DNA from: Xanthomonas campestris pv. campestris str. ATCC 33913
GTDB taxonomy: Bacteria; Pseudomonadota; Gammaproteobacteria; Xanthomonadales; Xanthomonadaceae
DNA: 32,000 nt
NCBI RefSeq assembly: GCF_000007145.1
Contig: NC_003902.1
Coordinates: forward strand, 520,325-552,324
Direction of reading: 5' to 3'
Shown: in pieces, positions 1-32,000 of the stretch
Numbering within the stretch: position 1 is the first letter of the stretch
Layout: each line of letters opens with the position of its first letter
Notes under the pieces: generated by a model
Database searches by the model: none
Seen by the model: only the letters and a program-made list of their open reading frames with translations
What the model was told of the DNA's origin: nothing
Translations under genes and position numbers: made by a program

Positions 1-1
1 C

Positions 2-253
2 CATCGTCGGCGTGGAGAGCTCTTAAATGTCAGATTCTCGACAGAGGAGCCCACTGTTCACGATTTGCCTCGCGAGGATCGAAAGCCTGGTATTGTGCTG
101 AGTGATGACACTGCACTTAGTTACAGAGCAGGCCAGCTCTACGCTACGTATCCGCGAGGTCTTCCCAGCGATGTCAAGAGGTCTACTAAGAGAGATCCAA
201 AACTATATGCTGCATACAAAGACTTATTAAAAAATAATGGTTATAAAGGTTAG
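2..253 (+). CDS. 3' end of a gene starting upstream of the window; hypothetical protein (last 83 codons)
   Basis: Frame 2 is open from base 2 to TAG at 251-253; the ORF track shows it only from an internal TTG at 65. The region is visibly AT-richer than the rest of the window. No family recognised. Confidence 0.3.
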   Translation, partial: HRRRGELLNVRFSTEEPTVHDLPREDRKPGIVLSDDTALSYRAGQLYATYPRGLPSDVKRSTKRDPKLYAAYKDLLKNNGYKG

Positions 254-277
254 AAATTAAAGATAAACCTGTCTTAG

Positions 278-302
278 CCGGGCCGACAAATTGTCGGCCC
301 GG
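278..302 (+). terminator. Perfect palindrome/hairpin ccgggccgacaa-a-ttgtcggcccgg downstream of the partial ORF; possible terminator without a clear U-tract
   Basis: 12-nt arms read directly from the sequence, 25 nt after the stop at 253. No T-run follows. Confidence 0.3.
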
Positions 303-357
303 TCGCATACGCGTTCCAATATTGCAGCGCGGTCTGAGTTATAAGGCGTTTGGCTAA

Positions 358-1052
358 GGAGCCTCTGAACAAGGCGCCACAGATACACGAAATTGCCCGC
401 CTCATGTTGATGAGTGATCCATGCAACTGATGTTCAGTGACACCGAGAGCCTGGGCAAGCGCAAGCAGACCCGGCACGAGATCTTCCTGGCCGAGATGGA
501 GCAGGTCGTTGCGTGGCAGAAACTGCTCGGGCTGATCGCGCCGCACTATCCGGCGTCGGGGCGGCCAGGGCGGCAGCCCTACGCACTGGCGACGATATTG
601 CGGATCATCTGCTGCAGCAGGGGTATGCGTTGAGCGATCCTGCGAGGGAAGAAGCGCTGCACGAGATTCCGACCTTGCGGCGATTTGCCCAGCTCGGTGG
701 GTTGGACGACATTCTCGACGAGACCACGATTCTCAACTTTCGACGCTTGCTGGAGGCCCATGGTGTTGCTGGAAGCGGTCAACGCGCCTCTGACGCGCAA
801 GGGCCAGAGTCTACGTCCCGGGACGATCGTCGATGCGACGCGGATCGCTGCGCCCGGTTCGACCAAAAGCGCCGATCACGCGCGCGACCCTGAGATGCAT
901 CACGCCGAGAGGGCAAGCAGTGGTATCTCGGGATGAAGGCGCACATCGGCGTGAATGAGTGTTCCGGGCCGGTGCAGCATGTGCATCGGACAGCGGCCAA
1001 TGTTGCCGCTGTCACGGTGACGCACATCGTGCTACATGGCAAAAAAGACAGT
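358..1052 (+). mobile_element. IS5-family insertion sequence remnant (left end intact, right part deleted)
   Basis: The left terminus GGAGCCTCTGAACAAGG resembles the IS5-group inverted repeat (GAACAAG core) and is preceded by CTAA, the YTAR target typical of IS5. Transposase homology runs to about 1050 and stops within a few bp of the E2 stop codon (1055-1057). No right inverted repeat is present. Confidence 0.8.
421..1052 (+). pseudogene. IS5-family (IS1478/IS1479/ISXo-like) DDE transposase, at least 3 frameshifts and 3'-truncated
   Basis: Transposase-like segments switch frames. Frame 1: MQLMFSDTESLGKRKQTRHEIFLAEMEQVV..GRPGRQPYALATILRI. Frame 3: LLQQGYALSDPAREEALHEIPTLRRFAQLGGLDDILDETTILNFRRLLEAHGV. 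Frame 1: LEAVNAPLTRKGQSLRPGTIVDATRIAAPGSTKSADHARDPEMH. Frame 3: MKAHIGVNECSGPVQHVHRTAANVAAVTVTHIVLHGKKDS. Homology then ends. Confidence 0.8.
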
Positions 1053-1054
1053 GC

Positions 1055-2563
1055 TCAGTTGGCCAACGCCAGATCGTCCAGCAAGGCGCGCAGGAAGCGC
1101 GCCGCTTCACCGCCGGTGGCGGCGCGGTGATCGAAGGTCAGCGACAGCGGCATCACCTTGTGGGTTTCCACGCCGCCCATCACCGGGGTGAGCTGGTAGC
1201 GCGCGCGGCCGGCGGCCACGATCGCCACGCAGGGCGGCACCACCACCGGCGTGGCGTAGCGGCCGGCAAACATGCCGAAGTTGGACAGCGAGATGGTGTA
1301 GCCGCTCAGTTCGGACGCGGCGATGCTGCGGCTTTCCACCTGCTGGCGCAGCCGGTTGACGCCTTCGCGAATGCCATGCGCATCCAGCATGTCGGCGTTG
1401 CGCAGTGCCGGCACTAACAGGCCTTCTTCGGTGTCTACCGCAATGCCGATGTCCACCTGCGGGTGCAGCGTGCGGCTCAGCGCCTCGCCGTCGAACCAGG
1501 CGTTGAGCGCGGGCACGGCCTCGCAGGCGCGCACGATGCCGCGCACCAGGCGCACTGTGACGTCGTTGCCGGGTTGCCAGGCGTGCAGGTCGGCGTCGTC
1601 GTTGAGCGTGGTGGGCACCACCTTGCTGTGCGCATCGGCCATCACGCGTGCCATGTTGCGGCGCACGCCCTTGAGTTGCTCGGGTTGGCCCTTGGCGCTG
1701 ATGCCGGGCGACTGGGTGCGCATCGGCTTGCCGCTGGCCGACAGCGTGGAGCGGGCGTTGCCTTCGTCCGCCCTGCGGGCACCTTCTCCCGCAGGCGGAA
1801 GAAGGGGTGCTGTTGCGGGTCGATCCCTGCCGTCGGCAGCGCTCCCAGCAGCTCTCCCACCGTCATCGATCGGACCACCTCTCCCGCGGGCAGGAGAGGT
1901 CGGCGCGCCCTGCGCGCCGGGTGAGGGCTGCGCGGTACCGGCGGCTGCTGCCTGCTTTACGTCTGCCAGCGTGACCGTGCCGTCCGGGCCGGTAGCGCGC
2001 ACCTGTGCCAGGTCCACACGCAGCTTGCGCGCCAGCGCGCGCACCACCGGCATGGCGCGCACGCCGCCGACGGTAATGGCCTGCTCGCTCTGCACGGCGT
2101 TGGAGCTCTGCATCGCGCCCACCACGGTGCCGGCATCGTCGCGATCGCTGCTGCCATCGCCAGCATCGGCATCGGCAATTTCGCCGCCGTTATCGGAGGC
2201 CACCACGCGTGTGGTGTGCCCAGCCGCGCTGTCGCCGGTGCTGGGCGTGGGTGCGTGCGTCGGCGCCGGTCCATGCGAATGGCCGGTGTCCTGGCCGTCG
2301 GCACGCTGCGGTTGCGAGGCATCCAGCGCGAACTGCGCCAGCACCGCACCGGTGGTGATCACATCGCCGGCCGCGCCGGCCAGCTTGACCACGGTGCCGG
2401 AGAACGGCGAGGGCACTTCGACCACCGCCTTGGCGGTCTCCATCGATACTAGCGGGTCGTCCAGGCGCACGGGGTCGCCCTCCTTGACGAACCATTCGAC
2501 GATGGTGGCGTCGGGCAGGCCTTCGCCCAGGTCGGGCAGGTGGAAATTCTTGGCTTCGCTCAT
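1055..2563 (-). CDS. bkdB: Dihydrolipoamide acyltransferase, E2 component of a branched-chain 2-oxoacid dehydrogenase complex
   Basis: N-terminal lipoyl domain (MSEAKNFHLPDLGEGLPDATIVEWFVKEGD..METAKAVVEVPSPFSG). E3-binding segment (VRAMPVVRALARKLRVDLAQVRATGPDG). C-terminal 2-oxoacid dehydrogenase acyltransferase domain (..SLTFDHRAATGGEAARFL). The ATG at 2563 overlaps the upstream ORF stop (ATGA). The track ORF start at 2674 is rejected as an N-terminal extension. Confidence 0.9.
   Translation of the reverse strand: MSEAKNFHLPDLGEGLPDATIVEWFVKEGDPVRLDDPLVSMETAKAVVEVPSPFSGTVVKLAGAAGDVITTGAVLAQFALDASQPQRADGQDTGHSHGPAPTHAPTPSTGDSAAGHTTRVVASDNGGEIADADAGDGSSDRDDAGTVVGAMQSSNAVQSEQAITVGGVRAMPVVRALARKLRVDLAQVRATGPDGTVTLADVKQAAAAGTAQPSPGAQGAPTSPARGRGGPIDDGGRAAGSAADGRDRPATAPLLPPAGEGARRADEGNARSTLSASGKPMRTQSPGISAKGQPEQLKGVRRNMARVMADAHSKVVPTTLNDDADLHAWQPGNDVTVRLVRGIVRACEAVPALNAWFDGEALSRTLHPQVDIGIAVDTEEGLLVPALRNADMLDAHGIREGVNRLRQQVESRSIAASELSGYTISLSNFGMFAGRYATPVVVPPCVAIVAAGRARYQLTPVMGGVETHKVMPLSLTFDHRAATGGEAARFLRALLDDLALAN
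1764..1807. repeat. REP-like hairpin unit (type B) embedded in the E2 linker coding sequence
   Basis: tcgtccgccctgcgggcaccttctcccgcaggcggaagaagggg is near-identical to the intergenic copy at 10617-10657 (tcatccgccctgcgggcaccttctcccagcgggagaagggg). Confidence 0.6.
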
Positions 2564-2943
2564 GGCAGGTTCTCTTGCGCCGTCTGCAGCTGCGGCGTGG
2601 TGTCGTCGAGGAGTTCGAGGTCGGCGGCCGGCAGCCAGCCCTGCGTGCCATCGGCACGCTCGGACCACCACCAACCCCCGTGTTCGTAATGCAGCAGCAC
2701 GTGCTCGCCCTGGTGGGCATCGAGCTCGCGTGCATCGTAATCACGCAGCGCTTCAGCCAGGCCGTCGCCCAGCGGGCGCAGCCAGGCCGCCGGCGCCCAG
2801 CCGGCATGGCCTTCGCCGGTGTTCACCCAGGCAAACGCCGGCCATTCTTCATCGCGCACCCCAATGGCGACCTGCTGGCCGGCATGGAAGCGGATCGGGT
2901 TGGCGTAGGCGGCGCGGTAGTCGCAAAGCAGGCGGGCGCGCAT
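2560..2943 (-). CDS. SH3-like domain protein (two SH3-like halves), translationally coupled inside the bkd operon
   Basis: 127 aa. The second half reads like a bacterial SH3 domain (ALRDYDARELDAHQGEHVLLHYEHGGWWWSERADGTQGWLPAADLELL); the first half is a weaker copy (LCDYRAAYANPIRFHAGQQVAIG..WPAFAWVNTGEGHAGWAPAAWL). The ATG at 2943 lies 1 nt after the E1 beta stop. Its TGA overlaps the E2 ATG. Confidence 0.7.
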   Translation of the reverse strand: MRARLLCDYRAAYANPIRFHAGQQVAIGVRDEEWPAFAWVNTGEGHAGWAPAAWLRPLGDGLAEALRDYDARELDAHQGEHVLLHYEHGGWWWSERADGTQGWLPAADLELLDDTTPQLQTAQENLP

Positions 2944-2944
2944 G

Positions 2945-3928
2945 TCAGCCGGCAGCCACCGCGCGGCGGGCGGCGGTGACGATGCGCTCCACGCTGGGCA
3001 GGAACTTCATCTCCAGCCGGAACAGCGGGATATGCGTGTCATAGCCGGTCACCCGTTCCACCGGAGCGAGCAGGTCGTACATCGATTTTTCGGCAAGCTG
3101 CGCAGCAATCTCCGCACCGAAACCGGCAGTGCGCGGGGCTTCCTGCACGATCACGCAGCGGCCGGTCTTGGCGACCGATTCGGCAATGGTGTCGAAATCC
3201 AGCGGGCGCAGCGTGGCCACGTCGATGACTTCGGCGCTGATGCCTTCGCTGGCCAGTTTGTCGGCTGCTTCCAGCGCTTCCTTCACCTGCGCGCCCCAGG
3301 TCACCAGGGTCACATCGGTGCCGTCGCGCAGCACGAAGCAGACATCCAGCGGCAGCGCTTCGCCGTCATTGGCCACCACTTCCTTGTACTGGCGGTAGAT
3401 GCGCTTGGGCTCCATGTAGATCACCGGATCCGGGTCGCGGATTGCGGCCAGCAACAAGCCATACGCACGCTGCGGCGAGGACGGCAGCACCACACGCAAA
3501 CCGGGCACGTTGGTGAAGATGGCTTCGTTGGCCTCGCTGTGATGTTCCGGTGCGCGGATGCCGCCGCCCCACGGCACGCGCAGCACCATCGGGCAATGCA
3601 GGCGGCCACGGGTGCGGTTGCGCAGGCGTGCGGCGTGGCAGATCAGGTGATCGACCATGGGATACACGAAGCCGTCGAACTGCGCTTCGGCCACCGGCTT
3701 CATGCCTTGCGCGGCCAGGCCGACGCTCAGCCCGGCGATGGTGGTTTCATCCAGCGGGGTGTCGAGCACGCGCGCGCTGCCGAAGCGTTGCTGCAGGCCG
3801 GCGGTGGCGCGGAACACGCCGCCGTTGACCCCTACGTCCTCGCCCAGCACCAGCACCGCGGGGTCGTGTTCCAGCTCCCAGGCCAGCGCCTGGGTGATGG
3901 CTTCGATCAGGGTGATGGGCGAACTCAT
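2945..3928 (-). CDS. bkdA2: 2-oxoisovalerate (branched-chain 2-oxoacid) dehydrogenase E1 component, beta subunit
   Basis: MSSPITLIEAITQALAWELEHDPAVLVLGEDVGVNGGVFRATAGLQQRFG.. is typical of the transketolase-like E1 beta family. GGAGAG lies upstream of the ATG at 3928. An alternative in-frame ATG at 4015 overlaps the E1 alpha stop. Confidence 0.9.
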   Translation of the reverse strand: MSSPITLIEAITQALAWELEHDPAVLVLGEDVGVNGGVFRATAGLQQRFGSARVLDTPLDETTIAGLSVGLAAQGMKPVAEAQFDGFVYPMVDHLICHAARLRNRTRGRLHCPMVLRVPWGGGIRAPEHHSEANEAIFTNVPGLRVVLPSSPQRAYGLLLAAIRDPDPVIYMEPKRIYRQYKEVVANDGEALPLDVCFVLRDGTDVTLVTWGAQVKEALEAADKLASEGISAEVIDVATLRPLDFDTIAESVAKTGRCVIVQEAPRTAGFGAEIAAQLAEKSMYDLLAPVERVTGYDTHIPLFRLEMKFLPSVERIVTAARRAVAAG

Positions 3929-4007
3929 GGCGATCTCTCCGCGCGTGGCAGCGGCGTTGTAAGGGGCACTGGCCTGCTGTGAGCCGGCGAGCTGTGCGTG
4001 GTTGAGC

Positions 4008-5096
4008 TCATCCATGACGGGCCTCCAGGGCGATGACCTCGGCGCGCTGGGCCAGCAGTTCGGCCGGCGGGTCGCCGTACAGATAATCGAACATCGCTTC
4101 CACCGGCTGCACCGGGGTATTGAGGTACGCATTGACCTCTTCGTCGATGCGCGCGCCGCACTCGGCTTTCCAGGCTTCTTCCTGCGCCTCGTCCCACAGA
4201 CCTTGCGCGGTGAGATAGCGGCGCAGGCGCAGCATCGGTTCGCGTGTCCAGGCCTGCTTCACTTCGTCCTCGCCACGGTAGCGGCGGGCGTCGTCGGCGG
4301 TGGTGTGGTCGGTGAGGCGATAGGTGAGGAATTCGATCACGGTGCCGCCATCGCCGGCCAGCGCGCGCGCGCGCGCCTGGCGCATGGCTTCGAGCACGGC
4401 GATGAGGTCGTTACCGTCCACCTGTAGGCAGTGCAGGCCGCCGGCCAGGCCCTTCTGTGCCAGCGTCTGCGCACCGGTCTGCGCCGAGCGCGGCACCGAG
4501 ATCGCCCAGCCGTTGTTGATCACGCACAGGATCAGCGGCAGCGTGTAGGCGCCGGCCGAGTTGAGCGCGGCGTAGAAGTCGGTCTTGGAGCTGCCGCCAT
4601 CGCCGCAGCACGCCACTGCCACCTGCGCCTTGCCCTGCAGCTTGAACGACAGCGCCGCGCCGGCCGCGTGCAGGCATTGGGTGGAGATCGGTACGCAGAT
4701 CGGGAAGTCGATCGCCGCATCGGCATCGCGCGGGTAGTCGCTGCCGCGCTCGTCGCCGCCCCAGTACAGCAGCACATCGCGTGGACGCACGCCGCGTTCG
4801 AACATGGTGCCGTATTCACGGTAGCTGGGCGCGAACACATCGCCGCTGCGCATCGAGGCACCGATGCCCACATGGGTGGCCTCGTGGCCCAGGCTGGCTG
4901 CGTAGGTGCCGAGCTTGCCGGTGCGCTGCAGCGCGATCGACTTGCTGTCGAAGGTGCGCACGAACAGCATGCGCTTGAACAGGGCGAGCAACTGTTGCGG
5001 GTTGGCGGCGTCGGCCGGCAGATCGTCGCGGACCAGTTGGCCGTCCGCGTCCATGTATTGCAGATATTCGATTTCGAACTGCGCGGCTACGCTCAT
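4008..5096 (-). CDS. bkdA1: 2-oxoisovalerate (branched-chain 2-oxoacid) dehydrogenase E1 component, alpha subunit (TPP-dependent)
   Basis: TPP-binding motif region GDGGSSKTDFYAALNSAGAYTLPLILCVINNGWAIS. The ATG at 5096 is preceded by GAAGGTG. The track TTG start at 5126 is less likely. Confidence 0.9.
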   Translation of the reverse strand: MSVAAQFEIEYLQYMDADGQLVRDDLPADAANPQQLLALFKRMLFVRTFDSKSIALQRTGKLGTYAASLGHEATHVGIGASMRSGDVFAPSYREYGTMFERGVRPRDVLLYWGGDERGSDYPRDADAAIDFPICVPISTQCLHAAGAALSFKLQGKAQVAVACCGDGGSSKTDFYAALNSAGAYTLPLILCVINNGWAISVPRSAQTGAQTLAQKGLAGGLHCLQVDGNDLIAVLEAMRQARARALAGDGGTVIEFLTYRLTDHTTADDARRYRGEDEVKQAWTREPMLRLRRYLTAQGLWDEAQEEAWKAECGARIDEEVNAYLNTPVQPVEAMFDYLYGDPPAELLAQRAEVIALEARHG

Positions 5097-5204
5097 TGCG
5101 GCGACACCTTCATCAAGAAGTTTCAAATGATATGAGTTGCGATGTTAAGGACGGCGAAGCAAAAAGCTGTCCTGCACCGCAGCACACAATGATGCTGGGT
5201 TGCA

Positions 5205-5238
5205 CAAAAAAAAGGGCGCGGACCAGGCCGCGCCCTTT
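5205..5238 (-). terminator. Rho-independent terminator of the nuclease gene
   Basis: The minus strand reads aaagggcgcgg-cctggt-ccgcgccc followed by TTTTTTTT, about 35 nt after the stop at 5274. Confidence 0.7.
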
Positions 5239-5273
5239 ACCACTGTTGAAAACTGCGACGTGTTGCAGTGCGA

Positions 5274-8200
5274 TCAACGCCGCCCGGCGCCGCCTCCAAT
5301 TGGAGTGCTGATCCGCGCAGCGTTGTCGGCCGGGTTCGCATCCGGTGAACTGGAGCTGGCCGTGGCCTGCACCTGCACCGCGCGTTCGGCCGGGATCGGC
5401 TTGGTCGCCACGGTCAGCTGGAAGGCGGTCTGCGCACCGGGCTGCAGCGCAGCCGCAGTGGTGCAGACGAACACCGCACTGCGCAGCGACTGCAGCTGCT
5501 TGTCGCAGCGCCAGCCGCGTGGGGGCACCAGCAGCGACAGCGCAGACAGCGTGTTGCCCTCCACGCGCACGCTGACGCCGGTTGCCGGTGCGTTGCCGCG
5601 ATTATCCAGCAGCACGCGATAGCTCGCGTTGAAGGCGGTGGTCGGCAGGCTGGCGGGACCTTCCAGACGCACCGCCAGATCGCTGCGCAACCGGGCCTGC
5701 ACGGCCACCTTGGCGGTGTCGGTGTTGTTGTCCGGCTGCGGGTCGGGCGATTGCGAGGCGACCGAGGCGGCCAGGGTGAGGGTGCGGCCCGCCAGGTCCG
5801 CACCGGCGTCCAGCTGCACGGTGAAGCTCTGCGCGTTGCCGGCGGCCAGCGACGGCGCGGTGCAGGTGAGCACGGTCTGGCTACCGGTTTCAGGCGGGTT
5901 GCAAGTCCAGCCCGGCGCCGCGGTTACACGCGGACTCACAGCTGCATCAAACGCCAATGCCACAGCGGGGAATGCCGCGCTGTTCGGACCGCCGTTTTCC
6001 ACATCCACGGTGTAGTCGATGCGCTCGCCTTCGAGCACCTGATCACGTGCTGCGGTAACTGCCACGCGCATGTCTGCATTCACCTGCGGCGTCATGCGTA
6101 ACAGCACCACGGTGGGATCGTGATCCGAAAGACGCGTGGGCGTGTTGGCATCGTTGCGCGCGGTGCCGGGGAAGTCGGCATTGATGCGTGCGTGGCCCAC
6201 CGACAACGAGGCGATGTTGGATGCGCGCATCAAGGCGTCGTTGGCCAGGATGTGGTCAAGCGACTGCACGTTGCCATCGAACGCATACGAGTAACTCTGG
6301 TCCGGTGTGTTGAACCAGGTCAGGTCCGTGTAGTCCGGGTCGACCAGATCGATGCCATCACCGCTGACCACCGTCTGCGCATCCGCTGCCGGCTTGCCGG
6401 TGACCGTGCCCATTGCATCCACATAGCCATCGTTGAACTCGAAGGCGTTGAAGTCGCCCATCACCAGCACGCGTTCGGCCGGATCCAGCTGCTGGCGCGC
6501 CTGCAGCAAACGCGCCAGGTAGCTGGCCTGCGCCTGGCGCTTGGCACGGATGCGGGTGCCGGCGGCGTCATCGGTTTCGGCGCCGTTGAGCGAGCGCTGA
6601 TGCACCACGATGGTGGTCAGCGGCAGCACGCGGCCGTCGGCCTGATGCACGCGGGTGCTGAGCACCAGCGGCGGGCGGTCGTTGAGCAGGCTCACCGCGC
6701 CGCCCGGTTCGGTCCAGGTGGTGGCCTTGCCTTCCTGCGCCACCGAAACCACTTCGACGCGCGGTACACCGCCGCTGACGTCGGCGGTCTTGACCAGGAA
6801 GCCGACGTCGATGCCGCCAACGTCATTGCCTTCCTGCAGATACGCCACGTACTTGGGATCCTGCTGGCCGGCGGCCACGGCGTCGGCGTTGATGCGGGCA
6901 GCCAGGGTCTGCAGCACGCTGATGTTTTCCACTTCCACCGTGCCCAGGATGTCGGGCGTGTGCAGATAGTTGCGGATCGCCAGCGAGGCCTTGTTGAGGC
7001 GGGCCTGGAACGCGGCCGGGGTGAGTACCGGCTCGCCGATCGCCGGGTCGTTCTGGTCGTCGAAGAAGCGCTCCATGTTGTAAGTGGCCACGGCCACGTC
7101 GTCGGCTTGCGGCCGCGGCGCCGGGCGCGGCTGGTCGGCACCGTTGCAGCTCACCTGCGGGGTGCGTTCCGGGTACAGCGTGTAGCGGCGGAAGCTGTAA
7201 TCCAGCGGGCCGACGACGTTGAACACGCGGCAGCCGGCGGCCAGATCCAGGCGCTCGGCGCCCACCCCGGCACTGCCAACGGCGATCACTTCCGGATTGG
7301 TGTTCCAGCGCGGCACGCCCGCCGGCGAGCCGGCCGGCAAGGGGTCGGGCAGTTGCACGCCGGGCTCGCGGAAGGCGCGCGGCAATTCGCTGACCACGGC
7401 ATGGAAAACGCCGTTGCTGGTGGCGGTGGCGGTGGTCTCGTTGACGTTGCCACCGGTGGGCGCATTGACGGTGAGGCTGGGCGCCGCCACGCGCATGCCT
7501 TCCAGCGCTTCGAGCTGATCAAAGGCGCCATTCGGGTTGGGCAGGGCCGCGCTCAGCAGCACGGGCTCAGGCAGCGCGTTGCCGGTGGAATCCAGCAGCA
7601 CGGTCAGGACGCCGCCAATTTCGGTCAGCGGCGGCTGGGTCGGGTCGGCGGTGGGCACGTATTCGATCACCGTGCCCTGCACGCGCACCCGGTTGCCGAT
7701 GGCGGCGGTGTCCGGCGGGGCGCTGCCGGTATAGACGTAGACGCCTTCGGAGGTGGCCGGGTCGGCATCGGCTTCGGCCGTGGGCGCCTGCAGGAAGAAG
7801 CCGGCGCTGCGGCGCGCAGTGACGATCCCGGAGGTCGCCACCACCTGGCCATCCAGCGGCGAGCGTGCGCCCTTGCCCTGGATGGCGTGGATCGGCAGCA
7901 GCTGGAAATCGTCGTTGACGATGGTGCCGGTGGCGCTCAGCTTAGCCGGCAGCGCGCCGGTGAGGCCGCTGATCTGCAGGGTGAAGGTTTCATCGGGCTC
8001 GGGCGTGGTGTCGCCCAGCACCTCCACCGCGACGGTCGCAGTGCGCTCGCCTGCGGCGATCTGCACGCCGGTGGCCGGCAGGGCCACGTAGTCGCTGCCG
8101 GCCACGGCGGTGCCATTGGCGGTAGCGGCGGTGAAGCGCACGCCACCGGCACCGGCCGGCTGGCTCAGGCTCAGCGTGAATACGACGCTGCGGCTGCCGG

Positions 8201-8855
8201 CGTTGCCTTCGGCCTGGCTGGCATCGGCCAGCGTGGCGATCGGCTGGCCGCCACCGCTGCACAGCCGTGCGCCGCTGGCGGCATTGCGTGGGGCCGGGGC
8301 GCCAGCGGCGAAGTCGGCGGCGTTGTTGTTGGTGTCGCTGCAGCCTTCGCCGCCACGCAGCACCGCCAGCGTGTTGCTGGGTGCCGGGGCGGGCGCGTTG
8401 CCTTCGGCGCAGCTGGCATTGCTGCCGTAGCCGACCAGATCAGCGTATTCGGTGGGGCAGGTGCCGCTCAGCGCGGCGGTGCTGTTGCGCAACGCCACCT
8501 TGCCAGCGGTGCCGCTCATGGCCAGCGTGCCGGTGGCATCGGGCGTGGGCAGCGCAACGCTGCCGCCGCTGCCATCGGCCTGTTTGATCAGGTAATAGCC
8601 ACCGGCCGGCACCGTGCCCGCCAATGGCGTGGTCTGCCAGCTGCTGCCGGCGGCCGAGGCGTATTGCACCGACCAGCCGTCCAGGCTGACCGTGGTGGTG
8701 CCGGTGTTGTGCAGCTCGATGAAATCGCTGCGGAGGGTGGCGCCACTGTTGCCGCCACCGCCGTAGACCTGGCTGATGACGACTTCGGCGCTGGCGTGGC
8801 CGGCAAACGCCAGCGCACAGACGAATAAGGCTGCACGACGCTGCAACACTTGCAT
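5274..8855 (-). CDS. Secreted ExeM/NucH-family extracellular nuclease (LTD + Calx-beta + endonuclease/exonuclease/phosphatase + DUF11 repeats)
   Basis: Signal peptide MQVLQRRAALFVCALAFAGHASA. Lamin-tail domain (VVISQVYGGGGNSGATLRSDFIELHNTG..GWSVQY). Calx-beta (GTAVAGSDYVALPATGVQIAAGERTATVAVEVLGDTTPEPDETFTL). EEP domain (VAVATYNMERFFD ... GDFNAFEF ... LSDHDP). C-terminal DUF11-type repeats. The ATG at 8855 is preceded by AGGGGA. Confidence 0.85.
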   Translation of the reverse strand: MQVLQRRAALFVCALAFAGHASAEVVISQVYGGGGNSGATLRSDFIELHNTGTTTVSLDGWSVQYASAAGSSWQTTPLAGTVPAGGYYLIKQADGSGGSVALPTPDATGTLAMSGTAGKVALRNSTAALSGTCPTEYADLVGYGSNASCAEGNAPAPAPSNTLAVLRGGEGCSDTNNNAADFAAGAPAPRNAASGARLCSGGGQPIATLADASQAEGNAGSRSVVFTLSLSQPAGAGGVRFTAATANGTAVAGSDYVALPATGVQIAAGERTATVAVEVLGDTTPEPDETFTLQISGLTGALPAKLSATGTIVNDDFQLLPIHAIQGKGARSPLDGQVVATSGIVTARRSAGFFLQAPTAEADADPATSEGVYVYTGSAPPDTAAIGNRVRVQGTVIEYVPTADPTQPPLTEIGGVLTVLLDSTGNALPEPVLLSAALPNPNGAFDQLEALEGMRVAAPSLTVNAPTGGNVNETTATATSNGVFHAVVSELPRAFREPGVQLPDPLPAGSPAGVPRWNTNPEVIAVGSAGVGAERLDLAAGCRVFNVVGPLDYSFRRYTLYPERTPQVSCNGADQPRPAPRPQADDVAVATYNMERFFDDQNDPAIGEPVLTPAAFQARLNKASLAIRNYLHTPDILGTVEVENISVLQTLAARINADAVAAGQQDPKYVAYLQEGNDVGGIDVGFLVKTADVSGGVPRVEVVSVAQEGKATTWTEPGGAVSLLNDRPPLVLSTRVHQADGRVLPLTTIVVHQRSLNGAETDDAAGTRIRAKRQAQASYLARLLQARQQLDPAERVLVMGDFNAFEFNDGYVDAMGTVTGKPAADAQTVVSGDGIDLVDPDYTDLTWFNTPDQSYSYAFDGNVQSLDHILANDALMRASNIASLSVGHARINADFPGTARNDANTPTRLSDHDPTVVLLRMTPQVNADMRVAVTAARDQVLEGERIDYTVDVENGGPNSAAFPAVALAFDAAVSPRVTAAPGWTCNPPETGSQTVLTCTAPSLAAGNAQSFTVQLDAGADLAGRTLTLAASVASQSPDPQPDNNTDTAKVAVQARLRSDLAVRLEGPASLPTTAFNASYRVLLDNRGNAPATGVSVRVEGNTLSALSLLVPPRGWRCDKQLQSLRSAVFVCTTAAALQPGAQTAFQLTVATKPIPAERAVQVQATASSSSPDANPADNAARISTPIGGGAGRR

Positions 8856-9380
8856 GAGATGAGAGTCCCCTGATCCTTGAGACGTGGAGCGCTCCCCTGG
8901 TCCGGCCACGTCCCTGGCCGGCAGCGCTGTTCGATTCTGCATAAATTTGCAGGCCTAGGTTGACGATACGGTGACACCGGCGCAGTGGCTGCGACTGCGC
9001 TGGCGGCTGGCCGGGTGGTTCAGAAGCGAAACACCTCCCCGTCTGCCACGCCCGGACGTGCGGCGTCCGATGAGTGGCCGTGTCTCGCGCGGCACGCTGT
9101 GCGGGCAGCCAGCTTGCGCCCGAGCACGGCGGCCCAGCGCTGAAAGCAGCCAGGTAGCCAGGCAATGCGGGCTGTGCTCGCCCAGCCCCGGAACGGGCGC
9201 CAACCAGACGCCGCAGGCATCCACGCCCTCGCACCGGGTGCGGACGAGCAACGGACGCCTGGTTCATCCATCCCGGCCACCCGGGATGCGCATTCACTGG
9301 GGCCACGCCTCGAATGGTTACCGACCTGGACGGCACCGGCGCAGTTCGGTTCCATCCCGGCGGCGACGCCCATCCACTCT

Positions 9381-9471
9381 CAACCGCCAACCGCCAACCG
9401 CCAACCGCCAACCGCCAACCGCCAATCCCCAATCCCCAATCCCCAATCCCCAATCCCCAATCCCCAATCCC
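9381..9471. repeat. Compound heptanucleotide microsatellite (CAACCGC)x6 followed by (CAATCCC)x7
   Basis: Counted directly: six perfect CAACCGC units (9381-9422), then seven perfect CAATCCC units (9423-9471). The array ends 44 bp before the kynA ATG. Confidence 0.95.
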
Positions 9472-9514
9472 CGCCGCTGAGCTACCCTGACCGGCCCGAT
9501 CCATTTGCATCGCC

Positions 9515-10411
9515 ATGCCCGTCGACAAGAACCTGCGTGACCTGGAACCCGGCATCCACACCGATCTGGAAGGGCGGCTGACCTACGGCGGCTACCTGCG
9601 CCTGGACCAGTTGCTGAGTGCGCAGCAGCCCTTGTCCGAGCCGGCGCACCACGACGAAATGCTGTTCATCATCCAGCACCAGACCTCCGAGCTGTGGCTG
9701 AAACTGCTGGCCCACGAGCTGCGCGCGGCCATCGTGCACCTGCAGCGCGACGAGGTCTGGCAATGCCGCAAGGTGCTGGCGCGCAGCAAGCAGGTGCTGC
9801 GCCAGCTGACCGAGCAATGGTCGGTGCTGGAAACGCTGACCCCCAGCGAGTACATGGGCTTTCGCGATGTGCTCGGCCCCTCATCGGGCTTCCAGTCGCT
9901 GCAATACCGCTACATCGAGTTCCTGCTGGGCAACAAGAATCCGCAGATGCTGCAGGTGTTCGCCTATGACCCTGCCGGCCAGGCACGGCTGCGCGAAGTA
10001 CTGGAAGCCCCGAGCCTGTACGAGGAATTCCTGCGCTACCTGGCGCGCTTCGGGCATGCGATTCCGCAGCAATACCAGGCCCGCGACTGGACCGCTGCGC
10101 ACGTGGCCGACGACACGCTGCGGCCGGTGTTCGAGCGCATCTACGAAAATACCGACCGCTACTGGCGCGAATATTCGCTGTGCGAAGACCTGGTGGATGT
10201 GGAAACCCAGTTCCAGCTGTGGCGCTTCCGGCACATGCGCACGGTGATGCGGGTGATCGGCTTCAAACGCGGCACCGGCGGCTCCAGTGGCGTGGGGTTC
10301 CTGCAGCAGGCCCTGGCACTGACCTTCTTCCCGGAGCTGTTCGACGTGCGTACGTCCGTAGGCGTGGACAACCGACCGCCGCAGGGGAGTGCGGACGCTG
10401 GGAAGCGCTGA
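9515..10411 (+). CDS. kynA: Tryptophan 2,3-dioxygenase
   Basis: 298 aa, [83 protein letters not shown]. This matches my recollection of the crystallised Xanthomonas campestris TDO. Confidence 0.95.
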
Positions 10412-10501
10412 GCGAGGCAAAAAGCTTGGCAACGCAGGGGGGGCGCTGAAGCTCGGGAGAGCACTTGCTCGGGAAAGCACTTAGTGGAGAAGTTGCTCGA
10501 A

Positions 10502-10542
10502 GCCCCTCTCCCGGCGGGAGAGGGGTTGGGGTGAGGGTACGG
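10502..10542. repeat. REP-like hairpin unit (type A), solo copy
   Basis: gcccctctcccggcgggagaggggttggggtgagggtacgg has the same sequence family and orientation as 15389-15429. Internal hairpin cccctctccc/gggagagggg. Confidence 0.8.
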
Positions 10543-10616
10543 GCCTCATCCCCGGGATCAGCTACTTGCTGATGCTCGTACTTCGGCGATCGGCACCACC
10601 CAGCGACATCGCACCC

Positions 10617-10657
10617 TCATCCGCCCTGCGGGCACCTTCTCCCAGCGGGAGAAGGGG
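10617..10657. repeat. REP-like hairpin unit (type B), intergenic copy
   Basis: tcatccgccctgcgggcaccttctcccagcgggagaagggg, with hairpin ccttctccc/gggagaagg. Partner copy inside E2 at 1764-1807. Confidence 0.7.
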
Positions 10658-10820
10658 AAGCGGGCATGCGGCGGTGGGAGATGCGGGCGTTTCCACCCGT
10701 CGTCATCCGGTCGCCGAGTCCGGCGAATTTGACGCGTACATGACGTCTAAGTGATCCTCGCGCGTCGCCCCGGGTTCGCCCCAGGCACCCAGCCATTACT
10801 GAATACGCAAGGGACACTTC

Positions 10821-12341
10821 ATGAGCGTTGACGCTGCCGCGCCGACTTCCGCCTCCACTCCGCCGCAACCGCCTGCGCCTCCCCAGTTCCCCACCTTGCT
10901 CGGCCACCCCCGGCCGCTGTGGATGCTGTTCATGACCGAATTCTGGGAACGCTTTGCGTTCTACGGCATTCGTTGGGCGCTGGTGCTGTACATCGTGGCG
11001 CAGTTCTTCGGCGGCGAAGCCAGCGGCCAGGCCCCGGCCGGGCGCACCTACGGCGCCTATCTGGCGCTGGTGTACGCGGCGGCGATCTTCGGCGGCTACG
11101 TGGCCGACCGCGTGCTCGGCTACCAGCGCTCTATCCTGGTGGGCGCGGCGGTGATGGCCACGGGCCTGTTCCTGATCGCGGTGCCCAACCATGTGGTGTT
11201 CGAGATCGGCCTGGCCACGGTCGTGGTGGGCAACGGGCTGTTCAAACCCAACATCTCCACCATGGTCGGCAAGCTGTATTCGGTGGCCGACCCGCGCCGC
11301 GACAGCGGGTTCACCATCTTCTACATGGGCATCAACCTCGGCGCGATGATCTCGCCGGTGCTGACCCAGCTGCTGGCCGAAAAGGTCTTCGGCACCGAAG
11401 CCATGCCGTCCTACAAGATGGTGTTCATGGCCTCGGGCGTGGGCATGCTGATCAGCCTGGTCTGGTTCTGGATCGGCCGCCGTCAGCTGGCCGGCATCGG
11501 CGCACCGGCGCCCAACGCGCAGGGCATGGGCCGTGTGCTGATGGTGCTGGGCGGCTGCCTGGTGTCGATCCCGGTGGTGTATTTCCTGCTGGCAGTCGGC
11601 GCGGATGTGTTGCAGGCGGTGCTCACGGTGCTGTTCATCGGCCTGTCGGTGCTGCTGTTGATCGAAGGCATCCGCGAGGGCAAGGTGCAGCGCGACAAGG
11701 TGATCGCGATGCTGATCATCTTCGCCTTCAACGTGCTGTTCTGGATGTTCTTCGAACAGGCCGGCAGCTCTTTCACCTTCCTGGCCGACAACATCGTCAA
11801 CCGCACCTTCGGCAATTGGACCTTCCCCACGGCGTGGTTCCAGTCGGTGAACTCCATCGCCATCATCGCCCTGGCGCCAGTGATTGCCTGGATCTGGGTC
11901 AAGTCCGGCCGCTTCAACCCGTCCATTCCGCGCAAGTTCGGCCTGGGCCTGATCTTCAACGGTCTGGCGTTCCTGCTGCTGATGTTTGCGCTTTCCAGCC
12001 TGGTGAGCGACGCCGGCAAGATCCCGTTCTGGACCTTGTTCATGGTCTACGTGATTCAGTCGGTGGGTGAGCTGTGCCTGTCGCCGATCGGCCTGTCGAT
12101 GGTGACCAAGCTGGCCCCGGTGCGCCTGGTCGGTTTCGGGATGGGCGGCTGGTTTTTGTCTACCGGCATCGGCAACAACCTGTCGGGCATTTTTGCCGGC
12201 CATGTCAGCGGTAGCGAAGGCATGAGCGTGTCCTCGGCCCTGGGCGGGTATACCTTCGGGTTCTGGGCCCTGCTGGGCGCTGGCGCGTTGCTGTTCCTGG
12301 TCGCGCCGTTGATCAACAAACTGATGCATGGTGTGAAGTGA
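10821..12341 (+). CDS. Proton-dependent oligopeptide transporter (POT/PTR2 family di-/tripeptide permease)
   Basis: 506 aa polytopic membrane protein with the PTR2 signature region (FMTEFWERFAFYGIRWALVLYI; GGYVADRVLGYQRSILVG; FKPNISTMVGKLY). AAGGGA lies upstream of the ATG. Confidence 0.9.
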   Translation: MSVDAAAPTSASTPPQPPAPPQFPTLLGHPRPLWMLFMTEFWERFAFYGIRWALVLYIVAQFFGGEASGQAPAGRTYGAYLALVYAAAIFGGYVADRVLGYQRSILVGAAVMATGLFLIAVPNHVVFEIGLATVVVGNGLFKPNISTMVGKLYSVADPRRDSGFTIFYMGINLGAMISPVLTQLLAEKVFGTEAMPSYKMVFMASGVGMLISLVWFWIGRRQLAGIGAPAPNAQGMGRVLMVLGGCLVSIPVVYFLLAVGADVLQAVLTVLFIGLSVLLLIEGIREGKVQRDKVIAMLIIFAFNVLFWMFFEQAGSSFTFLADNIVNRTFGNWTFPTAWFQSVNSIAIIALAPVIAWIWVKSGRFNPSIPRKFGLGLIFNGLAFLLLMFALSSLVSDAGKIPFWTLFMVYVIQSVGELCLSPIGLSMVTKLAPVRLVGFGMGGWFLSTGIGNNLSGIFAGHVSGSEGMSVSSALGGYTFGFWALLGAGALLFLVAPLINKLMHGVK

Positions 12342-12352
12342 GGAGAACCGCA

Positions 12353-12943
12353 ATGCGGATCAAAGCGACTGTCTGTGGCCTGCTGATGGCAGGTCTGTTG
12401 AGCGCCTGCGGGCAGCCCACCGACCAGCAACAGGCGCCACGGCCGCTGGACACTTCCATGCAAAAACCACCCAGTGCCGATCCCAGCCAGCCGGTGTCCT
12501 CGGGCAACACGCCCACCGCGGCGGATATCGCTGCGGCGGCCGCGCTCAATGCGCAGTACGACCCCTCGCGCGATCCGGCAGCGGATCTGGAAACGGCCAA
12601 GGTCGAAGCCAAGCGCGGTGGCAAGCGCATCGTGCTCAATGTCGGCAATGCCGCGTGCGCGCCGTGCCAGGCACTGGACGAGGTGATGGGCGGCGATGCG
12701 GAGCTGCGCAGCTTTCGCGACGCGCATTTCGTGGTGGTCAAGGTCAACCGCGATGCGTCCAACGAGAATGCCGCGTTCCTGTCGCAGTTCGCCCAGCTCA
12801 ACGACTTTCCCTCGCTGCTGGTGCTGGACAACGACGGCAAGCCCTTGACGCTGCAGGCCGGCCCGGAACTGCGCAAGGGCGATGGCTACGACCGCAAGAA
12901 GCTGTTCGACTTTCTCAAGCAGTGGGCACCGCCGGAAGCCTGA
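12353..12943 (+). CDS. Thioredoxin-fold lipoprotein (CxxC motif)
   Basis: Lipoprotein signal MRIKATVCGLLMAGLLSAC. Thioredoxin-like core RIVLNVGNAACAPCQALD..VVVKVNRD..FPSLLVLDNDGKPL. GAGGAG precedes the ATG at 12353, which lies 12 nt after the POT stop. Confidence 0.7.
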   Translation: MRIKATVCGLLMAGLLSACGQPTDQQQAPRPLDTSMQKPPSADPSQPVSSGNTPTAADIAAAAALNAQYDPSRDPAADLETAKVEAKRGGKRIVLNVGNAACAPCQALDEVMGGDAELRSFRDAHFVVVKVNRDASNENAAFLSQFAQLNDFPSLLVLDNDGKPLTLQAGPELRKGDGYDRKKLFDFLKQWAPPEA

Positions 12944-12966
12944 GCACGGTTCCTGCTGGAGTTACA

Positions 12967-12999
12967 ACAAAACCCCCCGCCAGTGCGGGGGTTTTTGTT
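12967..12999 (+). terminator. Rho-independent terminator after the POT/thioredoxin-like gene pair
   Basis: aaaaccccccgc-cagt-gcgggggttttt followed by gtt. Confidence 0.75.
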
Positions 13000-13432
13000 G
13001 GGTGTGGCTTGCTGGATCGCTGCGTGCCGCATGTGCCCAAGCCGATCCGGGCGTGCAGGTGCGTGGCAGTGGACGCCCAGCAGCGCAGATAACCGATGCG
13101 GTGGTGCAGGTACGTGCTGTCTAGCGCGCGGCACCGCGCTCTGCGGGCGGATGGCGCGCTGACGCCGGCTGCGAATGCGCGCGCGGGAAGCGACGCAGTG
13201 GGCGGCGAACCTGTGACCGCGCAAGACCGCGCGGCTCTGCTTGCATAGCCGCGGGTCGCGGCATACGTCGCAGGCCAACGCCACAGCACATGCAACGCTG
13301 GCCGCACCAGCCTTACGCCACCAGCATCCGGCGCATCAAACAGACCGCAGGCGTGCTCTTCCAGAACGCGGATGGCGCACAGCGCACGACCGAACCAGCG
13401 CTTCTCCCCGAAGCTGCACCGCAAACCCGCAC

Positions 13433-13921
13433 TCAGTCCTTGCTGGCCATCCGCGGCAACCCGTCCTTGGCCAGGCGGTCGATCAGCCGTTCCAGCGTCT
13501 GCTGTTCTTCGGCGCTGAACACCGACATCAGCCGCTGCTCCATCTCGTTGACCAGCGGTGCCACGGTCTCGTACACCTGGCGCCCGGCCGGCGACAGCGC
13601 CAGCATCGAGCGGCGGCGGTCGTCGCCGTGCGTTTCGCGCCGGATGAAGCCCCGTTCCAGCAGGCGCGCCACCGCGCGGCTGACGGCAACTTTGTCCATC
13701 GCCGTGCGGTCTGACACTTCACTGGCCGAGGAGCCCGGATACAGTGCCAGGATGGTGATCACCCGCCACTCGGGAATGGCCATGCCATAGCGGTCGCCGT
13801 AGACCTTGGCGATGTTGCCGCTGATGCGGTTGGACAGCACGCTGAGGCGATAGGGCAGGAACTGCTCGAGGTTGAGCAGGACGGGATGCGGCGACGGTGT
13901 GGGGGTGTCGAGATCGCTCAT
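13433..13921 (-). CDS. MarR-family transcriptional regulator, divergent from hppD
   Basis: 162 aa from the ATG at 13921 (MSDLDTPTPS..). Winged-helix MarR core: WRVITILALYPGSSASEVSDRTAMDKVAVSRAVARLLERGFIRRETHGDDRRRSMLALSPAGRQVY. Confidence 0.85.
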   Translation of the reverse strand: MSDLDTPTPSPHPVLLNLEQFLPYRLSVLSNRISGNIAKVYGDRYGMAIPEWRVITILALYPGSSASEVSDRTAMDKVAVSRAVARLLERGFIRRETHGDDRRRSMLALSPAGRQVYETVAPLVNEMEQRLMSVFSAEEQQTLERLIDRLAKDGLPRMASKD

Positions 13922-14043
13922 GTTGCACTGTGTCTTGATTTTGGTTTCATTTGCAACTACAAACGGAGGGTGGCCTGCGCATTCTCGCGGGTCTTCTGCC
14001 ACCCCGCATAGCCCCGCGGGCGCCCTAGCGTGGAGAAACGACG
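13922..14043. promoter_or_regulatory. Divergent MarR/hppD control region with inverted repeat GTTGCA-N24-TGCAAC
   Basis: AT-rich stretch tgtcttgattttggtttcatttgcaactacaaa. Candidate -35 TTGATT (13935-13940) and -10 TACAAA (13958-13963) for hppD. Inverted repeat arms at 13922-13927 and 13952-13957. Confidence 0.35.
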
Positions 14044-15159
14044 ATGAGCGCACAACCGAACACCACTGCAACGCGCCCGGACCCGGGCATGCAGGTCACC
14101 ACCTTCGAAAATCCGATGGGCATCGACGGGTTCGAATTCGTCGAATTCGCCGCCCCCGCCGGCCAGGCCGCGCAGTTGCACGACTACTTCCGCAAGATGG
14201 GCTTCACCGCGGTGCTGCGCCATCGCAGCCGCCCGATCACCGTGTATCGCCAGGGCGGGGTGAACTTTCTGCTCAACGAAGACCCGGATTCGTTCGCGGC
14301 CGATTTCGCCGCCGCCCACGGCCCGTGCGCCTGCGGTTTTGCGATCCGCTTCCGCACCCCGGCCGACACCGTGCTGCAGACCGTGCTCGGCAACGGCGGC
14401 GAAGCCGTGCAGAAGAAGCCCGACATGCGCGCGGTGCCGGCGCCGGTGGTCAAGGGCATTGGCGATTGCATGCTGTACCTGGTGGACCGCTACGGCGAGG
14501 CGGGGAGCATCTACGACGCCGACTACGAGGCAATCGAAGGCGCCGACCAGCACCCGGCCGGCTTCGGGCTCACCTTCATCGACCACCTGACCCACAACCT
14601 GTACTTCGGCAACATGCAGCAGTGGTCGGATTACTACGAGCGGCTGTTCAACTTCCGCGAGATCCGCTACTTCGACATCAAGGGCGCCAAGACCGGTTTG
14701 GTGTCCAAGGCGATGACTGCCCCGGACGGCATTGTGCGCATTCCGCTCAATGAGTCTTCCGACCCGAAGAGCCAGATCAACGAATACCTGGACGCGTATC
14801 AGGGCGAAGGCATTCAGCACATCGCCTGCTTCACCGACGACATCTACACCTCGGTGGAACGGATGCGCGCTGCCGGCGTCACATTCCTGGACACGCCGGA
14901 CACCTATTTCGACGTGGTGGACCTGCGCATTCCCGATCATGGTGAAGACGTCGAGCGCCTGCGTCGCAACAAGATCCTGATCGACGCCGACGTGGACACC
15001 AAACAGCGCAAGTTGCTGCAGATCTTCACCACCAACTGCATCGGCCCGATCTTCTTCGAGATCATCCAGCGCAAGGGCAATGAAGGCTTCGGCGAAGGCA
15101 ACTTCCAGGCCTTGTTCGAAAGCATCGAGCGCGATCAGATGAAGCGTGGGGTGCTTTGA
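14044..15159 (+). CDS. hppD: 4-hydroxyphenylpyruvate dioxygenase
   Basis: 371 aa: FENPMGIDGFEFVEFAAP.. ; ..IDHLTHNLYFGNMQQW..; ..GEGIQHIACFTDDIY..; ..QIFTTNCIGPIFFEIIQRKGNEGFGEGNFQALFESIERDQ. GGAGAA precedes the ATG. Confidence 0.95.
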   Translation: MSAQPNTTATRPDPGMQVTTFENPMGIDGFEFVEFAAPAGQAAQLHDYFRKMGFTAVLRHRSRPITVYRQGGVNFLLNEDPDSFAADFAAAHGPCACGFAIRFRTPADTVLQTVLGNGGEAVQKKPDMRAVPAPVVKGIGDCMLYLVDRYGEAGSIYDADYEAIEGADQHPAGFGLTFIDHLTHNLYFGNMQQWSDYYERLFNFREIRYFDIKGAKTGLVSKAMTAPDGIVRIPLNESSDPKSQINEYLDAYQGEGIQHIACFTDDIYTSVERMRAAGVTFLDTPDTYFDVVDLRIPDHGEDVERLRRNKILIDADVDTKQRKLLQIFTTNCIGPIFFEIIQRKGNEGFGEGNFQALFESIERDQMKRGVL

Positions 15160-15388
15160 TAGCCGGGATGGGTGATTCGCTACTCGGGATTTGTGGTTGC
15201 TGCCATTAATTGCTTCGGTGCGGTTTTGAGTGGTGCAGATTGTTGCGGTGCCGCGCCTGGCTGCCCGTGATGTCGGATGTGGTTCCGGTACGGATCCGAC
15301 GAAGCGAGCGGCAAGTGGTCGCGATCAAGCACGACCAGTCAAGGCATTTTTCTGACAACACACAGCAACGAAGACGCACGTAGTCAAA

Positions 15389-15429
15389 GCCCCTCTCCCT
15401 GCGGGAGAGGGGTTGGGGTGAGGGTACGG
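15389..15429. repeat. Left inverted repeat flanking the DUF559 gene (REP-like type A)
   Basis: gcccctctccctgcgggagaggggttggggtgagggtacgg. Its reverse complement recurs at 15785-15825, differing only in the hairpin loop. Confidence 0.85.
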
Positions 15430-15436
15430 TGGAGCG

Positions 15437-15829
15437 ATGAAAATCAAACCACCATTACCCACTGTCACACGCACCCATGCGCGCGCATTACGCAAAGAGC
15501 TGACAGACGCAGAACGCGCACTTTGGCGCTGTCTACGCAGCAACCAGCTACACGATTTCAAGTTCAGACGTCAGCATCCGATTCCGCCCTACATCGCAGA
15601 TTTTTGTTGTATCGATGCAGCATTGATTATTGAGCTGGATGGATCGCAGCACCAAGCATCCAGCGATCAGGCAAGGACGCGGTGGCTTCAATCGAAGGGA
15701 TGGACAGTGCTGCGCTTCTGGAATAACGATGTGTTGTTTTCGCTGGATGCGGTGGTTGAAACGATCTTCAAGATGGTCGCTACGCCGTACCCTCACCCCA
15801 ACCCCTCTCCCGGTGGGAGAGGGGCTTGA
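15437..15829 (+). CDS. DUF559 (Vsr-like endonuclease fold) domain protein
   Basis: 130 aa: ARALRKELTDAERALWRCLRSNQLHDFKFRRQHPIPPYIADFCCIDAALIIELDGSQH..DQARTRWLQSKGWTVLRFWNNDV. The SD GGTGGAG directly follows the left repeat. The last 14 codons and the stop lie inside the right repeat. Confidence 0.85.
   Translation: MKIKPPLPTVTRTHARALRKELTDAERALWRCLRSNQLHDFKFRRQHPIPPYIADFCCIDAALIIELDGSQHQASSDQARTRWLQSKGWTVLRFWNNDVLFSLDAVVETIFKMVATPYPHPNPSPGGRGA
15785..15825. repeat. Right inverted repeat flanking the DUF559 gene (REP-like type A, inverted)
   Basis: ccgtaccctcaccccaacccctctcccggtgggagaggggc is the reverse complement of the 15389-15429 family. Confidence 0.85.
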
Positions 15830-15928
15830 TCCGCCAGGCTTGAGCTCTTTTTCGGTAAGAGCGGCTTGATCCAACTCGATCCCACCCTTCTGCTGTCGTG
15901 GAGGGCGGGTCAACATCCGGACGCACCC

Positions 15929-17233
15929 ATGCACAACGACCAGCGTTACATGACCGGCTTCGGCAATGAATTCGCCAGCGAGGCAGTAGCCGATACCTTG
16001 CCGGTTGGCCAGAACTCGCCGCAGCGTGTGGCGCACGGGCTGTATGCCGAGCAGTTGTCGGGTACTGCATTCACCGCGCCGCGCGGCGAAAATCGGCGCA
16101 GTTGGCTGTACCGCATGCGTCCTGCTGCGGTGCACGGGACGTTCTCGCTGATCGAGCAGTCGCAGTTCCACAACGATTTCGGCCACGGACCGGTGCCGCC
16201 GGACCAGTTGCGCTGGAGCCCGCTGCCGTTGCCGCAGACACCCACCGATTTCATCGATGGCCTGTACACCATGGCCGGGAATGGTAGCCCCGAAGCAATG
16301 AATGGCGTGGCCGTGCATCTGTATGCGGCCAATGCCTCCATGCAGGATCGCTTCTTCTATAACGCCGACGGCGAGCTGCTGCTGGTGCCGCAACTCGGGC
16401 GCCTGCGCGTGCACACCGAGCTCGGCATGCTCGAGCTGGAGCCGCAGCAGATCGGGGTGATTCCGCGCGGCGTGCGCTTCCGGGTCGAGCTACGCGACGG
16501 CACCGCACGTGGCTATGTCTGCGAGAACTTCGGTGGTTTGCTGCACCTGCCCGACCTGGGGCCGATTGGCAGTAATGGCCTGGCGAATCCGCGCGACTTC
16601 GAAACCCCGTGTGCGGCCTTCGAGCAACGCGAAGGCCGCTTTGAACTGGTGGCCAAATTCCAGGGCCACCTGTGGCGTGCGGACATCGGCCATTCGCCAC
16701 TGGACGTGGTGGCCTGGCACGGCAACTACGCGCCGTACCGCTACGACCTGCGCCGCTTCAACACCATCGGCTCGATTAGCTTCGATCATCCAGACCCGAG
16801 TATTTTTACGGTGCTGACCTCGCCCAGCGACACGCACGGCACGGCCAACATGGATTTCGCGATCTTCCCGCCGCGCTGGCTGGTGGCGCAGCACACCTTC
16901 CGCCCACCGTGGTTCCACCGCAATGTGGCCAGCGAGTTCATGGGGCTGGTGCACGGCGTGTACGACGCCAAGGCCGACGGCTTCGCGCCGGGCGGTGCGT
17001 CGCTGCACAACTGCATGAGCGGCCACGGCCCGGACGCGGCCACCTTCGACAAGGCCTCGCAAGCGGACCTGTCGCGGCCGGACGTCATCACCGAGACGAT
17101 GGCCTTCATGTTCGAAACCCGCGCCGTGCTGCGCCCCACCGCGCAAGCGCTGCACGCACCGCATCGGCAGGGCGATTATCAGCAGTGCTGGGCGGGGTTG
17201 CGCAAAGCATTTCAGGCGCCGCCGGCTAGCTGA
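15929..17233 (+). CDS. hmgA: Homogentisate 1,2-dioxygenase
   Basis: [52 protein letters not shown].. is a canonical HmgA N-terminus, and the protein is conserved throughout. The ATG at 15929 is preferred over the track TTG at 15866. Confidence 0.92.
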
Positions 17234-17549
17234 GTGCGGTAGCGACGGCGCAATAGTGTGGTGTTGAGCGGTGCCGCTCATGACGCTGCATGCTGTTGCG
17301 CATCAACCCTAGGCCTCGCAACAGCACGAGCGTTCCGAAGCATCCTCGATGGCCTTTGCGATTTGCTGAGGTATATGGGCGGTTAACCAGCGACCAAATG
17401 CAAAACGCGGGTGACGCCTGGTTGCTACGTTTACGTCGGACCCATCGGGTTCATCGCCAGCTGCATAGCGACAGCATCGGCAGCAATGCAGCTGATAAGG
17501 AGCTTACGTTTCATCAGTTGCATCGCGTGACCAGCTGGCGTTGAGCTAA

Positions 17550-17695
17550 GAGCAGCTATCAAAAACGACTGCACGGCCGCCAGGCGGGCGCGGCCGCTGC
17601 ACGGAATCGGCATGTACCCCTTACACTCCGGTTCCTCCGCGCCGCCGGCCGCATCCACCTGACAACAACTGCTCGCTACGTTTTATTAGCTGCTC
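17550..17695 (-). repeat. 146-bp element with terminal inverted repeats (MITE-like or structured RNA), copy A
   Basis: Ends GAGCAGCTATCAAAAACG / CGTTTTATTAGCTGCTC are inverted repeats. Internal GC hairpin cggccgc-caggcgggc-gcggccg. Paralogous to 27150-27289 in the same orientation. Confidence 0.6.
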
Positions 17696-17787
17696 CAAGC
17701 CAGCATCTTGATGGCATGCCGTAAGTTGATTGCAGCCACCGCATTCGTTTCCAAGCACATGCGTCGTGCTACCCATCGCCGCGTCAA

Positions 17788-18378
17788 CTAAACCGATGCC
17801 TTATCCGCATGGCGCACGATTGATTCCGCAGCCGCTGCAGTCGCTTCACCCAACATGTCAGGCAGCAACTCCGCACTGCGCGTACGCACGCGTTCGGCAT
17901 AACTGGCCGAGGTGAATTGCGGCAAGGCCTGCAGCGCCTCAGCGATGGCGGCATGAATCTCGATGTCGCTGCGTGCGGCCTGCAGGCGACGGTGCAGCAG
18001 GACCGCCACCGGGTTGCGCTGCAACTGCAGGATATCCAGCAGATACAGGCGTGCGTTGGTGGTCGCGCGCCGCCGCTGCCGTTGTTGTTCTTCTTCGCTC
18101 AGCAAGGGTGCTGCCGGCTCGGCGTCGCTGGGTGCTGAAGGTGCTGCGGCGGAGGCGGGAGGCGCCGCGTTGGTCGCCACGTTTGCACCCAGGTGCAGAT
18201 AGCCCAGCGCGCACAAGGTCTGCACCAGCGTGGCGGCCTCGCCGCCCAGCAGCGCCGCCAGGGTGTCCAGATCGCGCTGGCCATCGGCCAGGATCAGTGC
18301 ACGGCGCTGCAGCAAGGTCAGCGGGCTGCGATGGGATTGCAGCGCGGTCAGGGCGAGATCGGTCTTGCGTGGGTACAT
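17788..18378 (-). CDS. Hypothetical protein (196 aa)
   Basis: MYPRKTDLALTALQSHRSPLTLLQRRALILADGQRDLDTL.. has a coding-like, non-repetitive composition. AGGA lies upstream of the ATG at 18378. No family recognised. The long N-terminal extension in the track is rejected. Confidence 0.55.
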   Translation of the reverse strand: MYPRKTDLALTALQSHRSPLTLLQRRALILADGQRDLDTLAALLGGEAATLVQTLCALGYLHLGANVATNAAPPASAAAPSAPSDAEPAAPLLSEEEQQRQRRRATTNARLYLLDILQLQRNPVAVLLHRRLQAARSDIEIHAAIAEALQALPQFTSASYAERVRTRSAELLPDMLGEATAAAAESIVRHADKASV

Positions 18379-18569
18379 GGCGGCGGTCCTGCGAAGCCGC
18401 CAGGGTGACTGTCGCCAATGAAGCGACGATGACATCGGCGCGACCGCATGACAGCAGGCGCCGTGAACACCCCAAGCCGCGCACCTGCCACGCCCCGAAT
18501 ACGCAACGCCTGCACATGGCCGCGATGCGCACTGTGTAGGCTGATGGCGACTTGGTGGGGAGTGCAGGC

Positions 18570-19220
18570 ATGACATCCAGACTGATTGCAGTGATCGCGT
18601 TCGCGGCATTGGCCACCGGCTGCAGCCGCACCGCTGAAACCCCGGCCGCGGATGACGCCGCTGCGTCCAGCCCGCCGGCAGCGCCCGCCGCCGAGGCGGA
18701 CCAACCGCGCGGCGACGTTCCGCCGGCCACCGCGCCGCCGGGCAGCCTGCCGCCACGCCTGCGTCAGGACCCGGCCGCATTGGCGCGCCTGGATGGCTAT
18801 GGCGACCTGCGCCTGGGCATGGACGCCGCGCAGGCGCGTGCGGCTTGGGGCGGTGCCTTACGTGGCGATGCAGCGGCCGACGGCGGTTGCTACCTGTTGC
18901 GCCCGCAGTGGGCCGACGACGCGCGCCGCTTCGGTTTCATGTTCGAGGGCGACCGGCTGGTGCGTTACCAGACCAACGAGCCCAAGGAAGTGGCGCCCGG
19001 TGGCGGGCGGGTGGGCATGACCGTCGCCGAGGTGCGCGCGCTGTATCCCGATGGCCTGGCGGAACAACCGCACAAGTACATCCCCGGTGCGCTGAGCCTG
19101 CGGCATGCCGACGCCCAATCGCAAAGCGCGCTGGTGTTCGACATCGATGCCAACGGCAAGGTGACCAACTGGCGCGTGGGGGTGGCGCCGCAGGTGGATT
19201 ACGTGGAAGGCTGCGGCTGA
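18570..19220 (+). CDS. Lipoprotein of unknown function (216 aa)
   Basis: MTSRLIAVIAFAALATGC lipobox. GGGGAG lies 8 nt upstream of the ATG at 18570. A Pro/Ala-rich tether is followed by a globular C-terminal part. Confidence 0.7.
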   Translation: MTSRLIAVIAFAALATGCSRTAETPAADDAAASSPPAAPAAEADQPRGDVPPATAPPGSLPPRLRQDPAALARLDGYGDLRLGMDAAQARAAWGGALRGDAAADGGCYLLRPQWADDARRFGFMFEGDRLVRYQTNEPKEVAPGGGRVGMTVAEVRALYPDGLAEQPHKYIPGALSLRHADAQSQSALVFDIDANGKVTNWRVGVAPQVDYVEGCG

Positions 19221-19334
19221 TCCGGGCAGCGCAGCGCGCGGTGCTGTGCGTCAGTGTCGGCTGCGTTCAATGACGTAAACCCGCATCGAACGCAGCATCG
19301 CGGGACAACCGGAGTGCGCTGACCAGTCAATCCA

Positions 19335-19757
19335 TCAACCGCTGGAGTTGTGCTCCGACGTCGACCGGTCCGGCGTGGTTTCCATGTTCTCGCCCACATC
19401 GCCTTGCGCCGGCGGCAGCCCTTCTTTTTGCATGTCGCCGTGGTTGGGGACTTCCGGGCGGTCTTCCATCATCAGCGACAGCGCGGCCTTGGCCATCAGG
19501 TGGGCGCTGATTGGCGCGGTGATGAACAGGAACACGGTGATCAGCAATTCGCGCGGTTGCGGGTCCACACCCAGGAACAGGTGATAGCCGACCGAGCCCA
19601 GCAGTACGCAACCCACGCCCAGCGTGCTGGCCTTGGTGGGTGCATGCAGGCGCTTGAAGAAGTCCGACAACTTCACCAGCCCGAACGCGCCGATCAGGAT
19701 GAAGAAGGTGCCCACCAGCAGCAATGCGCTGAGCAGATATTCGGTGAGCGCGATCAT
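19335..19757 (-). CDS. mrpG: Monovalent cation/H+ antiporter subunit G
   Basis: MIALTEYLLSALLLVGTFFILIGAFGLVKLSDFFKRLHAPTKASTLG.. matches the MnhG/PhaG family. 4-nt overlap with subunit F. Confidence 0.88.
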   Translation of the reverse strand: MIALTEYLLSALLLVGTFFILIGAFGLVKLSDFFKRLHAPTKASTLGVGCVLLGSVGYHLFLGVDPQPRELLITVFLFITAPISAHLMAKAALSLMMEDRPEVPNHGDMQKEGLPPAQGDVGENMETTPDRSTSEHNSSG

Positions 19758-20038
19758 TCGACGATATCCCGGCGCAGCACGTACTTGCTGAGCACCACCG
19801 TGCTGCCGAAGCCCAGCATGGCGATCACCAGGGCGGCCTCGAAATAAATCGGCGAATCCAGGTACATGCCCAGCAACATCAGCTCGGCAATGGCGGTGAT
19901 GGAGAGCGTGTCCAGCGCCAGGATGCGGTCCGGCACGGTGGGCCCGCGCAGCAGCCGCCAGAGCGACATCAACATGGCCAGCGCCACCGCATGCATGCAG
20001 ACAACGATGGTCGTTTCGATGAAGGTATGGCCGGTCAT
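19754..20038 (-). CDS. mrpF: Monovalent cation/H+ antiporter subunit F
   Basis: 94 aa: ..LLRGPTVPDRILALDTLSITAIAELMLLG.. matches the MnhF/PhaF family. ATGA overlaps on both sides. Confidence 0.88.
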   Translation of the reverse strand: MTGHTFIETTIVVCMHAVALAMLMSLWRLLRGPTVPDRILALDTLSITAIAELMLLGMYLDSPIYFEAALVIAMLGFGSTVVLSKYVLRRDIVE

Positions 20039-20541
20039 GGAAAGATCTCCATCAGGGGCGTTTCATAGCGTGACTTGATCTCGGCGATCAGCGCATCCGG
20101 GTCATCCAGATGCAGCACATGCACGAGCAGGTATTTGCGGTCGTCCGACAGCGCCGCTGACACCGTGCCCGGCGTCAACGTGATCATGCTGGTGAGCGCG
20201 GCGATGCCGTGGATATTCTCGATGTCCAGCGGCACCCAGATAAAGCCGGGGTGGATACGCGATTCCGGCCCCAGCACCTGCAGCGCCACCTTGATGTTGG
20301 AGCGCACGATATCGACAGCGGCCACCAGCAGCATGCGCGGTACCGAACGCAACGAACCGATGCGCGCGAACTCGCGGTCCAGCCGCGCGGCGAAGATCGG
20401 CACCACCCAGCCGAGCAGCAGGCCGAGCACCCACTGCTGCGGCCCGAAGCTATCGCTGAGCAGCAGCCAGAACAGAAACACCATCACGCTCAACGGGCGC
20501 GAGGGAAACAGCCGGCGTTGCCAGGACACCTGTGCGCTCAT
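20035..20541 (-). CDS. mrpE: Monovalent cation/H+ antiporter subunit E
   Basis: 168 aa; position and pattern match MnhE/PhaE (..FWLLLSDSF..LVAAVDIVRSNIKVALQVL..). Overlapping start and stop codons with its neighbours. Confidence 0.85.
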   Translation of the reverse strand: MSAQVSWQRRLFPSRPLSVMVFLFWLLLSDSFGPQQWVLGLLLGWVVPIFAARLDREFARIGSLRSVPRMLLVAAVDIVRSNIKVALQVLGPESRIHPGFIWVPLDIENIHGIAALTSMITLTPGTVSAALSDDRKYLLVHVLHLDDPDALIAEIKSRYETPLMEIFP

Positions 20542-22097
20542 GGCTGCCTCCGTTGCGGCGTGGTCCCGCGCACCTGTTCCAAATACGCGCCGGGGTCACG
20601 CAGCTGCGCACCGGCCGCATCGGTGTAATGCATCAACGGGCCGGCACCGATCGTCATCGCCACCAAGCCGCTCAACAGGATGATCGTGGCGGCTGTTTCC
20701 ACCGGGCGCATGCGCGCGCGCCGTTGCGGCAGGCGCTCCGGTGCGTCGTCCTCGACCGCCTCTTCCACCGCCTCTGGAACGCGCCAGAACAGGCGCACAC
20801 CTGCACGCGTGAGGCCGATCACCACCAGCAAACTGCTGCCCAGCACCGCACCCCATACCGGGGCCACCAGGTCGGCGGGCACATGCTGCAGTAGCGCGGC
20901 CTTGGCCAGGAACCCGGACAGCGGTGGCAGGCCAGCCACGGCAACAGCCGCAATCATGAACATCGCGCCGGGAATCGCCCGCCCAGGCAGTGGGGCAACC
21001 ACTTCCTTGCGATCGCTGGCGCGACCACGGCGCCGGCGGATCAGGTCCGACACCATGAACAACGCCGCCGCCACAAAGCAGCTATGCGGCAGGTAATACA
21101 GGCCGGCGCCCAGCGCACGTGCATCGTCCAGCGAGAAGGCGATGAACAACGTCGCCGCCGAAAACACCACCAGGTACGACACCATCACCCGCAGCCGCGA
21201 TGCCGCCATCACGCCGAAGGCCGCCATCACCAGCGTGCCGATGCCCAGCCACAACAGCGCGTGCCGGCCGAAGCCGTGCAATGCGCCTGCGCCGGCACCG
21301 AACCACAACGACGACACCCGCAGCACCGCGTACAGGCCCACCTTGGTCATGATGGCGAACAAGGCCGCCACCGAGGCCGGTGCGCGCGAATAGGTTTCCG
21401 GCAGCCACAGGTACAGCGGCAGCAGTGCGGCCTTGCTGCAGAACACCAGCAACAACAATCCCAGGGTGGCCTTCGCCAGCGGCACGTCCGCTGCGGGCAG
21501 GGTGGCGATGCGCTGCGACAGCTCGGCCATGTTGAGCGTGCCGAACAAACCGAACAACAGCCCCAGCGCAATCAGGAACAGCGTCGAGGCGCAGACGTTG
21601 AACACCACGTAGTGCAGGCCGATACGCATCTGCAACCCGCGCCCGCCGCTGAGCAGCAGGCCGTAGGAGGCGATCAGCATCACCTCGAAGAACACGAACA
21701 GATTGAAGATGTCGCCGGTCAGAAATGCCCCGTTCAAGCCCATCAGCTGGAACTGGAACAGCGCATGGAAATGTGGCGCGCGGCGGTCCCAGCCGGCGCA
21801 GGCGTGCAGCAGGCAGGCCGCGCCCAGCACCAGCGTGGTCATCAGCATCCACGCGGCCAGCCGGTCGCCCATCAGCACGATGCCCAGCCGCGCCGGCCAG
21901 TCGCCCAGCAGGTACACCAGTACCTCGCCGTGCGCAGCGCGAGCGAACAGGGCGACCACTGCCACCGCCAGCAGGGCCATGCTGGTCCAGGCCACGGCGC
22001 GTTGCACACGCGGCCCATAGCGGCGGTGTTCGACAAACAACGACGCCGACGCGCCGAGCATCGGGATCAGGATCGGCAGGATCAGCAGATGGTTCAT
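20538..22097 (-). CDS. mrpD: Monovalent cation/H+ antiporter subunit D (NuoN/ND2-like proton-conducting subunit)
   Basis: 519 aa polytopic protein in the NADH-quinone oxidoreductase chain-like family, in operon context. Confidence 0.88.
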   Translation of the reverse strand: MNHLLILPILIPMLGASASLFVEHRRYGPRVQRAVAWTSMALLAVAVVALFARAAHGEVLVYLLGDWPARLGIVLMGDRLAAWMLMTTLVLGAACLLHACAGWDRRAPHFHALFQFQLMGLNGAFLTGDIFNLFVFFEVMLIASYGLLLSGGRGLQMRIGLHYVVFNVCASTLFLIALGLLFGLFGTLNMAELSQRIATLPAADVPLAKATLGLLLLVFCSKAALLPLYLWLPETYSRAPASVAALFAIMTKVGLYAVLRVSSLWFGAGAGALHGFGRHALLWLGIGTLVMAAFGVMAASRLRVMVSYLVVFSAATLFIAFSLDDARALGAGLYYLPHSCFVAAALFMVSDLIRRRRGRASDRKEVVAPLPGRAIPGAMFMIAAVAVAGLPPLSGFLAKAALLQHVPADLVAPVWGAVLGSSLLVVIGLTRAGVRLFWRVPEAVEEAVEDDAPERLPQRRARMRPVETAATIILLSGLVAMTIGAGPLMHYTDAAGAQLRDPGAYLEQVRGTTPQRRQP

Positions 22098-22468
22098 CGG
22101 CGCGCCTCACGCGTGTCTTCGCCGGTATCCGCATCTTCGTGCGCATCCACGTGGTCGCTGCCGTTGTCGCTGCGGCTGCGGATCGCCAGCACCAGGCTTA
22201 CCGCGGTCATCGCGAAGGCAATCACGATCGCGGTGAGCACCAGCGCCTGCGGCAGCGGGTCGGTGTGCTGGCTCAGGTCGGCGGAAATGCCGTCGCGTAG
22301 CACGGGCGGCTGCCCGCTGCGCAGGCGCCCACCGGCGAAGATCAGCAGGTTGGTCGCATACGACAGGAAGGTGAGCCCCAGGATCACATCGAAACTGCGC
22401 GCACGCAGCAGCAGGTAGATCGCCAGAGCGGTGAGCACGCCGATCGCGCTTGCCAGTGCCAGTTCCAT
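22094..22468 (-). CDS. mrpC: Monovalent cation/H+ antiporter subunit C (NuoK-like)
   Basis: 124 aa from the ATG at 22468 (MELALASAIGVLTALAIYLLLRARSFDVILGLTFLSYATNLLIF..). The start overlaps the stop of subunit A/B by 1 nt. The track extension to 22735 is rejected. Confidence 0.85.
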   Translation of the reverse strand: MELALASAIGVLTALAIYLLLRARSFDVILGLTFLSYATNLLIFAGGRLRSGQPPVLRDGISADLSQHTDPLPQALVLTAIVIAFAMTAVSLVLAIRSRSDNGSDHVDAHEDADTGEDTREARR

Positions 22469-25296
22469 CAATGCTGCTCCGCAGTGCGCGTCGAACGCTG
22501 GGTGGGATCGATCTCGCCGCGATGCGAGTCGCGGGTGCGCGAGGGTTTGATCGTGCCCATCATCGACAGCATCAACATCGCCGCACCGAACACCACCAGA
22601 TACACGCCGGTGTCGAAGCCCAACGCGCTGGCCAGCTCCAGCTCGCCCAGCCATCCCAGCGGAATCTCGGCGTGCCCGCTGGTGAGGAACGGCCGGCCGA
22701 ACAGCAGCGAGCCGGCACCACTGAGCAGTGCGCACAACAGCCCGATGCCGATCAGGCGGATGTAGTCGAACCCGAAGCGCGACTCCACCGACGCCGCGCC
22801 CTGGATCACGTATTGCATCAGCAACGGTACCGCCAACACCAGGCCGGCAATGAAGCCGCCGCCGGGCGCGTTGTGGCCGCGCAGGAACAGGAACAGCGAC
22901 ACCGTGAGCGTCAGCGGGAACATGATCTGCGCCAGATCCGCCGGCACCGGCAGCTTGATCGCCGGGCCGGGCATGGTGCGTTCCGGGGCCATGCGCGAGC
23001 GCCGCAGCAGCGCGTGCACCACCAGCCCGGCGATGGCGAACACGGTGATCTCGCCAAACGTATCGAAACCGCGGAAGTCCACCAGGATCACGTTGACCAC
23101 GTTGCGCCCGTACGCCTCCGGCAAAGCGCGCTGCAGCATCTCGCCAGCGATGGTCGGGCTGGGCTGGGTCATCAACGTGTAGGCCAGCGCCGCCAGGCCG
23201 CCGCCGGCAACGACAGCAATGCAGGCATCGCGGACTTTACGCAGCGGCGCGCGTTCCGGGCGCGAGGTTTCCGGCAGGTAGTTCATCGCCAGCAGCATCA
23301 GCACCAGCGTCACCATCTCCACCAGCAACTGCGTCAGTGCCAGGTCCGGTGCAGACAGGAACACAAAGGTCAGGCTCACCGCCAACCCGGTGCCGCCCAG
23401 CACCAGCACTGCCAGCAAGCGTTGCCGGTACAGGAACAGGCTGCCCAGCGCGCAGGCCAGCATCAGCAGCCACAACGCCCAGCCCAGCAACGGCATGGGC
23501 GCCGGTGTCGGCCACGGTCGCAACGCGCCGCCCTGCAGGAACGGCACCAGCGCCACCACCACCGCACTGAGCACCAGCAGCATCAACATGCGCTGCAGGT
23601 TGCCGTTGGTGATCGCATCGGTGGCGCGTGCGGAGGCGGCGAACAGCGCCCGCAGATTCCAGTTGAACAAGGCCTTGCCCGGTGAGCGGTTTTCGATCGC
23701 GTACAGATCCAGCAGCTTGCGCAGTGCCATGTACAGCAGCACGCCGCCCACCACGCCGGCGATGCTCATCGCCAGCGGCCAGTTCAACCCGTGCCACAGC
23801 GCCAGGCTGTAATCGGGCAGGCGATCGCCCAGGATCGCGCTGGCGCCGGCACGCAGCACCGGGGCCACCGTCCAGGCCGGCACGATGCCCACCGCCACGC
23901 AGGTCAGCACCAGCACTTCCACCGGAATCTTCATCCAGCGCGGCGGCTCGTGCGGGGTGCGGTCCAGGTCGCGCGGGCCCTGGCCGAAGAAGGTGTCGTG
24001 CACAAAGCGCAGGCTGTAGGCCACGCCGAGCAGGCCGGCCATCAGCGCCGCGCCGCTGGCGAGCAGGCGCAGCAACTGCGGGCCTTCGGCCTCCAGCGCC
24101 ACGGCGAAGAACATTTCCTTCGAGAGGAACCCGTTGAGCAGCGGAATGCCGGCCATCGCCAGCGACGCGGTGATCGCCAGTGCGCTGGTGAACGGCATCA
24201 GGCGGCGCAGGTTGCCCAGCTTGCGCATGTCGCGCGTGCCGGTCTCGTGGTCGATGATGCCGGCGGCCATGAACAGCGAGGCCTTGAACACCGCGTGGTT
24301 GAGGATGTGGAACACGCCGGCCACCACCGCCATCGGCGTGGACAGGCCGAACAGCATGGTGATCAGGCCCAGGTGCGAGATGGTCGAATATGCCAGCACG
24401 CCCTTGAGATCGTGCTGAAAAATCGCATGCCATGCGCCCAGCAGCACGGTGATCGCGCCGATGCTGGTCACCGTGTACAGGAACAGGTCGGTGCCGGCCA
24501 GCGCCGGGTGCAGGCGCGCCAGCAGGAACACGCCGGCTTTGACCATCGTGGCCGAATGCAGATACGCCGACACCGGTGTGGGCGCGGCCATCGCATGCGG
24601 CAACCAGAAGTGGAACGGAAACTGCGCGCTCTTGGTAAAGATGCCAAGCAGCACCAGCACCAGCGCATACGGGTACAGCGGGCTTGCACGGATCAGATCA
24701 CCCGAGGCCAGCACTGCATCCAGCTGAAAACTGCCAACGATGCGGCCGATCAGCAGCACCCCGCCCAGCAACGCCAGGCCGCCGCCGGCAGTGAGCACCA
24801 ACGCCATGCGTGCGCCTTCGCGCGCATCCTTGCGATGCGACCAGAAGCCGATCAGCAGGAAGGAACTGAGGCTGGTGAGTTCCCAGAACACCATCAGCAG
24901 CAGCAGGTTGCCCGACAGCACCATGCCCAGCATCGCGCCCATGAACAGCAACAAATACGCGAAGAAGCGCGAGGCGCTATCGCGTGCACTCAGGTAGTAA
25001 TGCGCATACATCACCACCAGCGCGCCGATCGCCAGCACCAGCAGCGCGAACATCCAGGCCAGCCCGTCCATGCGCAGCGAGAACAGCAGCCCGATCTGCG
25101 GTAACCAGGCATGTTGGCTGCGGATGATTTCCCCGCGCAGCACCGCCGGTGTCAGCAGTGCCAGGATGCCCAGGCCGGCCAACGGCGCGGCCGCAGCCAA
25201 CCACGCAGTGATCGAACGGGAGGTGCGCCACGACAGCGCCACGGCGGCCGCCATCAGGAACGGCAGCGCGAGCAGAATTTCCAACGGTGCAGGCAT
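22468..25296 (-). CDS. mrpA: Monovalent cation/H+ antiporter fused subunit A/B (group-2 Mrp/Pha type)
   Basis: 942 aa with a NuoL-like N-terminal domain plus an MrpB-like C-terminal region. There is no separate B gene, which gives a six-gene operon. Confidence 0.88.
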   Translation of the reverse strand: MPAPLEILLALPFLMAAAVALSWRTSRSITAWLAAAAPLAGLGILALLTPAVLRGEIIRSQHAWLPQIGLLFSLRMDGLAWMFALLVLAIGALVVMYAHYYLSARDSASRFFAYLLLFMGAMLGMVLSGNLLLLMVFWELTSLSSFLLIGFWSHRKDAREGARMALVLTAGGGLALLGGVLLIGRIVGSFQLDAVLASGDLIRASPLYPYALVLVLLGIFTKSAQFPFHFWLPHAMAAPTPVSAYLHSATMVKAGVFLLARLHPALAGTDLFLYTVTSIGAITVLLGAWHAIFQHDLKGVLAYSTISHLGLITMLFGLSTPMAVVAGVFHILNHAVFKASLFMAAGIIDHETGTRDMRKLGNLRRLMPFTSALAITASLAMAGIPLLNGFLSKEMFFAVALEAEGPQLLRLLASGAALMAGLLGVAYSLRFVHDTFFGQGPRDLDRTPHEPPRWMKIPVEVLVLTCVAVGIVPAWTVAPVLRAGASAILGDRLPDYSLALWHGLNWPLAMSIAGVVGGVLLYMALRKLLDLYAIENRSPGKALFNWNLRALFAASARATDAITNGNLQRMLMLLVLSAVVVALVPFLQGGALRPWPTPAPMPLLGWALWLLMLACALGSLFLYRQRLLAVLVLGGTGLAVSLTFVFLSAPDLALTQLLVEMVTLVLMLLAMNYLPETSRPERAPLRKVRDACIAVVAGGGLAALAYTLMTQPSPTIAGEMLQRALPEAYGRNVVNVILVDFRGFDTFGEITVFAIAGLVVHALLRRSRMAPERTMPGPAIKLPVPADLAQIMFPLTLTVSLFLFLRGHNAPGGGFIAGLVLAVPLLMQYVIQGAASVESRFGFDYIRLIGIGLLCALLSGAGSLLFGRPFLTSGHAEIPLGWLGELELASALGFDTGVYLVVFGAAMLMLSMMGTIKPSRTRDSHRGEIDPTQRSTRTAEQH

Positions 25297-25427
25297 GCAG
25301 GGAACACGAGATTCGCGAGCAGGCCAGAGAGCTTAACAAACCGTTGACTAACGCCGGCGTCAAGGTGAGTGCGCGCCCGTCGGGAAAACGACAGGATGTG
25401 CCGTCGCACCGCCGCGTTGCACTCGGT

Positions 25428-26363
25428 ATGCTGACGCTATCGCCACCGCCTGCGTACCTTGTGACTGCTGCCAATCCCGCTCCTTCCGTCGCCGCCGCTG
25501 CACCCCGTGCCCTGGTCTTCGGCGGCAGTGGCCAGATCGGCGAACGCTTGCTCACCCGCCTGCTGGGGCGTGGCTGGCAGGTCACCGCCTGGTCGCGCGC
25601 GCCGCGCGCCGCACGCGCAGGACTCATCTGGCGGCAAGGTGACCTGGCGGCACCGGCGGTGGCGGGCGAGAGTTTCGAGGTGATCTTCAGCTGCGGCCCG
25701 CTGGATCACTTCGCGCACTGGTACGAAACCAACGCCGTGAGCACGCCACGCATCGTCGCGTTTGGTTCCACCAGCGTGGAGGTCAAGGAACATTCGATCG
25801 ATGCCGCCGAGCGCGATGTCGCCCAGCGGCTGGCCAATGCCGAACAAGCGCTGTTCTCCGCCGCCAAGGCGCGTGGCGCCGCGGCCACGGTGCTGCGCCC
25901 CACCCTGGTCTACGGCGCCGGCCGCGACCGCACGTTGACCCAGATTGCCGGGCTGGCCAGGCGCACGGGCGCCTTCGTGTTGCCGGCCAATGCCACCGGG
26001 CTGCGCCAGCCGGTGCATGTGGACGATCTGGCCAGCGCGGCATTGGCGGTGGTCACCCAGCCGGCCACGCATCAGCGCAGCTACGCGGTGGGCGGCGGCG
26101 AAGTGCTGGCCTACACGCAGATGGTGGAACGCGTGCTGGAAGCCTTGCCGCGGCCGGCACGGCTGTATCAGGTGCCGCCTTCGCTGTTCGGTCTGGCGCT
26201 CACCACCGCGCAGCGCCTGGGCCGGCTGCGCAGCTTGAACACCGCCGCGTTGCAGCGCATGCGCGATGACCTGGTGTTCGACCTGGAGCCGGCGCGGCGC
26301 GACTTCGGCTATGCACCGCGTGCGTTTCGCCCGCTGCCGGAAGAGCTGGGTATCGGCGAGTAG
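25428..26363 (+). CDS. NAD(P)-dependent epimerase/dehydratase-family oxidoreductase
   Basis: Rossmann motif ALVFGGSGQIGERLLTRLLGRGWQVTAWSR, followed by ..VLRPTLVYGAGRD.. and ..VHVDDLA.. . The ATG at 25428 is preferred over the track start at 25287. Confidence 0.75.
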   Translation: MLTLSPPPAYLVTAANPAPSVAAAAPRALVFGGSGQIGERLLTRLLGRGWQVTAWSRAPRAARAGLIWRQGDLAAPAVAGESFEVIFSCGPLDHFAHWYETNAVSTPRIVAFGSTSVEVKEHSIDAAERDVAQRLANAEQALFSAAKARGAAATVLRPTLVYGAGRDRTLTQIAGLARRTGAFVLPANATGLRQPVHVDDLASAALAVVTQPATHQRSYAVGGGEVLAYTQMVERVLEALPRPARLYQVPPSLFGLALTTAQRLGRLRSLNTAALQRMRDDLVFDLEPARRDFGYAPRAFRPLPEELGIGE

Positions 26364-26410
26364 CCTGCGTTGGCGTCAGCGCGGTATCGCTGACTCGGGG
26401 AACCCGAAGA

Positions 26411-26896
26411 TCAGAACCGCCAGCCCAGGTGGCGATACAACTTCGCCAGCACCCACAGCGGCCCGATCAGCAGATAGGTCAGGTCGGTCAGAAAGCTCGG
26501 CTTGCGGCCTTCGATCTTGTGGCCGACAAACTGCGCGATCCATGCCAGCACGAACACCGTCACCGCCAGCGTGAACAGGCCGCCCAGGCCCAGTCGGCCC
26601 TCGATCAGCCGGCACAGACAGCCGAAAAAGAAAAAGATCGCCAGCATGCCCAGGCCAAGCGGCCGCGACAGCCGGTTGTAATATGACCACGCCCCGAACA
26701 TTGCCAGCGCCGCCCACACGCCGCTGCTGAACCAGGTCCCGCCCACCGGGATGCACCACAGCAAGGCCACCACCGACCACAGGATCGCCGGCACCGCCAG
26801 CACGTGGATCTGCTGGTTGGTCGCATTGCGGTGGTCGTCGGAATAACTGGCGAAATAGCGCTCGAGCGGGCGCGCGGTCGTGGTGCGTTCGGTCAT
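26411..26896 (-). CDS. DUF962 (Mpo1/YGL010w-like) membrane protein
   Basis: MTERTTTARPLERYFASYSDDHRNATNQQIHVLAVPAILWS.. ..AWIAQFVGHKIEGRKPSFLTDLTYLLIGPLWVL. A strong SD, GGGAGGG, precedes the ATG at 26896. Confidence 0.8.
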   Translation of the reverse strand: MTERTTTARPLERYFASYSDDHRNATNQQIHVLAVPAILWSVVALLWCIPVGGTWFSSGVWAALAMFGAWSYYNRLSRPLGLGMLAIFFFFGCLCRLIEGRLGLGGLFTLAVTVFVLAWIAQFVGHKIEGRKPSFLTDLTYLLIGPLWVLAKLYRHLGWRF

Positions 26897-27149
26897 GTTC
26901 CCTCCCAGGAATGGCCCAAGCATACGCGCGCGGATGGCCGCAGTGGCGCTTGCGGGGCAGCTGCCGGGAACAGAACCTGCCACGCACCAGCGCGTGGCAG
27001 GTTGCCTGTGTTGCGTATCACGCTCCGCGCACTGGCAATTGCCCGCCAGGCGGGCGAGGGTGGTGCCGCCAGCGGCGTCGTCCATTGATCACGCCGGTTC
27101 TCGCGCACCGGCCTCGCCCACTGCAAACGACGGCCCGCAGCCAGACCTA

Positions 27150-27289
27150 GAGCAGCGATCAAAACGACTGCGCAGCCGCCAGGCGGGCGCGGCCGGTGCT
27201 TGAAATCGGCATGTCCACACGTACACGCCGGTTCCTCCGCGCATTCCGCGCCCACCTGACGACTGCTCGCTACGTTTTGTTAGCCGCTC
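27150..27289 (-). repeat. 140-bp element with terminal inverted repeats (MITE-like or structured RNA), copy B
   Basis: Ends GAGCAGCGATCAAAACG / CGTTTTGTTAGCCGCTC. The body aligns by eye with 17550-17695 at most positions, with a few small indels. Confidence 0.6.
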
Positions 27290-27418
27290 TTATTGGGAGC
27301 GCCGACGTGCGCGTCATGCGGCAGGCAATCACGGTCAATGACGCCGCTCCACGGATTCAAATATGTGACGTCTCGCTTCTACCCGAGTGCATGAAGCTGC
27401 GGCAGGTAAACGGCAGAT

Positions 27419-27452
27419 ACAAAAAAGCCGGCCAGACAGGCCGGCCGGCTCT
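27419..27452 (-). terminator. Rho-independent terminator of the effector gene
   Basis: The minus strand reads agccggcc-ggcctgtct-ggccggct followed by TTTTTT, about 17 nt after the stop at 27469. Confidence 0.8.
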
Positions 27453-27468
27453 TTCGTGCATCGTGAAC

Positions 27469-29199
27469 TCAGCGACCGCCGATGGCGACCTTTTGCTGCT
27501 CTTCGTGCGCCTGTTGCTGTTGCGACTGCCCAGCCAGAAGCTGCGCGCTGGTCTGCTCCAATGACGGGGCAGGCTGGTTTAGATCCACCGCCGCACGGAA
27601 CCCCGGCGTGGTGCCCATCACGAACGCCTTGCCGTCCTGCACCGTCACGTTCTGCAGTTTATCTGCGCTGTCGATGCCATTGTGCTTGGCCTGCAAAGTG
27701 ACGTTGGCAGCGGTCTCATTAGAGATCATGCTCGGCAGCTTGCTGCGGATCGCGTTGTGCAACGCATGGTCCGGATGCGAGGCATCGTTGAGCGACGGAC
27801 CCTTGGGCACAGCAACCTGCGTCTCGCCCGCCTGCGACTGGGTCTGTGCCGGTTGTGTGGACAGCGCGGCCTGCGTATTGCGGCCCACCACCCCGTCGGG
27901 CTGCAGCCCATGCTGCTTCTGAAACGCGATCACCGCCTCCCGTGTGTTGTCCCCAAAACGACCATCTTCCGCAAGCCGGTTGCCCTGTGCATCGCGAACG
28001 CCGAGACGGTTGAGGTCCTGCTGCAACTTGCCGACATCGCCGCTCTGCTCGCCATGACGCAGCGTGCCATTGCCAGCCGGTGCCGATGGTTGCGATTGAC
28101 GGGCGCCCGACTCGTGCTGGTGACCTTGATTCCAGAATGCCTCTGGACTGGTCAACTTGCCGTTGGCATCGCGCAGTTGGTAATGCACATGCTGCGCGTA
28201 CTGGCTGTTACCGTTCGGGCCAAGTCCGCCCATCGTACCGATGGCATCGCCCGCGGACAGCGTCTGGCCTTCTTTCACCTTGAGTGCGTCCAGGTGCAGG
28301 ATCTCGTGCGAGTTACCCTGCGCATCGTGAATCTTGACCGTGCCGTAGTTGCCGCCCGCGAACGTTACCGTTCCGGAGACCGGCGAATGCACCGTCGGGT
28401 GCTGCAGGTTACGGCCTTGCTGACCACCTTCGTAGTTGAAATCTGTACCACCGTGCGGCCCGTGGCTACCGCGGTGCTCACCATAATGACCGGTAATGTG
28501 CGGGTCGGTGCTGCCTTGACCGGGCAGCATGCGTTCCATCGTTTGCCGGAAATTGCTGCGAGTGGCATGGCTAGGTTCGGCCGTCTGCGTCACTGGCGTC
28601 GGCTGACCTACTGTATTGCCCTGCGTTTGTGCAAGACGCTGCTCGACAAACTGGGTGTAGTTGTCCAGATGAGGCGCAATCTCGCGCCGTGACAGAGCCA
28701 AGCCACCATAATCCTTGCTAGGACCATCATGGTGATACTTGTAAATGTAATCCTCGCCCTGGCCGCGGCTACGCGCGAGGTCCCGGTTATCAACGAAATG
28801 TTGCACCAATGCCTGCGACTGCGTTTCCACGTCAAAGCGGTTGGACGCGTTGACGCCATAATGCGCGCCAGTACGGTCAATGAATTGACCTAGCCCAGAG
28901 GCAGACGTTGTCCCCGCAGCTGCATCCGGGTTGAAGCCTGACTCAACTCGGGCGATGGCAAGGACGTATGCAGTCTCGCGCGCTGAAAGCCCTGCATCTC
29001 GCGAGGCATCGATAAGGCTATCGATCACGCGTGATTGTGTCTGTGGACTGGCATCGCCCCAGCGACGCGATTCGCCATGCAATCTGCCATCTCCGCTGTC
29101 GATGGGCTCGCGGTAATGGCTCCAGGGTTTGATCCGGTCACTGCTGTATGCAGCGCCGCGTGGTTGAACCATTTCGGTATAGATCGTGGTGTCGGTCAT
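27469..29199 (-). CDS. Multidomain peptidoglycan hydrolase (SLT-like + M23 peptidase + PG-binding) with XVIPCD-like C-terminus; predicted T4SS antibacterial effector (X-Tfe-like)
   Basis: SLT-like: LAIARVESGFNPDAAAGTTSASGLGQF. M23: HGGTDF..and..HVHYQL. PG_binding_1-like: LQQDLNRLGV..DGRFGDNTREAVIAFQKQHGLQPDGVVG. C-terminal roughly 120 aa: HPDHALHNAIRSKL..AANVTLQAKHNGI..DGKAFVMGTTPGFRAAVDL..LEQTSAQLLAGQSQQQQAHEEQQK. No signal peptide. Confidence 0.8.
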   Translation of the reverse strand: MTDTTIYTEMVQPRGAAYSSDRIKPWSHYREPIDSGDGRLHGESRRWGDASPQTQSRVIDSLIDASRDAGLSARETAYVLAIARVESGFNPDAAAGTTSASGLGQFIDRTGAHYGVNASNRFDVETQSQALVQHFVDNRDLARSRGQGEDYIYKYHHDGPSKDYGGLALSRREIAPHLDNYTQFVEQRLAQTQGNTVGQPTPVTQTAEPSHATRSNFRQTMERMLPGQGSTDPHITGHYGEHRGSHGPHGGTDFNYEGGQQGRNLQHPTVHSPVSGTVTFAGGNYGTVKIHDAQGNSHEILHLDALKVKEGQTLSAGDAIGTMGGLGPNGNSQYAQHVHYQLRDANGKLTSPEAFWNQGHQHESGARQSQPSAPAGNGTLRHGEQSGDVGKLQQDLNRLGVRDAQGNRLAEDGRFGDNTREAVIAFQKQHGLQPDGVVGRNTQAALSTQPAQTQSQAGETQVAVPKGPSLNDASHPDHALHNAIRSKLPSMISNETAANVTLQAKHNGIDSADKLQNVTVQDGKAFVMGTTPGFRAAVDLNQPAPSLEQTSAQLLAGQSQQQQAHEEQQKVAIGGR

Positions 29200-29308
29200 A
29201 TCGTGCGTTCCTTTCTATGAGACAGATTCTTCCTTGTAACGGGTGCTGCTCCATGTACTGCGTACTGCTTTCACCATGCGCCGCAATCGGCGCATAGACT
29301 TCCTTTGC

Positions 29309-29872
29309 TCAGGGCTGGAAAGGCTCCAATTCCGGGTGCTTCAGTCCTAACTCTTCGAGCTTGTGTTCGTATTCGTCGTTATTCGGGCTCTGCTGGCCGT
29401 CCTGCGTATGCAGAGGTGGTGTCGCATGATTCAGCAACTGACCCTTGATGTCATACAGGAAGAACCATTCGCAAAATTCGCAGCCGTAGGGAAGCTCGCC
29501 GTACTGGATGACAAAGTACGTGCCTCCTTTTGCGTCTTCCGCGCAACCCAGGCCTACTGCGGTGTAGTCCGCCATCTCTGGAGGCGCTGCCACTTCCTGG
29601 CGCTGGCCATCGTGCTCCATTTCCAGGTGGGTCTTGGTAGAGCCGCTGCTCTCGGATGGCAACGCGCTCAGGTGCAGGCGCACGCCGGAGCATTCCTTGA
29701 TCATGTCGTTCCGTCCTTGTGTATCTGCTTCTGTCGAAGTCGGGGATGAGGTGGTGGCAGGCGGCGTACTAGGCGCGCTGGTGGTGGCAGCTACGGGCCC
29801 TGGCTTGTCACCGCATGCGGCAAGCACCAGGCTCAGGCCGAGAGCAGGTAGCACGGAGATGAAGCGTCGCAT
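29309..29872 (-). CDS. Lipoprotein, candidate cognate immunity protein (X-Tfi-like)
   Basis: MRRFISVLPALGLSLVLAAC lipobox, a Ser/Thr/Pro tether, then a globular domain. Located directly upstream of the effector on the same strand. AGAGG precedes the ATG at 29872. Confidence 0.6.
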   Translation of the reverse strand: MRRFISVLPALGLSLVLAACGDKPGPVAATTSAPSTPPATTSSPTSTEADTQGRNDMIKECSGVRLHLSALPSESSGSTKTHLEMEHDGQRQEVAAPPEMADYTAVGLGCAEDAKGGTYFVIQYGELPYGCEFCEWFFLYDIKGQLLNHATPPLHTQDGQQSPNNDEYEHKLEELGLKHPELEPFQP

Positions 29873-29951
29873 CAAGTCGCCTCTTTGACGGTTTGAGTTG
29901 TAGGTGACGATAGCCAAGCCGGCAGAACCTGCTTCCAGCGCCCACCGACGT

Positions 29952-30458
29952 TTACAAAGACTGGTCGTCCACCTTGACCAGCATCCAGCAGGGGCGCTGC
30001 GCGAAGTGGTAGACCTGCTGATCGCCGGTGTCCGGTGTGCGGACCAGTACCTGGCGGCCATCGGCTTCTTCGGAAATCGTGACCTCGCGGCCGCCGTTGC
30101 GGGCTGCCTCCAGGTTCGGGATGACAGGCCATTCGACCTTGGCAAGCGGAACCGTGCGGGTGACCGGGGTGGGCTCGGGCTGTGCGTCCGGGTCGAGTTG
30201 GATCATCGTCAGCGGATCGGCCGTGGCTTTTTCCTGTACCGCAATGTCTGCACTGAAGCTTTTCAGAAACGCAGAGAAGTCGGCGCTGGGACAGGTTGTC
30301 GCCTGCGCGGGCGTTGCCGGAACGGTGGCGGATGCCGACGCTGCAGGTGCTGCATTCGCAGCAGGTGTCGCAGCGCCGGCTGGCTCAGCCTGCGGCTTGC
30401 AGGCAACCAGTGCCAGGCTCAGTGCGAGAGCGTGCAGGGACGTTCGGAAAAGGGCCAA
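29952..30458 (-). CDS. Lipoprotein of unknown function (168 aa, TTG start)
   Basis: A TTG at 30458 lies 6 nt after AGGAGGA and gives MALFRTSLHALALSLALVAC (lipobox). The track shows a longer ORF from 30689 that has no signal-peptide logic. Confidence 0.6.
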   Translation of the reverse strand: MALFRTSLHALALSLALVACKPQAEPAGAATPAANAAPAASASATVPATPAQATTCPSADFSAFLKSFSADIAVQEKATADPLTMIQLDPDAQPEPTPVTRTVPLAKVEWPVIPNLEAARNGGREVTISEEADGRQVLVRTPDTGDQQVYHFAQRPCWMLVKVDDQSL

Positions 30459-30748
30459 TGGATCCTCCTGATCATAGCGGGCAAGCTGGAGCGCGGGCGG
30501 GATGTTATACGCGCGCTGCTTGCCGATGTGTGAAGGCTTGCGGAGCGTGGGTTGCACAAACTGGCCGGCATGCGGCAGGCCAATGTCCTCACAGAACAAG
30601 CAGCCTGACGGTGGCCCCGGGGCTCGGGTGAGTCCGCGGCCGTTGATTGCTGTCAGCAAAGCCAGGTTATCTCGATCGAGCCTGTGCAAAGATCATCATG
30701 CTTTGATCATGGTTTTGGCCGGAAATTTATCCGGTATGGCGCGGCTGA

Positions 30749-31435
30749 CTATATCCCGTTTGAAAATACATCGAGTGCATCCGCACCCACCCATCCCTGT
30801 GCGCAGTCGCCGACATACTGGCCTGGGGCAGCGGCATGGCAGCTCCCGCCAGTGGCGCTCTTCGAACGTTGGATCGGCCTGTCACCATATGTTCGGCATG
30901 CCGGGTTGTTTTTGCATCCGGCAACACTGTCTGCAGGAATCGCAATGACGTAGTAATACAGTGGATTCTGTCCGGCGCGGCCGATCGCTTGAATGCAGAC
31001 GAGCTGGCCCTGCGCCAGCCTGGCTCTGGCGACCACGCTACTGCCAGTGGTCGGCACCGCATCAAGTACATCCACCCCGCTTGCCTGCGCCACGCCGGCA
31101 AACAAGCCCGCATCGTCACACGCAGGCGAGAGCTCCACGTCGTAGAAATCGCCGGCATCGACATTTCCGGCCGTGCAGCCTTTTGCCATGTTCGCATCGG
31201 CACACTGCACGCCGCTTGCCTGTAGCAACGTCGCAAGCCGGTCATTGAGGGAAGCGCCAGAAGAAGCCGGTGCGCGCGTTGCTGCAGGCGCCGATGCCGA
31301 TGCCGTCGATGTGACTGGCGGCGTGGCAGCGGGGGCTGATTCGCCGGCGCTGCACGCGCTCACTGCAAGCAGCCCGGGCAGCAGTGCGTTGCGTAACGCC
31401 GGCAATCTGCGGAATGAAAAATGTGAGAGTGCCAT
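30749..31435 (-). CDS. Cysteine-rich lipoprotein of unknown function (228 aa)
   Basis: MALSHFSFRRLPALRNALLPGLLAVSAC lipobox. AAGGAAG lies upstream of the ATG. The mature part contains about 10 Cys. Confidence 0.65.
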   Translation of the reverse strand: MALSHFSFRRLPALRNALLPGLLAVSACSAGESAPAATPPVTSTASASAPAATRAPASSGASLNDRLATLLQASGVQCADANMAKGCTAGNVDAGDFYDVELSPACDDAGLFAGVAQASGVDVLDAVPTTGSSVVARARLAQGQLVCIQAIGRAGQNPLYYYVIAIPADSVAGCKNNPACRTYGDRPIQRSKSATGGSCHAAAPGQYVGDCAQGWVGADALDVFSNGI

Positions 31436-31551
31436 CGCGACTTCCTTGGCTAACAGATCTCGTCAGGTGCGTCCTTCAGCGCTCAAGAAAGAGCGCTGCC
31501 CGCCATTGCTGCTTTAGTACAGCCTCAAAGCCTCGGGAGTGGGGCCTTGAA

Positions 31552-32000
31552 TCAATCGACCGAAATACCCGCCAGCCTCTGCAACGCCTCGGCATATTTC
31601 GCACGCGTGCGTTCGATTACATCCGCCGGCAGGCGCGGGCCCGGTGCGGTCTTGCCCCAGTCCAGCGTCTCCAGATAATCGCGCACGAACTGCTTGTCGT
31701 AGCTCGGCGGGCTGGTGCCCAGCTCGTACTGGTCGGCGGGCCAATAGCGCGACGAATCCGGGGTCAGCATCTCGTCCATGATGTACAGGCGGCCATCGGC
31801 GTCGGTGCCGAATTCGAACTTGGTGTCGGCCAGCAAAATGCCGCGTTCGGCGGCAAAATCGGCGGCGAAACGATAGATGCGCAAGGTGGCATCGCGCACG
31901 CGCTCGGCCAGCTCGGCGCCGACGGTCTTGACCATCGCATCGAAGTCGATGTTCTCGTCATGGTCGCCGACCGCAGCCTTGGTCGAAGGGGTAAAGATCG
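31552..32000 (-). CDS. purC: Phosphoribosylaminoimidazole-succinocarboxamide (SAICAR) synthase, 3' portion (5' end beyond the window)
   Basis: The frame stays open to the window edge: ..[60 protein letters not shown]. Confidence 0.9.

Follow-up and report, generated by a model that had tools for sequence, protein, structure and literature searches.

A DUF559 nuclease gene framed by inverted BoxC/PIT/TMECO-type repeats between hppD and hmgA in Xanthomonas and its relatives

Introduction

In Xanthomonas campestris pv. campestris ATCC 33913, a small gene of the DUF559 family is framed by two inverted hairpin repeats and lies between two consecutive genes of tyrosine breakdown, an arrangement that raises the question of whether gene and repeats belong together and what keeps them at this site. 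No role has been assigned to DUF559, a very large family of small nucleases with the Vsr fold. BoxC, PIT or triplex repeats have been known since the 1990s, occur in thousands of copies in the genomes of proteobacteria and cyanobacteria, and form triplexes in vitro.

The literature on the BoxC/PIT/TMECO repeats runs from Bachellier in the 1990s through Hoyne and Maher (2000) to Holder et al. (2015; PMC4666352). The repeats are widespread among Proteobacteria and cyanobacteria, and no associated gene, mobility function or role beyond genomic instability has been found for the triplex motifs (PMC4666352). A preliminary description of the present locus proposed that the gene and its repeats resemble a small selfish or mobile cassette of the REP/RAYT kind. 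The window considered here is the whole 32,000-nucleotide stretch of DNA that was analysed.

Anatomy of the cassette

The nuclease gene, identified by Pfam and the reading-frame list, occupies 15437..15829 on the forward strand and encodes a 130-aa protein of the DUF559/YcjD family with the PD-(D/E)XK (Vsr) fold. Its neighbors, assigned by Pfam and synteny, are hppD (4-hydroxyphenylpyruvate dioxygenase; 14044..15159, forward strand) upstream and hmgA (homogentisate 1,2-dioxygenase; 15929..17233, forward strand) downstream. The GC content of the cassette is 0.52-0.57, compared with about 0.65 in the flanks.

The non-coding left arm (15384..15429, forward strand) is a triplex motif of the BoxC/PIT/TMECO type. 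Read directly, it consists of tcaaag, a stem CCCCTCTCCC (15390-15399), a loop tgc (15400-15402), the opposing stem GGGAGAGGGG (15403-15412), tt, a G-rich third strand GGGGTGAGGG (15415-15424) and tacgg. The start codon, an ATG at 15437, lies 7 nt beyond the end of this arm, and the likely Shine-Dalgarno sequence GGTGGAG (15428..15434, forward strand) falls partly within the extended inverted repeat. The right arm (15785..15830, reverse strand) is the same motif inverted, with the complement of the third strand at 15790-15799 and the hairpin at 15802-15824. Apart from the 3-nt loop and one A at the outer end, it is the reverse complement of the left arm, and it encodes PYPHPNPSPGGRGA and the TGA at 15827-15829, that is, the last 14 codons and the stop of the open reading frame. 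The extended inverted repeat has arms of 51 nt (15387-15437 and 15777-15827) that are 92% complementary. Among the 25 longest inverted pairs listed for the window, the others of at least 40 nt reach at most 74%, except for the pairing of a solo copy with the right arm.

This solo copy, the third in the window, lies at 10497..10542 on the forward strand, is 96% identical to the left arm and has no adjoining DUF559 gene. About 70 nt away and facing it is an arm of a second type (10614..10656, reverse strand), composed of CCCTCATCC, a small hairpin, and CCTTCTCCC AGC GGGAGAAGG. By analogy with the pairs of type A and type B motifs described in Escherichia coli (PMC4666352), the two look like a gene-less inverted pair. 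Repeat search, Pfam and direct reading thus bear out every statement that the preliminary description made about the sequence: the framed DUF559 gene between hppD and hmgA, the left repeat that ends shortly before the Shine-Dalgarno sequence and ATG, the complementary right repeat that supplies the last codons and stop, and the solo copy, which had been placed at 10502-10542.

Identity of the repeat

By sequence and architecture, the arms are assigned to the known BoxC/PIT/TMECO class of intrastrand-triplex repeats (PMC4666352) and not to a novel repeat. They share with that class the order of parts, CCCTCNCCC, loop, GGGNGAGGG, short loop and GGGNGAGGG, in almost identical sequence, although the second loop measures 4 nt (or the stems 10 nt with a loop of 2 nt) instead of the published 3 nt. 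The strict pattern CCCTCNCCC N3-6 GGGNGAGGG N3 GGGNGAGGG accordingly has no match in the window, whereas a second loop relaxed to 2-5 nt yields exactly three copies (10504, 15391 and 15790) and none in 200 shuffles. The third strand GGGGTGAGGG mirrors GGGAGAGGGG (G*G, A/T*A), as a purine-motif triplex needs, a triplex detector accepts all three copies, and the hairpins fold at -11.9 to -12.5 kcal/mol (z about -2.6 to -3.0). Made up of a C-rich/G-rich hairpin of 10 bp and, after it, a G-rich third strand, the motif is predicted to be able to form an intrastrand triplex. An Rfam scan of the cassette returned sub-threshold chance matches only.

Also as in the published class, there are solo copies and inverted pairs of two subtypes, the stems are highly conserved and the loops variable. 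Two-subtype pairs are present at locus L015 and in viral contigs, a putative one lies in the window (10497-10656), and gene-less pairs 30-120 nt apart are common. Many of the copies in 16 viral contigs with an exact arm form such gene-less pairs, and none of the 16 encodes a DUF559 protein. The third strand is retained in solo copies as well. What sets the cassette apart from the published repeats is the nuclease gene enclosed by two copies, one of which overlaps the 3' end of that gene.

Dispersal of the repeat in Xanthomonas is low, with one extra copy in the 32-kb window. Holder's Table S1 gives 1-3 TMECO copies per Xanthomonas genome (PMC4666352), and 640 kb of related loci hold only two copies outside the hppD-hmgA spot. 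The arm was consequently rejected as a member of an abundant REP-like family of the genome.

The DUF559 protein

The product of 15437-15829 matches Pfam DUF559 (PF04480) over residues 12-114 with E=3.9e-40 and 136.6 bits against a cut-off of 20.6. Pfam finds no further domain in its 130 residues, a match to MTES_1575 being sub-threshold. D55, E66, D68 and H72 are invariant in 27 close homologs and, across distant taxa, retained by no fewer than 17 of 18 sequences, a D..ExD..H conservation that fits catalytic residues of the PD-(D/E)XK type. Residues 118-130, encoded by the right arm, are predicted to be disordered.

E. coli YcjD belongs to the same family, with the conserved D..ExD..H and 52% identity over the domain. 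The score of 122.4 bits against the YcjD equivalog model NCBIfam NF007294 (cut-off 218) marks the Xanthomonas protein as a homolog, not an equivalog. NGO0050 of Neisseria gonorrhoeae (PDB 3HRL) is likewise of this family (profile match E=6e-33), and in Foldseek the predicted fold comes nearest to 3HRL, followed by I-Bth0305I (3R3P; TM 0.76, E 2e-4), a Vsr-like EDxHD homing endonuclease (PMC3239194). At the sequence level, the match to I-Bth0305I has E=0.49. E. coli Vsr (1VSR) lies well behind I-Bth0305I in Foldseek (E=0.1, TM 0.47-0.48). Neither Pfam nor NCBIfam gave a match at E<=0.01 to a Vsr profile (PF03852 and the NCBIfam Vsr model), and PADLOC defense models gave no match. Linkage to a C5-cytosine methyltransferase is absent at all syntenic loci, where hppD and hmgA are the neighbor genes.

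Annotation pipelines name many homologs 'very-short-patch-repair endonuclease'. The Caulobacter DUF559 protein VsrA damages DNA in vivo; functionally tied to a cytosine methyltransferase, it was interpreted as a mismatch-repair enzyme linked to that methyltransferase and not to repeats (PMC12907096).

Selection on gene and arms

Across genera, the arms are far better conserved than the gene they enclose, with mean pairwise identities of 0.90 (left arm), 0.93 (right arm) and 0.61 (coding DNA); stems and third strand are nearly invariant. Synonymous sites are saturated (pS 0.66-0.82), at a dN/dS of 0.10-0.34, and comparison of the coding sequences indicates that the protein is kept intact by purifying selection. 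The right arm is read in two frames by different lineages, other cassette lineages giving ..RTLTPTPLPxGEGL. Between the two arms, hairpin loops often lack complementarity, which points to selection for each motif by itself and not for pairing over a distance.

History of the site

The cassette occupies the same hppD-hmgA site in Xanthomonas groups 1 and 2, Stenotrophomonas, Pseudoxanthomonas, Dokdonella, Rhodanobacter, Arenimonas, Aquimonas and others, and the DUF559 gene is co-oriented with hmgA in every Lysobacterales locus examined (>20). By this distribution, it is an old resident of the exact site across the order Lysobacterales and not a recent Xanthomonas insertion; synteny across genera excludes a recent insertion in this strain.

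Occupancy is patchy. In 62 species-level loci hppD immediately precedes hmgA; of these, 13 hold a cassette, one a degraded cassette, six a single hairpin only and one the arms without a gene, so that the cassette is not fixed at its site. The count of six comes from reading the sequences, the automatic gap classifier being too strict for variant hairpins. The other loci contain nothing or other content, about 30 of them being short empty gaps, and other inserts occupy the gap in some. The hairpin left at empty sites reads AAG-CCCCTCTCCC-NNN-GGGAGAGGGG-CTT, and in X. vasicola and X. arboricola pv. populi the flank upstream of the solo hairpin is homologous to the window. Degraded copies are found at loci L009 and L072 and in X. 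oryzae (P0119).

The cassette and its flanks do not share one history. Pseudoxanthomonas japonensis and P. mexicana have HmgA proteins 96/94% and HppD proteins 97/98% identical, and DUF559 proteins only 56/57% identical; between X. hawaiiensis and Xanthomonas sp. AmX2, the flanks are 90/94% identical and DUF559 55%. Divergent cassette lineages have evidently been swapped between hosts with near-identical flanking genes. Because cassette and flanks are discordant, purely vertical descent from one ancient insertion is excluded as the whole story.

All close relatives (at least about 58% identity) whose context was looked up or came from the HmgA scan lie at hppD-hmgA. The look-ups covered five homologs of 60-95% identity (P0001, P0023, P0113, P0084 and P0101), and neither among these nor among the scanned loci was the same cassette lineage found at another site. 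No transposition to new sites is therefore seen in this clade.

Linkage of gene and repeat beyond Xanthomonas

The preliminary description had made the association of DUF559 paralogs elsewhere with the repeat a check of its idea, and such an association is found. DUF559 genes accompanied by the same repeat class occur in Alphaproteobacteria, Enterobacteriaceae, Neisseria, Deinococcus and cyanobacteria, and most of 16 plasmid or chromid DUF559 loci, from at least six phyla or classes, are flanked by hairpin inverted repeats. The linkage also appears in a metagenomic sample of 80 DUF559 loci picked by protein alone. A flanking inverted repeat is present at 35 of 67 loci, about half thus showing no clear one, compared with 1 of 59 positional controls (p=2e-11). 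Of the 80 loci, 51 have a triplex motif no more than 150 nt from the gene, with a 13-fold higher motif density in this zone than over the rest of the flanks. Two DUF559 paralogs in one Sphingomonas genome carry unlike arm types. In Deinococcus and Synechocystis, the arms have the opposite polarity with respect to the gene.

The 3' end of E. coli ycjD overlaps a triplex motif and a motif pair follows, and in Enterobacter the stop codon of the DUF559 gene lies within the hairpin loop. The genomic sites differ, being sapF-fabI in E. coli, hemW-yggN in Enterobacter and hppD-hmgA in Xanthomonas. Gene-less copies number dozens to hundreds in E. coli or Enterobacter. In E. coli, phylogroups A/B1/C have ycjD, in place of which the others carry eefRABCD (PMC12817139). 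Strains of A/B1/C contain 19-30 TMECO copies, those of B2 1-2 and those of D/E/F 6-13 (PMC4666352, Tables S1/S7). Our own E. coli sample agrees with the published counts by phylogroup, the co-variation resting on only a few independent phylogenetic contrasts.

Since the pairing recurs across bacterial phyla, the DUF559 gene may be the missing partner of the repeats. It is conceivable, and put forward here tentatively as somewhat short of probable, that DUF559/YcjD proteins are cognate nucleases of BoxC/PIT/TMECO repeats throughout bacteria, forming an independently evolved symbiosis of the REP/RAYT kind in which hairpin or triplex structure would be recognized. In the library searched, no paper was found that links DUF559 or ycjD to inverted repeats, REP, BoxC or triplex, which is no proof that none exists.

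A proposed nuclease-repeat cassette and its alternatives

The explanation favored here, as slightly more likely than not, is a nuclease-repeat cassette, that is, a DUF559 gene and its cognate repeats forming an old, site-resident selfish or semi-domesticated element. From the anatomy, conservation, site polymorphism, phylogenetic discordance and cross-phylum linkage described above, we infer that the nuclease would act on the repeat, by binding or cleavage, and that the cassette would home. Also in favor are the unlike arm types of the Sphingomonas paralogs, the nearness of the predicted fold to I-Bth0305I and the DNA damage caused by the Caulobacter protein. A single-copy endonuclease gene is bracketed by two inverted copies of the BoxC/PIT/TMECO repeat, which the enzyme would recognize as a hairpin, triplex or cruciform and nick or cut. 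Breaks in cassette-less or repeat-only copies could then be mended from a cassette-bearing copy, and such homing-like gene conversion would hold the cassette in place. Deletion between the two hairpins would now and then remove it, leaving one hairpin; in some lineages it decays, and elsewhere divergent cassettes arriving horizontally would replace it at the same spot. In E. coli, Enterobacter and cyanobacteria, nuclease activity would accompany the spread of gene-less copies. In Xanthomonas the repeat is essentially unspread, which leaves the trans-mobilization part of this model unsupported there. Also at odds with the model are the lack of jumps to new sites in the clade, the reversed arm polarity in Deinococcus and Synechocystis, the half or so of metagenomic loci that show no clear flanking repeat, the small number of contrasts behind the E. 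coli co-variation and the absence of DUF559 from the 16 viral contigs.

The cassette resembles REP/REPIN-RAYT systems in that a single-copy, nuclease-type gene, resident at one locus, is flanked by inverted hairpin repeats that also occur alone or as gene-less doublets, and in E. coli repeat abundance tracks the presence of the gene. There is no homology between the two: RAYTs are HUH/Y1 transposases related to IS200/IS605 TnpA, unlike DUF559 proteins with their PD-(D/E)XK Vsr fold and no known strand transfer, and the repeats have not proliferated in Xanthomonas, though E. coli has 19-30 copies. The cassette would thus be a functional analog of REP/RAYT built on an unrelated nuclease. Of the selfish or mobile cassette first envisaged, the REP/RAYT analogy remains apt because the cassette is not fixed and the repeat association recurs elsewhere; the repeat itself proved to be a known one, the insertion old, and proliferation in Xanthomonas lacking.

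Free-standing homing endonuclease genes ('intronless homing', as in phage T4 Seg/Mob) offer a second likeness, being small nuclease genes at fixed sites between conserved genes, with patchy distribution, empty sites, degraded copies and phylogenies discordant with their flanks. The present genes differ in lying in bacterial chromosomes rather than phage and in carrying their own inverted repeats. Counting against homing, the presumed target hairpin survives intact and in duplicate in the occupied allele, whereas classical homing destroys its target. The likeness to I-Bth0305I is confined to the predicted fold of the catalytic domain; no NUMOD/HTH DNA-binding region stands at the N-terminus of the Xanthomonas protein, which is carried by neither an intron nor an intein.

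Other explanations dispense with any action of the nuclease on the repeats. The arms might be cis-acting parts of the gene that insulate, terminate, stabilize or silence the mRNA of a potentially toxic nuclease in an operon, the enzyme acting elsewhere, for instance in methylation-linked repair or restriction of the kind put forward for Caulobacter VsrA (PMC12907096), a protein functionally tied to a methyltransferase. The inverted repeat takes in the Shine-Dalgarno sequence and reaches the start codon (15387-15437; also at loci L001 and L004), so pairing between the arms in the transcript could occlude translation initiation. A promoter scan of 15100-16000 found no sigma-70-like promoter, and one weak terminator-like site at 15822-15841 that is no more than shuffles give. 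With no such promoter inside the cassette, DUF559 expression may depend on read-through, and the Enterobacter stop codon within the hairpin loop fits a cis-acting role too. This reading is nonetheless unlikely, as it leaves unexplained the gene-less copies in E. coli and Enterobacter and their number tracking ycjD. The loops of the arms often fail to complement each other, solo copies keep a G-rich third strand that would have no role in a plain terminator, and, according to a citation in PMC4666352, Maher's group found no promoter or terminator activity in triplex-motif elements. Still less probable is that DUF559 is an ordinary Vsr-like mismatch-repair enzyme of the host and that unstable repeats accumulate independently in the same intergenic gaps. 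The annotations and purifying selection would suit such an enzyme, and the repeats' share in this account would suit both the other inserts in the hppD-hmgA gap and the finding that triplex-motif loci are hot spots of rearrangement (PMC4666352). Independent accumulation accords poorly, however, with the 13-fold motif density near the gene, the excess of flanking repeats over controls and a paired inverted geometry that recurs across phyla. The enzyme, for its part, has no Vsr match in Pfam or NCBIfam, no methyltransferase neighbor and a predicted fold nearer to a homing endonuclease than to Vsr, and a housekeeping repair gene would not be patchy, decaying and lineage-swapped at one site.

The cassette has terminal inverted repeats, and the arms could be the ends of a MITE-like element moved by an unlinked transposase, with DUF559 as mere cargo. 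The common gene-less pairs 30-120 nt apart would fit, and the flanking hairpin, present twice, can be read either as a duplicated palindromic target or just as one portion of every repeat unit. Little credence is given to this reading. No transposase has ever been found close to triplex motifs (PMC4666352) and none adjoins the cassettes in the window or at syntenic loci, no jumps are seen in the clade, and the same 'cargo' family recurs in distant phyla between arms that differ in sequence, which speaks for gene and repeat being cognate. Programmed inversion of the gene as an on/off switch has by far the least to recommend it and is close to incredible: 'DUF559 domain-containing protein' has an odds ratio of 14.3 among predicted programmed-inversion targets (PMC9881135), an enrichment that can be put down to the overlap of the inverted repeat with the end of the coding sequence, and the switch is rejected here on the uniform orientation with hmgA at all of the more than 20 Lysobacterales loci, with no invertase nearby.

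Implications

The consistent linkage across phyla gives both DUF559 and the BoxC/triplex repeats a candidate partner. It also reduces the matter to two simple questions, whether BoxC DNA is bound or cut by YcjD and whether the stability of the repeat depends on ycjD. If DUF559/YcjD proteins are indeed cognate nucleases of these repeats throughout bacteria, this would explain a 30-year-old orphan repeat family together with a very large domain of unknown function. The linkage would constitute a second, mechanistically different gene-repeat association of the REP/RAYT type, and would also provide a case of a homing-like nuclease cassette that has persisted at one chromosomal site across a bacterial order.

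Structure of the cassette and identity of its repeat

The DUF559 gene lies between hppD (14044-15159) and hmgA (15929-17233). Its exact framing by inverted repeats at this junction, claimed in the preliminary description, is borne out by direct reading of 15200-16000, by a repeat scan (51 nt, 92% complementary, 15387-15437 and 15777-15827) and by the DUF559 match of the 130-aa product (E=3.9e-40). The left arm (15384-15429) reads tcaaag-CCCCTCTCCC-tgc-GGGAGAGGGG-tt-GGGGTGAGGG-tacgg and stops 7 nt short of the start codon (ATG, 15437). As described earlier, the right arm repeats it as the reverse complement (15785-15830) with a different 3-nt loop; it further differs at one outer base, and it encodes the last codons, PYPHPNPSPGGRGA, and the TGA stop of the ORF. 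The solo copy placed at 10502-10542 was recovered by the repeat scan at 10497-10542. The motif pattern has exactly three copies in the window and none in 200 shuffles, and GC content falls from ∼0.65 outside the cassette to 0.52-0.57 within it.

The arm is an already-known type of element, built like the BoxC, "potential intrastrand triplex" (PIT) or TMECO motif. The TMECO pattern of Holder et al. (2015), CCCTCNCCC N3-6 GGGNGAGGG N3 GGGNGAGGG, describes a pyrimidine/purine hairpin and, next to it, a G-rich block in mirror symmetry with the purine stem, able to fold back into a third strand (PMC4666352); the window copies match it once the second loop is set to 4 nt instead of the published N3. 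Escherichia coli K-12 carries 23 TMECO copies, among them five inverted pairs of two subtypes, and 3610 copies were counted in 262 proteobacterial genomes. Triplexes form in vitro and the loci are genomically unstable, and the same study explicitly reports that the surroundings of the motifs contain no transposase or integrase and nothing else with a mobility function (PMC4666352). Xanthomonas genomes have 1-3 copies each (PMC4666352 Table S1), essentially the cassette arms. Rfam holds no family for the triplex motif.

Other repeats also occur in the window. A heptanucleotide tandem array (9367-9471), (CAACCGC)n changing to (CAATCCC)n, lies just 5' of an ORF starting at 9515. A 54-nt direct repeat, 89% identical (17562-17615 and 27161-27214, also 27043-27066), contains a GC-rich palindrome (GCCGCCAGGCGGGC..) and looks like a different, REP-like intergenic family. 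The second-type arm at 10614-10654 (minus strand; ..TCCGCCCTGCGGGCACCTTCTCCC..) has another copy, 83% identical, at 1761-1801, with no first-type partner arm nearby.

The DUF559 protein

The nearest homologues of the protein are from Xanthomonas (95% identity). By profile it matches a Neisseria structural-genomics entry, PDB 3HRL ("endonuclease-like protein", E=6e-33), on which the AlphaFold model (mean pLDDT 73, core 80-90) superposes with a TM of 0.86; the structural match to E. coli Vsr is far weaker (E 0.1), and no Vsr profile match was found. Residues D55, E66, D68 and H72 are kept from Xanthomonas through Deinococcus and cyanobacteria, and a dN/dS of 0.10-0.34 shows it to be functional. 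The stretch that comes from the right arm (residues 118-130) is predicted to be disordered, and other cassette lineages read the arm in an alternative frame (..RTLTPTPLPxGEGL vs ..PYPHPNPSPxGRGA); what is conserved in the arm is thus its DNA and not the peptide. No methyltransferase occurs among the cassette neighbours, and PADLOC gives no match for the cassette. The sole in vivo datum on a DUF559 protein, from Caulobacter VsrA, shows nuclease activity: the protein causes DNA damage once a methyltransferase is absent, which was read as mismatch repair (PMC12907096).

Loss and replacement at the hppD-hmgA junction

DUF559 genes between hppD and hmgA, all with inverted arms, are also found in X. 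hawaiiensis, a Stenotrophomonas, Pseudoxanthomonas japonensis, Dokdonella and several metagenomic Lysobacterales. Searching species-representative genomes with HmgA gave 80 loci, 62 of them with hppD directly upstream, and revealed the empty sites sought in relatives. The gap holds a cassette in 13 of these 62 (one, L009, frameshifted), a degraded copy in one (L072), two arms without a gene in one (L015) and a single hairpin, AAG-CCCCTCTCCC-NNN-GGGAGAGGGG-CTT, in six (X. vasicola, X. arboricola pv. populi, a Pseudoxanthomonas, Luteimonas kalidii, S. acidaminiphila and an Arenimonas); in ∼30 it is short and lacks cassette, hairpin and arms. The X. oryzae homologue P0119 is truncated. The two Xanthomonas empty sites are most readily explained by deletion between the paired hairpins: upstream of the hairpin they are homologous to the window, and other X. 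arboricola strains and both Xanthomonas groups have the gene. Since each hairpin is palindromic, the pair counts both as direct and as inverted repeats. An inversion switch is opposed by the shared orientation of DUF559 and hmgA in every case.

Flank and cassette phylogenies disagree. Between P. japonensis and two P. mexicana strains, HmgA is 96 and 94% and HppD 97 and 98% identical, against 56 and 57% for DUF559; the corresponding values for X. hawaiiensis and Xanthomonas sp. AmX2 are 90, 94 and 55%. Because the flanks are near-identical while the DUF559 genes within each pair are so divergent and use different arm frames, divergent cassette lineages have replaced one another at the same spot, with inheritance that is not simply vertical. 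Such replacement, together with patchy presence and decayed copies, is what a homing-type selfish gene would be expected to show, unlike a housekeeping gene. In a set of 16 cassettes arm identity is 0.90-0.93, with differences mostly in the 3-nt loop, against 0.61 for coding DNA with saturated synonymous sites, so the non-coding left arm is under strong constraint or concerted evolution.

The junction is a general insertion hot spot in Lysobacterales. Three loci, from MAGs, a Frateuria and a Rudaea (L045:2548-2963, L049:2566-2973, L058:2551-2955), carry in this gap a GIY-YIG gene (PF01541, E ∼2e-18) framed by its own inverted repeat, CCGTTCGCCCTGAGCGTAGC (19-25 nt, 91-95% complementary), a second nuclease cassette. 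Gaps of ∼530-640 nt in L041, L042, L044 and L048 hold a minus-strand membrane ORF, that of L048, the one scanned, matching DUF5362; an unrelated ∼170-180-aa ORF occurs in Lysobacter (L018, L024, L029) and a 230-aa ORF in Luteimonas abyssi (L019). Palindromic repeat pairs unrelated to the triplex motif, such as CACGGATGAACACGGATAAACACGGATAA with its inverted copy and GGGTGCGCCTAGGCGCACC, lie at L028:2726-2979, L053:2864-2982 and L051:2889-2979. The cassette arms are tandemly multiplied with a period of ∼96-110 nt at L055:2222-2959, L059:2078-2878 and L065:2886-2959, lengthening the DUF559 ORF by repeated ..RTLTPTPLPxGEGL.. units.

Linkage of DUF559 and repeat in other genomes

The association recurs elsewhere. 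A tblastn search of plasmids and chromids with the DUF559 core gave 41 records, of which 16 were fetched (Azospirillum, Sinorhizobium, Sphingomonas, Sphingobium, Methylobacterium, Neisseria, Photobacterium, E. coli, Deinococcus and three cyanobacteria). In these records DUF559 usually separates consecutive genes of unrelated operons (paaD-paaZ, a 4-hydroxyphenylacetate cluster, pntAA-pntAB, yqeY-dnaG, methylcrotonyl-CoA carboxylase genes), and most loci have flanking inverted repeats, C-rich/G-rich hairpins with a tail (Deinococcus 56 nt, 95-98%; S. meliloti 114 nt, 96%; Pseudanabaena 40 nt, 100%). Four of the 16 have repeats on one side only (Sinorhizobium sp. K101, Photobacterium, Methylobacterium, E. 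coli); in Synechocystis the repeat scan found none, and motifs are visible by eye on both sides. Arm sequence varies with protein clade, two paralogues of one Sphingomonas genome having different arm types. Among 80 metagenomic loci chosen by protein similarity alone, a flanking inverted repeat (score >=14) accompanies 35 of the 67 with both flanks vs 1 of 59 positional controls (Fisher p=2e-11). The triplex motif lies <=150 nt from DUF559 in 51 of the 80, and motif density is 1.88/kb near the gene vs 0.148/kb in the remaining flanks. In the reverse direction, the majority of motif copies do not adjoin a DUF559 gene, just as most REPs lie away from their RAYT; none of 16 viral contigs with an exact arm has DUF559, many being gene-less inverted pairs.

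Whole cassettes are tandemly duplicated in two metagenome contigs, L199:300-1190, with a gene-less motif pair ahead of each copy, and L155:2330-4014, whose copies are 100% identical in protein. Triplex-motif arrays of alternating orientation directly follow DUF559 in Photobacterium sp. GJ3 (17 motifs, L112:1880-3321) and N. gonorrhoeae (6 motifs, L107:2040-2736).

In E. coli the homologue is ycjD (sapF-ycjD-fabI), whose 3' end overlaps a triplex motif, followed by a motif pair. Phylogroups A, B1 and C (plus ST69 and ST182) have ycjD, and eefRABCD takes its place elsewhere (PMC12817139). TMECO copies number 19-30 in A/B1/C strains (MG1655 23, 55989 29, IAI1 29, HS 19, BL21 20), 1-2 in the B2 strains CFT073, UTI89, IHE3034, S88 and JJ1886, 6 in IAI39, 11 in O157:H7 and 12-13 in 042 (PMC4666352). 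A spread sample of 60 complete genomes agrees: the ycjD-bearing ones have 2-5 further megablast-detectable loci of the motif, and those lacking the gene mostly have one in all; this co-variation is suggestive, with few independent contrasts behind it. In motif-rich Enterobacter asburiae the homologue sits at another site, hemW-yggN, where its end overlaps the motif and the stop codon falls in the hairpin loop. No Salmonella protein is among the named top matches to YcjD, consistent with the reported absence of TMECO from Salmonella. Contigs of three Enterobacter Logan assemblies (L129, L130, L131) stop 5 nt past the DUF559 stop codon, at the motif, in keeping with breakage of short-read assembly at dispersed repeats.

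Mechanism and novelty

These comparisons establish a conserved, selected nuclease gene, a nearly invariant structured repeat pair, cassette loss down to a single hairpin, replacement by horizontal transfer at a fixed site, and gene-repeat linkage across phyla. In a homing-type model, the DUF559 nuclease would recognise the repeat as a hairpin, cruciform or triplex and nick it, and repair from a cassette-bearing copy would then maintain or reinstate the cassette; the same activity would accompany the spread of gene-less copies in some genomes. The model has weak points: repeats have not proliferated in Xanthomonas, no cassette is seen to have moved to a new site in this clade, the presumed target hairpin persists in the occupied allele, arm polarity differs between phyla (it is reversed in Deinococcus and Synechocystis), and clear flanking repeats are missing from about half of the DUF559 loci. 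The main rival, that the arms are cis-regulatory elements of the DUF559 gene, draws on the extension of the inverted repeat to the Shine-Dalgarno sequence and start codon, but explains neither the dispersed gene-less copies nor why solo copies keep a conserved third strand.

Searches of a paper library linked neither DUF559 nor ycjD to inverted repeats, REP, BoxC or triplex; closest comes an enrichment of DUF559, given without explanation, among predicted inversion targets (PMC9881135), which the flanking repeats account for. The repeat class, the protein family and the kind of system, a gene with its own hairpin repeat as in REP/RAYT, are already known. The pairing of DUF559 with BoxC/TM repeats, which differs from REP/RAYT in its unrelated nuclease, appears to be new.
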